In this document: positions 1 through 64,000 of the stretch, one piece after another
How positions within the stretch are numbered: the stretch's first letter is position 1
Layout: each line of letters starts with the position of its first letter
Source of the DNA: Bacteroidales bacterium
GTDB taxonomy: Bacteria; Bacteroidota; Bacteroidia; Bacteroidales; UBA12077
Reading direction: 5' to 3'
Length of the DNA: 64,000 nucleotides
Assembly: GCA_013138975.1 (NCBI GenBank)
Contig: WTBR01000050.1
Span: forward strand, 3,123 to 67,122
The notes under the pieces: generated by a model
Seen by the model: the letters and a program-made list of their open reading frames with translations, nothing else
Told to the model about the DNA's origin: nothing
Databases searched by the model: none
Translations under genes and position numbers: made by a program

Positions 1-437
1 ATTTGGTGAACTAAAGTTGGAACTGTTGATCTTAAGTAAATTAAAAGATCGGGTGGTTGAATTAATGAAGTCATTAATTTGAAAAGAGTATAATAATTAT
101 CAAAATCACGAGTAGACATTAAACCCATTGAATGAAGGTTTGGAGCAAATATAAATGCATCTTCATATATTGTTCGATCTTGAATTACTGTTTTTCCTGA
201 TTTTCTAATGTTTAAGATCTGACTTAATCGACTATTTAAGAAAAATAACTGTAAGTTAAATGACCACCGTTGCATATCTTCATAAAAATCGTTTAAATAT
301 GGATTATCATCAACATCTTCATAATGTGCTTCCCAATTATAGTGCTTTGACAATAAACCTGCCAGAGTAGTTTTTCCCGATCCGATGTTGCCGGCAATTG
401 CAATATGCATTGCGCCGTTTGAATTATCTTTTGCCAT
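1..437 (-). CDS. deoxynucleoside kinase (runs off the left edge)
   Basis: Translated by hand: MAKDNSNGAMHIAIAGNIGSGKTTLAGLL...EDVDDNPYLNDFYEDMQRWSFNLQ...QDRTIYEDA; P-loop GNIGSGKT and DRxxxED motif. Not in the ORF track. Confidence 0.93.
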   Translation of the reverse strand, partial: MAKDNSNGAMHIAIAGNIGSGKTTLAGLLSKHYNWEAHYEDVDDNPYLNDFYEDMQRWSFNLQLFFLNSRLSQILNIRKSGKTVIQDRTIYEDAFIFAPNLHSMGLMSTRDFDNYYTLFKLMTSLIQPPDLLIYLRSTVPTLVHQ

Positions 438-440
438 ATC

Positions 441-686
441 TTAAATTTTTCTTTTCAAATTCTGGTTAAATAATGTTGGTTTCTTTTCGAATAACGAAGG
501 ATAATCCTCATCGAATTTTTTAAGTACCGATGAAATAATTATCTCACGCATAAATTTCGATTTGTTTTTTATTTTGTATTTTTTGATATAATGCTCAATA
601 GCCTGATTTTCTCTTTTATTAAGTAGAATAGTTTTACGATGTACTCTTTTTAAACTTTCATCTTTTTCTGTTTTCCTATTTTTCAC
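441..686 (-). CDS. conserved small hypothetical protein, possibly ribbon-helix-helix-like
   Basis: 81-aa ORF tightly packed between co-oriented genes; basic RKTILLN...SKFMREII...DEDYPSLF pattern. Confidence 0.65.
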   Translation of the reverse strand: MKNRKTEKDESLKRVHRKTILLNKRENQAIEHYIKKYKIKNKSKFMREIIISSVLKKFDEDYPSLFEKKPTLFNQNLKRKI

Positions 687-697
687 TATTGAGCCCT

Positions 698-1501
698 CTA
701 CAAATTTTTTAATTGATAAATAAATATCTTTTCTTTGGTTAAAACAAATAATCTTTTTTCTTCAATAAGAACTTGTTTGCAATCATGCTTTGGTAAAGTA
801 AAATGACTTTCTGTAAAATCCTTAGTGTTGTAAAAATACAATTCTCCTTTATAACAATATGATATAATTTCATTATTTACTTGAAATACACCAGTATTTA
901 ACAACGGAAAAGTCTTTATATATGTACCATAACTATCAAATAGCAAAACACCCTCGCCACGAATTCCCAGATAAATATAATCATTTTTTTCAAGCATATA
1001 TACCTGTTTTTGATCAATATTCTCACCAATTAAATCAGATAACTGAGAACTCCTTATAACTGTATTTCTATTTTTATTGATATAAACGAGCTGACTTAAA
1101 CTTTTATCAAATATCCAAAACCCTCCTCCAACAGACTGACATGCGGATAAAACATTATAGTACCCTAAATCATCTAGATTAATTGGACTTGTAATTGAAG
1201 AAAAATTCTTGCTTAGAAACTCTATCTTATTAAATTCTTTGTAGAAAATTAATGTTTTAAAAGAATCCGAAGCATCAATTGTATTTATTCTACCAGAAAG
1301 AGAATTGCTATAATTCTTCTCAAGCTTATTTTCAAAGTCAAACTTTTTTAATTTTGAGCCATTTATAATATATAAATAACCTAATTGATCAACAGTTATG
1401 AACTCAGCTTTATAATCTAGTTCCTTTTCCAAAACAAACTCTGGCTGAGATGCTCCCAAATTTAAACTTATTAAAATGAAAAGGATATAAGATATTTTCA
1501 T
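698..1501 (-). CDS. secreted hypothetical protein, beta-propeller-like
   Basis: Signal peptide; repeated beta-strand motifs (VDQLGYLYII, LFDSYGTYIK). Confidence 0.7.
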   Translation of the reverse strand: MKISYILFILISLNLGASQPEFVLEKELDYKAEFITVDQLGYLYIINGSKLKKFDFENKLEKNYSNSLSGRINTIDASDSFKTLIFYKEFNKIEFLSKNFSSITSPINLDDLGYYNVLSACQSVGGGFWIFDKSLSQLVYINKNRNTVIRSSQLSDLIGENIDQKQVYMLEKNDYIYLGIRGEGVLLFDSYGTYIKTFPLLNTGVFQVNNEIISYCYKGELYFYNTKDFTESHFTLPKHDCKQVLIEEKRLFVLTKEKIFIYQLKNL

Positions 1502-1510
1502 GAGTACAAA

Positions 1511-3073
1511 TTACATTTTATTATTTAGCACTAATAGTTCATCTATATATTGACGATTATTTGCCAGACGAGGGACTTTATTCTGTCCTCCAATTTTCCC
1601 TTTTCCTTTTAACCAAGTATAAAATAGATTTTCTTTTGCAACAGTAAGTAAAGGCAAAGCAAGCGTAATATTTTTATAACGTTTTGCTTCATAATCGGAA
1701 TTTACTTTCTGCAATTCTATATCTAATATTTCTGTAAACTTATCAATATCATTAGGAGCCTTGTCAAATTCAATTAACCACTGATGCCTTCCTTTTTTAC
1801 GTTCTTCCATAAAAACTGGTGCAGCAGTATAGTCTTTTATAAGAGCACCCGTATGTTTACAAGTTATTTTTAAAGCGTTTTCAGCATTATCAATAATTAT
1901 TTCTTCGCCAAAAGCATTCATAAAATGTTTAGTTCTACCAGTAATTTTTATTTTATGAGGATATAGAGAAGTAAATGTAACCGTATCACCAATAAGGTAT
2001 CTCCATAAACCTGAGTTTGTTGAAATTACAATGGCATAATTTTTATTCAATTCAACGTCATCAATATGTAATATCTTTGGATTAGGGTTGTCAAATACTT
2101 CCATTGGAATAAACTCATAGAAAATACCATAATCCAACATTAACAGCATATCATTTTGCTCCGGATTATCTTGAATAGCAAAAAATCCTTCCGAAGCATT
2201 ATATGTTTCCAAATAATTCATTTTTTCAGAAGGGATTAGCTTCTTATATTGCTCTCGATATGGCTCAAAATTAATACCACCATGAGTAAAAAGCTCTAAG
2301 TTAGGCCATATCTCCAGGAGATTATCTTTACCTGTTAAGTCTAGAATATATCTAATTAACACTAACATCCACGATGGTACACCTGCAATGTGTGTAACAT
2401 TCTCTTTAATTGTTGCTTTAGCAATTTTATCAAGTTTTTCTTCCCACTCGCTCATAAGAGCAATCTCCTGATTTGGTGTTTTGATAAAATATGTCCAAAA
2501 CGGCAAATTTTCTATTAAAATTGCAGACAAATCTCCATACGAAGATTCGTTATTTATCTTGTTTATCTGGTGACTACCTCCGAGCGTTAATCCTTTACCT
2601 TTAAAAAGACCAATTTCCGGGTAATTATTTGCATAAATAGAAAGAATATCTTTTCCTCCCCGGAAATGTGTATCCTCAAGAGATTCACCTGATACTGGTA
2701 AAAATTTACTTTTATCATTAGTAGTACCGGATGATTTAGCAAACCATTTTATATCTGTTGGCCAAGTTACATTTTGTTCTCCTTTAAGCAATCGATCTAT
2801 GTAAGGCTTAAAATCTTCATAGGATCGAACAGGAACTCTTTCCTGAAATTTTTCTATACTATCAATTGATTTAAAGTCATACTTTTCACCAAACTCCGTT
2901 CTTTTCGATTTATCAAGCAAATCAAAAAGAACCTCCCTTTGAGCATCATAAGGGAATTTCTTAAATAAATCGATTTGATATAATCGTTTAAAATTAAGCC
3001 AGGTTACTATGGAGTTTATAATCTGCATAAGTTCACAAAATTGATAAACAACAATTAATAAATACAAAACCAA
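1511..3073 (-). CDS. GH3 family acyl-adenylating protein (start possibly at internal MQIIN)
   Basis: KSSGTT, YNASEGFFAIQD, GLWRYLIGD and KVPRL motifs. Confidence 0.92.
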   Translation of the reverse strand: MVLYLLIVVYQFCELMQIINSIVTWLNFKRLYQIDLFKKFPYDAQREVLFDLLDKSKRTEFGEKYDFKSIDSIEKFQERVPVRSYEDFKPYIDRLLKGEQNVTWPTDIKWFAKSSGTTNDKSKFLPVSGESLEDTHFRGGKDILSIYANNYPEIGLFKGKGLTLGGSHQINKINNESSYGDLSAILIENLPFWTYFIKTPNQEIALMSEWEEKLDKIAKATIKENVTHIAGVPSWMLVLIRYILDLTGKDNLLEIWPNLELFTHGGINFEPYREQYKKLIPSEKMNYLETYNASEGFFAIQDNPEQNDMLLMLDYGIFYEFIPMEVFDNPNPKILHIDDVELNKNYAIVISTNSGLWRYLIGDTVTFTSLYPHKIKITGRTKHFMNAFGEEIIIDNAENALKITCKHTGALIKDYTAAPVFMEERKKGRHQWLIEFDKAPNDIDKFTEILDIELQKVNSDYEAKRYKNITLALPLLTVAKENLFYTWLKGKGKIGGQNKVPRLANNRQYIDELLVLNNKM

Positions 3074-3142
3074 ATATAATCAATATTTGGTTTTATTTAT
3101 ATAGAAAGAAAAATGAATTAGAAAAATTACTGAAAAGAAATC

Positions 3143-4282
3143 CTAAACTTTAAGTAATTGCTTGGCTGCTTTTGATAGAACCTCATTATTTCGGGCAAAA
3201 CTGAATCCTAGAATTTTATTGTCAATTGAATCGTGGTAAAAAACAGATAATGGGAACAAAGCCACACCAAATTCGTCCATTAATCTACGTGCAAATTCCG
3301 TGTCTTTTTCTTGGCTTATATCACTATAATCGAGTAATTGATAAAAAGTTCCTTTTGAAGGTATTATTTTAAATTTGGAATCTTTCAAAATTCCGTTCAC
3401 GAATTGTTTTTTCTTTTCAAGTTGTTTATTCGTTAAACTGTAATCAACACCTTCTTTTAAATAATCTGCTAAAGCATATTGAAAAGGAGTATTAATAGCA
3501 TTTATTTGAAAATGTTGTTTTTTGCGAATTTTAGTCATTAATTTCTCAGAGCTCACATAATATCCAATTTTCCAACCCGGAACATTAAAAGCAATTCCAA
3601 AGGAAGAAATTACGATACTTCGTTCGGCTAACTTTTCATCCGATAAAACACTTAAATGCTTTTGCCCATCAAAAACCATATGTTCAAAAACTTCATCGCT
3701 TATTATATTAATATTTGTACCATTTGTTATTTTCTTAAGTTGAGCAATATCCTCTTCATTAAAAATAGCACCAGTTGGGTTATGCGGCGTATTTACAATT
3801 ATTAATTTCGTACGTGTATTTATTAGTTTCAGTACCGCTTCCCAATCAATATGATAATCTGGTTGTGTACGTTGCACAAAAACAGGACGTCCTCCATTAC
3901 TTTCAATTGCAGGAACATAACTATTAAAAGCAGGCTCAAATAAAACCACTTCATCGCCTTCGTTAACAAAGGTACTTATAGCTGTATACATTGCTTGCGT
4001 CGCACCTGCGGTTATGGTAATTTCATTTAATGCACTTTTGTTTAATCCGTATCTTTGTTTAATTTCTTTAGCAATTTCTTCTCGCAACTCGAACAATCCA
4101 TGTGGATGTGTATACTCAACAGATTTTTCTTTAATGTATTTTATTGCCAACTCAGTAAGTTTATCTGAGCATGGAATGTCTGGGGAAATTTTTGCAAAAT
4201 TAATTATATCGGTATCCTGAACTAATTCAGAAATTACAGTGTAAATATCCTTACCTATACTTGCTAGTTTTGCTTTTATCAT
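3143..4282 (-). CDS. class I/II PLP aminotransferase homolog (YbdL-like) lacking the catalytic Lys
   Basis: TAGATQA, NTPHNPTG, SDEVFEH, GWKIGY present; SFGK is SFGI and the RFxFAK motif is GFSFAR. Confidence 0.85.
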   Translation of the reverse strand: MIKAKLASIGKDIYTVISELVQDTDIINFAKISPDIPCSDKLTELAIKYIKEKSVEYTHPHGLFELREEIAKEIKQRYGLNKSALNEITITAGATQAMYTAISTFVNEGDEVVLFEPAFNSYVPAIESNGGRPVFVQRTQPDYHIDWEAVLKLINTRTKLIIVNTPHNPTGAIFNEEDIAQLKKITNGTNINIISDEVFEHMVFDGQKHLSVLSDEKLAERSIVISSFGIAFNVPGWKIGYYVSSEKLMTKIRKKQHFQINAINTPFQYALADYLKEGVDYSLTNKQLEKKKQFVNGILKDSKFKIIPSKGTFYQLLDYSDISQEKDTEFARRLMDEFGVALFPLSVFYHDSIDNKILGFSFARNNEVLSKAAKQLLKV

Positions 4283-4455
4283 AAAATAGTTTATTAGGCT
4301 AATAAATCGGAACGCAAATGTATAAAAATATCTTTATTAAAAAAGGGAGTTTTATAAGCTTTGACAATTTTTAACAACTTTTTTGTTTTAATATTCGCTT
4401 AAATAGATTGAACCAAAAAAATAATGAAATTATCTAGATATTAGGATGATAAGAA

Positions 4456-5181
4456 TTAATGAAATACCTCTTTGAAAACTTCTAAAGATTTAATTTCTTT
4501 TACCCCTTCATTATGTAATGAATAATATTCAACAGTTTTTTCCAAGAGTTGAATTCTTTCTTTATAATCCAGATTCAATTCCTCATGTTGATTTTCGGAG
4601 AATTTTAACATTCTACTAAAAATTAAACTCTGATTTTTGTCTAAATAAGATTTATGCATCGGTTTGAGTTGCATAAAGTTACCTGCTTTTAAATCGAAGA
4701 AACAATTAATGTCTGTATAATTATTACTAGGGAAGAATCCTAAATATTTAGTTAAATGAATTAAAAAATAAATATGAAAATTCGATAAGCCTTTTTCCTT
4801 TAAATCAAGAACTTGAATCGAATTATACAAATACTCGAAAAGGTCTCTATTTGGTTCTTGTTCTCTAATTGTTTTGTATAAAATTTCTGCAATAAAAATA
4901 GCTAATGTGCTTTTTCTGAGATCATAAGGTAAAGAATTGAAAATAAATGCATTTTGAATTTCTTTAGCCCTCTGCAAATCATTCTTAGGTTTGTAATAAA
5001 CCTCCATATCTAAAAGAAAAAGAGCTTGTAAAATATTTGCCTTTATTTTAGCCTTCTTGCTTCGAACACCATTTATTATATATGATTGCCTTCCAAATTT
5101 CTCAGTGTAAATGGTAACAATTACACTTGTTTCGGAATATTTAATAGAATTGAATACAATGCCTCTCGTTTTATAAAGCAT
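4456..5181 (-). CDS. recO: DNA repair protein RecO
   Basis: MLYKTRGIVF...KYSETSVIVTIYTEKFGRQSY N-terminal OB fold; HLTKYLGFFP. Confidence 0.95.
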   Translation of the reverse strand: MLYKTRGIVFNSIKYSETSVIVTIYTEKFGRQSYIINGVRSKKAKIKANILQALFLLDMEVYYKPKNDLQRAKEIQNAFIFNSLPYDLRKSTLAIFIAEILYKTIREQEPNRDLFEYLYNSIQVLDLKEKGLSNFHIYFLIHLTKYLGFFPSNNYTDINCFFDLKAGNFMQLKPMHKSYLDKNQSLIFSRMLKFSENQHEELNLDYKERIQLLEKTVEYYSLHNEGVKEIKSLEVFKEVFH

Positions 5182-5409
5182 TTATAAGATTTTTTTTACA
5201 AAAATATCTATTCTTATTTAATCAGGAATTATTTTGAAAGATTTTGTTCTTTTAAAATTATAAATCTTCATTTTTTGTCTGATAACCAATTAATAATCAA
5301 ATTTAGTCAAATTAAATTGACATCGTTTTTTAAAATTGGTATATTATTTGTTCTTTTATGGAAACTAATCAATTTGTAGTATATTTCGAATATTAAATAA
5401 AACAGTTCT

Positions 5410-6477
5410 ATGAGAATAAAAAGTTTAAGTACCAATCTGAAAAGAGTTATTCTTTTAATTTTATGTTTAACCTCTTTAAATATAGTAAAGGCTCAAAAAG
5501 AACCAGACTGGATGATGCATTCATGGAGAACACAACAATATCCATCAAATGTATTTATCACAGGTTTTGCCCAAGATGAAAAAGCAAGTAATGAGTCCTT
5601 AGCTGAAGCAACTGAACGATTAAAGGATCTGGCTAGTGCAAATTTATCAGAAAGTATCTTAGCTTCTGTACAAAGTGTAAACGAGAACTATAAGCAAAGC
5701 ATAACCGAGAATGGATCAGAAACTATTACAGAAAAATTTCAAACTAAAACGAATGTTTCTACAGATCTCGAAATAAATGGGATACATGTAGAAAGTTACA
5801 AAAAAGATAAAATCATATATGGATTTGCGTATGTTAATAAATACGAAATTATTGGATATTACAAAGCAAATTTAAATATGTATGTGCAACAAATAGAGGG
5901 ATTTATTAGCACTGCTACTGAATTAGAAGAAAATAGAGAAAAGAATAAAGCTAAAGCGGAGTTTAATAAAACTCTACCTATTTTTACTGAACTTACCAAA
6001 GCTCAAGGAATATTAAGTGCTGTTGATAAGAACATTACTGAGAATGATTTAAAAATGGAGCAAACAATGAAGCTTTATAATGAGATTGTTCAAGCAAATG
6101 CACGTTTAGAACAGGGGATTTATGTATATATTTTTACAAATGAAGAGATTTTTGGAGAAAAAACTATTGCTATAGAAAATCATTTAAAAGCAATTTTAGC
6201 CGAAAATGGTTGTAGTTTTACCAATAATGAGAGTGAAGCAGATTGGAAAATTAAAATAAATGCAACATCAAGAGAATATAACTCTTTAGATAATATATAT
6301 TTTAGCTATGTAGATGTTAAAGTAGAGCTTTTTAAAGCTCCGTCGGAAAAACACGTATATCAAAATGAATTTACTCAAAAAGGAGGAAGTAAATCATATA
6401 ACGATGCAGCAAGAAAAGCTTATAACGAAGTAAGTAAACCTATATCGAAAAAAATATTAACTTGGATAAATAATTAA
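5410..6477 (+). CDS. secreted hypothetical protein, LPP20-like N-terminus
   Basis: Signal peptide ending VKAQ, then PDWM...YPSNVFITGFA. Confidence 0.6.
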   Translation: MRIKSLSTNLKRVILLILCLTSLNIVKAQKEPDWMMHSWRTQQYPSNVFITGFAQDEKASNESLAEATERLKDLASANLSESILASVQSVNENYKQSITENGSETITEKFQTKTNVSTDLEINGIHVESYKKDKIIYGFAYVNKYEIIGYYKANLNMYVQQIEGFISTATELEENREKNKAKAEFNKTLPIFTELTKAQGILSAVDKNITENDLKMEQTMKLYNEIVQANARLEQGIYVYIFTNEEIFGEKTIAIENHLKAILAENGCSFTNNESEADWKIKINATSREYNSLDNIYFSYVDVKVELFKAPSEKHVYQNEFTQKGGSKSYNDAARKAYNEVSKPISKKILTWINN

Positions 6478-6488
6478 AAAACATTGTC

Positions 6489-7706
6489 ATGAATAAATTA
6501 AACCTATTAATCATAATTCTTGTTTTTGCGTTAGTTGGCGTTGCAAATGGTCAAAAAGATAAAAAAGTAGCGGTATTTGATCCTGTAGGAGATGTATCAC
6601 AAAACCTTAAAATTGTTATCCGTGAAGAGCTTAGTAATGCTATTGTTAACACTTTAGGATTTACAGTTCTGGAGCGTGAGCTGATTAATAAAGTACTTGC
6701 TGAAAACAGTTTCCAAATGACCGGACATGTTGATGATGGCCAGATTGGGGAACTTGGTAAGAAAATGGGAGCAAATTATGTATGTTATGCATCAATATCT
6801 TCAGTTGGAGGAAACTATTACATTTCCTGTAAAATGGTAGATGTTATGACGGCAAAAATTGAAAGACAAAATACCGGAATCACACAATCAGGATTAGATG
6901 ATTTGTTTACTGTTGTTTCAACTGTTTCAAGAGCAATGTTGCAACAACAAGTAGCCTCAGTTAGGAATCGATCGACGAGTTCAAATCAAACAAAATATGT
7001 TATTGACGAATCAGATTCTAAAGATTTAATTGAGTTGAATATGATGGGATTAAGCATATTGGTTATGCCAATTGATGCTACTCCAACAAAAACAACATGG
7101 ATGGAAGCCAATAATGCTTGTTTGGAAAGTAATTCTTATGGATTGTCAGAATGGAGATTACCTACTAAACTTGAAATATCAAGAATGTTTGCTCAAAAGT
7201 CGGCATTACGAAAGATGGAATCCTATTGGTACTGGTCTGGTACTCCAGAAAAAAACAATGTCTATTTTCGCCAAGCGTTTGATGCCGATAAATTAGTTCC
7301 GGCTGCAGCTAAAGCAAAATCTTTTGCAAGATGTGTACATAGCAACGGAGCAATTAATTTAGCTGATGCAGATGGAGTGTGGGAATATAGTTTATATGGT
7401 ACCGATTATCAGGTAATGCCTGAAGATGTTGAAGGTATATATAAATGGGTAGAAGCTCGTAATACATGTGAAAGTTCTTCTGCTTATGGTTATAATGATT
7501 GGGAATTACCATCAATTGAAAGCCTTGGATTTATGTATAATAATAAAATTGCACTAAACATGGGCGGAGAATGGTACTGGTCTTCAACACCTAAAAAATC
7601 GGGAAGCACAAGTGCAATGTTTGAAAAAAACTTCTTCGATGGGCAAACTTATGATACAGGAAGCAACGCAAAAAGACAAGTTCGTTGTATAAGAAAAAAG
7701 AATTAA
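6489..7706 (+). CDS. secreted protein: CsgG/TolB-N-like domain plus two DUF1566 (Lcl C-terminal, CLec-fold) domains
   Basis: VAVFDP...FTVLERELINKVLAE...IGELGKKMGANYV; two copies of W(R/E)LP(T/S)xxE...YWS(G/S)T...RC. Confidence 0.72.
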   Translation: MNKLNLLIIILVFALVGVANGQKDKKVAVFDPVGDVSQNLKIVIREELSNAIVNTLGFTVLERELINKVLAENSFQMTGHVDDGQIGELGKKMGANYVCYASISSVGGNYYISCKMVDVMTAKIERQNTGITQSGLDDLFTVVSTVSRAMLQQQVASVRNRSTSSNQTKYVIDESDSKDLIELNMMGLSILVMPIDATPTKTTWMEANNACLESNSYGLSEWRLPTKLEISRMFAQKSALRKMESYWYWSGTPEKNNVYFRQAFDADKLVPAAAKAKSFARCVHSNGAINLADADGVWEYSLYGTDYQVMPEDVEGIYKWVEARNTCESSSAYGYNDWELPSIESLGFMYNNKIALNMGGEWYWSSTPKKSGSTSAMFEKNFFDGQTYDTGSNAKRQVRCIRKKN

Positions 7707-7740
7707 AAGAAATACCTTTCAAGGTAATTCATGAGAACAA

Positions 7741-7776
7741 AATAATAAAGCCGCTTCAATAGCGGCTTTTATTATT
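7741..7776. terminator. bidirectional intrinsic terminator
   Basis: AATAATAAAGCCGC-TTCAATA-GCGGCTTTTATTATT. Confidence 0.85.
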
Positions 7777-7789
7777 TTATAAAATGAAA

Positions 7790-8083
7790 CTTTGTGATTT
7801 AGGTTTTTTAACCATCTTCGTTTGAACAGAATACCATATTTCTTCTTAGCTATAATCTAAAGATCAGGATTATTGAGAACCAGCTATTTACGCATTTGCT
7901 TATATCAAATTCACATAACTTGCGTTGTGTTCCTTTTACACTTGATTCTCTTTGCTCAAATTCCTGAACTACATGTAATTTAAAAGACAATGAATAATTC
8001 TTTTGACTTCTTCTAACATACTATGAATCTACTATTTCTTTCATAACAGCACTTTTTATGTAAGACTATTTCAGGACGAGACA
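7790..8083 (-). mobile_element. IS3-family remnant (left IR plus degraded orfA)
   Basis: Minus strand begins TGTCTCGTCCTGAAATAGTCTTACA (8083-8059), then MKEIVDS*YVRRSQKNYSLSFKLHVVQEFEQRESSVKGTQRK, an HTH orfA with an in-frame stop; no orfB. Confidence 0.75.
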
Positions 8084-8094
8084 TCTTCATAATA

Positions 8095-8132
8095 AAAAAA
8101 GGATTCTTCGTTTATGAAGAACCCTTTATTTT
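8095..8132 (-). terminator. intrinsic terminator after the cupin gene
   Basis: AAAGGATTCTTC-GTTTAT-GAAGAACCCTTT with A-tract on the + strand. Confidence 0.7.
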
Positions 8133-8138
8133 TCAAGC

Positions 8139-8465
8139 TTATTCCTTTATCATAGTTAACAGCATCTTAAATTGCGATGTTGCCTTTACAGCATGTGGTA
8201 TATTAGCAGGCATAATAATTGATTCGCCAGATGGAACATCATATGGTTTTTTATCAATAATTACTTGAGCAGATCCTTCTAATACCTGAATTAAAGCATC
8301 AAAAGGAGCAGAATGCTCACTTAATTCTTGTCCTTTATCAAAAGCAAATAGTGTTACATTTCCGGTTGATTTTTGAATTATACGTTTACTTACAATGCCA
8401 TCTCCAGAATAATCTACCTTACCGGCAAAGCTAAAAACGCTCGAATGTGTTATTTTATCATCCAT
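8139..8465 (-). CDS. cupin domain protein (likely start MDDKITH, 108 aa)
   Basis: LFAFDKGQELSEHSAPFDA...MPANIPHAVKA; the extra 37 codons in the track run through an intergenic repeat. Confidence 0.9.
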   Translation of the reverse strand: MDDKITHSSVFSFAGKVDYSGDGIVSKRIIQKSTGNVTLFAFDKGQELSEHSAPFDALIQVLEGSAQVIIDKKPYDVPSGESIIMPANIPHAVKATSQFKMLLTMIKE

Positions 8466-8489
8466 TTTTTTCGTGTTTATTTTATTAAT

Positions 8490-8655
8490 ACTTAGTCTTC
8501 GCAAGAAAACATCAAATACTTCGTTACTCTCATTTTGAAAACAGTCATTCACAAAAGTGAACTCCTTGGTTTTCAAAACTTCGAATTCCGATAGCTATCG
8601 GAACGTCTTTGACGCTTTCTTATCAAAGACTTAAAGAAAAGGCAGTTTTCTTACA
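8490..8655 (-). repeat. dispersed intergenic repeat, copy A (copy B at ~47527-47770)
   Basis: Reverse complement aligns over >100 bp with 47527-47630; contains palindrome TTCCGATAGCTATCGGAA (8586-8603). Confidence 0.85.
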
Positions 8656-8656
8656 G

Positions 8657-9079
8657 TTATCCCTTAAAGTCTATAGTGGCATGGGATCCGTCACAGAAAG
8701 GCTTATTCTTTGAACTACCGCATCGGCACAAAGCAACTGTAGTTTCTGTAGGAATTACTTCACCTTTACTATTCTTTAATTCAATTTTTCCATTGACTAA
8801 AATTGGCCCATTTTCCATTAAATCTATTTTTACATCACTCATCTCTTGTTCTCCTTTTTGTTTATTATTATTTAGGTAAAATGAAAGTGCTCCCGAAGGA
8901 CACTTATTCACCTGATTAATCATTTCGTCTGTTGTAGCTCCATCAGCATTAATCCACGGTCGTTTATTCATATCAAAAACATTGGGTAAACCTGAAATGC
9001 AATTTGTAGAATGAATACATAGATTAGACTTCCATACAATTGTTACTTCTCCGTTTGAGTATTCTTTCTTTTTATCCAT
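8657..9079 (-). CDS. divergent 4Fe-4S mono-cluster plus CDGSH iron-sulfur domain protein
   Basis: CIHSTNC...CPSGAL and ALCRCGSSKNKPFCDGSH. Confidence 0.93.
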   Translation of the reverse strand: MDKKKEYSNGEVTIVWKSNLCIHSTNCISGLPNVFDMNKRPWINADGATTDEMINQVNKCPSGALSFYLNNNKQKGEQEMSDVKIDLMENGPILVNGKIELKNSKGEVIPTETTVALCRCGSSKNKPFCDGSHATIDFKG

Positions 9080-9085
9080 TATTTT

Positions 9086-9802
9086 TTAATTAATTAACAT
9101 TGGAACTTCCATTATTAAAATACGTGAATCGGATAAAGCTTCTATTTTGAAATTATCCGTTTCGGTAATTTCTATGCTATCTCGTTTGAATAATTCGTGA
9201 TTTCCAATACTTATTTTTCCATTGATAACAAATAAATATACCCCATGATTTTTTCCTTTGAGCCTATATTCCCCATTCCAATCCTTTCTTAAATTCCCTA
9301 AATGAAACCAAGCATCTTGATGTATCCAAACACCTTCATCATCTTTATTTGGTGAGAGTATCTGAAATAATTCATTTTCTTTTTCAATGCTTTTAAGTGA
9401 AATTTGATCGTAACGAGGCTCTACGTTCTTTTGATTTGAGAATATCCAAATTTGTAATACTTTTAATTCTTCTTTTTGATTTTTATTAAACTCGCTATGT
9501 TGTATTCCTGTTCCGGCACTCATAACTTGTATCTCTCCTTCACTTATAACACCAGAGTTCCCCATACTATCTTTATGCTCTATTTCTCCACTTAAAGGAA
9601 TAGTAATAATTTCCATATTATCGTGAGGGTGAGTACCAAAACCTTTTCCTGCATCAATAGTGTCATCATTTAAAACACGCAAAGCACCAAAATTAATATT
9701 TGCCGGATTGTAATAATTTGCAAAACTAAATGAATAATATGCCTTGAGCCAACCATGATCAGCGTATCCTCTTTCTTCAGCTTTGTGCAGTACGGTTTTC
9801 AT
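9086..9802 (-). CDS. pirin family protein
   Basis: GFGTHPHDNMEIIT, MSAGTGIQHSE. Confidence 0.95.
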   Translation of the reverse strand: MKTVLHKAEERGYADHGWLKAYYSFSFANYYNPANINFGALRVLNDDTIDAGKGFGTHPHDNMEIITIPLSGEIEHKDSMGNSGVISEGEIQVMSAGTGIQHSEFNKNQKEELKVLQIWIFSNQKNVEPRYDQISLKSIEKENELFQILSPNKDDEGVWIHQDAWFHLGNLRKDWNGEYRLKGKNHGVYLFVINGKISIGNHELFKRDSIEITETDNFKIEALSDSRILIMEVPMLIN

Positions 9803-9957
9803 TATTGATATTTTGTTGATTTATATTTAAACAACAAAAGCACCAAAATGTTAATTTTTAGTTTTAGAAGAATTGTTAAAGATGTGAACTAAACTGTGAA
9901 TTTTTAGAGTTCAGCAAAAATTTATCATTTCAAATATTAAAAAAGATTTTAATATTC

Positions 9958-10995
9958 TCATTTTTTATGAATTTTACCATCTTTTGTTAGTAGAATCGCA
10001 ATTGCTTTTGTCTGTGGAAATTCAGAAAATATAATTATTAATGCTACCGTAATTGGCACACTTAATATCATTCCAATAATTCCCCAAATAGCTCCCCAAA
10101 AGGCCAATCCAATTAATACTACTAAGGGACTTACATTAAGAGAACTTCCAGTTAATTTTGGATCAATAAGGTTACCTATAACTAACTGAATTGCACCTAC
10201 AATAATTAAAACCCAAACACCAGGCATTAACTCACCAAACTGAAGCATTGCAAACGTTGCCGGAAAAACAGTTGCAATTAATGACCCCACAGCAGGAATA
10301 TAGTTCATCAAGAAAATTAAGAAGGCCCAAAATAATGGAGCATCTAAGCCAATAAATAGCAATGCGAAATAACTTAAAATACCGGTTAATAAACTAATTA
10401 ATGTTTTAAGTGAAATATAACGACCAATGGATTTATTCAGTTGTTGTAAAACTGTATTTACTTCATCTTGAGCATCTTTTTTAGCATAAATTGCATTAAT
10501 TTTCTTTGAGAAGAATGGCTCTTCCAATAATAAGAATAAAGTATAAATTATTATTAAGAAGGCATCACCAAAAATATCAGTAAGCGAACTGAAAAGGCCT
10601 GAAAGTAGCTTTGTATATTCGTATTTACCTAAAAATTCTTTAGCAGAGCTTATTACATCAATATTAAACGTGTTATTTATCGATTCAGTTAATCTGCTAA
10701 TATTGCTTTGGTAAACCGGCAATTCTGTTGAAAGCTGTTGTATATTTACAGATAGAATTTTAACTACACCTCCAATAATTAAAAAGATTGAAGCAAAGCC
10801 GATTATATTTAAAACCAGGTTTGGGATTTTTTCATCAATAAATTGAATTTTATTTAACAGATCTCGAATTTCTTTAATTAGAAACCAAAAAATTAAAGCT
10901 ATTACAAATGGAATAAGAAGGTTTTTCCCATAAATAAGCATTATAACTATAGCAAAAGCAATTAACAATCCATTAGCAATTCGTGATGATTTCAT
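9958..10995 (-). CDS. AI-2E family transporter
   Basis: Multi-TM; NYIPAVGS, LSPLVV-type segment, GMILSVP. Confidence 0.92.
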   Translation of the reverse strand: MKSSRIANGLLIAFAIVIMLIYGKNLLIPFVIALIFWFLIKEIRDLLNKIQFIDEKIPNLVLNIIGFASIFLIIGGVVKILSVNIQQLSTELPVYQSNISRLTESINNTFNIDVISSAKEFLGKYEYTKLLSGLFSSLTDIFGDAFLIIIYTLFLLLEEPFFSKKINAIYAKKDAQDEVNTVLQQLNKSIGRYISLKTLISLLTGILSYFALLFIGLDAPLFWAFLIFLMNYIPAVGSLIATVFPATFAMLQFGELMPGVWVLIIVGAIQLVIGNLIDPKLTGSSLNVSPLVVLIGLAFWGAIWGIIGMILSVPITVALIIIFSEFPQTKAIAILLTKDGKIHKK

Positions 10996-11062
10996 AATAT
11001 TGGAGATTAAAAATTAGGATATAAAATTAGAAATCTTTTTTGACTTAAGACCTTTAAATTAG

Positions 11063-11263
11063 TTATAATGAATTGTTTTTTCGGGTTTCCTTTCCAATGG
11101 GAGCCCAAATAAATATTAGGTGAAAAAGAATCCCTACTGTTAATATGTAATTAATTTTCTCTTTATATGGAGTACCTTTTAAAACCATTGTACAAGCAAT
11201 TAGCACAATGCCCCAAATAACTGCACTTATAATCATTCTTATTCCGCTTTTATTTTTTTTCAT
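11063..11263 (-). CDS. small two-TM hypothetical protein
   Basis: 66 aa, two hydrophobic helices, non-overlapping. Confidence 0.5.
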   Translation of the reverse strand: MKKNKSGIRMIISAVIWGIVLIACTMVLKGTPYKEKINYILTVGILFHLIFIWAPIGKETRKNNSL

Positions 11264-11419
11264 AACGTTTCTTTGTAAGTTTTTTCTAAATTAACAAAAA
11301 AGGAATTTTATTCATAATTTATTTATATAAATTGTTCTATTAACACACCAATTATAAATAAAAATCGTTGTTGTATAATATGGATTAAACAAAATTTCTT
11401 AAATTGAGTTCTTATTATT

Positions 11420-12088
11420 ATGGGATTTATGAATAAGATGAAAAATTATTGCGTGCTAATTCTTTTTTTGATAACAGTGTTGATGTTTTCATGCATTGAT
11501 GATGCACCTAGCGATTTCGATAATCCTGACTCAAATTGGAATCCAAGTTTCTCTTTTCCTGTTGGTTATTCTTCACTGGGAATGGATATAGATAGTGGAT
11601 TCGACACTCTGTTATTCTTAATTGATACTCTATCAGGATTACCATTCTGGATAGATGAGATTGATGTTCCCATAAGTTATACAATGCCCTTTAATATGCA
11701 GGAAATAAATGACTTTTCGGAGGAAATTGTAAGTATCCTATTTAGATTAAATACTCAAAATGGATTTCCAAATCAGGTAAAATTCCAATTATATTTTCAG
11801 GATATTAATTCGTTTAATATAGATTCAATGTTTGTTAATGGACCTTTAAGGTTTGATTCCGGAACACCTATTGGTAATGGAGAATTTATAAACTCAACAA
11901 GCAATCAAACAGATATTTTTATCGATCAAGATAAAATTAATGATTTAGGATCGACTCAATACATTTTAATTGAAGGACTGATAAATAATGTGGCGCTTGA
12001 TACTTCTTTAATAAGTTATTATCCTAATTATAGTATTGATTTACAATTGGGGGTTCAAGTTGAGTTAAATATGAGTATTTCTAATTAA
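11420..12088 (+). CDS. hypothetical lipoprotein
   Basis: Lipobox LMFSC; upstream of the DUF5723-like barrel. Confidence 0.7.
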   Translation: MGFMNKMKNYCVLILFLITVLMFSCIDDAPSDFDNPDSNWNPSFSFPVGYSSLGMDIDSGFDTLLFLIDTLSGLPFWIDEIDVPISYTMPFNMQEINDFSEEIVSILFRLNTQNGFPNQVKFQLYFQDINSFNIDSMFVNGPLRFDSGTPIGNGEFINSTSNQTDIFIDQDKINDLGSTQYILIEGLINNVALDTSLISYYPNYSIDLQLGVQVELNMSISN

Positions 12089-12133
12089 TTTTCAAACACT
12101 AATAATCAATCATCAAAATTTAATTGACAAATA

Positions 12134-13654
12134 TTGAAAAGAGATTTAAAAATAAAAAAGAGGATGTCATTCCCGCGAAGGCGGGAATCTATTATTTTTA
12201 TTATTTTTATTATTCCTTTTCTAATGGGGATAAAAATTTATGCCCAGCAAAACAATACTTTCTATTTAATGCATGATGTTCCCCAAAGCAATTTATTAAA
12301 TCCGGCAGTGCAAATAAATTGTAAGTGGTTTGTTGCAATTCCTTTACTAGGATCAACTCAATTTGATTATAGCAATTCTACATTTTCATTTAATGAGTTA
12401 TTTTCTACTAATAGTGGATCTGCATCCTTAGATATGGAAAGCTTTTACGAAAGTGTTCTAAAAACAAATTTGCTGAGTTCGGAACTTCATCTCAATTTAA
12501 TATCAATTGGTTACCGTAGAAACGAATATTATTATAATTTTAATATTGCCGAAAAAGTTAATATGGCTTTAACTTACCCCGGAAGCATAGTAGAATTCTT
12601 ATGGAAAGGGAATACTCAGTTTTTAGGTGAATCGGTCGAATTTAATAATTTACGCACACATTCAGTACATTATCGTGAATATTCGCTGGGAGTTTCAAAG
12701 GTTTGGGATGCATATAATATTCTGGGCTTAAGAGCAAAATTGCTTTTTGGTAAGGCAAATATTTATTCGGGTAAATCGGAAATAAGTTTATTTACAGATC
12801 CTAACACCTTTAATTTAAACGTAGAGGGAGATATTTCTGAAAATATATCTTTCCCAATGACAATAACTCTTGATAATCAAGGACGTATTAATGGTTCAAC
12901 AATAAATGATCTAGATATTTTAAGTTATTTAATGAATGGCAAAAACAAAGGATTTGCCCTGGATTTAGGATGGATTTATAAATACAATGAGAAAACTACA
13001 TTTTCGGCAAGTTTACTTGATTTGGGTTTTATTAAATGGAAATCGGATGTAAACAATGTTCAAATCTCCGGATCATTTGATTATGCAGGAATAAGTGCAG
13101 GAAGTAATTTCAGCAACACTGATTTAACTGCTTTAAGCGATTCAATAATAGATGCTTTTAATCAAACAGTTACTCAAGATAGCTATTATTCATGGTTACC
13201 AACCCAAATTTATTTGGGAGGAATGTATCAGTACAGACCAAAGTTAGGAATTGGACTTGTGAACAGAAATGTAATATATCGCAATAAGCTTCATTCATCC
13301 TTAACATTATCCGCCAATACAACTGTTTGGAATAAACTCTCAGCAAGCTTAAGTTGGTCGTATATGAATAATACACTTAAGAACGTGGGTGTAGGATTAG
13401 CATGGCACAGTCGAGGTTTGCAATTTCATATGGTAAGTGATAATTTATTAGGAATAATTAAACCTTTAGATACCCGGAATTTAAACTTACGATTCGGATT
13501 TGGCGTTTTATTTGGATGTCCAAAAAATAAAGAAGAAGAGCTTAAAATGAGTAATGAATATAATTCAATGTTAAATGGAAATTGTTACTGGGCTAAAAAC
13601 ACAGATAAAAATTATAAAAAAGTATTGAAAAAGAAGGAGAAAAGAAAGAAGTAA
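12134..13654 (+). CDS. DUF5723-like outer-membrane beta-barrel protein (start TTG 12134 or ATG 12164)
   Basis: PQSNLLNPA, GFALDLG, LPTQIYLGG; alternating strands. Confidence 0.8.
   Translation: MKRDLKIKKRMSFPRRRESIIFIIFIIPFLMGIKIYAQQNNTFYLMHDVPQSNLLNPAVQINCKWFVAIPLLGSTQFDYSNSTFSFNELFSTNSGSASLDMESFYESVLKTNLLSSELHLNLISIGYRRNEYYYNFNIAEKVNMALTYPGSIVEFLWKGNTQFLGESVEFNNLRTHSVHYREYSLGVSKVWDAYNILGLRAKLLFGKANIYSGKSEISLFTDPNTFNLNVEGDISENISFPMTITLDNQGRINGSTINDLDILSYLMNGKNKGFALDLGWIYKYNEKTTFSASLLDLGFIKWKSDVNNVQISGSFDYAGISAGSNFSNTDLTALSDSIIDAFNQTVTQDSYYSWLPTQIYLGGMYQYRPKLGIGLVNRNVIYRNKLHSSLTLSANTTVWNKLSASLSWSYMNNTLKNVGVGLAWHSRGLQFHMVSDNLLGIIKPLDTRNLNLRFGFGVLFGCPKNKEEELKMSNEYNSMLNGNCYWAKNTDKNYKKVLKKKEKRKK
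12166..12190 (+). repeat. palindromic ATTCCC-N8-GGGAAT element inside the signal-peptide coding region
   Basis: GTCATTCCCGCGAAGGCGGGAATCT, read as SFPRRRES. Confidence 0.8.
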
Positions 13655-13968
13655 TTACCGGAAATCAATATAATATTTTTTATATTTAATTACTTATGCG
13701 CACTTTATGATATCAGACATATAAAAATTCATTATCAAGAAAAAAATCACCATTTTTATCTTTTTACTTTATACTTTCGTCTTTTTACTTTTTACTTTTA
13801 TCTTAAACAATCTCTCTTGCCAAGTATACAATTCTTCCGAACGTATTTAAAATTTAATTTAAAGTTTATAATAGTATAAGCTTAGGTTGACATTTCATAT
13901 ATCTTTCCTTAATTTCGTCCAATCGTTAATATCATTAAACAAAAAAGTAATAACATAAAATTAAGATC

Positions 13969-16101
13969 ATGGAATTTAAACAATTTAAATCCTTTAAATT
14001 GAAAGGTTTATTCCTATTTTTAAGTATAGGAATATTAATGCTTAGTGTTTCTTCATGCGAAAGCACAGTGCAAAAAGAAGAAGTATCAATTATTGGAAAA
14101 GCAAATATTAAACTAGAATCTGACATTTTAACTCCCGAAGTATTATGGTCTTTTGGACGACTTGGCGATGTTCAGGTTTCTCCTGACGGAAACACTCTAC
14201 TTTACGGGGTTTCTTATTATTCAAAAGAGCTAAATAAAAGTAATCGTGAATTATTTACATTACCTAGCACAGGGGGCGAGCCTAAACAATTAACAAAAAC
14301 AGCTGGTGGTGAATACGGTGCTGTATGGTCGGTTGACGGAAAAAAGATTTTTTATTTAGCTGCCGCTCAAAACGGAAATGGATTACAAATTTGGTCGATG
14401 AATTCGGATGGATCAAGTAAAATGCAAATATCAAATGTTTCAACAGGGGTTTCAAATATAAAAGTTGCTCCCAACGGATCTAAAGTTTTATTCACAAGTG
14501 ATATAAAAATTGATAAAAATGTTCAAGATATGTACCCCGATTTGCCTTTGGCAGATGCAAAATTATACGATGACATTATGTATCGTCACTGGGATACTTG
14601 GGAGGATGGATATTATGGTCACATTTTTGTAGCCGATATCCTTAATGGCAAGATTGAAAATACTTTAGATATAATGGAAGGTGAACCATTTGAATCACCA
14701 TTAATGCCTTTTGGCGGAATTGAAGAAATTAATTGGAGTCCTGATAGCAAAACAGTAGCTTATACATGTAAGAAATTATCGGGTAAAGAGTATTCTTTAA
14801 GTACAAATTCTGATGTCTATTTGTATAATCTGGATACAAAAGAAACAATTAATTTTACTGATGGAATGCCTGGTTACGATATGCAACCACTTTATTCTCC
14901 TGATGGAACTAAACTTGCTTGGTTAAGTATGGCTCGTGCAGGATTCGAGGCTGATAAGCAACGACTTTTCATTGCAGATTTAGCAACCGGGGAAAAGAAA
15001 AATTACTCAGAAAACTTTGACCATAGCCCATTTGGAATGCAATGGACTGAAGATAGTAAATCAATTTATTTTGTTGCCGGAATTTTTGGAACGCATCAAA
15101 TACATAAGTTCGATTTTGAAACCGGAAAGATAAAAGCTGTTACTGAAGGAATGCACGATTATCATTCTGTTTCTACAGCAGGGGATCAACTTATTGGTAC
15201 AAAAGTTTCCATGATTAAACCTCAAGAGATTTATGCTATAAATGTTGAAACAGGAAATGAAACAGAGCTGAGTTTTGAAAATAAACATATTCTTGATCAG
15301 CTTACAATGCCAACAGTGGAAAAGAGGTATGTAAAAACTACCGACGGACAAAAAATGCTTACCTGGGTTATTTTACCTCCGCATTTCGATGCAACAAAAA
15401 AATATCCCGGAATTCTATACTGCGAAGGTGGGCCACAATCTCCATTGAGTCAGTTTTGGAGTTACCGTTGGAATTTTTCTATTATGGCATCAAACGATTA
15501 TGTTGTTGTAGCTCCAAATCGACGCGGTGTTTTAACAATGGGTCAGAAATGGACAGATCAAATTAGTAAAGACAATAGCGGACAAGCAATGAAAGATCTT
15601 TTATCGGCAATTGATAAGGTTAAAGAAGAACCTTATGTTGATGAAGAAAGATTAGGTGCTATTGGTGCAAGTTTTGGTGGATTTTCTGTATACTGGTTAG
15701 CAGGTAATCATAACAATAGGTTTAAAACATTTATTGCTCATTGTGGAGTATTTCATTCCGAAATGGAATACATGACTACCGAAGAATCATTCTTTGATAG
15801 CTGGGAAAAAGGAGGAGCTCCATGGGAGAAAAATAATAAAGTGGCTATGAAATCTTATGCAGGATCACCTAGTAATTTTGTTCAGAACTGGGATACTCCT
15901 ATTTTGGTGATACATGGAGGAAAAGATTTCCGTGTTCCTTATTCTCAAGGAATGGCAGCTTTTAATTCAGCAAGATTAGTTGGTGTAAAAGCAAGATTCC
16001 TGTATTTTCCGGAGGAAAATCATTGGGTGCTAAAACCACAAAATGGAATTTTATGGCAACGAACTTTCTTTAATTGGTTAGATGAGCATTTGAAGGAATA
16101 A
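13969..16101 (+). CDS. S9 family peptidase (prolyl oligopeptidase/DPP5-like), lipoprotein
   Basis: Lipobox VSSC, propeller repeats, triad GASFGG / KDFRV / ENHW. Confidence 0.95.
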   Translation: MEFKQFKSFKLKGLFLFLSIGILMLSVSSCESTVQKEEVSIIGKANIKLESDILTPEVLWSFGRLGDVQVSPDGNTLLYGVSYYSKELNKSNRELFTLPSTGGEPKQLTKTAGGEYGAVWSVDGKKIFYLAAAQNGNGLQIWSMNSDGSSKMQISNVSTGVSNIKVAPNGSKVLFTSDIKIDKNVQDMYPDLPLADAKLYDDIMYRHWDTWEDGYYGHIFVADILNGKIENTLDIMEGEPFESPLMPFGGIEEINWSPDSKTVAYTCKKLSGKEYSLSTNSDVYLYNLDTKETINFTDGMPGYDMQPLYSPDGTKLAWLSMARAGFEADKQRLFIADLATGEKKNYSENFDHSPFGMQWTEDSKSIYFVAGIFGTHQIHKFDFETGKIKAVTEGMHDYHSVSTAGDQLIGTKVSMIKPQEIYAINVETGNETELSFENKHILDQLTMPTVEKRYVKTTDGQKMLTWVILPPHFDATKKYPGILYCEGGPQSPLSQFWSYRWNFSIMASNDYVVVAPNRRGVLTMGQKWTDQISKDNSGQAMKDLLSAIDKVKEEPYVDEERLGAIGASFGGFSVYWLAGNHNNRFKTFIAHCGVFHSEMEYMTTEESFFDSWEKGGAPWEKNNKVAMKSYAGSPSNFVQNWDTPILVIHGGKDFRVPYSQGMAAFNSARLVGVKARFLYFPEENHWVLKPQNGILWQRTFFNWLDEHLKE

Positions 16102-16111
16102 ATCAGTGAAA

Positions 16112-16235
16112 CTATAATTTCAGGAACGATAGTGAACTGAAAGTATCTAGTTGAACTGATCCCGAGCGAACTCCACTGAGAAGCTTGTCGAAGTGGACTC
16201 TACTGAGCTTGTCGAAGTGAAGACGAGGGATCTCT
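16112..16235 (+). repeat. modular intergenic repeat with nested REP-like units (second copy on - strand at ~56203-56296)
   Basis: TATAATTTCAGGAACGATAGTGAACTGAAAGTATCTA followed by two CTGAG(AAG)CTTGTCGAAGTG units. Confidence 0.8.
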
Positions 16236-16357
16236 TGGGACATATTATTCGCTTTGTTTATGAGAGAAGTTCCCCACTCCTCGGGTCGAAATTAGAAAAA
16301 TAATTTGTTTATACCTCGTCCGCTTGCGACGAAGTAATTCATTAATAATAATTGTAT

Positions 16358-16395
16358 TAAAAATCTCCAAGAATTGAAAAACTTGGAGATTTTTA
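16358..16395. terminator. intrinsic terminator hairpin
   Basis: TAAAAATCTCCAAG...CTTGGAGATTTTTA, 14-bp stem. Confidence 0.8.
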
Positions 16396-17232
16396 TTATT
16401 TGGAATAATTAGTTTTAAAGTAAGTGCTTAACAACAAATATTTATTGACTCTAAAAAATAAATAGCTATAAAAATATAAATAAATCCGCTAAGCACTTAC
16501 TAAATGTCATTCTATAAAATAAAAGTAGATATATAATCATTTTACTGAAAATTATTCCTCTTCCAGAGTATAAGAGATTTCCTGACAAAACCAGCCCGCA
16601 TTATCCTAAATTTTTCTCCTTAATTTTCTTATTTCTTCCCTTAATGTTTTTAGCTTCTCCTCCTAAAAATTTACCAATCATCTGCCAAATATAAAAAGCT
16701 TATTCTGAACCTAAGTCTCCCTAATAAATATTGTATCCATCCAAAATATTTTTACTTTCATATAACTCTTTCCACTTCTTCATAATTTCAACAAACTCTT
16801 TAGTTTTGTCGACTTTAACATACGCAAAAAACCAATAAGAAAAATCTTTACAAGGTACGATTTAGAGATACTGAATGTCAAGCAAATAACGAAATATTAT
16901 TGACTATTTAGAATGATGCTTTTTTAACTAAACACTTATTAAACTATTGCTTCCAAAACTTAAACAAAATCAGAAAATAAGATCTTTAAATATCATAAAA
17001 CAGTCTTTTGCAATATTTTATTTATATCTTACCAGCCCACTAAAAAATAAATACATTTACAATTCAAATTACTTTATGCTTTTTAGAGATTTGATAATTA
17101 AATAAATATAGTGATTTTGTACGACAAGAAAAGTATCAAATTTGAAAATGAACAACTTAAATAAAGCTATTCAAAAGTATAGGAGAATTACAATAACTTC
17201 ATCAGTGAAAAATTCCATAATGCATTCCATAG

Positions 17233-18714
17233 ATGAATAATATAAACGAAAAACGCAGTTTTTGTATAAATAAGATTAGTTTATCTTTTAATAAAAAATA
17301 TGAGGTTTTATTTTTAAAAAAATACTTCTCAAATTCAATTTTTCAATTTAGAATTGCGTTTTTGTTAAATACATTGATTTATGCTTCATTTACCTATCTA
17401 GATACTTTAGTAATTCCGGAATATGCGACTCTTTTTTACTTTATTCGATTTTATTTTGTTGTTCCTTTATGTTCTTTCGTTCTTATTTTATCTTTTTTCA
17501 AATTTTTTGAAAAAATATGGCAAGCTCTTTTGTTAATTTGTCATATTACTACAGGAGTAGGATTAAGTATCATGACATTGCTTGCATCCGATAATTATTC
17601 TTATTACGCAGGAATGATGTTAATATTTTTAGTCGGATATTTTTTTATTAAACTTCGTTTTTTATATGCAACTATTGCCAATTGGGCAATCCTTATTTTT
17701 TTTAACATCGCATTTCTAATATATCCAAATACCTCAGATATAATTCTAATTAGTTATAACTTTATTTTTATTAGTGCAAATATTATTGGAATGGTTGCAG
17801 CATATAATATTGAATATTATGCTCGTAATGATTTTTATTTAAATAAAGAACTAGACATACAAAAGGGTTTAGTAGAAGATTATAATAAAAATCTGGAAGA
17901 CCTCGTTCAGGAGCGCACTAAAGAATTAGTAAAAGCTAAAAATGAGGCTGAAAAATCCGATAAATTAAAATCTGCATTCCTGGCAAACATAAGTCACGAG
18001 ATAAGAACACCTATGAACGGTATATTTGGATTTACCAGACTTCTGAAAGAACTTAATCTTAAAGGTGAACCAAATGAATATATTAATATAATAGAACAAA
18101 GTGGCGTTCGTATGCTCAATTTAATTAACGATATTATAGATGTCTCAAAATTAGAATCGGGTTTAGTAATATCTGATATTAAAGCAACGAATTTATCTGA
18201 ATTAATCAAATATATTTATACCTTTTTCAAACCGGAAGCTAAAAGTAAAGGGATACACTTGCAATCAAATAATCAAATTACGGGAAAAGACATTATTATA
18301 AAAACAGATCATGAAAAAATATATGCAGTTCTTACTAATTTGGTTAAAAATGCAATAAAATTTACCGAAACCGGCACAATTGAATTTGGATATCACTTAG
18401 AACATAACGAACAAAAAACAACTGTACTTAAGTTTCATGTGAAAGACTCCGGAATAGGAATTCCTAAAGATAAACAAGAAGCTATTTTTGATCGTTTTAT
18501 ACGAGCCGACATAAGTAATGAACAAGTTTACGAAGGTGCAGGATTGGGATTATCTATTGCCAAAGCTTATGTTGAAATGTTGGATGGTGAAATTTGGTTA
18601 AAAAGCGAAGAAGGACTTGGAAGTACTTTTTATTTTACCATACCATATATTCCAGATTCTAAAGAAAATGTTACGAATGAAAGTGTTTTTCAAGTAAATC
18701 TTATAAAGAATTAA
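17233..18714 (+). CDS. membrane sensor histidine kinase (multi-TM, HisKA, HATPase_c), no receiver domain
   Basis: FLANISHEIRTPMNG, NLVKNAIKFT, DSGIGI, GAGLGL. Confidence 0.95.
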   Translation: MNNINEKRSFCINKISLSFNKKYEVLFLKKYFSNSIFQFRIAFLLNTLIYASFTYLDTLVIPEYATLFYFIRFYFVVPLCSFVLILSFFKFFEKIWQALLLICHITTGVGLSIMTLLASDNYSYYAGMMLIFLVGYFFIKLRFLYATIANWAILIFFNIAFLIYPNTSDIILISYNFIFISANIIGMVAAYNIEYYARNDFYLNKELDIQKGLVEDYNKNLEDLVQERTKELVKAKNEAEKSDKLKSAFLANISHEIRTPMNGIFGFTRLLKELNLKGEPNEYINIIEQSGVRMLNLINDIIDVSKLESGLVISDIKATNLSELIKYIYTFFKPEAKSKGIHLQSNNQITGKDIIIKTDHEKIYAVLTNLVKNAIKFTETGTIEFGYHLEHNEQKTTVLKFHVKDSGIGIPKDKQEAIFDRFIRADISNEQVYEGAGLGLSIAKAYVEMLDGEIWLKSEEGLGSTFYFTIPYIPDSKENVTNESVFQVNLIKN

Positions 18715-18880
18715 GTAAAAACAAAACACTCAATACAAACAACCAGACTTTACTTGCCTAGTATTTTCCAAACTAAATTTGTGTGCCCCAATAATTATTA
18801 GAAGTCGAAGTATTTAGCATCTATATCATATAGTTTAAACAAAAAATAATTTTAAGTTATAGATTAGTATAAGCCAATAT

Positions 18881-18980
18881 TTTGTAAAGTAGAATATTAT
18901 TTTTACTTTCATGATCTCCTACCTTAAGAACGTACATGTTGGTTTGAAACGAAGTATTAATTAATTAATATTAAGTACGT
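18881..18980 (+). promoter_or_regulatory. repeated promoter plus structured leader, copy 1
   Basis: TTTG(18881)-N19-TACTTTC, then AAGAACGTACATG...TATTAATTAATTAATA...GTACGT. Confidence 0.7.
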
Positions 18981-18999
18981 ATATCTAAAATTTAAAATT

Positions 19000-19950
19000 A
19001 TGTTAAACTCAACTATTCTTGAAGTTATCATCGGATTGGTATTTTTATATCTGATTTTTAGCTTATTAGCAACATTTGTTAATGAAATTATCTCGACATT
19101 TTTTAAGCTTCGCGCTAATCATTTAAAAAGCGCCATCAAAAACATGTTGGATAATGATACTGAAGAAGGTGAAAAACTTTTCAAGGAATTTTATGATCAT
19201 CCATTAATTCAATCATTCGTAAAAAAGAAAGGCAAAGGATTTCCATCGTACCTTGAACCTAAAAAGTTTGCAAAAGTAATTATCGATATTTACGAGAAAA
19301 GTAAAGACGAGGACATCCAAAATGATATCAAATCAATTATCGAAAATCTACCAAAATCCAATTACCTGAAACATTTACTAGATAACTATAATAAAGGAGT
19401 ACAAAAAATTGAAGACCTTGAAAAAAATATCGAAGAATGGTTTAATAGTGTTATGGATCGAACATCGGGATGGTATAATAGAAATATTAAAAAACTAACA
19501 TTACTTACTGCATTAATTATTGCCATCGCATTTAATTTTGATACTATTCATGTTTATCAGCGTTTATCGAAAGATTCTAATTCACGTACAGAGTTGGTAT
19601 TACTTGCAGAAAACAACATTGATAAATATGCAGAATATGTTAAGAAAGATACTGTAAATAGGGAATCTGACACGCTTCTTTTAGTAGAAATGAACAAGTT
19701 AAAAACCAATATAAAAACTATTATTGATGAAGAAGTTAATTCCATTGAACAAATGGCAGGATTAGGATGGGAAAAAGGAGAGTGCAAAACAACACTCAAA
19801 AATTGTTGGAGTTCCGCTTTCTTAATTAAGCTTCTTGGTTGGGTTTTAACAGCAATGGCAATTTCGCTAGGTGCACCTTTCTGGTTCGATTTACTTGATA
19901 AAATAATGAAACTTAGAGGTACAGGTAAACAAGAAAAAATAACTACTTAA
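19000..19950 (+). CDS. conserved membrane protein of unknown function
   Basis: TM at both ends; FYDHPLI, PSYL, WFNSVMDRTSGWY, SLGAPFWFDLL. Confidence 0.8.
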   Translation: MLNSTILEVIIGLVFLYLIFSLLATFVNEIISTFFKLRANHLKSAIKNMLDNDTEEGEKLFKEFYDHPLIQSFVKKKGKGFPSYLEPKKFAKVIIDIYEKSKDEDIQNDIKSIIENLPKSNYLKHLLDNYNKGVQKIEDLEKNIEEWFNSVMDRTSGWYNRNIKKLTLLTALIIAIAFNFDTIHVYQRLSKDSNSRTELVLLAENNIDKYAEYVKKDTVNRESDTLLLVEMNKLKTNIKTIIDEEVNSIEQMAGLGWEKGECKTTLKNCWSSAFLIKLLGWVLTAMAISLGAPFWFDLLDKIMKLRGTGKQEKITT

Positions 19951-19952
19951 AA

Positions 19953-20162
19953 ATGATTAACGGTATCGTAATTTCAAAATTAATCGACAGATGTAAAGGA
20001 TCAAATGGCAATCCCTTAGATTCTTCTATTTATAAAACTGACGATAAAGTTGAAATAATCGATATTGTTAAAAGTGACGATTACAATAGTAATAAAGTAT
20101 AGTACAAACTCAATAACAGAAACTATGTTTGAAGTGGAGGAATTGAAGGAATAAAAACTTAA
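19953..20162 (+). pseudogene. SH3-like domain pseudogene with two Trp-to-stop changes
   Basis: MINGIV...DKVEIIDIVKSDDYNSNKV*YKLNNRNYV*SGGIEGIKT; TAG 20100-02 and TGA 20130-32 where VWYKL and YVWSGG are expected. Confidence 0.65.
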
Positions 20163-20597
20163 GATTCCTCCGCAAAACATAAAAATCAATAATTAGTTAT
20201 AATAAGGAGTTTTTATTACCAAAACAGCAGCCTGAGGTAGTTACTGAGCTCTGTTGAAGTATTCTGGATGGCTAACGATAATCATAAAAATAACTCAACA
20301 GACCACAAAGGAATTAATGAATATTAATTCCTTTTTTCTTTTTGCAATACTTTGTTAATCTTTGGCAAAGTTGAATTTCAAAAAAAGTCAAACTACTGAT
20401 AATTAGCCCTATGATTAAAATAAACGAACTTTGCCAAAGTTCTTAATTTCAAACTAATACAAAAATGTAACGAACTATTATTTTTAGGCATCCTTGTTTT
20501 AATTTCCTGTATTTTTCTAAATCAAAGCAAGCTACCATAATTCCTAAGGTTTATACAAAAAGAGACACTTAAACGCTAAATTATTACAAGTCAACAT

Positions 20598-20698
20598 TTT
20601 GAATCTAAAAATATTAGTTGTAATTTGTTTTCACTCTCCTAAGAACGTACATGCGATTTGAAAAAAAGGATATTAATTAAATTAATATTTAGGTACGT
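20598..20698 (+). promoter_or_regulatory. repeated promoter plus structured leader, copy 2
   Basis: TTTG(20598)-N19-TAATTTG, then AAGAACGTACATG...ATATTAAT-TAA-ATTAATAT...GTACGT. Confidence 0.65.
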
Positions 20699-20837
20699 GT
20701 ATTACCTAAAAATGTATTAAAATAGTAGAAAATGAATTTAGCCTTTAGTTAAACCTTATTTGCAAAGTAATATAATGAAAATTAGAGAAACCGGAAAAAA
20801 ATAAGGGACATTTAAATAAATAATAAAATGAATAAAC

Positions 20838-21686
20838 ATGCTTGATATTGTAAATTATAATGAACTGATAAAAGGAATTCCTGATAGTATTAAAGCGACT
20901 AAAGGGGATGATACTATTATTGCAATTCTAGATACGGGCTGCAACAATCATAGTTCAATTCAAGGACAAATTATACATACTTATGATGCAATAAATGAAA
21001 CAAGTGACATTCCAAACAATGACAAATCCTTAAGTGGACATGGGACATTCATTGCCGGATTAATTGCTGCAAAAGGTACCCGATCTGAAATAATTGGAAT
21101 TGCTCCCGAAGCTAAATTAATAATAGTGAAAGTTGCTGATTCTGATGATTCAGTTTTTAGCGAAAATGTACTAAAAGGATTAAATTGGTTGTCAAACACA
21201 TGTCCCGTTAAACCAAACATCATAAATATAAGTTTAGATTTTTATCCTGAAACGGTAAAAGATAGGTTTATTAACATATTTAAAAAATTTCTTGATGATG
21301 AGGTGTTTTGTTTTGCTGCTGCTCAAAACGACCTCAAACTTCAAAACAGTCCTTTTTACCCAGCTAATGAAATAAATGTTCATGCAGTAGGTGCATTAAA
21401 AAAACAAACATTATTAAATCCCGAATTTATTTCCATTAATAAAAAGGTTAATTATGTTGTCCCCAATATTGAATTTAAATCTACCAACAATTCTTTTATT
21501 AGTCCATTCAGAACAAATGAAGGATGTAGTTTTGCAACAGCAATAACATCAGCAAGCATGGCTCTTGTCATGTCATATTATAAAAAAAATGCAATTAATA
21601 TAAGCTTAAAAGATTTCTTCGACCAACAATTAAGAACCTTTAGCTCTGATATTTTTAATTACGAACTTGAAATTTATAAACTATGA
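20838..21686 (+). CDS. S8 subtilisin-like serine peptidase, catalytic domain only, no signal peptide
   Basis: ILDTG, GHGTFIAGLIAA, GCSFA. Confidence 0.88.
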   Translation: MLDIVNYNELIKGIPDSIKATKGDDTIIAILDTGCNNHSSIQGQIIHTYDAINETSDIPNNDKSLSGHGTFIAGLIAAKGTRSEIIGIAPEAKLIIVKVADSDDSVFSENVLKGLNWLSNTCPVKPNIINISLDFYPETVKDRFINIFKKFLDDEVFCFAAAQNDLKLQNSPFYPANEINVHAVGALKKQTLLNPEFISINKKVNYVVPNIEFKSTNNSFISPFRTNEGCSFATAITSASMALVMSYYKKNAINISLKDFFDQQLRTFSSDIFNYELEIYKL

Positions 21687-24046
21687 AAAAAATTACTTTT
21701 TTAATTTTAATTCTTCTGCAATCTTCATTTTTATTCAGTCAAAATGAATATTACGAATCTTTATTCCTTGTTAAATATCTAAAGGATAATAAAATGACAA
21801 TTAATAATTTTATTGAGGAACAAGAAAAATTCTGGACTGACTCTTTAAATAAAATTGAAAAGTATCCAATTTCAACAGAATTCCTACAATTAAACGAATC
21901 TGATAAAAATCAGAAAAAAATTGAATTACAAAATAATAAAGTTAAAGTTGATTCAATCCGTAATGAAATTACGGCTCAAAAACGTGATGCTTTATTAAAA
22001 ATAATTGTTAAGTACTTTGGAGAATGCACTGAAAATGCCAATAGTATAAACATGGCTTTTCAAGCAAATCCTTTTTTTGCTAATTTTACATATTCTGGAA
22101 GCACAAAGGGTTTTAAATATCAGGCGACAGAAAAAACACTTGATTTCGGTTCAATAAGTAGTATTAGTAGCGGCATTTCCGATCTCGATGTTACGGCTAT
22201 TGCTGACGGCTTAGCACAATTCATGATTTCGAGAGCCAAGGATGAAATAAGCGTTGCATTTATTCAAAGATTTAAAAATCAACTAGAAAAATATCCTGAG
22301 TTACAGGTATTATTCCCCGAAACATCTGATCTTTTAATAAACATTCTAGCATACGAATATACAATTGTGCTTCCAACTCTTCAGAAATCATTCGAGGAAG
22401 ATTTAAGTAACATGTTTAATAATGTTGAGAATATTTTCGAACTCCCCGATTATAAAAAAGTTTTAACTGATTTCCCTGAGGTTGGATTAATAATTCGGTC
22501 AATGTATGCAATTGCTAAACTTGAAGATGGAATGCATCCTGCAGATATTCTAGATACATTAACAAAATTAGAGGATTGGGATAACAATAATTTAAGTGTT
22601 GAGTTACTAAACCTAAAAGCTGTGCTTGATTTAGGAAATCTTTTTTCAAATAGTTTGAGGTTTGATGAAGAAGCATCTACTCTTTTGTCAAGAGATAATT
22701 TTACTTATTTTCAAACTTCAGATTCAATGTATAAATCGAAAGACAATGATACAATTATACTATCAAGATACCATGAGCCAACGTGGGTTACAGATCAACA
22801 TTTTAATTTAATTACGCAAAATGAAATTACTTTTAAAATTTTCCTTGGTCTTATATATCAAAATAGTAAAAATAAGTCCATTGCTTTTGTAATTAATAAT
22901 GAAACCAAAAATGATACTATAAAATTTTATGAGCAACTGGGAAAACATGTCGAAGATTCTTACTTTTTAAGAAGTCAATTTTATAAATTTTTACAAATAA
23001 GCTATAATATTGAGGAACAACTAACAAGAATAAATAAATTAAACGATACCGGTAAAAAACCAACTAACGATGATTATTATAATTATGTAAATGTATCACT
23101 AGATGTTGTGGAATATGGATCTGAAGTAATTAAATATTTTGCAAAAGATAACTCTGAATTTAAGATTATAAATTCTAACAAATATATTTCTTTATCAAGA
23201 GATATTAATGAATTTTATAAAGCAAGTTATAGCAAGGACTATACACCAATGGTACTTTATGGCACAAAAGTTATAGAAGGAATATATGAGTTATATGCAG
23301 CAGGAACAATCAAAAAAGAACTTGAAAGCAATCCTGGTAAACTGAAAAAATTTAATGAACTATCCGTTTATGATAAAAGCTATCAAAAGAAAATAAATAA
23401 ACAAAGCGAACTACCTAAGGCTATTTCAACCATATCACAGTATGGTACTTTTATGGCTCAAATAGCCCAAGCCGATTCTGGAGCTCAAGTAAATGATATT
23501 ATCGAAACTTTTGCACTGCCAGCAGGGAGTTCAAGTTTAAAAAAATACCAACAAAACAATTGGGCTATAAATTCATACCTCGGTTATTCTTATAAGTCCG
23601 ATTTCAGTAATGATAATATCTGGAAATTGTATGCTCCTATTGGTATTTCTTACACACCTGTTTCTGGAGGGAAATACGGCTCTTTAAGCATATTTGCAAG
23701 TTTAATTGATATTGGTGCTATTATAGATTATCGCATACATTCCGATAACGATACTATAATTGCTATTAACGGTACCGACACAACCACTACAATAAACAAA
23801 AATGTTGAATACAGCAATAAAATTCAACTTGGAAATATTCTATCGCCTGGCTGCTACATAGTGTACGGATTTGGTGGAAATATTCCTCTTGCTCTTGGTG
23901 TAGGTGCTCAGTATGGTCCAGCTTTAACAAAAATTAATGCCGATAGAAATGTTATCAAAGAATCCAAATGGATGTTCAATGTATCATTAACTGTTGATAT
24001 TCCAATTATAAACATTCATCCGGGAAAAAGAAAGCGTATTAAATAA
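21683..24046 (+). CDS. large secreted hypothetical protein
   Basis: Signal peptide; 4-nt overlap with the S8 gene; ADGLAQFMISRAKDEISVAF helical core and beta-rich C-terminus. Confidence 0.8.
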   Translation: MKKITFLILILLQSSFLFSQNEYYESLFLVKYLKDNKMTINNFIEEQEKFWTDSLNKIEKYPISTEFLQLNESDKNQKKIELQNNKVKVDSIRNEITAQKRDALLKIIVKYFGECTENANSINMAFQANPFFANFTYSGSTKGFKYQATEKTLDFGSISSISSGISDLDVTAIADGLAQFMISRAKDEISVAFIQRFKNQLEKYPELQVLFPETSDLLINILAYEYTIVLPTLQKSFEEDLSNMFNNVENIFELPDYKKVLTDFPEVGLIIRSMYAIAKLEDGMHPADILDTLTKLEDWDNNNLSVELLNLKAVLDLGNLFSNSLRFDEEASTLLSRDNFTYFQTSDSMYKSKDNDTIILSRYHEPTWVTDQHFNLITQNEITFKIFLGLIYQNSKNKSIAFVINNETKNDTIKFYEQLGKHVEDSYFLRSQFYKFLQISYNIEEQLTRINKLNDTGKKPTNDDYYNYVNVSLDVVEYGSEVIKYFAKDNSEFKIINSNKYISLSRDINEFYKASYSKDYTPMVLYGTKVIEGIYELYAAGTIKKELESNPGKLKKFNELSVYDKSYQKKINKQSELPKAISTISQYGTFMAQIAQADSGAQVNDIIETFALPAGSSSLKKYQQNNWAINSYLGYSYKSDFSNDNIWKLYAPIGISYTPVSGGKYGSLSIFASLIDIGAIIDYRIHSDNDTIIAINGTDTTTTINKNVEYSNKIQLGNILSPGCYIVYGFGGNIPLALGVGAQYGPALTKINADRNVIKESKWMFNVSLTVDIPIINIHPGKRKRIK

Positions 24047-24069
24047 CTATTAATCAACAAAGTCCACAT

Positions 24070-24099
24070 ATGGCGTAGCTTGATGCTACGCCATTTTTT
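24070..24099 (+). terminator. intrinsic terminator
   Basis: ATGGCGTAGC-TTGAT-GCTACGCCAT-TTTTT. Confidence 0.9.
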
Positions 24100-24192
24100 A
24101 TTCTTTTCTCACTAAATCTATATGTTTAGTCGTCTTATCTAATATATAAACAAAAAGAAACTGTTAATTTCTATATTACTGCACCACAATTT

Positions 24193-24296
24193 TTTGTAAT
24201 TCAAAATATTTTATCTACTTTCATGCCTTACTACATTAAGGAACGTACATGTTAGTTTGAAACGAAGTATTAATTTAATTTTAATACAATGTACGT
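24193..24296 (+). promoter_or_regulatory. repeated promoter plus structured leader, copy 3 (overlaps the start codon)
   Basis: TTTG(24193)-N19-TACTTTC, then GAACGTACAT...GTATTAA-N7-TTAATAC...ATGTACGT. Confidence 0.7.
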
Positions 24297-24699
24297 GATT
24301 ATTAAAAAAGTGCCTTTAATTATTCTTTTGATTAGTATAACACTAATCTCCTATGCTCAGGAAACACTTGAAGTACGGCTTGTTTCTATTTCTAATATTT
24401 CCAACAATCATGTAGGAAATGAATGGTCGCATGACGTTACAGTTAATGAAACGAAACTCACAAAATACAAAAGCCTAAGCTTTAAACTTTCCGAAACCAA
24501 AACACTAAACATAACAGTAAACTGCACTGAATTCGACGAGAAATACCCCGATTACGGTAGCAACACCAAAATAATAGACCTAAGTAAAATAGATTTAAGC
24601 AATGAATATCTTTTTGCCATTGAAGTAACTGTAACTGAAAACGGTGGCCGTTACAAAGGCAATAAAGCAAAATGGAAATATAGTTTTAGAATAAAATAG
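24289..24699 (+). CDS. secreted hypothetical protein
   Basis: Signal peptide ending SYAQ; beta-rich; NNHVGNEWS motif. Confidence 0.7.
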   Translation: MYVIIKKVPLIILLISITLISYAQETLEVRLVSISNISNNHVGNEWSHDVTVNETKLTKYKSLSFKLSETKTLNITVNCTEFDEKYPDYGSNTKIIDLSKIDLSNEYLFAIEVTVTENGGRYKGNKAKWKYSFRIK

Positions 24700-24723
24700 T
24701 ATTATACCTAAAATTTAATAATT

Positions 24724-25299
24724 ATGTATTTATTTTTTGACACAGAAACAACAGGATTACCTAGAAACTATAAAGCTCCTGCAAGCGATACTAATAATTG
24801 GCCAAGAATGGTGCAAATTGCATGGAGACTGAATGATGAAAAAGGAAATGAGCTGGATGCGCAAAGTTTAATTATTAAACCAGAGGGTTATATAATTCCC
24901 CAGGAAGCTTCAAATGTACACCGAATAACAACTGAAAGAGCAAATAAAGAAGGCGTTGATCTTGAAACAGTTTTGGAGTCTTTTTCTCAATTAATTAATA
25001 AATCCAAATATCTTGTGGCACACAACATAAGCTTTGACGAGAAAATTATTGGAGCAGAATTCTTTCGAAAAAAGCTTACAACTAATCTTGATAAATTAAA
25101 AAGAATTTGCACCATGCATTCATCTACTGATTTCTGTAAAATACCTGGAAATTATGGTTATAAATGGCCAAAATTACAAGAATTGCACTACAAACTTTTT
25201 GGAGAAGAATTTGAAGAAGCTCATGATGCTGCCGCTGACATTGATGCTACTGTAAAATGTTTTTGGAAACTTAAGGAATTAAATATTATTAAAAACTAA
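24724..25299 (+). CDS. DEDDh 3'-5' exonuclease (DnaQ-like)
   Basis: FFDTETTGLP, AHNISFD, AHDAAADI. Confidence 0.93.
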   Translation: MYLFFDTETTGLPRNYKAPASDTNNWPRMVQIAWRLNDEKGNELDAQSLIIKPEGYIIPQEASNVHRITTERANKEGVDLETVLESFSQLINKSKYLVAHNISFDEKIIGAEFFRKKLTTNLDKLKRICTMHSSTDFCKIPGNYGYKWPKLQELHYKLFGEEFEEAHDAAADIDATVKCFWKLKELNIIKN

Positions 25300-25347
25300 T
25301 AACCCCGCTTGCGAGGGAATTTTGTCCATGCAAAAACTAGAAAAAAT

Positions 25348-25545
25348 ATGAAAAAAACACTTATTAATTTTTCATTCATTTCCTTGTTATTATTAACAAG
25401 TGTATTTATTAATTCTTGTACTGAAGAAGAACCTTGTTACTACAATGGTAATGAATTGTTTGAAGGTTCTGAAGGTGGCTGCTATTATATAAATAGTAAT
25501 GATAATAAAACTTATGTGGATAGATCGTATTGTAATTGCAACTAA
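25348..25545 (+). CDS. small lipoprotein with PBCV basic-adaptor-like motif
   Basis: Start MKKT, lipobox INSC, GGCYYINSNDNKTYV. Confidence 0.6.
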   Translation: MKKTLINFSFISLLLLTSVFINSCTEEEPCYYNGNELFEGSEGGCYYINSNDNKTYVDRSYCNCN

Positions 25546-25749
25546 TTAGCACTAGTTCGACGTAGTATTCATGTTACGCTAACAAATGAGAACTAATTAA
25601 AATTAATAAAGTTCGAATTATGAAGATTCATTTAAAACATGGAAAGCTATACTTCAATTCATAGTTGTTGCAGCTCAATAAAATGTTTTTGCTTTGATAT
25701 ATTTTAAATAAACACGGAATATAATTACAAATCAGAAAAAATCATAATT

Positions 25750-27048
25750 ATGAAAAAAGTAAAGTTGATAATATTTATGAGTTTCCTTCTAATTGGTATT
25801 ATACAAGGACAAAACAAAGGAACAGTATTGATCATTACTAATAATAATGCTACTATAGTAGTTGATGGTGATGAGATTGGAAAAACTATAGCCAAAACAC
25901 CTTCCAAATTTGAAATAACAGAAGGTGAACATTATTTTCAAGTGAAAAGCATAATAAACGGGACGGTAGTTGAAAAAAATGAAATTATCAATATAATTTC
26001 TGATAAGCAAAAAGTTATAAAATTTGATTTTGAGCAAACTAATAGTAATGAAAAAGAACAATCACATTCTGAAAGCATTACATCTAATGAGATTAATGTA
26101 GCAAATCTCAATTTTTATGCTCCTGTATTAGAAGATGAAATATATTACTATGCATTTGCTCCAGGCGATGAAATTATAGTTGATATTGAAATTACCGAGA
26201 AACGGGGCAATTTAAATATAGAAATTAGTGAATATCCGAATTCAATTAAATATACAGCAAATAATTTTAGAGAAAAGCATGATATAAGACTGAAAGTTAA
26301 TAAAAAATCGATTTATGGTTTTTCGGTTTCCGCTACCGCATTAATAATGAAAGACTGTAAAATGACAATTAAAAGAATTCCCGATAAAAAGGAAACGAAT
26401 GATTTTAACACAAATGTTAGATTAAAAGAACAGATCGATACTATTTATACCACACAAATTAATGAAATTTTGACAAACAGGGATACTATTTATCAAGAAC
26501 TAATTAATAGAAAATTTCGTGTGTATTCTCAAGAAAATTTGGATAATACTTTTAAAACGTTTGTTGATTTAAAAATTCCAAAAGACACCCAATATTGGAT
26601 ATACTGGCTTGGAGTAGGTCAAGAGAGTGTGCAAGAAATGAAAAAATTAGCAGAAAGTGTAAGTGAATTGTCAAGCTTAGTTCCAAATCCAATAGCGGCA
26701 CTTGGATTAGAATTAATTACAGAACTACCTATGTTAAATACTACAGCAACAATCAATTACAAATTCATGGATCTAGATAATAAAAATCTATTTATGAATT
26801 CATATCAATATAGTTATTACACTTTCAAAGAAGGCCACAATGTTACTTCGGATTATGCAAAAATAGAGATGAATAATACTCCTAATAATGGGAATCTTTA
26901 TATGGGTTTTTGGAATAATAGTGATTTATATGGAAGAGATGTAAACTTACAAGTTGGAGCATTTAAGTTTAATGATACTTATACTAATAAAACAGTTAGA
27001 ATTCCTTCAAAAATTGAAATAACAACTATTCCAATTTTTGATGAATAA
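25750..27048 (+). CDS. secreted hypothetical protein with PEGA-like N-terminal domain
   Basis: Signal peptide; ATIVVDGDEIGKT...ITEGEHYFQV. Confidence 0.7.
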   Translation: MKKVKLIIFMSFLLIGIIQGQNKGTVLIITNNNATIVVDGDEIGKTIAKTPSKFEITEGEHYFQVKSIINGTVVEKNEIINIISDKQKVIKFDFEQTNSNEKEQSHSESITSNEINVANLNFYAPVLEDEIYYYAFAPGDEIIVDIEITEKRGNLNIEISEYPNSIKYTANNFREKHDIRLKVNKKSIYGFSVSATALIMKDCKMTIKRIPDKKETNDFNTNVRLKEQIDTIYTTQINEILTNRDTIYQELINRKFRVYSQENLDNTFKTFVDLKIPKDTQYWIYWLGVGQESVQEMKKLAESVSELSSLVPNPIAALGLELITELPMLNTTATINYKFMDLDNKNLFMNSYQYSYYTFKEGHNVTSDYAKIEMNNTPNNGNLYMGFWNNSDLYGRDVNLQVGAFKFNDTYTNKTVRIPSKIEITTIPIFDE

Positions 27049-27074
27049 ATATTTTTTAAAGGAGTTTCCCTGCT

Positions 27075-27100
27075 AAGCGGAATTTGCAATTCCGCTTTTT
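27075..27100 (+). terminator. intrinsic terminator
   Basis: AAGCGGAATT-TGC-AATTCCGCTT-TTT. Confidence 0.85.
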
Positions 27101-27377
27101 AAATAAAATAACTACACCTACCCCTGTTCTGTGTAGTTTTCTATCTTCTATAGCTTAAATCAATTTAAATATAAACTCACCCATCCTTATAACATCTTCA
27201 ATTTCATTAATCGTTTTTTTCCTGTCTGCTTTGCCATATTAATTTGTTTTAGTATTTTCATGCCATAATAAACGCCAAAATGATATAACTAGTTGTAAAT
27301 TAATTTGATATAAGTTCAGTGTCTTTTTCAACTTTGTTGTTCTATAAAAATAAACCTTAAATTTTTAAGCCTAAAAA

Positions 27378-28049
27378 ATGGAAAACGAAACAATTAATTC
27401 AAAAGAAGAAAGCAAGTACGTTATATCTTATAAAACTTTGCGAATAGCTGTTGGTATTCTGGGTATAAGCTTACCTTTAATTCTAATTTTAGGTACCTTG
27501 ATATTGAATAATGAGTTCCCAATTTTAAACTCCATTAGCAGCTACGCCCACAAACGAATAGGCAATGGTTTTGTAGGTATTATGTGTGCGGTTTCTCTTT
27601 TCATGTTTTCATACCTGGGGCGCGATTTTAAAGATAATTTCTTAGGTCATCTGGCAGGATTATTTGCTTTGGGTATCGCCTTTTTTCCAAATAATGTAGA
27701 AAATCCTTGGACCACAATACCTATTATACACTTAATTTCGGCTTGTCTTTTCTTTATTACGCTTATTGCCTTTTCGCTGTGGTTATTTCCAAAAACCGAT
27801 CAAGAAATATTATCTAAGCAAAAGAAAAAAAGAAATAAGATTTTTAAAATTTGTGGGTACACCATGATAATTTGTATTGTCTTAATATTTCTTTATATGG
27901 CTTGGCTTATAAAAATACTTCCAAACAATGGCTGGTTTCAACCTGTATTTTGGTTAGAGTCATTCGCATTACTTGCTTTCGGAATTTCGTGGATAACAAA
28001 AGGACAGCTTCTATTTAGAGATCCTAAGGAAGAATCAGAAGTAGAATAG
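27378..28049 (+). CDS. DUF998-like membrane protein
   Basis: ISYKTLRIAVGILGISLP, SISSY, IHLISACLFF; about 5-6 TM. Confidence 0.7.
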   Translation: MENETINSKEESKYVISYKTLRIAVGILGISLPLILILGTLILNNEFPILNSISSYAHKRIGNGFVGIMCAVSLFMFSYLGRDFKDNFLGHLAGLFALGIAFFPNNVENPWTTIPIIHLISACLFFITLIAFSLWLFPKTDQEILSKQKKKRNKIFKICGYTMIICIVLIFLYMAWLIKILPNNGWFQPVFWLESFALLAFGISWITKGQLLFRDPKEESEVE

Positions 28050-28074
28050 CTTGTTGGATTAAAATTAATCAGGT

Positions 28075-28400
28075 AAAAGTTGACGGTGTCCAAAAACTGA
28101 TTGACGGAAGAGGTCTTTACCTATTTTGAAATAATTCGCATAGAAATCATTAATAAACAGATATATCTTCATTTTCACAAACTAAATATCAAACCAGAAG
28201 GATTTGAAAAAGAAAGATTGATGTCCAATGGATTTCATCAGGCAGCTATTATTCAATATTTTTCGTTGTGTGATAAACCGAAGTTTTTAAATGTAAAAAG
28301 GTTTACATAGACTATAAAATCAAGTGGTAAAATGATAAGTAGGAACTAGCTACAGCGACAAAAGGAACATTGCAAACAATAGATCAGTTTCCTAACAATA
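28075..28400 (+). mobile_element. degenerate ISAon1/ISL3-type transposase N-terminal remnant
   Basis: FTYFEIIRIE...LHFHKLNIKPEGFEKERLMSNGF...KFLNVKR resembles the recalled ISAon1-family N-terminal protein; stops and frameshifts follow. Confidence 0.55.
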
Positions 28401-28458
28401 TTGGTTTATATTTAGGCGTAAATGTTTTATGATTTAAAGTAAAAGCAAAGCTTTTGCT

Positions 28459-29175
28459 TTATTTAAAAATATTCTTCTTCTGAACAGTTGCAACAAAATC
28501 CTTTAAATAAAATGGCTCAAAGTAAGCAACATTTTCAAATTCACTCTTATTAAATGCTAATTCCGATAAACTAGACATACCATTTGATGATGTATTAACA
28601 TTTTCAATAAATATTGCATTCTCATGTTTAATAATTTCCTTTATTTTTTCTGATCCATCACCAAAAAAAATCATTTTCTGATTTGCTAATATATCCTGAT
28701 ATGAATTTTCATCTATAATTTCAGCTTTAACTTCTCTCGTAAATTCACCTTTTGAATTAAAAAATGCAGAATAAACCTCCATTCTCCGGGCGTCAATCAT
28801 TGGTACTAAAACCGAATCTTTAAAATCATCAATTGTAATTTCATTTGAATTAGCTTTTAAAATCATTCCGTTTGCCATAGCTTGTAAGGTATTGATGGCA
28901 ATTAAAGGAATGTCTTTTGCATAGCATAAGCCTTTTGCAGTTGAAACACCTATTCGTAAACCTGTATATGATCCCGGGCCTTTACTTACTGCAATAGCAT
29001 CAAAATCACCAATTTTATAATTTAACTCTTTTAAAAGTTGATCTATAAAAATAGTAAGTAATTTTGCATGCGTTTTTTCTTCGTAGCTTTCCTTTATACC
29101 CTGCACATATCCATTTAAAGTTACGTTCACAGAGCATACTGTAGTAGAAGTTTCTATATTAAGAATTAAAGCCAT
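28459..29175 (-). CDS. tsaB: tRNA t6A biosynthesis protein TsaB
   Basis: ILNIETST, KGPGSYTGLRIG, IDARRMEVY. Confidence 0.96.
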   Translation of the reverse strand: MALILNIETSTTVCSVNVTLNGYVQGIKESYEEKTHAKLLTIFIDQLLKELNYKIGDFDAIAVSKGPGSYTGLRIGVSTAKGLCYAKDIPLIAINTLQAMANGMILKANSNEITIDDFKDSVLVPMIDARRMEVYSAFFNSKGEFTREVKAEIIDENSYQDILANQKMIFFGDGSEKIKEIIKHENAIFIENVNTSSNGMSSLSELAFNKSEFENVAYFEPFYLKDFVATVQKKNIFK

Positions 29176-29445
29176 TTATTATCATTTAAATGAATGCTAA
29201 ATTAGCGAAATTAATACTTTTCTTTAAACAATTACCATAACAATAGCATTTTGTAATACCTTAAACTATTTAATGCATTTCTTTTTTAAACCCTTTATTG
29301 CACTCAACCTCATACACCTAATGGATTATAAAAAATTAAAATATAGCATTTTTAAAAGATTAATCCCTTTCTTTTTTTAAAAACAATATTTTCATACCTT
29401 AGATTCAATAATAGATAAACGGATATTATTATCTTTACATTTCCT

Positions 29446-31899
29446 ATGATCTACTCAAACTATATTACTAATTTCTTTAAAAGATCTACAAACAAGAATG
29501 TTAAGCTTGTTAATATGTTTTTTATGTATGTTTTATTAGTAATAACTTTGATCTTTATAGTTGTTTTATTTTTTTGGTTAAAAAACGAATATACCCACCT
29601 ACAAAAAGAAATCTCAAGAATTCAAGAAGAAAATATAGAGACTCAAAAAGAAAATATAAAAAAAGAAACAGAAAAAGTCGTAAATTATATAAACTATAGA
29701 ATTAATCTAGCAGATAAAGACATTCAAGAAAAACTAAGTTCACGAGTAAATCTTGCTTATAATATAGCCTCAACCATATATAACGATAATAAACATAAGG
29801 CCTCCTCTGCTGAAATTAAAAAATCAATTAAAGATGCTTTACGTCATTTGCGTTTTGATAATGGTAGAGGATATTTTTTTATAAAAAGCCTTGATGGTTA
29901 TCAAGAGCTATTCGTATTACATCCAGAAAATGAAGGTAAATATGTTTATAACTTAAAAGATGATTTAGGCAATTATGTAATGCATAATGAATTAGAACTT
30001 GTTAAATCAAAAGGAGAAGGATTTATTTCTAATCATTGGAATCGTCCGAATTTAGATACAAATATAGCTTTTAAGAAATTATCCTTTATTAAGTTTTTTG
30101 AACCCCTAAACTGGTATATTGGAACTGGTGATTACTATATTGATTTTAATTCAAAAATTCAAGAAGAAATACTTGATTGGTATTCAAATTATAGATTTTA
30201 TGAGGAAGGCTATATTTTTATTAACACCTATGAAGGTGATGTGAAATTATTGGATGGTAAAGTTGTTACAGAAAAGAAAAATAATTGGAATCTGGAAGAC
30301 CCTAATGGAGTTAAAGTAATTCAAGAGCAACGAAAGACTGTTAAAAATCCGGATGGAGGTTTTATTTATTATAACTGGCGAAAGCTTACAAACACAGATA
30401 TACGTCAAAAAATATCATTTGTTAAAGGCATCCCAGATTGGCAATGGATGGTTGGTGCAGGTGTATATATTGATGATATTGATCAAATTATTAACGATAA
30501 AAAAGACGAAGTCTATAAATCCATAAAAAAGAACATTTTAATAATCATTCTGTCATTATGTATCGTATTTATTATTCTTTATTTATTAACCAAATATATA
30601 TCTAAAAGAGTATCTAATAATATTAATTCAGTTATTCAGTTTTTTAAAAATGCTTCTAACAAAAACACTTTAATTGATAAATCAAATATAAATTTTTATG
30701 AATTTAAAGTATTAGCCGATTCGGCAAATGAAATGGTTTCCGAAATAAAAAAAGCTCATGTGCAAACTCAAAAAGAAAAAGCTCATTTCGAAAAACTTTT
30801 TAAAGAATCTCCTGAGGCTATTGCTTTTATAGATAATGAAGGCCTTGTTAAAAAAATAAATCCTGAGTTTACTAAATTATTTGGCTATGACACTACTGAT
30901 ATCATCAATCAAGATATAGATAACTTTATAGTTCCCGGCGAACTGCTAGCTCAAGCGCAAAATCTTACAAATAGATTTAAAGAAGGATTTAAAACTCAAA
31001 TTGAAACTATTCGAATAAATAAAAACAATCAAAAAATTCCGGTCTCAATTATTTCTACACCATTTAGTATAAAAGAAAAATCTATTGGATATTTTGTAAT
31101 ATATAGGGATATTTCTAAACAAAAGAAATTTGAACAACAACTCTCCGATTCTAAAACCAAAGCTGAAGAATCTGATAGATTAAAAACTTCATTTCTTACA
31201 AATTTATCGCACGAAATAAGAACTCCTTTAAATGCAATAATTGGCTTTTCAACCTTATTAAATACAAAACAAGTATCAAGTGATAAACAAGAAGAATATC
31301 TGGGTATTTTAGGAAGTAGTGGGGAATTATTACTCGAAATAATTGAAAATATTATAGATGTTTCTAAACTTGAATCATCTACCCTATTTGTAAATAAAAC
31401 TAAAAATGACTTAAATAATATATTTAACGAATTATTTATTGAATTTCTTGAGATAAAAGACAGTAAGAAACTAGATAAAATTGACATTATTTTAAAAAAG
31501 GAAATTGAAGATGGTGAATTGATTGTTTTTATCGACACCAAAAGAATAAAACAAGTTTTATCTAATTTATTAGATAATGCTTTAAAATTTACGATAGCAG
31601 GTCAGGTTGAATTCGGTTATTATATTAAAAGTAAAGAAATAATCTGCTTTGTAAAAGATACAGGAATTGGAATAAAAGAAGATGAAATTAATTTTATATT
31701 TAATCGCTTTAGACAAGTAGATGAAACTTTAACAAGAAAATATGGAGGTACAGGTATTGGCTTGGCCTTGTGCAAAGGTCTCATTGAGTTAATGGATGGG
31801 GAATTGTGGGTAGAATCAGAAAAAGAAAGCAAACAAAAAGGAGCTAAATTTTATTTCTCAATTCCATATAATAGAGAACAATTTGGCGAAAAGAGTTAG
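29446..31899 (+). CDS. sensor histidine kinase with double Cache_2, PAS, HisKA and HATPase_c
   Basis: Two GYxF...KDxxG...Y.W...KISF...WxW Cache repeats; SHEIRTPLN; GTGIGL. Confidence 0.93.
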   Translation: MIYSNYITNFFKRSTNKNVKLVNMFFMYVLLVITLIFIVVLFFWLKNEYTHLQKEISRIQEENIETQKENIKKETEKVVNYINYRINLADKDIQEKLSSRVNLAYNIASTIYNDNKHKASSAEIKKSIKDALRHLRFDNGRGYFFIKSLDGYQELFVLHPENEGKYVYNLKDDLGNYVMHNELELVKSKGEGFISNHWNRPNLDTNIAFKKLSFIKFFEPLNWYIGTGDYYIDFNSKIQEEILDWYSNYRFYEEGYIFINTYEGDVKLLDGKVVTEKKNNWNLEDPNGVKVIQEQRKTVKNPDGGFIYYNWRKLTNTDIRQKISFVKGIPDWQWMVGAGVYIDDIDQIINDKKDEVYKSIKKNILIIILSLCIVFIILYLLTKYISKRVSNNINSVIQFFKNASNKNTLIDKSNINFYEFKVLADSANEMVSEIKKAHVQTQKEKAHFEKLFKESPEAIAFIDNEGLVKKINPEFTKLFGYDTTDIINQDIDNFIVPGELLAQAQNLTNRFKEGFKTQIETIRINKNNQKIPVSIISTPFSIKEKSIGYFVIYRDISKQKKFEQQLSDSKTKAEESDRLKTSFLTNLSHEIRTPLNAIIGFSTLLNTKQVSSDKQEEYLGILGSSGELLLEIIENIIDVSKLESSTLFVNKTKNDLNNIFNELFIEFLEIKDSKKLDKIDIILKKEIEDGELIVFIDTKRIKQVLSNLLDNALKFTIAGQVEFGYYIKSKEIICFVKDTGIGIKEDEINFIFNRFRQVDETLTRKYGGTGIGLALCKGLIELMDGELWVESEKESKQKGAKFYFSIPYNREQFGEKS

Positions 31900-31971
31900 A
31901 TTAAAAATTAAATAAACAAAGAAATAATTTTCAAATTTTTGGATTAATAAGCATTTTCTTATTATTGCAAA

Positions 31972-32691
31972 ATGCCCGAAAAAATAATCCATTTTAATGA
32001 TATTGGAAGAATTACATTTCGAAAGAATAAACGCTCAAGAAATGTTAGCATAGCTATTCGTCCATTAAAAGGAGTAATTGTAACTCTTCCCTATTATCTA
32101 AGTTATAGATATGCTATAAATATTGTTGAAAGAAAAAAAGATTGGATATTAAAGCAACTTCCCAAAATCGAACATATCGAAAACAAAGCAACCGTTTTTA
32201 CAGAGAATACCATATTTAATACTAAATATCGAAAACTTGAGATCTGCAAGAATTCCGAGAATAATATAACATCAAAAATTACCCCCGATTCAATAATAAT
32301 AGGCTATCCTGAAAACCTTGATGTAAAAAACCCTGCTGTTCAGGAGATCATAAAATCTGTAATAATAGAAGCACTTCGTAAAGAAGCAAAAGAATATCTA
32401 CCAAAAAGAACATTGCAACTAGCTGATAAATATGGCTTTAAATTCAAAAAAGTATTTATTAAAAATAATATAAGCCTTTGGGGTAGTTGTTCATCAGTTA
32501 ACAACATAAATTTAAATCTACATTTACTTCGATTACCGAATTCCTTATTAGATTATGTTATAATTCATGAACTATGCCATACCGTTGAAAAAAACCATGG
32601 TAAAGGATTCTGGAACCTTATGGATTCTATCCTTGGCGACTCAAAATTAATTTCAAAAGAACTAAAAAATTATTCACTCCAGATTTATTAA
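31972..32691 (+). CDS. YgjP/DUF45 (SprT-like M48) metallohydrolase
   Basis: WGSCS, DYVIIHELCH, NHGKGFW. Confidence 0.9.
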   Translation: MPEKIIHFNDIGRITFRKNKRSRNVSIAIRPLKGVIVTLPYYLSYRYAINIVERKKDWILKQLPKIEHIENKATVFTENTIFNTKYRKLEICKNSENNITSKITPDSIIIGYPENLDVKNPAVQEIIKSVIIEALRKEAKEYLPKRTLQLADKYGFKFKKVFIKNNISLWGSCSSVNNINLNLHLLRLPNSLLDYVIIHELCHTVEKNHGKGFWNLMDSILGDSKLISKELKNYSLQIY

Positions 32692-32780
32692 AAATTTTAT
32701 GCTTAACATTTGCGAACCAGAAATTTGATTTTTTCCTAAATTAGTGTAAGTTTAGAGGTTATTTATAAGAATATTTTGAT

Positions 32781-35072
32781 ATGAAGATTAATGTAAAAAT
32801 GCTTGCTTATATCCTATCTACTTCAATGTTAATTTTTATTACATCTGTTGGGTATATAACTTTAAAATCTAGAAACTTATCGCTAAAAGAAGCGCAAGAT
32901 CTTACGAACATAACAGCGCAAAAATATGCCAATGTTATTAAATCTGAATTAACTTCCGATTTCAATATCGTAAAAACTATTGCACAAGCTGGTCATGCAT
33001 ATTTATCTGTTCCTTGGGATCAGTGGAATAAAGTATTTTTAGAGCAACAACAAAATGTTATTAACGAAAACCCGCATTTTCTTGCTGTAGCAACAGCTTG
33101 GGAATTAAAATATATCGACCCAGAATGGAATAAACCTTTTGGTCGCTATACAAATGGTTGGGTTCGTGATGTTGATGGAACTATAAATCATTACGAAACT
33201 AAAGCCGGTCTCGATGGAGATGACATAAATGGTAATTATTATACAATGAAAACAACTGGTGTTTCTATGATAGTTGATCCTAAATTATGGTCTCCAACTG
33301 GTAGAATAGAAGATCAATATCTTAATACAAACTTATCGGTACCTATTAAGTTAGGTAATTCATTTATTGGTTTAGCTGGAGTTGATATCGATCTTAATAA
33401 ATTTCAAGATATTATTGTAAATATTAATCCTTTTGAAGAAAGTTTTTCTTTCCTGTTGTCTAATGATGGAACCATAGCGGCACATCCAAATTTAGAATTA
33501 ATGGGTAAATTAATTTCAGAAGTATTCCCTGAGTTTACAGAAAAATATAATATTGACGAAAAGGTTAAGAAGGGTGAAAACTTTTCATTCACACATAAAA
33601 AAGAAAATGGTGAAAAAGATTTTTACGTTTTTGCCCCAATTAATATTAAAGGAATTAATACACCATGGTCCTTAGCTATTTCAGTTCCTAATAAAGTTAT
33701 AACATCAGAATCAAACAGTATTTCATACAATGCATTAATTGTATGTTTTTTAGGATTGATATTATTAACAGTAGTAATTTGGCTTATTTCAAAAAATATT
33801 ACAGATCCTGTTATAAAAATTACTGAAATTCTTAAAAGCCTTGCTAAAGGTAAAATTGATGAGTCATTATTGATGGACGTAAAAACCAAAGACGAAATTG
33901 GTGAAATGGCTCTAGCACTAAATACATCAATTCAAGGTTTAAACAAAAAAACAGCATTTGCTAATCAAATAGGTTCTGGAAACATCGACTTTAAATTAGA
34001 TCTGGTAAGTGAGGACGATCAACTAGGTCAATCCTTAATAAATATGCGAAATAGCCTTTTAAAGGCAAATTCAGAAGAAGAAAAACGAAAAATTGAAGAT
34101 GAAAAACGCCGTTGGATAAATGAAGGTTTGGCTAAGTTCGCTGAGATACTTAGAAATAATAATAATGACTTAAATATCCTTGCTAATGAAATAATTAAAA
34201 ACCTGGTTTACTATATAGATGTTAATCAAGGAGGATTATTCATACTAAACGAACAAGAAGGATCTGTTATAAATTATGATTTGCTTGCTGCTTTTGCTTT
34301 CGATAGAAAAAAATTCATCAAAAAAACAATTGAACTAGGTGAAGGCTTAGTTGGATCTTGTGCAAAAGAAAAAAACACAATTCATTTAACTGAGGTTCCG
34401 GAAGATTATATTAATATAACATCGGGTTTAGGTGAGGCAAATCCTAATAGCTTATTAATAATTCCATTAATAATTAACGATGAAGTTCTTGGAGTTATTG
34501 AATTAGCCTCATTTAAAAAATTTAAAAAACACGAAATTGAATTTATTGAACAGGTAGCCGAAAGCATTGGAGCAACTTTAAAATCAGTCCGTATTAATTC
34601 AAAAACATCGTACTTACTTGAACAGTCGCAACAACAAGCAGAAGAAATGGCTGCGCAAGAAGAAGAAATGAGACAAAATTTGGAAGAGCTTCAGGCAACA
34701 CAGGAAGAATCTACCAAGAAAGGCAACGAATTTAGTAGCGTATTAAACAGTATCGATAAGTTTATATTAAAAGCTGAATTCGATTTAAATTTTAAATTAA
34801 TAAATGCGAATGATCTTTTCTTAAAACAATTCAAATATACAATGACCGAAGCTTTAGGAATGGAAGCAGAAAGTTTTATCGCTAAAAAAGATATTAGTAA
34901 ATTTCATGAAATTTCCAACACCGTTATGTCAGGAAACTCACATCAGGAAATTACATATTTAAAAAATAAAAATGGAATTGATTTAAGGCTACTTACGTCA
35001 TTTGCTCCTGTTTTTATTAATGAAAGTTTTAATAAAATTTTATTTCTTGCAGTAGATTTAAAAGATTATTAA
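32781..35072 (+). CDS. Cache-HAMP-GAF-coiled coil-PAS membrane receptor 1 (one repeat unit)
   Basis: 2 TM around a dCache domain, [13 protein letters not shown], GAF (QGGLF...GEGLVG...GVIELAS), [13 protein letters not shown] coil, PAS. Confidence 0.85.
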   Translation: [763 protein letters not shown]

Positions 35073-35129
35073 AAACATATTAAAGCTAAATCCGTAGATA
35101 CTATCTTTAGCGATTTTTATCATTTATTA

Positions 35130-37712
35130 TTGAGTAAAATAAAAATATTGACCTTTATGAAAATGAAGTTAAATTTAAAAAGTAAAATGCAACTGTTTTT
35201 AATATCCTTATCGGTTGCTATATATGGTATTGCAATAGGTTATATTAGTATAAGTGCTAAAAAAACATCTTATACCGATTCAGTCGATTTAGTAATTTCA
35301 AATGCTGAAAAATATGCCATTAAAATACAGGCTGATCTGAATGATTACATGGCTACTGTGCGAACATTAGCTAATGCCTTTACAGTTTATAAGGATATGC
35401 CCAGAGAACAATGGGATCCATTATTCATAAAAATGTATAATAAAGTATATCTAGACAATCCCTCTTTTTATAAACTCTGGGATAGTTGGGAATTAAATAA
35501 AATTGATGAAGCATGGACAAATCCAACCGGACGTATAGCGAATGTGTTTTCTCGAATAAATGGCTCTGTTTCTCATAAACAAGACATAAGAAGTTTAGAT
35601 GGAGATCCCGCACTTTATGCAAAAATTAAAAATCAGTCAAAAGACATGGTTTTGCCAATTTATTTTAATGAATTTATTGACGAAAACGAATCATCCAGAC
35701 TAATGACCAGCCTAATTTCTCCTATTATTGTTGATAATGAATATCACGGAATGATTGGTGTTGATCTTATTCTGGAAAGATTTCAAAAGATGATAACAAA
35801 CATAAATCTCTCGCGGTTCACTAATAGTTTTGCCTTTCTTTTAACTGAAGAAGGTAAATTTGCAAGTTACCCAGACACAAAACTACTTAATCAAATTGCA
35901 ACATTTACATTAAAAACAGGTGAAAACTTCGAACTATTAAAGAACATCAAAAAAGGAGAAAACTTTCATATTATTACAGTTGATAGTACCAAAAAATCAC
36001 ATTTTATCGCATTTGCCCCCATTAATATTGGCAGAACAAATACTCCCTGGTATCTTGGCGTTTCTGTCCCAATAAGCTCAATAATGGCTCAAGCAGACAG
36101 TAACTTTATGATTTCATTGATTGTTGGTTTAATTGGCATTTTAATTTTAAGTTTTGTAATCTATATAATTACTAAAAACATTACAGATCCAATTCAAAAA
36201 ATTACAGAATATCTAAAAGAACTAGCACAAGGAAAAACCAATACAAAACTTGATTTAAATATAAATTCCGGAGATGAAATTCAAGAAATGACTTTGGCCT
36301 TAAAAACTTCCATTGAAGGACTGAATTTAAAAACAGAATTTGCTAATAATATTGAATCCGGAAATCTCGACTATGAGTTTAATTTGCTTAGCGATGATGA
36401 TAATTTAGGACTTGCTCTTGTTGAGATGAGAAATAGTCTTAAAAAAGCTAAAATTGATGAACAAGAAAGAAAATCTGACGATTATAAACGCAATTGGGCA
36501 ACAGAAGGACTAGCAAAATTTGCTGATATTCTTCGTCAGAATAATGATAATCTGGTAAAACTCTCTAATGAAATAATTAAAAATTTAGTTTATTACATGG
36601 AAGCAAGTCAAGGAGGATTATTTTTACTTAACGATGAAAATAAAAGCGACATTTTCCTTGATTTAATATCTGCCTTCGCCTATGATAGAAAAAAACATAT
36701 TGAAAAACGTATAGCATATGGAGATGGAATTGTTGGTTCTGTCGCTATTGAAAAAGAAACTACTTATATCGAAGATCTTCCAGAAGATTATATATCAATT
36801 GTTTCCGGATTAGGAGAGGCAAATCCAAGCGCATTACTTGTTGTTCCCCTTAAAATGGAAGACAAAGTCTTTGGAGTAATAGAAATTGCTTCATTCAAGA
36901 AATTTGAAAAATATCAAATTGAATTTGTTGAAAAAGTTGCTGAAAATATAGCATCTTCAATGTCCTCGGTTAAAATTAACATTCAAACAAATGAATTGTT
37001 AGATAAATTCCAACAGCAATCAGAAGAAAAGGCTGCTCAAGAAGAAGAATTGCGTCAGAATATGGAAGAAATGCAAACTATTCAAGAAGAATCAAATAGA
37101 AAGGCTCTCGAAACAAATAAACTCCTTGAACAATCGGAACAACAAGCAGAGAAGATGGCTGCCCAGGAAGAAGAGATGCGTCAGAATATGGAAGAAATGC
37201 TAGCCATACAAGAAGATTCAACAAAAAAGACCGAGGAAACAAATATACTTCTTGAAATATCACAACAACAAACCGAAGAGATGGCTGCTCAGGAAGAAGA
37301 AATGAGACAAAATCTAGAAGAACTTCAAGCTACTCAAGAAGAAGCAGATCTCAAAAATACAGAAATGGAAAATTTCTTAAACGCATTAGAACATTCAAGT
37401 TGTGTTGTTGAATATAACACAGAAGCCATTGTTACAAAAGTAAATGACAATTACCTTAACTCACTTAATCTAAAACGATCAGAAGTCTTAGGAGTACATC
37501 ATTCAGATAAGACAAAGTTTACAAAGAAACAAAAAGCTGAATATGATAAATTTTGGAATGATTTAAGAAAAGGAGAAAACAAAAAAGAAAAAACAAAATA
37601 TATAATTAATGGTAAAGAAAATATATTTTTAGAAGTATATACACCTATTATGAACGAAAATGGGCTTGTAAATAAAATACTGAAAATATCAAATAATGTA
37701 AATGACTTTTAG
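35130..37712 (+). CDS. Cache-HAMP-GAF-coiled coil-PAS receptor 2 (three repeat units; start possibly ATG 35157)
   Basis: Paralog of receptor 1 with 3 x 42-aa units. Confidence 0.85.
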   Translation: [860 protein letters not shown]

Positions 37713-37732
37713 AATTATAAAATACTGTTCTC

Positions 37733-40372
37733 ATGAAAATTAAACTTAAAATTCAACAAAAAATTCAACTTTTTATTATTTCTGCATCAATAATAATTTA
37801 TATTCTTGCTATTGGATATATTAGTCTTAATGCTCGCAAAATGGCCTTTAAAGATGCCACTGAAGTTACCAATAGACATGCACACGAAAGCGCAAACGAT
37901 ATCAAAGCCAAACTTGAGGCCGATTTAGCACTAGTTAGAACTCTTGCAGATGCTTTTCATACATACAAATACTTACCAACAGAACAGTGGCAAGATCTTT
38001 TTTTAAAAATGTATAACGAAGTATTTATATCAAATCCTCACATTTACAGCCTTTGGGATAGTTGGGAATTAAATGCTATTGATCCCGAATGGGATAAACC
38101 AACTGGTAGATATGTAATAATATTCTGGAGAGAAGGTGCTATTATAAAGCACAACGTTGAATACAGAAGCCTTGATGGCGATCCCGTTTTATATGGAGAA
38201 ATAAAAACCAGAACCATCCCTTCTATCTGGGAGCCTTATGAAGATGTATATGCTCAAGATAAAGCCGAAAAGTTTTTAATGACAAGTATGAATGCTCCTA
38301 TTATGGAAAATGGCAAATACATAGGAATAGTCGCTATTGATATTACACTTAATCGCTTTCAAGAACTTGTTGAGGAAATAAAACCGTTTGAGGGGAGCTA
38401 TGCATATCTAATTTCAAACGGAGGATTAATTGCGGGGCATCCCGAAAAAGAATTGTTGAATTCTAAAATTGAAGAACTTTTCCCCGATGATAATAATAAA
38501 TATGAAATTTCTAAAAATATTCTCGAAGGGAATCCAATTAGCTATATTAGCGAAGATGAAAATGGTGTGGAAAATTTCGTATCGTATGCACCAATTTTTG
38601 TAGGAGAAACAAATACTCCCTGGTCGATTGCAATTTCAGTTCCTTTAGATACAATTATGGCAAAAGCGAATCGAAATTTTCGAATTTCTTTTATTGTCGG
38701 AATTCTTGGAATTTTACTTATGGTTTTAGTTATAGCGATTATTAGTCGCAACATTACCAATCCAATTACTAAGATAACAAATCTGCTTAAACAACTTGCA
38801 AAAGGTCATTTAGATGATAAAATGAAAATCAATATTGAGACAGGTGACGAAATTGAAGAAATGACTGAAGCACTTAATTCCTCAATCAATGGACTAAACA
38901 AAAAGGTAGATTTTGCTAATCTTATTGGAAAAGGTGAATTAGACTCAAGTTTTGATTTATTAAGCGAAGAAGATGTTCTTGGTAAATCTTTAATTGAAAT
39001 GAGAACGAGCTTGATAAAAGCTGAAAAAGAAGAAGAAAAACGTAAAATTGAAGATGAAAAACGCAGATGGGGTAATGAGGGTTTAGCTAAATTTGCTGAC
39101 ATTCTACGTCAAAATAACGATAACCTTAAAAACCTTGCATCTGAAATTATTGTAAACCTTGTTAATTATTTAAAAGCGAATCAAGGTGGATTATTCATTT
39201 TAAATGATGAAGATAAAGAAAATGTACATTTAGATTTACTTTCTGCTTTTGCATATGACAGAAAGAAATTCGTGAAGAAAACAATCTTAATTGGAGAAGG
39301 TTTAATTGGAACTTGTGCCATTGAGAAAAAAACAGTTTTCATGACAAATGTTCCCCAAAATTATCTGAAAATAACTTCAGGTTTAGGTGGTGCAAATCCA
39401 AGTAGTTTATTAATTGTTCCTTTGAAACTGGAAGATGATGTTTTAGGTGTTATAGAAATTGCTTCTTTTAATGTATTTGAAAAACATGAAATAGAATTTG
39501 TAGAGAAACTTGCTGAAAGCACAGCAGCTACATTATCATCGGTGAGAATTAATTTAAGAACAACGGAACTCCTTGAAGGATCGCAGCAACAAGCCGAAGA
39601 AATGACTGCTCAAGAAGAAGAGATGCGTCAAAATTTAGAGGAATTACAAGCTACACAAGAGGAATCATCAAGAAAGACAGAAGAAACAAATAAGCTTCTT
39701 GAACAATCGCAACAACAAGCTGAAAATATGGCTGCGAAAGAAGAAATGTTGCGTCTGAATATGGTGCAAATGGTAGCCGTACAAGAAGAATCAAATCAAC
39801 AAGCAGAGAAGATGGCTGCCCAGGAAGAAGAGATGCGTCAGAATATGGAAGAAATGGTAGCCATACAAGAAGATTCAACAAAAAAAAGCGAGGAAACAAA
39901 TAAACTCCTTGAAATATCACAACAACAAACCGAAGAGATGGCAGCTCAAGAAGAAGAATTGCGTCAGAATATGGAAGAAATGCAAACCATACTAGAAGAA
40001 TCAAATAAAAAGACCATCGAAATGGAAGGTTTTGTTAAAGCTCTAAATTCATCAAGTTATGTTATTGAATATGACATTAACGGAATTATCCAAAAAATTA
40101 ACGATAACTATGTAGAACTTCTCGGAGTTAATAGAGAAGATGTAATTGGAACTCATCATTCAGAAAATCTTAAATTTACAAAACAACAAAAAGTTGAATG
40201 CGATAATTTATGGGAAAAGCTTAAGAACGAAGAGATTGTTAAAGAAACATCAACTATAACTGTAAATAAAAAAGAACTTGTTTTTTCCGAAACATATACA
40301 CCAATAAAAAATGCTCAAGAAAAAGTATATAAGGTTTTGAAGATTTCTAATAATATAACAGATTTTCAATAA
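37733..40372 (+). CDS. Cache-HAMP-GAF-coiled coil-PAS receptor 3 (about four repeat units)
   Basis: Paralog with four units, one junction shortened by 14 aa. Confidence 0.85.
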   Translation: [879 protein letters not shown]

Positions 40373-40404
40373 GTATAATAGAAATTTAACATGCAAAAAT
40401 AACT

Positions 40405-42444
40405 ATGAAACTTAAATTCAAAATACAACAAAAAATACAGTTCTTTATTATTTCTGCTTCAATAATAATATATACAGTAGCTATTGGATATATTAGTATA
40501 AACGACAGAAAAGAAGCATTTAAAAATGCTTCTCTTATAACAAATGAAATTGTCCAAAATTATGCTATAGATATTTCAAATCAATTAAACTCAGACATGA
40601 GCATCGTCAAAACTTTATCATACTCCTATCTTGTTTATGATAATATGCCAAAACCTCAGTGGAAAAAGATATTTAAAGATATGTATTTGGAGGTCTTTAA
40701 AAAAAATCCTCATTTTTATGCATTATGGGATAGTTGGGAATTAAGTGCAATCGATCCTAATTGGACAAAAGCTTTTGGAAGATATTCTATGGTTATTTCA
40801 AAAGATATCGATGGAAATGCTTTTCCCGATTCCACTTATAGAAGCATGGAAGTAGAATCGCAAATATATGATAAGATCATCAAACTGAGAAGAATTCCTT
40901 CTATTTGGGAACCATATCTCGACAATAATAAACTTAATGAAAATAAAAGAAGTCTGATGACTTCTTTAAATTCACCTATCATAAAAAATGGCGAATATAT
41001 TGGAATCGTTGCTATCGATATTACCTTAGATAATTTTCAACAAATAATTAAGCAAATAAGTCCCTTCGAAGGTAGTTTTGCTTATATGATTTCAAATGGT
41101 GGACTAATTGCTGGACATCCTGATCGTGAAATATTAAATCAAAAATTAGAAACTATATTTCCTGAAGATTTTAAAACATACAACATACAAGAAAAGATTA
41201 AAGCAGGAGAGTCTTTTAATTATATTAGTGAAAATAATGAAGGAGTAAAACTATATTATTCATATGCGCCTATAATTATTGAAGATACAAATACTCCTTG
41301 GTCAATAGCTATTTCTGTTCCAATAAATACAATAATGGCTAAAGCAAATCACAATTTTAGAATATCAGTAATTGTTGGAATTATTGGTATACTCCTTTTG
41401 GCACTAGTTATATTTATTATTGGACGTAATATAGCAAACCCTATAACTAAAATTACAAAGTTACTAAAACAGCTTTCTAAAGGTCATCTCGATGATAAAA
41501 TGCGAATACATATTAAGACAGGTGACGAAATTGAAGAAATGACCGAAGCCCTTAATGTCTCTATTGAGGGTTTAAATAAAAAAGTTGAGTTTGCAAATCA
41601 TATCGGTCAAGGAGAATTAAACCATACTTTCAATTTATTAAGTGAAGAAGATATTTTAGGGAAATCGTTAATTGAAATGAGAAACAGCCTCGTTAAAGCA
41701 GACGAAGAAGATGAAAAACGCAATATAGAAGATGAAAAACGGAGATGGACGAATGAAGGTGTAGCTAAGTTTGCAGATATTTTACGTCAGAATAATAATG
41801 ATCTTGAAATTCTTGCTACAGAAATTATTACAAACCTTATAAATTATTTGGAAGCAAACCAAGGTGGTGTTTTTATTTTAGATGATAATAATAAAGAAGA
41901 TATCCATTTTAATCTTCTTTCTGCATATGCATATGATAGAAGGAAATTTCTGGAAAAACATATTGAACTTGGAGAAGGATTGGTTGGTAATTGTGCTATT
42001 GAAAAGAAAACAATATTTCTGATCGACATTCCTCAAGATTACGTGGAAATTACTTCAGGACTTGGATCTGCTAATCCAAATTGTTTATTAATTGTACCAT
42101 TAAAGCTTGATGAGAATGTTCTCGGAGTACTTGAAATAGCTTCTTTTAAAGTTCTTCAAGATTTTGAAATTGAGTTTGTCGAAAAATTAGCTGAAAACAT
42201 TGCCTCCACTTTATCATCAGTAAAAATAAATATTAAAACTTCTGAATTATTAGAACGTTCGCAGCAACAAACAGAAGAAATGGCAGCTCAGGAAGAAGAA
42301 ATGCGCCAAAACATGGAGGAATTGCAAGCTACTCAGGAAGAAATGCACAGAAAAGAAGATCGATTGAAGGGAGTTATAGAAGAAATGAAAGAACATGAAG
42401 ATAAACTAAAGAAAACAATTGATAAGTATAAGAGTAAAATGTGA
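40405..42444 (+). CDS. Cache-HAMP-GAF-coiled coil receptor 4 (one unit, no PAS)
   Basis: Paralog ending in coiled coil. Confidence 0.85.
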   Translation: [679 protein letters not shown]

Positions 42445-42471
42445 TAATCCACATTAAATATTTAATCCAGC

Positions 42472-43863
42472 ATGAAGAATAATATTTTTTTTACAATTGA
42501 TAAAGAGAAATGTGTTAACTGTCATCAATGCATTGCAGTTTGCTCAACAAAATTCGCAAATAATGGAATTAATGAAATAATTGAAGTTGTTAATGATTTA
42601 TGCATAGGTTGTGGAGAATGCGTTAAAGCCTGTTCTCACGATGCAAGAATTCCAATTGATGATTTTGATTCAGCAATGACTGCTTTACAACAAAAAGAAA
42701 AGGTAATTGCAATTATTGCTCCAGCTGTTGCATCAAATTTTCCCAATCAATACTTAAATTTAAATGGATGGCTTAAATCTCTTGGCATTGAAGCCATTTT
42801 TGATGTAAGCTTTGGTGCTGAACTAACTGTAAAATCATATTTGGAGCATATTCAGAAAAATAAACCAAAGCTTGTTATTGCACAACCTTGTCCTGCAATT
42901 GTTCGTTATATTCAAATTTACAAGCCAGAATTAATACCTTATTTAGCACCAGCAGATAGTCCAATGGTGCATACAATGAAAATGATTAAACGCTTTTATT
43001 CAAAATATAAAGATCATAAATTATTAGTTGTGTCTCCTTGTGTTGCAAAAAGAGTTGAGTTTGAAGAAACAGGAATAGGTGATTTTAATGTAACCATGTC
43101 CAAGATTCAAAACCATTTAAATGATAATAAAATCAGCTTAGAAGATTTTCAGAAAGTTGAATTTGACAATGACCCTGCTGAGCGAGCTGTTTTGTTTTCT
43201 AGTCCTGGAGGATTATTGGAAACTGCAGAACGAAAAGTTCCGGGGATAAGATATCAAAGTAGAAAGATTGAAGGACCTCATACTATTTATAAATATCTTG
43301 AAAAATTAGAAAAACAATTAGAAAAAGGAATGACTCCTTTGCTTATTGATTGTTTAAACTGCGAATTAGGGTGTAATGGCGGAACCGGCACCAATTGCTA
43401 CGATAAATCCCCTGATGAACTTGAATATTATGTAAATCAAAGAAGTATCGAGGCACAAAACAAACAAAAAACAACAGAAAACAACAAAATAACTACAGTA
43501 CAATACGAACAGCTAGTTGACAAATATTGGGAAGAAGGTTTATATGATAGAACATACGAAGATTTATCTTCAAATACATCAATCATTAAAATCCCCACAG
43601 AAGATGAGCTTCAAAACATCTACACTTTAATGGATAAACACAAAAAAGAAGATCATAAGAATTGCTCTAGTTGTGGATACGATTCTTGCGAAATTATGGC
43701 AGTAGCTATTTTTAACAATCTTAATAAAGCTGAAAATTGCCACCATTATTTACATGAAGAATTAAATACAAAGACTGTTGAGGCAAATAATCAAAAAGAT
43801 GAAATTATAAAAGATTCCGAAGCTATTTTGAGTTTAATTTATAAAATTCGACAATCAATCTAG
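42472..43863 (+). CDS. [FeFe]-hydrogenase-like Fe-S protein (sensory group C/D-like), no output domain
   Basis: CVNCHQCIAVC and CIGCGECVKAC; AQPCPA, SPCVAKRVE, DCLNCELGCNGG; C-terminal CSSCGYDSC...NC. Confidence 0.88.
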   Translation: MKNNIFFTIDKEKCVNCHQCIAVCSTKFANNGINEIIEVVNDLCIGCGECVKACSHDARIPIDDFDSAMTALQQKEKVIAIIAPAVASNFPNQYLNLNGWLKSLGIEAIFDVSFGAELTVKSYLEHIQKNKPKLVIAQPCPAIVRYIQIYKPELIPYLAPADSPMVHTMKMIKRFYSKYKDHKLLVVSPCVAKRVEFEETGIGDFNVTMSKIQNHLNDNKISLEDFQKVEFDNDPAERAVLFSSPGGLLETAERKVPGIRYQSRKIEGPHTIYKYLEKLEKQLEKGMTPLLIDCLNCELGCNGGTGTNCYDKSPDELEYYVNQRSIEAQNKQKTTENNKITTVQYEQLVDKYWEEGLYDRTYEDLSSNTSIIKIPTEDELQNIYTLMDKHKKEDHKNCSSCGYDSCEIMAVAIFNNLNKAENCHHYLHEELNTKTVEANNQKDEIIKDSEAILSLIYKIRQSI

Positions 43864-43899
43864 ATTAGAATAACATTGCCAAAGAAACAAAAACAACTA

Positions 43900-43938
43900 A
43901 AAAGCCCCAAAAGTGAGAAATACACTTTTGGGGCTTTT
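43900..43938. terminator. bidirectional intrinsic terminator
   Basis: AAAAGCCCCAAAAGTG-N7-CACTTTTGGGGCTTTT. Confidence 0.92.
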
Positions 43939-43967
43939 GGATAGTATTAATATACTTCAAAAATATC

Positions 43968-44954
43968 TTACTTACACTTTACTACATGTTTCATTTGATA
44001 ATCAGCAGTTTCAGCATAATCACCTTTATTTGCTTTTCCATAAGCATCACAAGCACTTGCATTATCACCTTTTCCGTAATATGAATTACCTAGCTCATAA
44101 TATATCTTAGCATCTTTTGTTGTTGTTTCAGCAACATCTCCCATAAGTTCTAAAGCCTTATTTCCTGCTTCAATAGAAGCATCCCATTTAGACTGCTTAT
44201 TGTAAATTATAGCTAACTGATAATATATATTTGAATCTACTTCTTTGTATTCCATTAAAGTATTAAAATACGTCACTGCTTTGCTATATTCTTTAGCTTT
44301 TACAGCATTAGCTCCAGCTTTTAAATAAAAACTGCTAGCTAATTTCTTTGCAGTACCTTCTGTTTTAGTATCTTTCTTTGCAATAGCAGCATTTATAGCA
44401 CCGTCTACCGAAGTCTTAAAGTTGGCTTCATCATCTTGAACTTTATAAACCTGCGCTTTTCTAACGTAAGCCATTGGATATTTTGGATCTAATTCTAATG
44501 ATTTATCTAATGCTTCTATTGCAGCCGTATAATCCTTTGCTTTAAGTAAACTTGCACCTTTAGCATAATATACTTTAGGAATAGTAGATGTAGCTTTTTT
44601 TGCCATTTTTGCATCTTCGTATGTTGCTGCATACTCCTTTAAAGTTTCAAAAGCAGCTACTGACTCGTCATATTTTTTTTGCTTGTATAAACCTATAGCA
44701 TATTTATATTGCATTTTAGGAATTTGTTTTGCTGCAGTCGCTCTATTTTCATTATCTGTTTCACCTAATTCATCGTAAATACTAACACATAATTTAAAAG
44801 CATCAAGTGCTCCTGCATAGTCTTTTGCTGACGATTTTGCAGCTCCGTCTTTTAAAGCATCAACAGCTTCTGTTGCAGTTTGTGCGTTCACATTAACTGC
44901 AAAACCCAACATAATAATCATTGCAGCTATACTTCTCAAAAATTTCAATTTCAT
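43968..44954 (-). CDS. secreted tetratricopeptide repeat protein
   Basis: Signal peptide VNAQ; multiple TPR units. Confidence 0.9.
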   Translation of the reverse strand: MKLKFLRSIAAMIIMLGFAVNVNAQTATEAVDALKDGAAKSSAKDYAGALDAFKLCVSIYDELGETDNENRATAAKQIPKMQYKYAIGLYKQKKYDESVAAFETLKEYAATYEDAKMAKKATSTIPKVYYAKGASLLKAKDYTAAIEALDKSLELDPKYPMAYVRKAQVYKVQDDEANFKTSVDGAINAAIAKKDTKTEGTAKKLASSFYLKAGANAVKAKEYSKAVTYFNTLMEYKEVDSNIYYQLAIIYNKQSKWDASIEAGNKALELMGDVAETTTKDAKIYYELGNSYYGKGDNASACDAYGKANKGDYAETADYQMKHVVKCK

Positions 44955-45098
44955 AGTAATAATTTTTTAGTTATTCGGATTAAATTTCCCTTTAGTTTTT
45001 CGGTGCTAAAAGTATAAAAAGCATATTAATAATAAAATTTTTTTAAGATTTAATTTTATATATCTATTAATTACAATATGTTACGTCATAAATGCTTG

Positions 45099-45737
45099 TT
45101 AATTTGATTTAACTAGTTCATAAACAATCTGATTTTCTGAAAAAACTATTTTTATTAAATCAAGTACAATTAAATTAACCAATACCTTTTCCGCTTTATA
45201 CCTGGAAAGCCCGGAAATTTTTATAAACCTTGAAAATGTTATTGCTTTGTTTTCGTTTAAATACTCAAATAACTGTCTTTCCGGTTCGTCATATCTAATT
45301 AATATACCATCGCCATGTTTCTTTTTGTTCCAAGCTTTTAGATATATATTATTAACGATAAAGTTCTGATCATTTACCCTAATATAAACACGAAAAACAC
45401 CTTCTTTATTAGGTGCAGCTACTAAAAAATCATCATTTAACTTTGCGATACTTACTTCCAATATTGTTTTACCAAGTAAATTCCATGCTTTAGTTTCAAA
45501 ATACAGAGAAGGCTTACAATACATATCAGCAGCAGCCTGAACCATATAGTATTCCTCATCTCCATGCACTCCGGCTATAGATCCATTATCGCGCACTCCA
45601 ATAAGCAATTTACCTCCATTAGTATTTGCAAATGCAGCTAATGATCTGGCAATTTTTTTTGAATCGCTTATCGAATGCTTAAAATCAAGCTTTTGATGCT
45701 CTCCTTGATTAATTAAATTAGAAATGTATTCGCTCAT
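45099..45737 (-). CDS. Schlafen/AlbA_2 domain protein with C-terminal winged helix (likely start MSEYIS)
   Basis: GEHQKLDFK, LAAFANTNGGKLLIGVRDNG. Confidence 0.88.
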   Translation of the reverse strand: MSEYISNLINQGEHQKLDFKHSISDSKKIARSLAAFANTNGGKLLIGVRDNGSIAGVHGDEEYYMVQAAADMYCKPSLYFETKAWNLLGKTILEVSIAKLNDDFLVAAPNKEGVFRVYIRVNDQNFIVNNIYLKAWNKKKHGDGILIRYDEPERQLFEYLNENKAITFSRFIKISGLSRYKAEKVLVNLIVLDLIKIVFSENQIVYELVKSN

Positions 45738-46086
45738 TAAAATAATTTTTAAAAGGCAATCTAAATTATATAATAAAAACCTCAAATTTATGTATCATAT
45801 TGCTCCTAAAAAAATATTTCATATCAAACAAATTTCTTTTTATTCCTTAATACCAATTTGGATAAATACTACAAAACATTAACCAACAATCTTTTATCAA
45901 ATATTTTTGGTTTCTTTATTTATATTGATTACAAATAAAGTGTAAAAGTATAGACAAGTCTCATTTCTAACGATATTAAGATCTTTGAGTCGGTTTATCC
46001 TTATTTCTATTTTTTTGAACGTTAAAAATTTTATTGTAACTTGTTTAAACATTTAACACATTTTTTTAACTTAAAACAATTTAACT

Positions 46087-46935
46087 ATGAAAAAATTTTT
46101 GTTTAGTGCAACATTTTTATTTAGTGTTGCTTTAGGGATTATGCTTGTTGTTAACTCTTGTCAGAAAGACACTGACCTTACTGAACCTCTAGGAATGGAA
46201 GAACTTGTGTCATACAGTTTTGGTTGGATACCAGCTCCTGAAGATGTTTATGCTGCAATACCTGTTGCAGAGGCATTAAATTTAAAAGTTTTACCTACTT
46301 CAGTTGATTTAGTTGTTCCTCCAGTAGGAGATCAAGGAGGAGAAGGATCATGCGTTGCTTGGGGTGTTGCTTATGCAGGTCGAAGTACTAGCTATCAAAA
46401 TACCTACGGTGGTGCATATAGTACTAGTACTAATATTTTTAGTCCTGAGTATGTTTACAATCAAATAAAAGTTACTGACTGTGGCAGTGGTGCTTACACA
46501 ACGGATGGTTTAGATCTATTAGTTGATCAAGGTGTTTGTACTTGGAGTACTATGCCATATACTGATGTTGATTGTGATGATATGCCAAATGCAACTCAAA
46601 TAGCGGAAGCAGCTAATTATAAAATTAGTTCATATGCAACTGTTGCTGTAACAGAGGCTGCAATTAAAGAGCAATTAGCAGCAGGCAAAATTGTTGTTGT
46701 AGCAGGTACCGTATACCCTCAATTTATGAATTTAGGATACGATGAAATTATTACAACTGCACAAGGTCGTAAGTATGGTGGACATTGCTATGCTTGTGTT
46801 GGATATGATGACGCTAAAGATGCATTCAAATTTATGAACTCTTGGGGAACTAGTTGGTCTACTAACGGATTTGGTTGGATTGATTATGACATAATTTATA
46901 AATATTGGCGCGAAGCTTATGTGCTATATGAATAA
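46087..46935 (+). CDS. C1 papain-like cysteine peptidase, lipoprotein
   Basis: Lipobox VNSC; DQGGEGSCVAW, GGHC, NSWG. Confidence 0.93.
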   Translation: MKKFLFSATFLFSVALGIMLVVNSCQKDTDLTEPLGMEELVSYSFGWIPAPEDVYAAIPVAEALNLKVLPTSVDLVVPPVGDQGGEGSCVAWGVAYAGRSTSYQNTYGGAYSTSTNIFSPEYVYNQIKVTDCGSGAYTTDGLDLLVDQGVCTWSTMPYTDVDCDDMPNATQIAEAANYKISSYATVAVTEAAIKEQLAAGKIVVVAGTVYPQFMNLGYDEIITTAQGRKYGGHCYACVGYDDAKDAFKFMNSWGTSWSTNGFGWIDYDIIYKYWREAYVLYE

Positions 46936-46955
46936 TTAAATTACTCAATACAGTT

Positions 46956-46986
46956 AAAACCGATCATATAATTTGGTCGGTTTTTA
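46956..46986 (+). terminator. intrinsic terminator
   Basis: AAAACCGATCA...TGGTCGGTTTTTT. Confidence 0.8.
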
Positions 46987-47239
46987 TATTATAAAAGTTC
47001 TTAAATACTCCCCTATTTTAAATGTTTTAACCTTTGACTTTTCTGCTGTCATTAAATATTAATTTTCCTGAATAAATTATTATAATATACTTTTTTCAAT
47101 TTTATTTAGATTTATTGCCATTTGAAATATATTATGTACAATAAAATTATCGCCATTAACCAGAAAATAAATTACCAAAGCAATATCTACTTATCCTTGC
47201 TATATTTTACTAGTGTCAGTCAATGATGCTTTTTCAGTT

Positions 47240-47900
47240 GAAATCCTGTCAAAGTCAGAATGACCTGTCAGAGTTTTAGCACCAGACTCTGACAGGTTTG
47301 AAAAACTCTGTCAGGTCAACCCGAAACTTAAAGCTTGACTTGACACTAGCCATACGCTTTTTAGCTTCTACCTTAAGCCAATAAACGTTATAAAAAAATC
47401 ATTCTTAAATTCATATTTGGTTCTAGATTTTAAATTTATATTTTTGCTATTCATAACCAGATACATTATATTTAGTAATATTAAGTTATTCAAGTTCATA
47501 TTGAATGACTTACTAACTAGTGTCAGCAAGAAAACTGCCTTTTTTTCAAGTCTTTGATAAAAAAGCGTCAAAGACATTCCAATAACTATCGGAATACGAA
47601 GTGTTGGAAACCAAGGAGTTTACTTTTGTAAGTGCGATGTCTGAGCTTGTCGAAGTAATTGTTTTCAATACGAGAGTAACGCAGAACATTGCAAAGCTCA
47701 CGAACACAAAGTTATAATTATTAAACTTGTGAGTAATTTGGCGCTTTCTTGCAAAGACTAACTAGTATCTGTCAATAAAGTTACGTGTTTGATTCATAAA
47801 GTTCGAATTCAAGGCTTGTGAAGTCCTGGAATTGGGAGTTTACTTTTGTAAATGACCAATTATAGGGCGAGCGTAACGAAGAAGTCGGACTTTATGGACA
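47240..47900. repeat. REP/MITE-rich intergenic region
   Basis: CCTGTCAGAGT/ACTCTGACAGG pairs (47264-47315); repeat copy B (47527-47770) with inserted CTGAGCTTGTCGAAGT; partial copy C GGAGTTTACTTTTGTAAATGAC (~47835). Confidence 0.75.
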
Positions 47901-47917
47901 AACACTAACTAAACTTT

Positions 47918-48748
47918 ATGTGCATGAAAATATTATCATCCATAAATAAAGAGCAAGAATATGCATTAATTGAGAAACAAAAAAAAGACCTCAATGATAG
48001 TATACACTATGCAAGCTACATTCAAAAAGCCTTACTACCTTCGAAAAAGGAAATAGATCGATATTTTCCGCAAAACTTTGTATTGTATTTACCAAAAGAT
48101 GTAGTAAGTGGGGATTTTTACTGGTTTTACCGTTTAAAAAATAGGATTGTTTTTACTGTAGCTGATTGCACCGGACATGGTGTTCCCGGGGCTTTTATGA
48201 GCGTTTTGGGAATTTCCGCACTTAATCAAATTGTACTTAGTCATAAAAATATTTCAGCTGGCGGTATATTAGATCTTTTGCGCGAACATGTGATGAAATC
48301 GCTTCATCAAACCGGTACTGCCGGAGAGCAAAAAGATGGAATGGACATTGCACTTGGTATTATCGATTTTACAACAAATCAATTACAATTTGCCGGGGCT
48401 TATAATCCTTTGTATCTGGTTAGAAACGGAAGATTAATTCAATACAAGGGTGATAAGATGCCCATTGGGATTGATCCAGTTGAAGAAAGACCTTTTGTAA
48501 ACCATAATATATTACTTGAAAACGACGACATGCTTTATATGTTTTCTGATGGTTATCCTGATCAGTTTGGTGGAGAAAATGGAAAAAAATTCAAATACAG
48601 ACCTTTCAGAGAATTATTAATTAGTGCCAGTGACTTACCCGTTAAAGAACAACATAAATTGATTTATAAAACATTTTTTGATTGGAAAGGAAAACCCAGC
48701 CAAATAGACGACGTGTTAATTATTGGTATTCGCTATGAAACTCATTAA
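47918..48748 (+). CDS. stand-alone SpoIIE/RsbU-type PP2C phosphatase
   Basis: SIHYASYIQKALLP, VSGDFYW, ADCTGHGVPGAFMS, KDGMD, SDG, IDD. Confidence 0.95.
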   Translation: MCMKILSSINKEQEYALIEKQKKDLNDSIHYASYIQKALLPSKKEIDRYFPQNFVLYLPKDVVSGDFYWFYRLKNRIVFTVADCTGHGVPGAFMSVLGISALNQIVLSHKNISAGGILDLLREHVMKSLHQTGTAGEQKDGMDIALGIIDFTTNQLQFAGAYNPLYLVRNGRLIQYKGDKMPIGIDPVEERPFVNHNILLENDDMLYMFSDGYPDQFGGENGKKFKYRPFRELLISASDLPVKEQHKLIYKTFFDWKGKPSQIDDVLIIGIRYETH

Positions 48749-48799
48749 GCATTACAATTGTTATATATAAAATGATTTAAAATATTAATTACAGGGATT

Positions 48800-51124
48800 A
48801 TGAAACTATCCGCTTTTCGAATAAGAAATTTCCGTTCCATGGTTGATTCTAAAATCAACTATCTTTCTATTGATAATATTACGGCCTTAATAGGGCAAAA
48901 TGAGTCAGGAAAAACAAGCATACTTGAAGCTTTAAATAGTTTCTCCAATGGAATTATTAGTGAAGATATGCTTCGCAGCGACAGCGCTTATCCAGTAATT
49001 TCATGTTATTTTGAATTTAGTGGAAAGTTCTTAAAAGATTATCTCGATTTAAATAAAATCCCTTCAGGTTTAAAAAAGAAATTACAGAAAAAGAATGGTA
49101 TTTGGTTAGAAAGAAGTTGGAAAAATCTGGCTACAACTACTTTTAAATGCAGTGATACAGAATTTGTAGAATTTTATAAAGAACAAAACGAATCTGATCA
49201 AACTCGGGTTAAAAATATCTACAGAAATATTCAACAAATTAATAGTAAAACGAATGATTTAAGAGCCGAAATTCAAATTATTGAGAAAGATAAAATTGAA
49301 TTAATTAAAGAAACCGAAGAATTGACAAAACGCTTAAATAAAATACAAAAGGGTCTGGATAAAGCAAAAAAACCAGATCTGATTCAGTCATATCAACATG
49401 AACATGAAGCGGCAAATAAAATATATTCACAAAAGAAAATTGACCTTGATGAAATACTAAAAATATTAAACGAAAAGCAAAAAAAACTGGAAGCTTACGG
49501 AGAAACAGATCAACTTGCTGTACGTTTTCTGGAAATAAAACAAATTTATAATAAAGAGCAGGAAAACTTTGATAAATGCAACGAAGAGTTACAATACTTT
49601 GAAAATTTGTATAATAAGACCATTAATCCTAAAGAGACGGATGTACTTGCAAACAATATTGACTATCTGAAAAATGAGCAAGGAAAGCTAGAATACATTT
49701 TTTACGAAGCACAACAAAAACTTAATTTTATAGAGCGGGTAGCAGAAAAAGTTTTTGTTGGGAAAAATACCCGGGTGGCGGAGAGTGAAGTAAAAATTGA
49801 GCTTTCAAAACAACTGGATATTTATACTTTAGAACAAATCGGAGACGAAATGAGTAAACACCTTCCTGTGTTTGAATTTTTCGAAGATTTTGCCAGTTTA
49901 CTCCCCAACAGAATTGATTTAGCTGATTTGTTTGATCAAAATACATTTATTGAAGGTTATAAAGCAGTAAATAATTTTCTTACCATTTCAGGATTAAGCG
50001 CTAACTTTTTTAAACAAGAAAATGATAGAATTCTAAAGCAAAGAATTGAAAACCTAAATGGAGAAATTACCATTGATTTTCATGAATTTTGGAGTCAGAA
50101 AATTGGCACTCAGAATAAAATTCATTTAAATTTTGAACTAGAACATTACGATAATAGTATTCCTGAAAAAAGTGGTAAACCTTACCTTGAATTTTGGATA
50201 AAAGATAATTACGAACGACTTTATCCAAAACAAAGAAGTAGAGGTGTTCGTTGGTTTTTATCATTTTATTTAGAGCTAAAAGCAATAGCCATGAGTAAGC
50301 AAATGAAAGTCTTGCTTATTGATGAACCCGGACTTAGTCTTCATGCAAAAGCGCAACAAGATGTACTAAAAGTTTTTGAAAATCTGAAAAAAGATTTGCA
50401 AATTATTTATTGTACTCACTCAACACAGCTAATTGATAGAGAGAAAATGTTTCGCATATTGGCAGTTGAACGAAAAGAAGGTGAGGGAGTATACAGTCAA
50501 TCCATAATTTTAGATGCAAAATCTTTAAAAACAGCAAATAATGAAACTATGATGCCTGTATTTTCTGTTTTTAGTGGACATATTATAAAGGAAAATAAAC
50601 TTATAAAAAATCAAAACCTGGTAGTCGATGACATAAGTACATTTTATTATTTATCTGCATTCTCAAAGCTTATCGGAGAAAATAGTGAGATTCATTTCAT
50701 CCCTTCAAGTGATGTTAATGGTATTACTGTAATGACAAATTTGCTAACAGGGTGGAGAACAAATTTTTCCGTTTTATTGCCTGGAAGTATTGAAGGTCAG
50801 AAAATTTTTGATGAGCTTAAAAACAGTTTATTTATAAATAAAAAAGATCTAATCGACACGAAATTAATACTCATGGAAGAAGAAAATATTGTAGATCTCT
50901 TCTCAAAATTTGACTTTAAAAAACATATACTAAATAAGCGAATTGGTATCCCCGAGTCAAATAGTGAATACATAGAAATAAATAATTTGTCGAAGAATTT
51001 TCTGGCTTCACAGTTTGCAACAATGGTTGATACTGGGGTGATTCAACAAAACCATCTGGACGAACAAACTATTGAAGCTGTAACTGCATTAATAAGGAAA
51101 ATTGAAGATTCTGTTGGTTTCTAA
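48800..51124 (+). CDS. OLD-family-like ABC ATPase with long coiled-coil insert and degenerate TOPRIM-like C-terminus
   Basis: GQNESGKT, LLIDEPGLSLH, YCTHS; about 200-aa coiled coil. Confidence 0.82.
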   Translation: MKLSAFRIRNFRSMVDSKINYLSIDNITALIGQNESGKTSILEALNSFSNGIISEDMLRSDSAYPVISCYFEFSGKFLKDYLDLNKIPSGLKKKLQKKNGIWLERSWKNLATTTFKCSDTEFVEFYKEQNESDQTRVKNIYRNIQQINSKTNDLRAEIQIIEKDKIELIKETEELTKRLNKIQKGLDKAKKPDLIQSYQHEHEAANKIYSQKKIDLDEILKILNEKQKKLEAYGETDQLAVRFLEIKQIYNKEQENFDKCNEELQYFENLYNKTINPKETDVLANNIDYLKNEQGKLEYIFYEAQQKLNFIERVAEKVFVGKNTRVAESEVKIELSKQLDIYTLEQIGDEMSKHLPVFEFFEDFASLLPNRIDLADLFDQNTFIEGYKAVNNFLTISGLSANFFKQENDRILKQRIENLNGEITIDFHEFWSQKIGTQNKIHLNFELEHYDNSIPEKSGKPYLEFWIKDNYERLYPKQRSRGVRWFLSFYLELKAIAMSKQMKVLLIDEPGLSLHAKAQQDVLKVFENLKKDLQIIYCTHSTQLIDREKMFRILAVERKEGEGVYSQSIILDAKSLKTANNETMMPVFSVFSGHIIKENKLIKNQNLVVDDISTFYYLSAFSKLIGENSEIHFIPSSDVNGITVMTNLLTGWRTNFSVLLPGSIEGQKIFDELKNSLFINKKDLIDTKLILMEEENIVDLFSKFDFKKHILNKRIGIPESNSEYIEINNLSKNFLASQFATMVDTGVIQQNHLDEQTIEAVTALIRKIEDSVGF

Positions 51125-51153
51125 ACAATAGTTTAAGAATATATCAAGTATTT

Positions 51154-51448
51154 ATTTACTTAATGCTTCCGTGCCACCAACAATTTCGAGAATTTCGTTT
51201 GTGATTGAGGTCTGATGCGCTTTATTGTATGTTAACTGAAGTTCTCTGGATGAGCGTTATCTATAAATCGAAGCAGCCCAACGTAGTTTTCAACTCAAGC
51301 ATAGCATCTTAAAACTTTATTTTTACGGATTTCATAATAAACTCTTTTAGAATATATTATTCTTCTTAAGTGGGAAAAATAAATTCAAGATTACCACCGT
51401 AGAAGAAAAACTTACAGATATTCTTATTTACCCATATAAGTGGCAACC
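51154..51448 (-). pseudogene. relic copy 1 of the atpG 3' end
   Basis: Minus strand reads ...YILKEFIMKSVKIKF*DAMLE... and RELQLTYNKAHQTSITNEILEIVGGTEALSK*; about 14 mismatches in 90 bp versus 56330-56419. Confidence 0.9.
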
Positions 51449-51474
51449 GACATAATATTAGTCTGAAGTTGCCA
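51441..51474. other. attC-like inverted core pair
   Basis: TGGCAAC-N20-GTTGCCA perfect inverted repeat upstream of the TA pair. Confidence 0.45.
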
Positions 51475-51585
51475 GTAAGCCAAAAAGAGACACTCCTGTG
51501 CTAAACAAATTATTTTTTGCAATAATGAATCGAATGTTTCCAAATACAGAAACAAAATACTATCTTTGTAAGAAAATAATGAGAA

Positions 51586-51930
51586 ATGGACAAACTAGTT
51601 GAAGTAGAATTGTTACCTGAAGCAGAAGAATTTGTTCATAAAATAGAAATTCAAGCAAGGAAAAAGCTTTTTTATGCAATTCGAAAAACTAAAAACAGAA
51701 TTTTTGGTAATTGGTTTGAAAAAATGCGAGGTTCTAATGGAATATTTGAATTTAGAGTCAAAGAATTTGGAAAATATTATCGCTTGTTTGCATTTTGGGA
51801 CAGCACCAGAGAAACAGAAACGTTAATAGTTTGCACTCATGGAATTATTAAAAAGTCAAATAAAACACCAAAAAAAGAAATTGAAAAAGCGGAAAGAATT
51901 AAACAAGAATATTTTAAAGGACTGATTTAA
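51586..51930 (+). CDS. RelE/ParE (HigB/Gp49-like) toxin
   Basis: IFEFRV...YRLFAFWD...THGIIKKSNKTPKKEIEKA; TATCTTTG -7 box at 51561. Confidence 0.9.
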   Translation: MDKLVEVELLPEAEEFVHKIEIQARKKLFYAIRKTKNRIFGNWFEKMRGSNGIFEFRVKEFGKYYRLFAFWDSTRETETLIVCTHGIIKKSNKTPKKEIEKAERIKQEYFKGLI

Positions 51931-51941
51931 ACTGAAATATC

Positions 51942-52262
51942 ATGGCAAAAAAGAAACATACAAGATTTGAAGATTTAGAAGACAAATATTTTGGTAAAGT
52001 TGGAACACCGGAAAGGGAGCAGTACGAATTTGACCTAAATATGGAAATGATTGGCGATAAGATTAAACAGCTTAGACTTAAAAAACATATGACACAAACA
52101 GAATTAGGTGAACTCATAGGTGTTAAGAGAGCTCAGATTTCAAAACTAGAAAATGGTAATCATAGCGCATCTATTTCAACCTTAATGAAGGTTTTTCACG
52201 CCATGAAAGCAAAAATTAAATTCCGAATAGAATCCGATGATTCGGTAGAATTTGCATTCTAA
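51942..52262 (+). CDS. XRE-HTH antitoxin (HigA-like)
   Basis: MTQTELGELIGVKRAQISKLENG; downstream of the toxin. Confidence 0.9.
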   Translation: MAKKKHTRFEDLEDKYFGKVGTPEREQYEFDLNMEMIGDKIKQLRLKKHMTQTELGELIGVKRAQISKLENGNHSASISTLMKVFHAMKAKIKFRIESDDSVEFAF

Positions 52263-52281
52263 ATAAAAAGACCTACCGGCA

Positions 52282-52774
52282 ATCAAGTAGACGGCTGACG
52301 GTCTATTGACCGCCAGTACGCCTCTCACACCGGTATTGCTTACGCAATAATGTACGGTTCTCGTATACAGCGGTTCGTTAAGTTGTGGGAAAATTCGTTT
52401 GTAAATATCGAGTAAAGAAATATACCCTCGCTTTCTCAACCTTTCCAAAGTGATAGTAGTTCCAAGTATTGGACGTTACTCATGTATTGTTAAATTATTA
52501 TGGTATTCGTGATTGCTTCGCAATTGTGCAATAGCCCAACCACCCATTCTTGATCTACTCCATGCATAAGCTTGACCTTGTTCAACTCCTAAACGGATCA
52601 GCTTTTTCCTTTTCCGCTGCCCTACCCTACAAGCTGGCTCTTCCCTAAAATTGTTCACTGAACAATTTCTTAACGGGAAGCCCTCCAATGATGCCAGATG
52701 CAGTATCTGAGCCTGTTACGAATCCATCCGTCAATTTCGTTGAGTTTGTTGTAAATACTTGCCATTCGGTAACC
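52282..52774 (-). mobile_element. group II intron 3' relic (maturase C-terminus plus domains V/VI)
   Basis: GYRMASIYNKLNEIDGWIRNRLRYCIWHHW..RKRKKLIRLGVEQGQAYAWSRSRMGGWAIAQ..PILGTTITLERLRKRGY; DV GAACCGCTGTATACGAGAACCGTAC..GGTGTGAGAGG; end CTACTTGAT. Confidence 0.92.
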
Positions 52775-53318
52775 GAGGAATGAAAAAACAGAGGAATAAA
52801 ACAGCAATTAGAATACGCCATTCTAACTGCAGAAATATCAAAAGCAACTTTTGGGCTAACACCCTCAGAATATAAAAAAATAAAAGAGCTTAAATATCAA
52901 AATTTACGTGACCATATGACTGACCTTGAATTGATTTTTTCAATGTTAGGGGAAGCTTCAACAAAAGAAATTGTAAAGACTAATACCAATTATTCATCAT
53001 AGTGTCGTATAAATAAATTAAATTATTTTTTTCATTTACGAGGTATAAAACATTTGCATAGCCACAGCTACGGAAATTTTTTCTGCCGAAGTAAATGGGA
53101 AAAAGAAGTAATTTATATGCGACAATATGGTGCATAAATGGTATAAGTACCCGAAAGGTTTTAACGAAAATAAAAAAGCAGCAAAACAGGGTGGTGCAGT
53201 TGCAGGTAATGCAAGACGTGAACTAGAAAGCAAAACCGGAAAAAAAGTTGTATCAAATAACAATTATCTTCCTGAAAAGAAAAAAAATAAAGAATTAGGA
53301 AATGAGGAAAAGAAATAA
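52772..53318 (+). pseudogene. Bro-N/antirepressor-like protein pseudogene, C-terminal half, interrupted
   Basis: TEE*KNRGIKQQLEYAILTAEISKATFG...NLRDHMTDLELIFSMLGEASTKEIVKTN, ~166-bp insert, then PKGFNENKKAAKQGGAVAGNARRELE. Confidence 0.8.
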
Positions 53319-53377
53319 TTATTTATAAAACAACTCAAAGGGCATTTATAGTTTGAAAATAATAAAGGCCTTTGGTA

Positions 53378-53474
53378 GTCGAGTATATGGCTCTGCCACT
53401 AAATAGTAGCAGAGTACAACTCTTTCACCGCAATTACTCTCGTAATTGTGTGCGAGTCTCGTCTACAGCGGTTC
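53378..53474 (-). mobile_element. second, more degraded group II intron DV/DVI relic
   Basis: GAACCGCTGTAGACGAGACTCGCAC...GTGAAAGAG...CTCTGCTACTATTTAGTGGCAGAG...TACTCGAC. Confidence 0.7.
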
Positions 53475-53530
53475 ATCTAATTTTTTTCCAGACAATAATA
53501 ATTTTTAAAACTTCACAAGCATAACTAAAT

Positions 53531-53686
53531 CTCAAGCATAGCTTCATAAAACTTTATTTTTATCGATTTCAAGATAAACTCTTTTACAATATATTGTTCT
53601 TCTTTTTACTGAAATAATAAAACTAAGATTACTACAGTAGAAAAAGAATTTACAGACATTCTTATTTACCTATGCAAGTACAAACC
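53531..53686 (-). pseudogene. relic copy 2 of atpG internal 3' segment, direct repeat of 51294-51448
   Basis: Minus strand IVKEFILKSIKIKFYEAMLE versus atpG IVKELIPKSLKIQFYEAMLE. Confidence 0.85.
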
Positions 53687-53951
53687 TATATTATATTATT
53701 CTGGAGCAAGCTTTTAAAAAAAAACGGTAAACAAAAAAAGTTTGTAGTTAATATAAAACTTATATTGCCAAATCTCGTATTGTTTATTTTATTTACTATC
53801 TTCACTAAACTATAATATGTACAAGGAATTCATATTAAGTATATAGGTGGACAAAAGATGAACATAATAACAAGTTGATCAGCTTGAAGTTGATTTAGAA
53901 TAAGAAGTTTTAAGTCAATTAATAAAATATTAAATTGACAATAATAAAGTA

Positions 53952-53998
53952 CAAATAGACCTTATATAAACAAATAGACCTTATATAAACAAATAGAC
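53952..53998 (+). repeat. 19-bp tandem repeat, 2.5 copies
   Basis: CAAATAGACCTTATATAAA twice plus CAAATAGAC. Confidence 0.95.
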
Positions 53999-54029
53999 AA
54001 TAATATAAAAAAACGAAAATCAAAATTTA

Positions 54030-55112
54030 ATGAATAAAATAATACATATAATAATTACAGGCTTTTTTAAACTATTTGTACCTTTCATTTATTTAAGTTT
54101 TATTATTGCAGGTATATTTTCTGCCCTTGTTTCAGCAATTATTGAATATGATGTCTTTTCGGAATTATTTATAAAAAGTGATTTTAATAATTCGAGTATC
54201 TTATTATCTGTTCCATTATTAGTGGTAGTTTCCTTCGAAGTAACAAAAATTTTTTTAATTTTTTTAAACAAACAATATTCTATTAGTGATAATTCTCATT
54301 ATCAAAAAGATAAATCATCATTTTTACGCTTGAGATATATCTTAATCTTTATTTCATTTTTTGCTACATTAATTTATTCATTCTATAATTTACAAAATCC
54401 AGAATTTGAAAATAATCTTAAAAAAGAATATGCTGAATTAAAATCACAATATGATATAGATGTGAAAATTATAGAAACAACTTTTGATAATAATATAAAA
54501 TCTCAAACACAAAACATAGATAATCAAATTGCTATTTTTGACAGTCGAATGACAACAGAAGAAAACTACAAATTTAAAGGTAGACAAGAATACAGAGGTC
54601 CCAGATTTGAACAAGCTGAAAAGAGTAAAAAGGAACAAGAAGATAAAAGGGAAATAATCACAAATAATCTTAATACTCAAAAATTAAGTACAATCTCAAA
54701 TCGAACCCAAAAACTTGAAGATGATAAAATAAAGGTTAAAGATAAAATTAATAAGTCAAGTTCATCAGGTAATAAAATGCTTACTGCAACACTAAGTATT
54801 TTGAATACGAATAGTAATTATTCTGAAGGTCAGTACATATTTTTAGTTGGTCTTTTAAGTTTATTATTAAGTGTAGGACTTGAATTTATTATTTGGTCAT
54901 CATTCACAGTTTTGGCAATTAATCACGGAGATATTTTTGATTTTGGTATTCAAACAGAAAAGTATAAAAATGCAACTCAAGCAGAGTTAGAGATTAATAA
55001 AACTGATTTTAAAAAAGAGGTAAAAAATAACACAAATTATGCTACACAAATTTTATATGCAGTTAGTAATTCTGCAAAAGACTTAATAAAGAGAGCAAAA
55101 AAAGATTTTTAA
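54030..55112 (+). CDS. membrane protein with long coiled coil (DUF4407-like architecture)
   Basis: Three N-terminal TM, ~130-aa coiled coil, one further TM. Confidence 0.7.
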   Translation: MNKIIHIIITGFFKLFVPFIYLSFIIAGIFSALVSAIIEYDVFSELFIKSDFNNSSILLSVPLLVVVSFEVTKIFLIFLNKQYSISDNSHYQKDKSSFLRLRYILIFISFFATLIYSFYNLQNPEFENNLKKEYAELKSQYDIDVKIIETTFDNNIKSQTQNIDNQIAIFDSRMTTEENYKFKGRQEYRGPRFEQAEKSKKEQEDKREIITNNLNTQKLSTISNRTQKLEDDKIKVKDKINKSSSSGNKMLTATLSILNTNSNYSEGQYIFLVGLLSLLLSVGLEFIIWSSFTVLAINHGDIFDFGIQTEKYKNATQAELEINKTDFKKEVKNNTNYATQILYAVSNSAKDLIKRAKKDF

Positions 55113-55131
55113 TAACCAATAAATTAATATT

Positions 55132-55680
55132 ATGAGCAATTTGTCAAATAGAAATAACGAGAAAAGTTTAGTAAATACCGATGATGTAGCACAAGAAATT
55201 GGAAACAAAAAAATTGATGCCCAACATATTTTATCAAAAAAAGTTGGAATGCTTCAACGAATTTTCCCATCTGTAGAGCAAAAATTAGCAGTAGCACACA
55301 GTAAAGAAATATTAGAGCAGGAATCAAAATCTGATGTAGAAGTAAGAAGAATGCACAATGAGTTTTTTAAACAAGCGTTGCAAATCACGTTTGATAAAGT
55401 TTTAACTGAAGGCGCTGAATCTGTACAAATGGATTTAACTACTAAATTTACAGAAAACAAATTTAATTTAGATAAAAAAGTTGTACAGATGACTGTTGAG
55501 TATTTTGATGAAATTGAAAAACTTGAAGAAAAGGCATTTGAAACAAAAAGTGAAAATATCAAAACTCGAAGGTTAAGAATGTTAAATGAAAGAATGGATG
55601 AATTTGAAAGAACAGTAAGCAGTTTAATGAAAAAATATGAAGATACCCATAACAAAAGCGTTGGTAAGAAAAACTTCTAA
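55132..55680 (+). CDS. all-helical hypothetical protein
   Basis: 182 aa, charged helical; 19 bp after the previous gene. Confidence 0.7.
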   Translation: MSNLSNRNNEKSLVNTDDVAQEIGNKKIDAQHILSKKVGMLQRIFPSVEQKLAVAHSKEILEQESKSDVEVRRMHNEFFKQALQITFDKVLTEGAESVQMDLTTKFTENKFNLDKKVVQMTVEYFDEIEKLEEKAFETKSENIKTRRLRMLNERMDEFERTVSSLMKKYEDTHNKSVGKKNF

Positions 55681-56095
55681 AATCTTATTTTTATTTTTAT
55701 TCTTTTCTAGTTCTTGTTCTATATCACTCACAAAAGATGATTATTTGAATGAATATGAACTGTTTGTGCTTGAAATTAAACAAAATTGGAAAAGTTATTC
55801 AAATAATGATTGGAATAGAATGGAAGTTAAAAATGAAAAATTTTTTAACGATGACTACAAGAAATTTGCAGGAGTACTTAAACCTAATGAACTTATTCGT
55901 GTATATCGATTTAATTTTGTTTATAAGTTTTACAAAGGGGATATCACAATTAAGGCTCTTTTAGCAGGAGAATATAATAAAGTATTTAAAGGCATTACTT
56001 TAGAATTAAATGAAATAATTCGTGAATTAAAATTGGCTATGAATGATTTTGAAAATGAAAAAAATTCTGTAATAATTGAAAAACTTTTGGAATAA
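55637..56095 (+). CDS. hypothetical helical lipoprotein
   Basis: LFLFLFFSSSC lipobox-like; overlaps the previous gene by 44 bp. Confidence 0.6.
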   Translation: MKIPITKALVRKTSKILFLFLFFSSSCSISLTKDDYLNEYELFVLEIKQNWKSYSNNDWNRMEVKNEKFFNDDYKKFAGVLKPNELIRVYRFNFVYKFYKGDITIKALLAGEYNKVFKGITLELNEIIRELKLAMNDFENEKNSVIIEKLLE

Positions 56096-56202
56096 ATACT
56101 TTCATTTCAAATTCTAATGCTAAACCAAATATATTTAAGCGTTAATTTTGAAGTCTGGGTTCTTTCATATTTTGTTTTTTTGCTTTTTGTATTCTGTCTC
56201 CT

Positions 56203-56296
56203 GTATAACCCAATAGGTCCATAGACTTCACTTCGACAAGCTCATAATCTGTTCATTAGATAATTTCAATTCACTATCGTTCCTGAAATTATATTT
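56203..56296 (-). repeat. modular intergenic repeat, copy 2
   Basis: Reverse complement TATAATTTCAGGAACGATAGTGAATTGAAATTATCTAATGAACAGATTATGAGCTTGTCGAAGTGAAGTCTATGGACCTATTGGG matches 16112-16235. Confidence 0.8.
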
Positions 56297-56323
56297 TCTC
56301 TGATTAAAACTACTTTTTCATAT

Positions 56324-57202
56324 TCAACTACTTAATGCCTCCGCACCACCAACAATTTCAAGTATTTCATTTGTAATTGAGGCCTGGCGTGCTTTATTGT
56401 AAGTTAATTGAAGTTCTTTAATTAATCCGGTAGCGTTATCGGTTGCTTTATGCATAGCAGTCATTCTTGCACCATGCTCTGCAGCAATAGATTCAAGCAT
56501 AGCTTCGTAAAACTGTATTTTCAATGATTTTGGTATTAACTCCTTTACGATTCCTTCCTTTGTAGGTTCAAAAATATAATCAAATGACTCATTTGAATCA
56601 ATCTCGTCCGGGAGTTCTATAGGCAAAAACTGCACTGCCGATAACTCCTGAACTGCAGCATTTTTAAATTTATTGTACACAATAATAACCTTATCAAACT
56701 CTTTATTTAAGTATTTTTGCATTACATCCTCAATAAATGGAATTGCACGGTCAAAATTTAAATGATCCAATATGCTATTGTCACTGCTAAGTAGCTCAAC
56801 CTTTTTTGAATGAAAATATTCTGTTCCTTTCTTCCCAACGGATATAATAGAAACATTTCCTTCTTTATACGCATCGGCATAATCTTCATTTAAAAGACTT
56901 AATACCTGCTTTGTTACATTTATATTAAAAGCTCCACATAAGCCTTTGTTTGAAGTAATTGCTATTAGTAATATTTTTTCAGGAGTACCGGGACGTGAAT
57001 AAATATTTTCTTCATCATGCTCGATACTTTGATTAATATTAAATAATATTTGATGTAATTTACCGGCATAAGGCCTTAAATAAATAACAGCATCCTGTGC
57101 TTTTTTAAGCTTTGCTGCTGAAACCATTTTCATGGCACTTGTAATTTGCTTTGTTGACTTTACAGAAGCAATTCGAGTACGTATTTCCTTTAAATTACCC
57201 AT
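56324..57202 (-). CDS. atpG: F1 ATP synthase gamma subunit
   Basis: MGNLKEIRTRIASV...RQASITNEILEIVGGAEA. Confidence 0.99.
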   Translation of the reverse strand: MGNLKEIRTRIASVKSTKQITSAMKMVSAAKLKKAQDAVIYLRPYAGKLHQILFNINQSIEHDEENIYSRPGTPEKILLIAITSNKGLCGAFNINVTKQVLSLLNEDYADAYKEGNVSIISVGKKGTEYFHSKKVELLSSDNSILDHLNFDRAIPFIEDVMQKYLNKEFDKVIIVYNKFKNAAVQELSAVQFLPIELPDEIDSNESFDYIFEPTKEGIVKELIPKSLKIQFYEAMLESIAAEHGARMTAMHKATDNATGLIKELQLTYNKARQASITNEILEIVGGAEALSS

Positions 57203-57218
57203 ATTAATCGAAGATTAT

Positions 57219-58808
57219 CTAATCAATCTTATATTTAATAGAAACATCTTTTGCAACAAGTTCAATTGTTTCAATTGCCTCATCGGTTAGATTCCCGGAT
57301 TTTAAAGTTTGTAACACTTTGGGGTATTGCATTTCCATTACATCAAGAAAATCTGCCTCAAATTCCTTTACTTTTTCAAGTGGAACATCTTCTAATAATC
57401 CTTTAGACCCACAATAAATAATTGCAATTTGATTTTCAACTGCAACAGGTTTATATTGACCTTGTTTTAATATTTCTACATTTTTTGCGCCTTTATCTAA
57501 AATTGCCATGGTTGCTGCATCCAAATCAGAACCAAACTTAGAGAATGCTTCCAACTCCCGATATTGTGCCTGATCAAGCTTTAAAGTTCCTGCAACTTTC
57601 TTCATTGATTTAATTTGGGCGTTTCCTCCAACACGTGAAACCGAAATTCCTACATTAATTGCAGGCTTAACACCGGCATTAAATAAATCAGATTCCAAAA
57701 ATATTTGACCATCCGTAATTGAAATTACATTGGTAGGAATATAAGCAGATACATCACCAGCTTGAGTTTCAATTATTGGTAAAGCTGTTAATGACCCTCC
57801 ACCTTTTACTATTTTTTTCAATGATTCTGGTAAATCATTCATTTCTGCCGCTATCTTGTCCGACTTAATAATTTTAGCTGCACGCTCCAATAATCTTGAA
57901 TGTAAATAAAATACATCTCCGGGATATGCTTCACGACCCGGTGGACGACGTAACAATAGAGAAACTTCACGATATGCTACAGCTTGTTTCGAAAGATCAT
58001 CATAAATTATTAATGCTGAACGACCTGTATCTCTAAAATACTCGCCAATACAAGCTCCTGCAAAAGGAGCAAAAAACTGCAATGCCGCCGGATCAGATGC
58101 TGTTGCCATAACAATAACTGTGTAATCCATTGCTCCATGTTTTTCCAAAGTATCAGCAATATTTGCAACCGTTGATCCCTTCTGACCAATAGCTACATAT
58201 ATACAAAAAACAGGTTCGCCTTTATCGTAAAATTCTTTTTGATTTATAATCGTATCAATTGCTATAGCCGTTTTTCCTGTTTGGCGATCACCAATAATTA
58301 ATTCACGCTGACCACGACCAATTGGAATCATTGCATCAATTGCCTTTAAACCTGTTTGTATTGGTTCATTAACAGGCTGTCGGTATATAACACCCGGTGC
58401 TTTTCTTTCTAATGGCATTTCATAAAGATCACCTGTAATAGGGCCTTTTCCATCAATTGGTTCACCAATGGTATTAATAACACGTCCTAAAAGTTTATCA
58501 CCAACCTGAATTGATGCTATTTTTTTGGTTCGCTTTACCTTATCTCCTTCTTTAATCTCCTCTGAAGAGCCTAAAAGAACAGCTCCTACGTTATCTTCTT
58601 CCAAGTTTAGCACAATCCCCTTCATTCCACTCTCAAACTCAATCAGCTCATTAGATTGTACATTAGTTAAACCATATATTCTTGCTATTCCATCACCTAC
58701 CTGCAAAACACTACCAACTTCTTCGAGTTCGGAATTTGTTGTAAAGCCTTCTAATTCCTTTTTCAAAATTACTGAGACTTCTCCGGGTTTAATTCCTGCC
58801 ATGGTCAA
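57219..58808 (-). CDS. atpA: F1 ATP synthase alpha subunit
   Basis: [21 protein letters not shown]. Confidence 0.99.
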
Positions 58809-58820
58809 TATTTTTATGTT

Positions 58821-59384
58821 TTATTTTTTCTTTTTATTATTAAAATCAAAATCAGAAAATTGATCTCTTAGTTGTTGAATTTGCCTTGAAACACTTAAAT
58901 CTAATTGTTTATCATCAACCTGAATGATCATACCACCAATAATTGCTTCATTTACTTTCGTATCTAGCTCTACTTCCGAATTAAATGCCTTTTCAATAGT
59001 TCTTTTAATGTTTGTTTTATGCGTTTTTGTTAATTCAAAGGCAGTAGTTAAAACCGCTGTTTTTAATCCCTTTCCTTTTTTGTATAAATCACCAAAATCT
59101 ATGCATATGTTTTTAAGGTGATTTTCACGCTTCTTTTTAATTATAAGCTGTAAGAAGGACAATGTGTATTCGTTAACTTTATCTTTAAAGAAACTGCTTA
59201 ATATCTCTATTTTTTTTGATGCTTTAATAACAGGATGTTCTAACAATATTTTTAAGTCTTCTATTTCTTCTAATATTTGAAGTATCATGTCAATATCCTT
59301 CTTAATTTCATTAATCAAGCTCTTTTCTTCGGCAAGAAGATATAATGATTTAGCATATCTGATATTTATTTGACTATGATACAT
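58821..59384 (-). CDS. atpH: ATP synthase delta subunit
   Basis: RYAKSL, IIGGMIIQVDDKQLDLSV. Confidence 0.97.
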   Translation of the reverse strand: MYHSQINIRYAKSLYLLAEEKSLINEIKKDIDMILQILEEIEDLKILLEHPVIKASKKIEILSSFFKDKVNEYTLSFLQLIIKKKRENHLKNICIDFGDLYKKGKGLKTAVLTTAFELTKTHKTNIKRTIEKAFNSEVELDTKVNEAIIGGMIIQVDDKQLDLSVSRQIQQLRDQFSDFDFNNKKKK

Positions 59385-59403
59385 TAATGATTTCTGATTT
59401 AAA

Positions 59404-59898
59404 TTAATTTAACTCGATATCTTTTACAAGCTCGTCAATTAAGCTTTTCTGTTTAGCTTCATCTCCAAGTTTTTGCTTTAAAATTTTTTCTGCTATATCA
59501 ACTGACAAAGCAGCAACTTGGTTTTTAATTTCATTTATAACTTTATTCTTTTCCTGTTCAACACTTTGTCTTGCTTCTTCTAATATCTTTTTTGCTTCTA
59601 ACTTTGCATTCTCTCGTGCTTCTTCAATAATATTATTCTTTAACTCCTTAGCTTCTTTAATTAAACTCTCTCGTTCCATTTTTGCCAGTTGAGTTATCTT
59701 TTCGTTTCCAAACTCAATTTTTGCCATTTCATCTTTTGCTTTTTGAGCTGCTAAAAGACTTTTAGTAATAGATTTTTCTCGATCATTCAAAGCTTTTAAA
59801 ATTGGTTTCCAAGCAAACTTTATTAGCACATACAATAAAATGCTGAATGAAATAATCATCCAAAATAATAATCCCAAATCTGGTTTTACTAGTTCCAT
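59404..59898 (-). CDS. atpF: ATP synthase b subunit
   Basis: GLLFW...KFAWKPIL plus coiled coil. Confidence 0.97.
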   Translation of the reverse strand: MELVKPDLGLLFWMIISFSILLYVLIKFAWKPILKALNDREKSITKSLLAAQKAKDEMAKIEFGNEKITQLAKMERESLIKEAKELKNNIIEEARENAKLEAKKILEEARQSVEQEKNKVINEIKNQVAALSVDIAEKILKQKLGDEAKQKSLIDELVKDIELN

Positions 59899-59963
59899 AA
59901 CAAATCAATTTAAATTAAAAAACTTTACAGGCAGCCAACCGCTGCACTGTAAAGCTGCATACT

Positions 59964-60221
59964 TTAAAAAAATACAATAAGTAAACAAACAACAATTGCA
60001 AAGAAAGCAACTCCTTCAATAAGAGCAGCAGCCACAATCATGTTTGATCTGATATCGCCTGCTGCTTCAGGTTGACGAGCAATAGATTCCATGGCACTAC
60101 TACCAATTCTACTAATCCCCATTGCTGCTGAGAAAGCAGCAAAAGCTGCTCCAAAAGCTGCAGCAGCTTTTGATATCGCTACACCTTCAATTACAAGTAA
60201 CATAAATCCTAAAGTTGACAT
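59964..60221 (-). CDS. atpE: ATP synthase c subunit
   Basis: ARQPEA loop, ALIEGV. Confidence 0.98.
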   Translation of the reverse strand: MSTLGFMLLVIEGVAISKAAAAFGAAFAAFSAAMGISRIGSSAMESIARQPEAAGDIRSNMIVAAALIEGVAFFAIVVCLLIVFF

Positions 60222-60254
60222 AATATTAATTTTAAAAGTGAATATAATTTATTT

Positions 60255-61352
60255 TTAATGTCCTTCTTCCGATGCCATACCAAAGTATATGGCCGATAAT
60301 ATTGTAAATACATAAGCCTGTATAAAAGCTACCAGTATTTCCAGCATTGACACAAATATTGTAAATACTAAAGAAAGAGGCGAAACCAAATAACCTAATC
60401 CTGTACTCATATTTCCAAAAACAAAAATCAAACTGAAAAAACCAAGTACAATCATATGCCCTGCAGAAATATTGGCAAATAACCTGATCATTAACACAAA
60501 TGGTTTTATAAGCACCCCAAATAATTCGACAAAAGGAATTAAAGGAAGAGGCAATTTTAACCACCAAGGAACACCGGGCGTATTAAAAATATGACTCCAA
60601 TAATTTTTGTTTCCCGTTATAGTTGTAATGAAAAAGGTAAACAGAGCCAAGGTCATTGTTACCGTAATATTTCCTGTAACATTTGCTCCTCCGGGAATTA
60701 TAGGTACAAGTCCAAGTAGGTTATTTATTAATATAAAAAAGAAAATTGTTAACAAGAATGGTGTAAACTTTTCATAATGTTTTTCACCAATACTCGCCTT
60801 TGCAATATCATCACGAACAAATAAAATTAAAGGTTCTAATAAAGATTGTAGTCCTTTTGGTGCTTTACCTTCTCTTTTTTTATAAGTACTTGCAACCGAA
60901 GTAAAGATATAAATCATTAAAAGGCAGCTAAAAAATATGGCAACAACGTTTTTTGTAATTGAAATATCTAACGGACGTGCTTTGAACTCACCATGATCAT
61001 TAACTTCAATAATTTTATCTTTATAATCACCCTCCAGCGCAATTTTAAAATTTTTATGGCTATGACCATGCGCTAATTTTGATGACGAAAAAGAAATAAT
61101 TCCTTGATCCTTACAATATAAAATTACAGGTAATGGGATTGAATAATGATGACCTTTATAAGTAAATATATGCCATCCGTAACTGTCTCTAATGTGTGCA
61201 AAAATGAAGTCACCAGGATTAAATTCCTTTTTTTCTATGTGCTCTTCAGTATGCTCAGTATCCTTTTCTTTTAATTTTTCACTTGCATTTGCCTGTTGCT
61301 GAAATGCAAATAAACACAATACAATTAAAATATTTAAAAGGAGTTTATTCAT
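60255..61352 (-). CDS. atpB: ATP synthase a subunit
   Basis: IRLFANISAGH, AFIQAYVF; Bacteroidota-type N-terminal extension; -7 box TATTTTTG at 61381-61374. Confidence 0.98.
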   Translation of the reverse strand: MNKLLLNILIVLCLFAFQQQANASEKLKEKDTEHTEEHIEKKEFNPGDFIFAHIRDSYGWHIFTYKGHHYSIPLPVILYCKDQGIISFSSSKLAHGHSHKNFKIALEGDYKDKIIEVNDHGEFKARPLDISITKNVVAIFFSCLLMIYIFTSVASTYKKREGKAPKGLQSLLEPLILFVRDDIAKASIGEKHYEKFTPFLLTIFFFILINNLLGLVPIIPGGANVTGNITVTMTLALFTFFITTITGNKNYWSHIFNTPGVPWWLKLPLPLIPFVELFGVLIKPFVLMIRLFANISAGHMIVLGFFSLIFVFGNMSTGLGYLVSPLSLVFTIFVSMLEILVAFIQAYVFTILSAIYFGMASEEGH

Positions 61353-61416
61353 ATCAAATAGTTTGTGTATTTACAAAAATATGCATTTATAAGCACAAAT
61401 ACTCAATAGATATAAT

Positions 61417-61457
61417 AAAAAAAGACAGTAGAAAATTAATTATACTGTCTTCAAATA
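61417..61457 (-). terminator. duplicated terminator, copy 1
   Basis: AAAAAAAGACAGTA...TACTGTCTTCAAATA. Confidence 0.8.
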
Positions 61458-61473
61458 CTTCTTTAAATCCGCA

Positions 61474-61553
61474 AGCTGTGGCACGACTATTAACATAATC
61501 AGTAAATTAATTGCAATTTGCTGTTATCTGTTTAAGTGAGACGTGCCACAGCT
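61474..61553. repeat. 80-bp hairpin element with 12-bp perfect terminal IR
   Basis: AGCTGTGGCACG...CGTGCCACAGCT with inner CAGTAAATT/AATTTGCTG. Confidence 0.85.
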
Positions 61554-61557
61554 ATTT

Positions 61558-61598
61558 AAAAAAAGACAGTGCAAAATTATTTGCACTGTCTTCAAATA
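61558..61598 (-). terminator. terminator of the V-ATPase operon, copy 2
   Basis: AAAAAAAGACAGTGCAAA-ATTA-TTTGCACTGTCTTCAAATA. Confidence 0.88.
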
Positions 61599-61619
61599 TT
61601 TCTTAATATTTATTGTCTC

Positions 61620-62102
<483 letters not shown>

Positions 62103-62108
62103 TTATAT

Positions 62109-64000
62109 TTATTTTGAAAAAGGTTTATACTGTTTACCGCCTCCAACGAAACCGGCATTTTTATAAAATTCTACAAATGTTAAACGCATTGGATGTATAA
62201 ATGCTCCAAGCGATGCTAAAAATATATTAATTCCGTGACCAAATATTAATAATAGTACAAATGGCAACCAACCAATATATTTAATCTCTAAGAACTGAAC
62301 TGCAATTTGATTAAAAACTAAACCTAAAATCGCACTTGAAATTCCTAATGCAAACAAACGAATATATGATAACAGATCACCAAAAACGCCTGTTAATGTT
62401 CCATAAATATCGTAAATTCCGCCTCCGAAACTTGCAAAAATACTTGCCGATGGGTTATTAAAAAAGATTACAAAAACACCACTTACACCCATTAAAGCGT
62501 AAAATAGTATTTTAAATTTTTCTAAGTTTATTATGCCTGCGCTTTCACCTCCCTTAAATACTATAAGAACAATAAAGGCAAGTGCCCATCCAATACTTGA
62601 TAGTCCGTGTACAAATCCAAATTGCTTGATTTTATTTGCTGCTCTCACACTAATCCCAAAAATAATTTGGATTACACCAAGAATTAGAGCAAAATTAAAC
62701 ATGTTATCTGCATCTAATAATAGATATCTAAACTTATTTAAGAAATCAAAATCAGAGATTGAATTCTTTAATAAGTCTGTTTTAAATAGTGAAAAATTTT
62801 CTTCTCCAAGAATTGCAGTTAAAGCTTTTACAAACTCATCTTTTGTTGCAAAATGTTCTCCAATTACGGGTTGAATATTCGCTAAAATATCCGATGGTAA
62901 AAGAGCTTTTAAACTAGCAATTGACACTTCGTTTAAAACATATCCTGTATCAATAAGGTTAATTCCAAAAAATGTTCCTGAAACTGCACCTAATATTATT
63001 GTCGAAACTCCCAAAATCTGGAGTAAGGACAAGATAGGCTTCATCTCTTTCTTCGCTTTGAATTTAAAAATCGTTGCTCCCACAAGAAACAGTAATCCAT
63101 ATCCTGTATCACCAACACAAAATCCAAAAAACAATAAAAAGAATGGTGCAAAAAATGGTGTTAAGTCCATTTCTTTATAATCCGGTAAAGCAAATAATTC
63201 ACCTATAGGTTCAAAAAGCTTCATAAACCAATTATTCTTCAGTTTAATTGGCACATTATCTTCAACACCGGCTCTAGCTGAAATGTAATATACATTTTGC
63301 TCATCAAGCGATTTTTCAAGTTCTTCTTTTTTCTCAGTCGGTATCCAACCTTCCAAAAGCATTACTTTCTCTTCTGCTTGTTTTTCAGTATGATTTAATG
63401 CTAAATCAAAATCTGCCTTTGCTTGAATTTCTTTACGTGAAGCTTTTAAAACCTCTCGGTATTTAATCGCATACTCATCAAAGATATTTTCTACTTCTTC
63501 TACTCGATCTTTATTCGACTTATCTTTTACAAGTAATTCGGATAGAGTTTGCTCCGGCAGTTTTATTTCCTCAGCATCAATATCAATAGGGTTTGCTCCT
63601 CTTTGGAAAGCCACTATATATGAATATCCGTCTTGAGTGTTTACAATCTCAATTGGATATTTTTCCTTCCATTCAGGATTAAATTTTTTCTCGCTACAAA
63701 CAAAAAATCTGATTTTTATATGTAGAGCCTGAAATTTATCTTGCATTTCAGAAGTGAAATCTCCCCAAGGTTTAGCCTTTTGAATTTCTTTATTCAATGA
63801 AAGCTGTTCTTGTTCAATTCTTGAAATTTCCTCAGTAAGTTCTTTTATTGATTCAACCAATGCAAGTCCATCCATTTCGATTTTTCCTGCGGCTTCTTCC
63901 TGATTTCTTTTTTCAAGAAATTTTAAGGCCTTATTAATCTCACTAACTTGTTGCAAAGACAATTTGATGTTATCATCAACTTCCTTCTTCTTTTCTATAA
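62109..64000 (-). CDS. ntpI: V/A-type ATPase subunit I (5' end beyond the window)
   Basis: GDTGYG, SYIRLFALG, HPMRLTFVEFY; frame stays open to the window edge. Confidence 0.96.
   Translation of the reverse strand, partial: IEKKKEVDDNIKLSLQQVSEINKALKFLEKRNQEEAAGKIEMDGLALVESIKELTEEISRIEQEQLSLNKEIQKAKPWGDFTSEMQDKFQALHIKIRFFVCSEKKFNPEWKEKYPIEIVNTQDGYSYIVAFQRGANPIDIDAEEIKLPEQTLSELLVKDKSNKDRVEEVENIFDEYAIKYREVLKASRKEIQAKADFDLALNHTEKQAEEKVMLLEGWIPTEKKEELEKSLDEQNVYYISARAGVEDNVPIKLKNNWFMKLFEPIGELFALPDYKEMDLTPFFAPFFLLFFGFCVGDTGYGLLFLVGATIFKFKAKKEMKPILSLLQILGVSTIILGAVSGTFFGINLIDTGYVLNEVSIASLKALLPSDILANIQPVIGEHFATKDEFVKALTAILGEENFSLFKTDLLKNSISDFDFLNKFRYLLLDADNMFNFALILGVIQIIFGISVRAANKIKQFGFVHGLSSIGWALAFIVLIVFKGGESAGIINLEKFKILFYALMGVSGVFVIFFNNPSASIFASFGGGIYDIYGTLTGVFGDLLSYIRLFALGISSAILGLVFNQIAVQFLEIKYIGWLPFVLLLIFGHGINIFLASLGAFIHPMRLTFVEFYKNAGFVGGGKQYKPFSK

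Follow-up and report, generated by a model that had tools for sequence, protein, structure and literature searches.

The 64-kb window, that is, the whole stretch of DNA analysed, contains three copies (E1, E2 and E3) of an element of about 110 nt in which a promoter-like part is joined to a palindromic leader. All three lie on the forward strand, as do their cargo genes and the terminator described below. E1 occupies positions 18878-18987 and is matched by our covariance model with 104-111 bits (contig C76 of the source genome, G000, positions 22000-22109). Its promoter-like part consists of TTTG (18881-18884), a 19-nt spacer and TACTTTCA (18904-18911). The leader core (18923-18987) contains the two arms of an outer stem, ACGTAC (18930-18935, extended to ACGTACAT at 18930-18937) and GTACGT (18975-18980), between which are TTTGAAAC (18943-18950) and the inner palindrome TATTAATTAATTAATA (18955-18970). 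The gene 5' of E1 is a histidine kinase. The gene behind it (19000-19950, ATG at 19000) encodes a 316-residue protein with a hydrophobic N-terminus and only a weak CorA-like match; in two congeners the element is followed by a gene for an EEP nuclease and then by a homolog of this protein.

E2 (20595-20705; C76, 23717-23827; 83-93 bits) has TTTG at 20598, TAATTTGT at 20621-20628, outer arms ACGTACAT (20645-20652) and GTACGT (20693-20698), and the inner hairpin ATATTAAT-TAA-ATTAATAT (20670-20688). It is followed by an S8 subtilase (20838-21686; Pfam Peptidase_S8, 7e-25; weak PADLOC subtilase/IetS matches) and by an overlapping gene (21683-24046) for a 787-residue protein with a signal peptide. 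This unit ends in an intrinsic terminator (24070-24104), with a 10-bp stem containing six GC pairs and then TTTTTATT, just 5' of E3. E3 itself (24190-24303; C76, 27312-27425; 97-104 bits) has TTTG at 24193, TACTTTCA at 24216-24223, an outer stem of ACGTACAT (24243-24250) and ATGTACGT (24289-24296), and the inner hairpin GTATTAA-N7-TTAATAC (24267-24287). Its 3' arm is also the beginning of an open reading frame (24289-24699, start codon at 24289) for a 136-residue exported beta-sandwich protein, the commonest cargo family of the element; a DEDDh/RNase_T exonuclease gene (24724-25299) follows.

The same succession of blocks is found in each copy, namely TTTG-N19-TAnTTT, (A/G)AGAACGTACATG, TTTGAAA, an AT-rich inner hairpin and GTACGT, and the promoter geometry is identical in every copy in the window. 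The three blocks share 78% identity over approximately 150 nt. An earlier sequence-only reading had placed three copies here, and the sequence at these positions fits its description. The repetition exceeds chance: the exact 11-mer GAACGTACATG occurs three times in the window against 0.35 expected, a count reached by none of 100 shuffles. The conserved block is slightly larger than that reading gave, as it begins about 20 nt 5' of TTTG and ends with GTATT(G/A)C(A)n past the 3' arm.

Distribution and cargo

The covariance model, of the kind that the sequence-only reading had proposed, was used at the level of the source genome, genus, family and order and on IMG/VR contigs. The 6.8-Mb source genome contains seven copies, arranged as two tandem arrays of three and one singleton, and 11 further species of the genus carry one to three copies each, so that the element is present in 12 of 37 species. 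Approximately 25 unique copies were obtained overall, with match scores of 83-130 bits. The organisms that bear them are labelled Bacteroidales bacterium metagenome-assembled genomes and belong to an uncultured marine-sediment genus. The family's remaining 19 genomes yielded no copy in this search; the scan of 400 genomes from the order returned just two marginal matches, neither convincing (E of about 0.005, about chance level); and in IMG/VR the model matched none of the three contigs which bear the sequence pattern. Rfam 15 contains nothing that matches the window at gathering thresholds, and the five matches obtained at E <= 5 over 18800-24400 are at chance level and overlap no element core, in keeping with the initial impression that this was no named riboswitch. 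The repeat is an uncatalogued element restricted to a single sediment genus.

All of the approximately 25 copies face a downstream open reading frame, a positional bias whose absence would have spoken against a regulatory element. Depending on the copy, the start codon is found between 0 and about 130 nt past the 3' arm. The genes behind the copies, which often encode nucleases or exported products, are unrelated overall, comprising PLD, EEP, HNH and DEDDh nucleases, a subtilase, LpxR, an amidohydrolase, a PAS histidine kinase and exported proteins, which agrees with the proposal that unrelated accessory genes share one leader; as a set they are not functionally coherent, which counts against a riboswitch-like leader. 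No recognised immunity families are present among the Pfam and PADLOC matches of the cargo, and several cargo proteins match nothing. Terminators are also found 5' of the array 2 copies; together with the one preceding E3, they indicate that the copies head separate transcription units.

Comparison with recombination sites and mobile elements

The copies form tandem direct arrays between unrelated genes, each consists of imperfect palindromes nested in one another around a loop that varies, and congeners share a hot spot. These features would be expected if the element were the recombination site of a cassette system (attC- or rAID-1-like) with a recombinase encoded elsewhere in the genome, an explanation that we consider very improbable. 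There are 12 PF00589 (tyrosine recombinase) matches in the source genome but none on the contigs which carry the element (C76, C8, C92 and C84), the RYYYAAC/GTTRRRY cores are absent, and every copy has its own promoter-like part. The points at which homology ends 3' of the element vary, in place of the one crossover point of a recombination site. Joined or excised forms are also absent from the contigs of four metagenome runs, although this is weak evidence since contigs drop rare variants. The likeness to attC sites and CALIN arrays extends to imperfect palindromes with a variable central loop that separate unrelated genes in direct arrays, but the element has no integrase or R'/R'' cores and its 5' bulge is large, conserved and asymmetric; membership of that class was rejected on the missing recombinase and cores and on the presence of a promoter-like part in each unit.

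The rAID-1 arrays of gut Bacteroidales, with their integron-reminiscent repetitive intergenic sequences (Ross et al., bioRxiv 10.1101/471110), occur in the same order and place each of a series of unrelated accessory genes behind an intergenic repeat. In two arrays of three, a repeat precedes each array gene here as well. However, a rAID-1 array begins with a XerD-family recombinase gene and contains homologs of immunity genes, whereas the contigs studied here encode no recombinase, the position 5' of E1 is taken by the histidine kinase, and the cargo that could be assigned to families consists of nucleases, peptidases and exported proteins in one sediment genus. A MITE or REP identity was likewise rejected: the approximately 25 copies have a fixed orientation to the gene and a promoter-like 5' boundary, and lack the terminal inverted repeats that would have marked them as MITE ends.

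Conservation and predicted structure of the leader

The leader is about 70 nt or more in length. Its consensus, read 5' to 3', starts with (C)TTAAG and the 5' arm of the outer stem, AACGTACAT, followed by approximately 22 unpaired nucleotides with G-AAA-n-G(G/A)AG, the hairpin TATTAAT-loop-ATTAATA, 2-3 nt, the 3' arm (AT)GTACGT and finally GTATTGC(A)n. The arms of the outer stem are thus ACGTAC(AT) and (AT)GTACGT. Conservation is strongly uneven, with clusters of invariant columns at the 5' arm, at the AAA and along the inner stem of an element that is 55-70% identical elsewhere. Over 12 species this pattern points to purifying selection on specific positions. The 5' arm, a 12-mer AAGAACGTACAT, is almost invariant and the 3' arm is variable, which suggests sequence-specific recognition rather than mere pairing. 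Insertions are tolerated at a single position, immediately 5' of the 12-mer.

The inner hairpins had been described as differing in sequence while still pairing. Pairing is indeed retained, but the stems do not vary freely, being mostly TATTAAT/ATTAATA with a loop that differs. Both the inner loop (2-7 nt) and the arm-to-arm distance (39-44 nt) vary, even inside one genome; compensatory changes from T-A to G-C occur, and extra G-C pairs lengthen the inner stem. Folding z-scores of the core average -1.8 and are negative in 19 of 20. Taken together, the variable geometry, the compensatory changes and the negative core z-scores favour a hairpin over a duplex site of fixed geometry. The full-length leaders show no extra stability relative to shuffles at 37 C (z of +0.2 to -0.7). 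The hairpins lie 3' of the promoter and have no U-tract.

Statistical evidence for pairing depends on the alignment. In a MAFFT alignment of the 20 solid copies, which was not fitted to structure, 90.0% of the cells are paired compared with 88.7% in shuffles, and compensatory change is limited to two pairs (three cells), a result equalled by 208 of 500 shuffles. The covariation suggested as a check is weak in this alignment. In the model-fitted alignment, in which doubtful members are included, none of 500 shuffles was as good as the observed pairing. Departures from pairing are more often of the G.U type (15) than of the A.C type (9), a difference that is not significant for strand.

The scarcity of true covariation, and a 5' arm far better conserved than its pairing partner, would be accommodated if the conserved core were read as DNA or by the transcription complex and not as folded mRNA. 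In one version of this reading, the invariant 12-mer would serve as the operator of a repressor specific to the genus; in another, it would be a pause site similar to ops/JUMPStart at which a NusG-type or other elongation factor joins RNA polymerase, with the result that AT-rich acquired genes are transcribed through. The element is homogenised within a genome whatever its cargo, as expected from co-evolution with one host factor. In AAGAACGTACAT, positions -10 and -1 are G and T, and about half of the copies have G at +1; this agrees with the elemental pause consensus (G-10/Y-1/G+1), although such a match carries little information. A variable GC-rich hairpin ends 2-4 nt before the 12-mer in seven copies (a third of those compared), but it is absent or negligible in the remaining two thirds, and in the window it is seen only at E3, where it is weak. 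There is a precedent in Bacteroides, in which the UpxY NusG paralogs recognise opsX pause sites in the leaders of capsular polysaccharide (CPS) operons, and the pause hairpins of these sites reach as far as -12 to -9 (PMC11685472). Ops and opsX, read by RfaH and UpxY, resemble our element in being near-invariant short leader sequences, sometimes preceded by a hairpin, which are specific to the host genome and serve unrelated, often acquired operons; the element differs in being much larger (about 70 nt with nested palindromes) and in having no dedicated NusG paralog that tracks it. Nearly all of the 37 genomes, with and without the element, encode paralogs with an NGN domain, none of these adjoins an element, and the regions 5' of those in the source genome contain no element-like sequence. 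The stand-alone intergenic 10-mer is not above chance in the genome (26 found against about 19 expected, with six of the 26 being elements). The operator variant is difficult to reconcile, in the case of a dimeric helix-turn-helix protein, with spacing that varies in both palindromes; LexA-like repressors of Bacteroidetes no longer bind once the spacer has been altered in length (PMC8565304). On balance, we regard a reading of the core at the DNA or transcription-complex level as rather unlikely, though a serious rival.

Evolutionary behaviour

Similarity between copies follows the genome and not the cargo. Copies from the source genome are 76-84% identical with different cargo, compared with 54-73% for copies from different genomes with the same cargo, and the copies L023 and L019 are 88% identical despite their different cargo. 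Four congeners have the element in a shared chromosomal hot spot that follows a conserved kbl-like cluster, and the cargo behind it differs. A coding relic of a signal peptide follows the element ahead of unrelated cargo, and its homology with the N-terminal coding sequence of the 136-residue family ends variably, 20-48 nt past the arm. This evolutionary side (the arrays, the hot spot and the genome-tracking similarity) was missed by the sequence-only reading, which otherwise had recognised the promoter and the shared leader.

The element might have no dedicated regulatory role and simply represent the beginning of a single successful gene, that for the 136-residue exported protein, whose promoter, 5' UTR and initial codons were copied ahead of other genes by recombination. 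Its similarity would be due to gene conversion, the palindromes would be incidental, and its importance would be evolutionary, as a joint for modular shuffling. The match between the tail of the element and the N-terminal coding sequence, the relics, the arrays and hot spot, the independence from cargo and the weak covariation all agree with this account. So does the precedent of the PeSL cassettes of T4-type phages, in which a promoter plus stem-loop shuffles genes in hyperplastic regions (Arbiol et al., 2010; PMC2839356). In both systems a short repeated promoter and stem-loop lies between unrelated non-essential genes and its copies are shuffling joints. PeSLs, however, occur in phage genomes, have sigma-70 promoters and use the stem-loop as a terminator, whereas the present element is chromosomal, is found in Bacteroidales, carries its hairpin within the leader and has a conserved 22-nt internal loop and sometimes a start codon inside. 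PeSL membership was rejected in view of the position of the hairpin after the promoter, its missing U-tract and the lack of a match in the three pattern-bearing IMG/VR contigs. Moreover, incidental palindromes fit poorly with the purifying selection described above, the retention of pairing where loops differ in length and stems differ at their ends, the consistently negative core z-scores and the single position at which insertions are allowed. We therefore consider this alternative unlikely.

Proposed function

The existence of the element, its distribution and orientation, its architecture and its modularity are direct observations, and in our view it is very probably a real, selected promoter-plus-leader module common to unrelated accessory genes. 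It would join a housekeeping promoter of the Bacteroidota type, TTTG-N19-TAnTTT, to a 5' leader of about 70 nt, and would act as a genus-specific, portable unit that drives the separate transcription units. Our preferred view of the leader itself, as an RNA hairpin, is tentative, and the transcription start, the folding of the RNA in vivo and the regulatory outcome are inferred. The transcribed leader would fold into the outer and inner hairpins. In what may be the founding arrangement, that of the 136-residue class, the hairpin would hold the start codon and the adjacent SD-like AAGGAG. Expression would be low by default, probably through a default-off hairpin acting on translation or stability, and would rise once the outer stem, which is weak and AU-rich, has been opened or bound by a putative trans-acting factor.

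The 136-residue family is found behind the element in five genomes and two metagenome contigs, with its ATG in the 3' arm and with the conserved tail of the element encoding MY(V/G)xCKK. The start codon at 24289, which had been noted to fall on the 3' side of E3's outer stem, is thus typical of the commonest cargo. This placement makes the translational sequestration proposed in the sequence-only reading plausible for that class; direct sequestration cannot be general, as many copies have their start codon further downstream, at distances of up to 130 nt. The class may resemble translational hairpin leaders (the SD-hairpin-AUG spacing of phage T4 genes 38 and 25, and RNA thermometers such as fourU and ROSE): its members have AAGGAG, a 7-bp hairpin and AUG in succession, and the AUG would be paired in a weak AU-rich outer stem. 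It differs from them in that the SD motif is degraded to GAAG or AAGG in the source genome and the real start is far downstream in many copies. In Bacteroidota, SD pairing is generally not relied on.

Copies within a genome are about 75-85% identical, which suggests that under the promoter-plus-leader reading they may double as homologous-recombination joints, at which cargo would be duplicated, swapped and stacked into arrays. E2 is the most divergent type in the source genome, and the copy nearest to it is L020 from another species. The E2 sequence at 20631-20694 recurs unchanged in a contig of a different sediment sample, which diverges thereafter.

Sequence and anatomy of the element

The three stretches singled out in the sequence-only reading, here extended to 18878–18987 (E1), 20595–20705 (E2) and 24190–24303 (E3) of the window, match the description given of them. 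Each contains TTTG, exactly 19 nt and TA(C/A)TTT(C/G), and about 20 nt further on (A/G)AGAACGTACATG, TTTGAAA, an AT-rich hairpin and GTACGT. In E3 the start codon was correctly placed in the 3′ arm of the outer stem, with the ORF at 24289–24699 beginning within ATGTACGT. The exact 11-mer GAACGTACATG is found three times in the window compared with 0.35 expected, and none of 100 shuffles held three or more. The blocks share 78% identity across ~150 nt, and the conserved span is slightly larger than first proposed, running from ~20 nt 5′ of TTTG to GTATT(G/A)C and an A-run.

The element consensus starts with TTTG-N19-TAnTTT and ~12–20 nt closing with CTTACC, and continues with TTAAG-AACGTACAT and ~22 nt closing with (T/C)G-AAA-n-G(G/A)AG. 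The inner hairpin follows (TATTAAT, a loop of 2–7 nt and ATTAATA), and after a further 2–3 nt the element ends with (AT)GTACGT and GTATTGC(A)n. The nested palindromes belong to this consensus. In other genomes the internal segment reads AAAAGGAG, a strong Shine–Dalgarno-like word, which is replaced by GAAG or AAGG in the source genome. Seven copies, all in other genomes, have an extra GC-rich hairpin directly 5′ of (TT)AAGAACGTACAT. Its sequence varies (CTGC/GCAG, CCTGCC/GGCAGG, AACCTATT/AATAGGTT and ACTTGCC/GGCAAGT) at an identical insertion place (copies L013/L050, L024, L025, L026, L042 and L048). The hairpin represents an optional helix or, alternatively, a small insert of the REP type with a target preference. 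Among the window copies only E3 shows pairing at this position, which is weak, and an upstream hairpin was rejected as a general feature, since just ~7 of 22 copies have a stable one.

Several other candidate features were also rejected. The ACTC/GAGT or TTTCG/CGAAA pairings seen in some copies are too inconsistent for a conserved extra helix in the 22 nt internal region, and the short ORFs from ACATG or the 3′ arm vary in length and sequence, which disposes of a leader peptide. Spacings are unsuitable for an ECF-type or sigma-70 promoter within the core, and a sigma-70 scan was at chance level (34 matches, 36 expected). [quoted passage not shown] We note that GAACGTACAT presumably resembles the consensus of the Mpi-type invertible-promoter inverted repeats, a lead that was dropped because the arms are just 39–44 bp apart.

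Distribution

A covariance model built from five copies and rebuilt from 13 identifies seven solid copies in the source assembly (6.8 Mb, 31% GC, 221 contigs): the three in the window, which is C76:3123–67122, and those at C84:46941, C8:486, C8:4099 and C92:58590 on other contigs. C8 overlaps the reverse complement of C92 by 110 nt with 100% identity, which makes the last three copies a second tandem array, in the order element, PLD nuclease, 232-aa gene, element, stop-broken 232-aa paralog, element, 617-aa protein and amidohydrolase. In this array (the whole of C8 and C92 58590–59770, reverse strand) the 232-aa gene occurs as three paralogs, which are decaying.

The wider scan with such a model, suggested in the sequence-only reading, returned copies within one genus but none that was convincing in the other genera of the family or in the order. 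The element is present in 12 of the 37 species of the genus, with one to seven copies each, and in none of 19 genomes from the family's other genera; a core-only model gave just two marginal matches (E ~ 0.005, about chance level) among 400 genomes of the order. When 185,579 species genomes were scanned with the exact pattern, only uncultured 'Bacteroidales bacterium' MAGs matched. Three additional copies came from a metagenome collection, and no copy in IMG/VR was accepted by the covariance model. The window is contained in DNA runs from marine-sediment and sediment metagenomes. The locus was found in DNA metagenomes only; in two metatranscriptomes the 3′ half of the 316-aa gene had relatives at 90–95%, and the element itself was not covered. 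The impression that this is no named RNA is borne out by Rfam, where neither the gathering thresholds nor E ≤ 5 gave a match, and a known RNA family was rejected on this basis. The element is real and uncatalogued, and we class it with the repeated regulatory cassettes that precede accessory genes.

Downstream genes

All copies face an ORF, which starts 0–130 nt past the 3′ arm, and terminators divide the element-headed units. The genes so placed encode a 316-aa membrane protein; an S8 subtilase with a 787-aa exported protein; a 136-aa exported β-sandwich protein with a DEDDh exonuclease; a PLD/NgoFVII-like nuclease; a 617-aa protein with no Pfam or PADLOC match, the C-terminus of which looks PD-(D/E)xK-like by eye; an amidohydrolase (a weak Amidohydro_2 match, under the Pfam cut-off); an HNH endonuclease (weak) with an RNase_T-BRCT exonuclease; EEP nucleases of two families; an LpxR-like outer-membrane protein; and a PAS histidine kinase. 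Many of these are nucleases of the defence-island kind.

The commonest cargo is the 136-aa family, found in five genomes and two metagenome contigs. Its ATG is supplied by the 3′ arm of the element, and the conserved tail codes for the N-terminus MY(V/G)xCKK. This tail persists as a relic before other cargo, and in the congener locus L031 it reads like the vestige of a signal peptide, lying upstream of the true signal peptide. The homology end points past the 3′ arm are variable (20–48 nt). The 136-aa protein of the window (24289–24699) is predicted to have a signal peptide and an eight-stranded β-sandwich (pLDDT 79.6), and a search for its function returned only a generic β-sandwich fold with weak C2-like similarity (best TM 0.45).

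Modularity and recombination

Within the source genome elements with different cargo are 76–84% identical, compared with 54–73% for elements from different genomes with the same cargo; L023 and L019, which differ in both species and cargo, are 88% identical. A hot spot lies 150–250 nt past the terminator of a conserved acpS / acyl-CoA synthetase / ACP / kbl-like (SPT-like) cluster, where the element precedes a different cargo in each of four species (loci L029, L031, L032 and L034). The corresponding site in the source genome (contig C144, ~89000) is without it. Contig X3 (886 nt), which comes from another sediment metagenome, matches the E2 core perfectly for 64 nt (window 20631–20694) before diverging; therefore, an E2-type element precedes other sequence in another population. 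A synteny comparison for an empty site through the histidine kinase upstream of E1 yielded paralogs alone, without an ortholog. Put most cautiously, the element is a genus-specific portable promoter-plus-leader module before unrelated accessory genes, under uneven purifying selection, which is also a recombination joint.

A very high-copy short repeat lies at 20345–20485, between the cargo of E1 and E2. Its Logan word depth in the source sample is ~430–700, compared with ~12 in the flanks. Other sediment runs also contain the repeat in abundance, and in every run the contigs break at this place. In appearance it resembles a MITE or REP element.

In layout the element is most like the PeSL cassettes of T4-type phages (promoter plus stem-loop) and the rAID-1 intergenic repeats, and its possible function compares best with that of translational hairpin leaders or of ops elements. 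It departs in defining respects from each family for which this could be tested, having no recombinase (integrons and rAID-1), no attC cores (integrons), no terminator stem-loop (PeSL), no matching model (Rfam RNA families) and no dedicated NusG paralog (ops elements). We consider a site-specific system of the integron or rAID type very improbable: no tyrosine recombinase was found on the element-bearing contigs, and no excised, joined or alternative element junctions were seen in the contigs of four metagenome runs, although this counts for little, since contigs lose rare variants. A purely evolutionary explanation, similar to that for PeSL and without dedicated regulation, is rather unlikely.

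Pairing in the leader and possible mechanism

The pairing statistics look strong on the model-fitted alignment, which leans to structure and includes doubtful members. Covariation, which the sequence-only reading had named as a check, proved weak when 20 solid cores were aligned independently with MAFFT: pairing holds in 90.0% of cells, compared with 88.7% in shuffles, and both-sided changes are limited to two pairs (three cells), a result equalled by 208 of 500 shuffles. The excess of G·U-compatible departures from pairing (15) over A·C (9) is not significant, and the strand of action therefore cannot be called. Other observations speak for a hairpin rather than a fixed duplex site. The loop length and arm distance vary, also within the source genome; two pairs of the inner stem switch from T-A to G-C and four copies gain a G-C pair; and the core folding energy averages 1.8 s.d. 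below dinucleotide shuffles, with a negative z-score in 19 of the 20 cores. Pairing does not appear to be the whole story, as the 5′ arm is 90–100% conserved and its partner only 60–95%, and whole leaders show no unusual stability at 37 °C.

Our tentative preference is for an RNA hairpin in the leader that would hold translation low by default and perhaps stabilize the message. We favour this mechanism because the AUG lies in the outer stem in the founding architecture, the Shine–Dalgarno-like word adjoins the inner hairpin and the hairpin geometry is kept despite variable spacing.

The main competing explanation, that the element is recognized at the level of DNA or of the elongation complex, is less probable but deserves serious consideration. 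The near-invariant 12-mer of the 5′ arm and the homogeneity of the element within a genome both argue for it, as does agreement with the pause pattern, the consensus of which is G−10/Y−1/G+1. A precedent exists in the opsX pause sites and UpxY proteins of Bacteroides (PMC11685472). Against this, the NusG paralogs neither track the element nor lie beside it, and such a link was rejected for want of both co-occurrence and linkage; the 12-mer has no stand-alone sites either, its counts elsewhere in the source genome being at chance level.

The phylum Bacteroidota normally ignores Shine–Dalgarno sequences. With the RNA hairpin still preferred, it is conceivable, if rather unlikely, that the leader acts as one sensor or recruitment site, placing a whole set of freely exchangeable acquired genes for nucleases, proteases and exported proteins under a single signal. 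Such a leader could be a small RNA of the riboswitch type, a site of the ops kind at which an elongation factor loads, or a start region with an SD that only specialized ribosomes read, and it would also be the joint by which new genes enter the regulon without a recombinase. A true plug-in unit for expression and regulation would show a lineage wiring and shuffling new, potentially toxic genes in one circuit without an integrase. It would be a chromosomal Bacteroidales counterpart to the phage PeSL cassettes and rAID-1 repeats and, at ~110 nt, a compact candidate part with which expression in Bacteroidota might be controlled. Its practical weight is limited, the element being restricted to one uncultured sediment genus.

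Two further promoter-like stretches, at 16741–16775 (AATATTTTTACTTTCAT) and 27230–27261 (TTTG-N20-TATTTTCAT), are like the promoter half of the element and are without the leader core. This half may simply be the strong-promoter consensus of the source organism.

What the first reader, a model, noticed from the sequence alone, without database searches (positions are those of the whole stretch)
36985..40010. Heptad-quantised 42-aa repeat sets receptor stalk length and has recently been exchanged between paralogs
Seen: the unit [42 protein letters not shown] is 42 aa (6 heptads, 126 bp). It occurs once in receptors 1 and 4, three times in receptor 2 and about four times in receptor 3. The odd junction in receptor 3 removes exactly 14 aa, so heptad register is kept. 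A 152-bp block at 37140-37291 matches 39797-39948 with only 6 mismatches by my count, far closer than the surrounding paralogous sequence. Inference: GAF-to-PAS distance is tuned by repeat expansion, and units are shuffled by gene conversion or unequal crossing-over.
Basis: partly seen in the sequence, partly recalled or inferred. Interest (0 to 1): 0.7.

Follow-up and report, generated by a model that had tools for sequence, protein, structure and literature searches.

The report
Heptad-phased repeat copied between receptor paralogs
Two neighbouring membrane-sensor genes in an uncultured marine-sediment Bacteroidales bacterium recently lengthened a very conserved acidic helical segment in whole seven-residue steps, and one gene copied the extra units from the other, which gives a clear natural example of a known coiled-coil rule in an undescribed receptor motif.

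Summary
Four tandem genes encode dCache-HAMP-GAF-[42-aa unit]n-PAS sensors with 1, 3, about 3.67 and 1 units. The R3 junction lacks exactly 14 aa. The block 37140-37291 matches 39797-39948 at 146 of 152 bases, against 63% for the two genes overall.

The unit is six heptads of the form a-E-E-d-x-x-x. The register runs unbroken from the GAF helix into the PAS domain. AlphaFold predicts the R2 array as one helix.

Twelve same-genus genomes carry one unit in all 46 cluster genes. A sister contig (about 90% identical) has three units in its R3 orthologue and one in R2. So the array grew in R3, and about 252 bp was later copied into R2 by gene conversion.

In other proteins with tandem motifs, 64 of 67 spacings are multiples of seven.

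"Tuning" of the GAF-PAS distance is not shown. Expansion is rare, and the extra units have lost family-invariant residues. Half of the arrays elsewhere lie at free C-termini. The motif has no Pfam model. It resembles a chemoreceptor methylation site and co-occurs with a CheR-CheR-CheB operon. This is a new variant of a known principle and of moderate interest.

The parts
32781..35072 (+). R1: dCache_1-TM-HAMP-GAF-1 unit-PAS sensor (763 aa). The unit lies at 34614-34739.
   Evidence: ORF list; Pfam; unit located.
35130..37712 (+). R2: the same architecture with 3 units. It is 860 aa from the TTG start, or 851 aa from the ATG at 35157.
   Evidence: Its orthologues in relatives have 1 unit.
36996..37373 (+). 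R2 unit array of 3 x 126 nt, at 36996-37121, 37122-37247 and 37248-37373. The head of u1 and the mid and tail of u3 are the original R2 unit, 93-96% identical to the sister orthologue.
   Evidence: Tandem Repeats Finder reports period 126.
37050..37301 (+). A tract of about 252 nt of R3 origin inserted in R2. It runs from the middle of u1 to the head of u3. It is 200/210 identical to R3 segments, and identity falls to 69% immediately to its right.
   Evidence: It is absent from the sister contig L060 and from a contig of run X2, which skips 252 nt between 37028 and 37281.
37140..37291 (+). R2 copy of the near-identical block. It differs from 39797-39948 at 6 of 152 bases, 3 synonymous and 3 non-synonymous.
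37098..37139 (+). 42 nt ([14 protein letters not shown]) kept in R2 and missing from R3 at 39796|39797.
37733..40372 (+). R3: the same architecture with a 154-aa array (879 aa in all).
39569..40030 (+). R3 array: u1 39569-39694, u2-delta 39695-39796 (34 aa, degenerate), u3 39797-39904 (36 aa) and u4 39905-40030. It reads as [A][B-delta][A'][B'].
   Evidence: Tandem Repeats Finder reports periods 210 and 84.
39797..39948 (+). R3 copy of the near-identical block. Its left end coincides with the 14-aa junction.
40405..42444 (+). R4: dCache_1-HAMP-GAF-1 unit, then a heptad tail with no PAS domain (679 aa). The unit lies at 42247-42372.

Best explanation
What the unit is. The 42-aa unit is six heptads of an acidic, Gln/Glu-rich coiled-coil helix. 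Every heptad reads a-E-E-d-x-x-x. The helix continues the last helix of the GAF domain and runs into the N-terminal helix of the PAS domain. It holds the densest run of invariant residues in the alignment of 73 family members, in a large family of Bacteroidota sensors that have no enzymatic output domain.

Inferred history.
1. The ancestral state is one unit per gene.
2. In-register duplications of 126 and 252 bp built an array in R3, in the common ancestor of this organism and a sister species.
3. R3 became [A][B][A'][B'].
4. Non-allelic gene conversion then copied about 252 bp, from the middle of B to the head of B', into the single unit of the adjacent paralog R2. This happened after the split from the sister species and gave R2 three units.
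5. R3 later lost 42 bp, and its unit B decayed.

Only changes of whole heptads survive. This keeps the coiled-coil register, and so the angular phase between GAF and PAS, and it keeps the face on which the motif is displayed. The extra 84 aa in R2 and 112 aa in R3 should lengthen the helix by about 12 and 17 nm.

What is shown: the sequence facts, the heptad rule, the helix prediction, and the polarity of events from the outgroup. What is inferred: the dimeric coiled coil, the exact order of events, and any effect on signalling.
For: - Exact block and unit counts.
- Identity at synonymous sites, 24 of 25 codons.
- Sliding windows show the array is the only R2-R3 region above 79% identity.
- The heptad table has an unbroken register, a single periodicity peak at 3.5 residues, no proline, and net charge of -24 and -26.
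- AlphaFold on the single sequence of R2 residues 590-770 gives one helix over residues 2-180, with pLDDT 93.
- 46 of 46 genes in 12 syntenic same-genus clusters have one unit.
- The sister contig L060, about 90% identical in DNA, has a 1-unit R2 orthologue and a 3-unit R3 orthologue.
- The tree places R2 with L060_o2 and R3 with L060_o3 at 100/100 support.
- The R3-derived tract in R2 is 200/210 identical to R3 and has sharp edges.
- Family-wide, 64 of 67 tandem spacings are multiples of 7. They are 14, 28, 35, 42, 49, 56, 63 and 70. In the first set, 35 of 37 proteins had a first spacing that is a multiple of 7 (binomial P about 1e-27). In the final set, 37 of 39 proteins have every spacing a multiple of 7.
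- Separate exact contigs of the source sample carry both block variants and four of the five unit junctions (37121|37122, 37247|37248, 39694|39695, 39796|39797). The fifth (39904|39905) lies in a contig whose mismatch count was not confirmed. Depths are roughly 8-16 against 14-15 for the flanks.
Against: - The arrays rest on one short-read metagenome-assembled genome plus k=31 contigs from the same sample.
- Linkage across the exact repeats of 60, 44 and 35 nt could not be checked with raw reads, because read laying closed.
- The full-length AlphaFold model leaves residues 645-694 unstructured at pLDDT below 50, where the alignment is mostly gaps.
- Only about half of the a/d positions are hydrophobic, and each chain is strongly acidic. 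A stable homodimeric coiled coil is therefore not certain.
- R3 unit B is only 79% identical to its supposed copy in R2. The one-step conversion model needs fast decay of that unit or more than one event.
Confidence: 0.78

Rival explanations
1. Adaptive length tuning. On this view, selection acts on the GAF-to-PAS distance itself, and unit number sets the signalling gain or the reach of the PAS domain.
For: - The register is strictly kept.
- The reading frames are intact.
- Two neighbouring genes both carry expanded arrays.
- The activity of engineered sensor kinases depends on linker length in a heptad pattern (PMC6798134).
Against: - The distance is invariant in 46 of 46 genes of 12 related genomes.
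- Expansion is found in only two organisms among 5.8 billion proteins.
- One R3 unit is decaying, with 8-9 of the invariant positions changed.
- 20 of 41 arrays elsewhere have no downstream domain.
Confidence: 0.2
2. Site multiplication. On this view the unit is a functional site, either a CheR/CheB methyl-accepting site or a partner-binding site. Expansion then raises the number of sites per receptor.
For: - The residues at positions facing away from the coiled-coil core, in the register assigned, are invariant across the family: QEE.[13 protein letters not shown].
- EELQAT fits the E. coli methylation consensus EExxA(S/T), which I cite from my own knowledge. EE pairs occupy heptad positions b and c in every heptad.
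- Arrays elsewhere keep perfect motifs at free C-termini, for example P0122, P0126 and P0266.
- The operon CheR1-CheR2-CheB-GAF-(GAF-motif-PAS-PP2C)-SiaB-SiaC is conserved, and in two families a receptor-type motif protein sits between the two CheR genes.
- The CheR pair is present in 7 of 7 order-level genomes that have the family and in 0 of 9 without it.
Against: - In R2, R3 and P0001 only one unit per gene keeps EELQAT. The extra units have T changed to I or V.
- There is no significant HMM match to chemoreceptors.
- The array-bearing genes P0122 and P0266 have no CheR or CheB neighbours.
- Methylation has not been tested.
Confidence: 0.2
3. Assembly artefact. On this view the tandem units or the shared block come from mis-threading conserved motif DNA of paralogs or co-occurring strains.
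For: - The genome was assembled from a short-read metagenome.
- R2 and R3 share exact repeats of 60, 44 and 35 nt.
- The k=31 contigs break at these repeats.
- Contigs of run X1 showed zero depth over 40037-40400, which is unexplained.
Against: - Unit-to-unit junctions cannot come from one-unit genes. Four of the five occur in exact contigs at depths of roughly 8-15, near the flanks' 14-15; the contig carrying the fifth (39904|39905) has depth 16.2 but its mismatch count was not confirmed.
- Both block variants exist as separate contigs.
- The alternative pairings at the repeats would give a deletion plus a circle, not a linear chromosome. This is my own reasoning.
- An independent JGI metagenome contig carries a 3-unit R3 orthologue with the same ETNK|LLE junction.
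Confidence: 0.06

Closest known systems
Heptad-periodic coiled-coil linkers of sensor histidine kinases (LOV/PAS-DHp linkers, YF1; review PMC6798134)
   Same: A continuous helical linker lies between a sensor module and the next module. Natural and engineered lengths follow a seven-residue rule that preserves the angular register.
   Different: - Here the linker is a strongly conserved acidic motif, not a variable spacer.
- It expands by whole 28- to 70-residue units.
- It often ends the protein.
- No kinase follows it.
Chemoreceptor (MCP) cytoplasmic domains: heptad length classes and methylation helices (Alexander and Zhulin 2007, cited from my own knowledge)
   Same: Receptor length varies in whole heptads. 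EE or QE pairs are spaced seven residues apart with an EExxA(S/T) context. The family shows genomic association with CheR and CheB.
   Different: - There is no MCPsignal domain or hairpin tip.
- MCP length changes are symmetric insertions and deletions in an antiparallel hairpin, whereas these are tandem units in a single helix.
- Methylation of this motif has not been tested.
Signaling helix (S-helix; Anantharaman, Balaji and Aravind 2006, PMC1592074)
   Same: A helical segment of about 40 residues lies between two signalling domains, with polar residues at core positions.
   Different: The defining ERT signature is absent. This motif is about 42 residues with a different invariant pattern (QEE.[13 protein letters not shown]), and it can repeat in tandem.
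Poly-HAMP arrays (PMC13446029)
   Same: Helical signalling modules are concatenated along the receptor stalk.
   Different: HAMP units are four-helix bundles of about 50 residues with a connector. These units are predicted to form one uninterrupted helix.
Non-allelic gene conversion between tandem paralogs
   Same: A short tract of near identity, extending to synonymous sites, lies inside diverged paralogs and is bounded where homology ends.
   Different: Here the conversion also changed repeat number in the recipient, from 1 to 3 units, because the tract aligned out of register across a tandem array.

Membership tests
Continuous coiled-coil signalling linker | 3.5-residue hydrophobic periodicity with an unbroken heptad register between the flanking domains | tested here: met
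   There is a single Fourier peak at 3.5 residues (0.75, against 0.34 or less elsewhere). The heptad rows align from the GAF helix to the PAS domain in R1-R4. About half of the a/d positions are polar.
Continuous coiled-coil signalling linker | Uninterrupted alpha-helix without helix breakers | tested here: met
   One search gives one helix over residues 2-180 at pLDDT 93 for the R2 array. There is no proline. In the full-length R3 model, residues 645-694 have low confidence where the alignment is gapped.
Continuous coiled-coil signalling linker | Length variation among homologues in multiples of seven residues | tested here: met
   Searches give 64 of 67 spacings as multiples of 7. R2 has 84 aa more than its orthologue. 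The R3 array is 154 aa, against 126 aa in the sister and 42 aa in other orthologues.
Continuous coiled-coil signalling linker | Parallel homodimer | not testable with these tools
   Only monomer prediction is available. The strong negative charge makes this an open question.
S-helix | Conserved ERT signature in the central heptad | tested here: not met
   No unit contains ERT. The definition was read in PMC1592074.
S-helix | Helix of about 40 residues between two signalling domains | tested here: met
   It lies between GAF and PAS in R1-R3. R4 and many relatives lack the second domain.
MCP methyl-accepting region | MCPsignal domain (PF00015) | tested here: not met
   There is no hit at E up to 0.1. 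The genome's true MCPs are separate genes.
MCP methyl-accepting region | EExxA(S/T) sites with heptad-spaced EE/QE pairs | tested here: met
   EELQAT is invariant in the family. EE occupies positions b and c of every heptad. The consensus itself is cited from my own knowledge.
MCP methyl-accepting region | Functional link to CheR and CheB | tested here: inconclusive
   The operon is conserved and co-occurrence is 7 of 7 against 0 of 9. R1-R4 and other array genes have no such neighbours. The phylum-wide test could not be run because the genome search closed.
MCP methyl-accepting region | Reversible glutamate methylation | not testable with these tools
   This needs biochemistry.
Non-allelic gene conversion | A tract of sharply higher identity, including synonymous sites, inside diverged paralogs | tested here: met
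Non-allelic gene conversion | An outgroup shows the recipient lacked the tract | tested here: met
   The L060 R2 orthologue has 1 unit and the L060 R3 orthologue has 3. A contig of run X2 skips 252 nt.

The most novel reading that the evidence does not exclude
The 42-aa unit may be the methyl-accepting or adaptation module of a Bacteroidota receptor system that works without CheA and CheW. In that system, a dedicated CheR1-CheR2-CheB set would modify the EE pairs of the QEE.[10 protein letters not shown] motif, and the signal would pass to a SiaA-like PP2C / SiaB / SiaC partner switch. Tandem, heptad-phased arrays of the unit would then change the number of adaptation sites per receptor, and with it the dynamic range.
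Probability: 0.2. Interest if true: 0.85.

Novelty: new variant of a known kind. Interest (0 to 1): 0.55.

Why it matters
Heptad-phased linker lengths are a central idea in how signals travel along bacterial receptors. Most of the evidence comes from engineered kinases. This locus offers three things.

- A natural, recent experiment. The same receptor exists with 1, 3 and 3.67 units in close relatives, and the unit was transferred between paralogs.
- A family-wide rule. 64 of 67 spacings are multiples of seven, in a motif with no Pfam or NCBIfam model, no solved structure and no literature that I could find.
- A question about function. The motif is more conserved than any domain of these output-less sensors and is genomically tied to CheR and CheB enzymes. 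Learning what it does could explain how a very large class of "input-only" Bacteroidota receptors signal.

Tried and rejected
1. Pfam and NCBIfam scans of the whole proteins, and a Pfam scan of the arrays alone at E up to 10, found no model for the unit. Only chance coiled-coil hits appeared.
2. A PDB profile search gave only insignificant hits to designed coiled coils.
3. S-helix membership was rejected because the ERT signature is missing.
4. A metagenome scan for the ETNK|LLE junction DNA returned 47 loci. None carries the motif, so all are chance matches.
5. A search with the array as query found no further expanded R2 or R3 orthologues beyond P0001.
6. The neighbourhoods of the array proteins P0122 and P0266 contain no CheR or CheB.
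7. The full-length AlphaFold model was not informative for residues 645-694, because the alignment is gapped there.
8. A phylum-level profile search found the motif in only 3 of 301 genomes, which is too few for a co-occurrence test.
10. The antisense ORF at 39651-40004 is a low-complexity mirror of the repeats and is taken as spurious.
11. Literature searches found no description of the motif.
Full report
**Observation**

The window carries four tandem paralogous genes on the + strand:
- R1, 32781-35072
- R2, 35130-37712
- R3, 37733-40372
- R4, 40405-42444

Pfam gives dCache_1, a transmembrane segment, HAMP and GAF, followed in R1-R3 by a weak PAS domain. R4 has no PAS. None has a kinase, MCP signalling, GGDEF/EAL or DNA-binding domain.

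A pattern search finds the 42-aa unit once in R1 and R4, three times in R2, and four times in R3. One of the R3 copies is truncated.

The R3 array is 42+34+36+42 = 154 aa, which is 22 heptads. The R2 array is 126 aa, which is 18 heptads.

At 39796|39797, R3 lacks exactly the 42 nt that R2 keeps at 37098-37139. These encode [14 protein letters not shown]. The same junction can be read as an 84-nt duplication of the unit core. Tandem Repeats Finder reports periods of 84 and 210 in R3 and 126 in R2.

**More than chance**

- R2 and R3 are 63% identical in a codon alignment. The best 90-nt window outside the array is 79%.
- Core regions of other unit pairs are 63-89% identical. R2u2 and R3u3 are 99%.
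- Among codons that encode the same residue, 24 of 25 are identical in the block. Other unit pairs average 0.60 with a maximum of 0.79. So the identity is not explained by protein conservation.
- The six differences are three synonymous and three non-synonymous.
- The binomial tail for 146 of 152 matches is 8e-9 at 80% background identity and 1.6e-3 at 89%.

**What the unit is**

Written in rows of seven, every row of every array reads a-E-E-d-x-x-x. Examples are [35 protein letters not shown] and TEETNKL.

The register runs unbroken from the last GAF helix (..SVRINLRTTEL) through all units into the start of the PAS domain. This includes the 14-aa junction in R3.

Other properties:
- Hydrophobicity has a single strong periodicity peak at 3.5 residues.
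- There is no proline.
- The arrays carry net charges of -24 and -26.
- Core positions are half polar (a: L, A, E, L/M, Q, T; d: S, M, M, L, S, T).

AlphaFold2 on the single sequence of R2 residues 590-770 gives one helix over residues 2-180, with mean pLDDT 93. The full-length R3 model, built with a 73-sequence alignment, gives helices at 584-643 and 692-774. It leaves 645-694 at pLDDT below 50. That is where one-unit homologues leave the alignment empty, so this part is uninformative.

No Pfam or NCBIfam model covers the unit, and no solved structure matches it. The S-helix, the nearest named element, is defined by an ERT signature that is absent here.

In the 73-sequence family alignment, the unit holds the densest run of invariant columns in the whole protein: L L... 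Q. Q. E E... Q. E E. R Q N. E E L. A T Q E.

**Relatives and polarity**

The genome is assembled from a marine-sediment metagenome. It has 6.8 Mb in 221 contigs. It encodes 11 proteins with the motif, and only R2 and R3 have more than one copy.

Twelve same-genus genomes carry the syntenic cluster. All 46 motif-bearing genes there have exactly one unit, with lengths of about 764, 769, 769 and 676 aa.

An independent JGI metagenome contig, L060, is 88-90% identical in DNA to the window and is syntenic. It carries:
- a one-unit R2 orthologue (770 aa);
- a three-unit R3 orthologue (P0001, 850 aa);
- a one-unit R4 orthologue.

A maximum-likelihood tree of the first 600 residues pairs R2 with L060_o2 and R3 with L060_o3 at 100/100 support. 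Both pairs sit inside clades whose other members all have one unit.

A contig of a related population in run X2 also skips 252 nt in R2, from 37028 to 37281.

A search of 5.8 billion proteins with the array as query found no other expanded orthologue.

**Reconstruction (inference)**

Segment-by-segment comparison gives these identities:

| Segment | Closest match | Identity |
|---|---|---|
| R2u1 head | head of the L060 R2 unit | 93% |
| R2u3 tail | tail of the L060 R2 unit | 96% |
| R2u1 middle | R3u4 middle | 94% |
| R2u2 | R3u3 | 98-100% |
| R2u3 head | R3u4 head | 94% |

The original R2 unit is therefore split by an insert of about 252 nt, at about 37050-37301. In total, 200 of 210 insert positions match R3. 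Identity drops to 69% immediately to the right of the insert.

R3 reads as [A][B-delta][A'][B'] (period 210). The R2 insert is colinear with B-middle/tail, then A', then B'-head of a pre-deletion R3.

The simplest history has five steps:
1. In-register duplications occurred in R3 before the split from L060. Both share the ETNK|LLE junction.
2. A 252-bp duplication gave R3 four units.
3. Out-of-register gene conversion from R3 into R2 followed, after the split.
4. R3 lost 42 bp.
5. R3 unit B decayed. It now shows ENMAAKEEMLRLNMVQMVAV, with 8-9 invariant positions changed.

The left edge of the 96% block coincides with the R3 junction. The sequences upstream of the junction are not homologous between R2 and R3, so a conversion tract would be expected to end there.

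One weakness remains. R3 unit B is only 79% identical to its supposed copy in R2. So more than one exchange, or fast decay of unit B, must be assumed.

**The heptad rule is general**

A profile of the unit, searched against 1.84 billion representative proteins, found 2839 hits at E of 0.001 or less. I analysed the best hits, together with the homologues.
- They contain 41 tandem arrays in 39 proteins.
- Spacings are 14, 28, 35, 42, 49, 56, 63 and 70 residues.
- 64 of 67 spacings are multiples of seven.
- In the first set, 35 of 37 proteins had a first spacing that is a multiple of 7 (binomial P about 1e-27 against a uniform phase). In the final set, 37 of 39 proteins have every spacing a multiple of 7.
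- The remaining motif spacings cluster at 150-175 residues, which is one motif plus one PAS domain.

This fits the known heptad dependence of coiled-coil linkers in sensor kinases (PMC6798134).

**Function**

"Tuning" of the GAF-PAS distance is not demonstrated.
- The distance is fixed in relatives.
- Expansion is rare and recent.
- In R2, R3 and P0001, only one unit per gene keeps the invariant EELQAT. These are R2u3, R3u1 and P0001 u1. The extra units carry EEM(Q/V/L)(T/A)I or EELQAV.
- Elsewhere, 20 of 41 arrays lie at a free C-terminus with no room for a downstream domain, and they often keep perfect motifs. The motif therefore has a role of its own.

EELQAT fits the E. coli methylation consensus EExxA(S/T), which I cite from my own knowledge. 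EE pairs sit at heptad positions b and c in every heptad.

All three strong CheR genes of this genome lie within about 5 kb of motif proteins.
- On contig C18, the operon is CheR1-CheR2-CheB-(TM-GAF)-(GAF-motif-PAS-PP2C)-SiaB-like-SiaC-like.
- The CheR1-CheR2-CheB-(TM-GAF) core recurs in all eight fetched loci. These come from seven other families of the order plus one same-genus genome.
- The full operon, through the PP2C and SiaB/SiaC genes, was recovered in five of those eight loci.
- In two of those families, a receptor-type motif protein sits between the two CheR genes.
- Among 16 order-level genomes from different families, the CheR pair is present in 7 of 7 that have the receptor family and in 0 of 9 that lack it.

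This is association only. The array-bearing genes P0122 and P0266 have no such neighbours, and the HMM does not match true chemoreceptors.

Earlier notes from this scan reached the same idea. They are not independent evidence.

**Assembly**

Logan k=31 contigs of the likely source run X1 match the window exactly across four of the five unit-to-unit junctions (37121|37122, 37247|37248, 39694|39695 and 39796|39797). A separate contig (record 6, 39827-39937, depth 16.2) spans the fifth, 39904|39905, but I did not confirm that it is mismatch-free. The contigs carry the two block variants as separate pieces. Depths are roughly 8-16, against 14-15 for the flanks.

Junction words cannot come from one-unit genes. 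Alternative pairings at the exact repeats of 60, 44 and 35 nt would produce a deletion plus a circle. That last point is my own reasoning.

Raw-read threading could not be done. Read laying closed and the genome search closed. The zero depth of X1 contigs over 40037-40400 remains unexplained.

**Verdict**

Heptad quantisation and exchange between paralogs are supported, and both can now be stated more precisely. Adaptive tuning is unproven.

The principle is known. The motif, its tandem heptad-phased arrays and the out-of-register conversion are a new variant of it.

Noticed in passing
own genome contig C18:36-6709 (outside the window): There is an operon CheR-CheR-CheB-(TM-GAF without motif)-(TM-GAF-motif-PAS-PAS-PP2C)-SiaB-like-SiaC-like. 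Its CheR-CheR-CheB-(TM-GAF) core is conserved in seven other families of the order, and the full operon was recovered in four of those plus one same-genus genome. In G034 and G031 a receptor-type motif protein sits between the two CheR genes.
   Followed up: partly
own genome contig C171:113735-127249 (outside the window): A complete che operon (CheY, CheA, CheW, two MCPs, CheR, a small histidine kinase, CheD, CheB) is followed on the same strand, after CheB and a 118-aa ORF, by a 758-aa TM-GAF-motif-multi-PAS protein with no output domain.
   Followed up: partly
window 39695-39796: The R3 unit u2-delta has lost most of its acidic and invariant residues (ENMAAKEEMLRLNMVQMVAV). It looks like a decaying or fast-evolving copy. 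It is only 79% identical to the R2 segment that should derive from it.
   Followed up: partly
window 40037-40400: Logan contigs of the likely source run X1 show zero depth here, although the run holds 97% of the sampled words of 36500-40400. This is unexplained, and read laying closed before it could be checked.
   Followed up: no
window 37229-37272 and 37298-39966 (contigs of run X4): A related population has a contig that skips 42 nt inside the R2 array, which again equals 14 aa. Another low-depth contig joins R2u3 to R3u4. Both carry a 'between not known' or inserted-letters flag, so neither is reliable.
   Followed up: no
window 42472-43863: A 463-aa [FeFe]-hydrogenase-like protein with Fer4 domains follows the receptor cluster here and in at least three of the syntenic clusters examined (L050, L058 and L060).
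   Followed up: no
window 39651-40004, minus strand: A 117-aa antisense ORF rich in L, F, P and S mirrors the repeats. It is taken as spurious.
   Followed up: yes
protein P0231 (metagenome representative): It has motif spacings of 54 and 65, which sum to 119, or 17 heptads. One internal motif is shifted by 5 residues while the overall phase is restored.
   Followed up: no
whole genome G000: The genome is 6.8 Mb, against 2.3-4.9 Mb for 24 same-genus genomes, with a stated contamination of 1%. This is either a truly large genome or undetected mixing of strains.
   Followed up: no

Follow-up and report, generated by a model that had tools for sequence, protein, structure and literature searches.

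An intact toxin-antitoxin (TA) gene pair in a Bacteroidales genome (assembly GCA_013138975.1) is probably a former integron-type cassette, extending from TTGCCAG… to …CCGGCA/AC (51469-52281; a slash marks a boundary or cut throughout), whose attC site was lost through insertion of a class IIC intron and subsequent decay. The pair lies in a window of 64,000 nucleotides of contig WTBR01000050.1, the whole stretch of DNA that was analysed. Positions 51469-53500 of this window appear to be the wreck of at least two cassettes, the TA cassette and a second one termed X, whose attC sites were both invaded by introns that persist as 5'-truncated stumps (Table 1). The intron pieces are inert today and the TA pair alone is intact. 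The locus is a fossil of known processes and known kinds of element, not a new system.

Table 1. Features in and around the TA unit, in window coordinates.
Feature	Position	Strand	Remarks
atpG' relic, repeat R copy 1	51158..51386	-	degenerate AtpG residues ~208-291
MazG-like gene 3' fragment (pseudogene)	51375..51468	+	truncated at …CTGAAG/ by the TA unit
Left cassette boundary G/TTGCCAGTAAGCC, R'-derived	51468..51481	+	inverted repeat of the R'' end; edge of homology with L150-L152
Palindrome TGTTTCCAAATACAGAAACA, putative antitoxin operator	51535-51554 (with the -7 box, 51535..51568)	+	conserved in homologs
TATCTTTG, Bacteroidetes-type -7 box	within 51535..51568	+	conserved upstream of TA homologs
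Toxin, Gp49/HigB-like (RelE fold), 114 aa, intact	51586..51930	+	Pfam PF05973, 1.4e-13
Antitoxin, HTH_3 (HigA-like), 106 aa, intact	51942..52262	+	Pfam PF01381, 3e-13
R'' half-site GACCTACCGGCA/	52270..52281	+	attC cut here, bottom strand GT/TGCCGG; homologous ends in C6 and L150
Delta-intron 1, 5'-truncated IIC	52282..~52777	-	placed by alignment with L048 (full-length intron) and C126
Cassette X remnant, two fragments, 5'-truncated gene, family unknown	52781..53318	+	frame translations
R''-like half-site GGCCTTTGGTA/ of cassette X	53367..53377	+	bottom strand GT?/TACCAAAGG; abuts the 3' end of stump 2
Delta-intron 2, ~120-nt 3' stump, diverged copy (…CATATACTCGAC)	53378..53500	-	fused to a truncated atpG' relic (copy 2)
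Repeat R copy 2	53528..53751	.	atpG' residues ~218-237 (-) and MazG-like fragment (+) to its own stop codon

The TA unit and its relatives

The two genes have the features of a type II system of the HigB/Gp49-HigA kind, in which a Gp49/RelE-fold toxin is followed by an HTH antitoxin, and both are intact. Our search recovered 770 toxin homologs, the best of equal length and 95% identity; the antitoxin adjoins the toxin in every homologous locus, and both reading frames have the lengths of their homologs. The palindrome TGTTTCCAAATACAGAAACA and the TAnnTTTG box are kept upstream of the TA genes in L150, L153, L154, L156, L158 and L161, and the cassette appears to carry its own regulated promoter with a putative operator. 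The pair is presumably still active as a stabiliser of the island, in the manner of an addiction or stress module.

Both ends of the unit are marked by short complementary motifs. On the left, GTTGCCAGTA (51468-51477) is part of a longer motif, GTTGCCAGTAAGCC (51468-51481); on the right, CTACCGGCA has its 3' edge at 52281, 10 nt past the antitoxin stop codon. Read as inverted repeats, the ends (G/TTGCCAGTAAGCC and GACCTACCGGCAA) agree at 10 of 13 positions in the window and at 13 of 14 in L150, the closest copy of the pair. The G/TT start is complementary to the unit's own R'', as expected of the 5' boundary of an integron cassette, and the evidence supports reading GTTGCCAG and CCGGCAA(C) as the R'-derived start and the R'' end of a TA cassette, although the window's R'' (CGGCAAC) is a poor fit to RYYYAAC. 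Chance does not account for the left motif, which stands within the 118 nt upstream of the toxin, since GTTGCC[AG]GT occurs only 59 times in the genome (13.6 Mb with both strands counted) and about 5e-4 occurrences are expected in a stretch of that length.

Directly beyond the right end begins an intron on the opposite strand. The + strand sequence ATCAAGTAG (52282-52290) is the reverse complement of CTACTTGAT, and on the bottom strand the intron 3' end …CTACTTGAT passes straight into the 3' exon TGCCGGTAGG (from 52282: …GCCGTCTACTTGAT/TGCCGGTAGG); the final intron base is 52282, not 52283. An earlier sequence-only reading had described GTTGCCAGTA at 51468, an end at GACCTACCGGCA 10 nt past the stop codon and an adjoining bottom-strand intron 3' end with the 3' exon TGCCGGTAGG, and these descriptions are accurate.

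This TA family occurs as attC-flanked cassettes both in the same genome and in metagenomes. A paralog on contig C6 (26140-26677) ends …TAAGCTACAACTGGCAAC and runs directly into an intact 142-nt attC, its end homologous to that of the window unit being …CTACAACTGGCAAC. The bottom strand of the C6 attC ends …CTGT/TGCCAGTTGTAG, where the window has …CCTACCGGCA/(intron), i.e. GT/TGCCGGTAGG. No complement of the C6 cassette's R'' was found as its left boundary within 5 kb. Metagenomic TA homologs with 70-75% protein identity start G/TTGGCAAC… and end …GTTGCCAAC; in L156 and L158-L160 attC matches of 41-101 bits flank the TA homologs, and in L114 and L121 the attC of the homologous TA cassette holds one or two introns. 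These data support a cassette origin for the TA pair in the window.

The closest TA copy (L150-L152; 95% protein and 88% DNA identity) belongs to another genome, where it sits between a DUF6134 gene and rbfA. What it shares with the window is exactly the unit from G/TTGCCAGTAAGCC to …GGCTTACTGACAA/C (…CTGACAA/C), the DNA outside being unrelated, and its end in L150, …GGCTTACTGACAAC, is homologous to the R'' half-site of the window. The attC covariance model found no hairpin at L150/L151. There the TA copy lies inside a 1.1-kb insertion relative to the related genome L167, larger than the TA unit itself, in which three consecutive units are joined …CAATG/TTGCC…, …CAACG/TTGGT… and …TCAAC/…, so the internal junctions are bare …CAAC·GTTG…. 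A search of the metagenomes for the empty site of this insertion found none. It is possible that the CAAC·GTTG junctions are attC hairpins collapsed to R''·R' scars, or that they are a minimal site that was used as such.

The L150/L151 arrangement, with its 13/14 inverted repeat, its three consecutively joined units and no match to the attC model, would also suit a different kind of element: a small module with 13-14-bp inverted repeats and bare CAAC·GTTG junctions, moved like a pdif module by a Xer-like or other tyrosine recombinase, the intron having merely found GT/T next to some hairpin. The recombinases of the relatives could be taken in the same sense. In four relatives, recombinase genes lie 8-40 kb from the intron-bearing arrays, and the two that were scanned match the XerA-type 'tyrosine recombinase/integron integrase' model NCBIfam NF040815 at 230 and 223 bits (cutoff 220) while falling short of the cutoff of 265 bits for classical IntI (205 and 199 bits). 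We nevertheless regard this explanation as unlikely. A full attC is found at the same R'' position in the C6 paralog and in homologous TA units of 70-75% protein identity; the intron family was seen only at …TGT/T and mostly in hairpins that match the attC model; and a CAAC·GTT junction predicts a 5' exon ending …CGT, which was seen at 0 of 45 junctions.

A decayed class IIC intron and its target sites

Delta-intron 1 preserves about 370 nt at the 3' end of a 1.9-kb intron (positions ~1545-1916 of 1916). What remains is the X/maturase C-terminus, which is frameshifted, domain V, which is disrupted, and domain VI. The stump has acquired insertions at 52332-52351 (a hairpin in place of the 3' strand of domain V), 52478-52526 (48 nt) and ~52631-52686 (56 nt). 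The maturase remnant gives a weak Pfam GIIM match (E 3.4e-4), aligns to a full-length relative with E-values of 8e-31 and 6e-20, and is 70-87% identical in DNA to other remnants in the genome. With these lesions the stump is dead and can neither splice nor move. Gathering-threshold and permissive scans of the whole window with the Rfam intron models gave no match because domain V is disrupted or the stump too decayed, and its class is therefore taken from its relatives. A variant domain V was considered for the hairpin preceding GGTGTGAGAGG and rejected, the spacing from catalytic triad to bulge being wrong; the relatives have a normal domain V where the window stump has a 13-20-nt insertion. 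Delta-intron 2 has the same domain V hairpin architecture and is 74% identical to Delta-intron 1 over 62 nt (repeat D3). A candidate third stump ('…ATACTTGAT', 51141-51150) is merely the atpG' stop region.

The ~50-nt intron 3' terminus (GGTGTGAGAGGCGTACTGGCGGTCAATAGACCGTCAGCCGTCTACTTGAT) is present in ten copies in this genome (6.8 Mb, 31% GC, 221 contigs). All ten are 5'-truncated, no RT domain was found near any of them, and the intact group II introns of the genome are only of other classes. Using a 102-aa maturase piece from C126 as query, we found 473 relatives (at up to 90% identity) among GTDB species genomes, mostly in Marinifilum, Prolixibacteraceae, Labilibaculum and Draconibacterium. 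Full-length members measure 1913-1971 nt, start with GTGTGCC and end …CTACTCGAT; the relatives also include 668-nt ORF-less derivatives and introns arrayed head to tail. The 438-aa protein encoded by the L048 intron has RVT_1 and GIIM domains and no endonuclease domain, and the RNA of the relatives matches RF02001, RF01998 and RF00029 in Rfam. The best protein matches outside the Bacteroidota are Bacillus and Clostridium introns (42-44% identity), which match the same three Rfam models and likewise start with GTGTGCC. On these sequence features we assign the full-length relatives in Marinilabiliales and other Bacteroidota to class IIC.

Insertion directly behind terminators is a hallmark of class IIC and usual for most of its members. 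The intron of Bacillus thuringiensis pBMB7 is placed in this way (AAAAAGACGTGG…CCACGTCTTTTTTTAT/GTGTGCC), and that of Clostridium felsineum follows a guanidine-I riboswitch. The Bacteroidota introns obey another rule. The 45 independent 5' junctions read TGT at positions -3 to -1 with few exceptions (T in 44, G in all 45 and T in 44, respectively), whereas -5 and -6 differ even between near-identical copies from a single genome; all 35 independent 3' junctions have T at +1 and a purine at +2. Their 5' exons provide a short IBS1 and a DNA hairpin but no IBS2, as is the case for class IIC introns. The joined exons fold to hairpins of constant size (~135 nt), AACGG…TTGT/T, and when 24 sites are aligned, compensatory changes support 18 of the 23 predicted pairs. 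The introns insert at …TGT/T within these hairpins, antisense to the cassette gene. This is the site described for IIC-attC introns, which enter the bottom strand of attC at a consensus TTGT/T in R'', opposite to cassette transcription, and are also known from integrase-less clusters (PMC7923331, PMC3001079, PMC4424553). The sequence-only reading had proposed a IIC-attC intron, a proposal that a maturase of another class or full-length copies indifferent to such sites would have contradicted; neither is the case.

Within the genome itself, a stump at C94:12964 lies at GT/T, and an intact paralogous site with an identical 20-nt flank is preserved on C115 (49306-49447), so the stumps found in this genome go back to insertion into attC sites at the canonical position. 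The window has lost the 5' exon and retains the 3' exon, T-GCCGG, in antisense to the TA genes. Together with the behaviour of the relatives, this supports placing the window intron in a IIC family whose full-length members enter attC-type hairpins on the bottom strand at TTGT/T.

An intron could also have settled behind the ordinary terminator of a chromosomal TA operon, with the complementary 10-mers coincidental or concerned with TA regulation; a terminator hairpin rather than an attC would then have stood beyond CCGGCAAC. The Firmicutes relatives do sit behind terminators, and IIC-attC introns retain some terminator targeting (PMC7923331). Terminator-targeting introns, however, are inserted in the sense orientation after the hairpin. 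Here the intron is antisense, and only 19 nt, in which no hairpin occurs, separate it from the antitoxin stop. The left motif is moreover the exact edge of homology with L150, and the R'' agrees with that of the C6 attC. A terminator insertion thus seems to us very improbable.

Loss of attC and the history of the locus

To locate attC sites we built a covariance model from 24 intron-target sites. Elsewhere in the genome it gave at least 45 strong attC-type matches of up to 116 bits, in small clusters on C171, C48 and C90 and in many cases singly. In the window, searched with filters off, it found no attC hairpin, the best score being 19 bits at an unrelated place; at 51-54 kb nothing of the TA cassette's attC is left except the R'' half-site. 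The genome has no recognisable IntI either (best match to TIGR02249 74 bits, cutoff 265), in line with the integrase-less state that had been proposed. It does contain several C-terminal recombinase fragments, one of which, on C187, lies back to back with an intron fragment. With neither attC nor integrase, the cassette cannot be excised today. Given a window that holds no attC body, 5' exon or integrase, insertion into an attC at this very locus is deduced only from the homologs and the R'' half-site.

The sequence left of G/TT, taken for an attC if the unit is placed in an array, is instead a fragment of a MazG-like pseudogene, with 86% DNA identity to a 110-aa ORF that is intact on C144 (Pfam MazG, 1.7e-8). 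The same region recurs further right as the second copy of repeat R, where the MazG-like reading continues to a stop codon (tail of C144 against tail of the second relic, 0/300 shuffles), which it does not in copy 1; no sequence significantly similar to the mazG' tail that copy 1 lacks was found on the right side of the intron stump. As the fragment is cut at the TA start in copy 1 only, the start of the cassette is joined to non-attC sequence at the integrase crossover point. Joined at G/TT to the MazG-like pseudogene of the duplicated atpG'/mazG' relic beside atpG, the TA unit had reached a non-attC position. In tblastn the window's AtpG aligns to the atpG' relic in stretches of 30 aa (87% identical) and 32 aa (56% identical), interrupted by stops. 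Pieces of atpG' and mazG' together make up the 178-nt repeat R (51291-51468 and 53528-53706), which was rejected as a candidate attC because it does not fold (z -1.3 and 0.2). The fragments of cassette X gave no Pfam match, and 3' exons of the TACC… type that follows its stump are found among the intron relatives.

Two tandem cassette remnants, each with an intron stump, and complementary cores on either side of the TA pair might suggest that the window holds a live or recently live array without integrase, with non-canonical GTTGCCR cores as its recombination sites. This idea is largely refuted, and we give it hardly any credence. The covariance model finds no attC in the window, the left flank is the MazG-like pseudogene, cassette X is 5'-truncated, and GTTGCC[AG]GT is unassociated with other cassette ends in the genome, C6 excepted. 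Of the integrase-less array of the sequence-only reading, the missing integrase and the cassette origin therefore stand, and the array of attC sites in the window does not. Nor are the cores really outside the norm: in this clade +2 is always a purine and the later positions are loose, and the R'' complement of the intact C6 attC is GTTGCCAGTTGTAG.

We favour the following history for a cassette stranded by an intron. In an ancestral array, the folded bottom strand of the TA cassette's attC would have been recognised by the RNP of a class IIC attC-targeting intron, which would have reverse spliced between GT and T of R'' (IBS1 …TGT, IBS3 T) in the orientation opposite to the TA genes, parting them from their own attC. 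The next cassette, X, would have been invaded likewise. Later deletions may then have stripped both introns of their 5' 1.5 kb and taken away the attC bodies together with the start of X, with small hairpin insertions and frameshifts completing the decay. The left junction was most likely formed by integrase-mediated recombination at a secondary site, in this genome or in a donor.

One observation sits less easily with this scheme. An attC body is absent from all ten intron stumps in the genome, for which simple independent deletions are an awkward explanation; it is possible that a systematic process was at work, such as abortive retrohoming that skips the hairpin. A more radical version, which we think doubtful, holds either that the bare R''·R' junction is itself a hairpin-less attC or that abortive intron retrohoming systematically deletes the attC hairpin. 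On the first alternative, the TA pair and its short neighbours in L151 would be cassettes that end in inverted repeats of 13-14 bp and recombine at a bare …CAAC·GTTG… site, on which the XerA-like 'integron integrases' of Bacteroidota may act. If the abortive-retrohoming reading is true, introns are a mechanism that strands cassettes outside integrons.

Significance and comparison with known systems

The locus, read as a cassette that lost its attC through an intron, offers a worked example of how cassettes become fixed outside integrons: the intron splits the gene from its site, and decay removes both. It also raises the question of whether attC-targeting introns immobilise cassettes, besides possibly helping to form them. 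Marine Bacteroidales and Marinilabiliales commonly contain attC-type hairpins, TA cassettes and multi-copy IIC introns that target attC, ORF-less and tandem forms included. Annotators can recognise the TA pair as horizontally acquired cargo by its 14-bp ends and the intron stump.

Group IIC-attC introns reportedly include S.ma.I2, G.s.I1, N.e.I1 and Sh.ba.I2, in work by Quiroga in 2008 and by Léon and Roy in 2009. Those described so far are mainly from Proteobacteria. The introns studied here differ in having Bacteroidota as hosts, and by target site and orientation they are candidate members of the same clade. Like IIC-attC introns, they are ~1.9 kb long and encode an endonuclease-less protein (PMC3001079, PMC7923331), insert antisense into the attC bottom strand at TTGT/T in R'' and part the gene from its attC. 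Integrase-less clusters and 5'-truncated, frameshifted copies (UHB.F1) are likewise known among IIC-attC introns. Unlike them, the window copy is a dead stump in which a hairpin replaces the 3' strand of domain V, and the relatives extend to the short ORF-less forms and the head-to-tail arrays. Terminator-targeting IIC introns (B.h.I1-like; pBMB7) share the Rfam D1-D4 and D5-D6 models, the 5' GTGTGCC and 43% protein identity with the relatives, but they lie in sense orientation after intrinsic terminators and not in attC hairpins.

TA cassettes are thought to stabilise arrays. The unit described here resembles the type II TA cassettes of sedentary chromosomal integrons, CALINs and lone attC sites in being a discrete unit from TT… to R'' with its own putative promoter, and in having homologs flanked by attC hairpins. 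It differs from them in that the attC body is gone, a MazG-like pseudogene abuts where an attC or attI would be expected, and the genome has no IntI. The gene pair itself resembles higBA-type systems (Gp49/PF05973 toxin and HTH_3 antitoxin), with the toxin gene first, proteins of 114 and 106 aa, and an upstream palindromic putative operator.

Integron parts and possible composite units across the genome

At least 45 attC-type hairpins were found genome-wide in the Bacteroidales genome, distributed over ~35 contigs and many of them singletons. Several integrase C-terminal fragments were also observed, one of which adjoins an intron fragment on contig C187 (table). The impression is of a graveyard of integron parts in a genome that lacks an integrase. 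In relatives, two recombinases near intron-bearing arrays (L126 and L127) scored above the NCBIfam threshold for XerA-type "tyrosine recombinase/integron integrase" and under the cutoff of the classical IntI model.

On contig C115 (locus L147), we observed four repeat units of ~160-250 nt starting with …TAAC(G/A)…AGTTTGTCTAAAAACTG. Two of the four terminate in the 3'-terminal 75 nt of the intron, and three are accompanied by convergent ORFs that end just past the unit. These look like composite attC/intron-stump units that spread along with cassettes.

Coordinates of features in the window, its genome (contigs C) and compared loci (L)
Feature	Location	Remark
Duplicated atpG relic	window 51158-51468; window 53528-53751	two copies
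Intact atpG relative of relic	window 56324-57202	
Intact MazG-like relative of relic	C144:39600-39900	
Small hairpin insertions	window 52332-52351; 52478-52526; 52631-52686	also in stumps on C94, C108, C115, C197
IS110-family element	C126:5370-6800	L003, L011, L017
Repeat units	C115:41780-47720	L147
Integrase fragment adjoining intron fragment	C187:2524-3076	
Insertion holding closest TA copy	L151:888-1972	compared with L167:1489-1501
Direct repeats, L153	~100 nt upstream of toxin start; ~135 nt past antitoxin stop	
IIC intron, Clostridium felsineum plasmid	L143:502-883	

Insertions within the intron stumps

The intron stumps, which are 5'-truncated group IIC remnants, hold inserted small GNRA-type hairpins such as TTGC-GTAA-GCAA and CAATTAC-GAGA-GTAATTG. 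In the hairpin preceding GGTGTGAGAGG, pairing is maintained by compensatory changes across intron copies. Another intron remnant, on C126, contains an IS110-family element of ~1.4 kb inserted at the exact boundary where the domain V 3' strand (…GTACAGT) meets GGTGTGAGAGG, the position at which other intron copies have a 13-20-nt hairpin.

The duplicated relic and other copies of the toxin-antitoxin pair

Both copies of the "atpG relic" are composites in which a minus-strand atpG 3' fragment stands back to back with the plus-strand 3' part of a MazG-like gene, and they share this junction.

The closest copy of the toxin-antitoxin (TA) pair sits inside an insertion of 1.1 kb that has a promoter box on one side and rbfA on the other. 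This insertion consists of three units with bare …CAA(C/T)·G·TTG… junctions between them, and no attC hairpin was found within it. Another TA homolog (L153, 81% identical) has ~25-nt direct repeats, TTGCAAGGCC[CT]A[GC]TTTAACCC, on both sides, which suggests that this copy was integrated in a different way.

Intron arrangements in other bacteria

Head-to-tail intron insertions (…CTCGAT|GTGTGCC…) were observed in Marinifilum sp. (L048) and Draconibacterium sp. (L088), where the arrays include 668-nt ORF-less derivatives and, in Draconibacterium, reach five consecutive introns. In the Clostridium felsineum plasmid, a IIC intron lies directly 3' of a guanidine-I riboswitch and presumably follows the terminator of that riboswitch.
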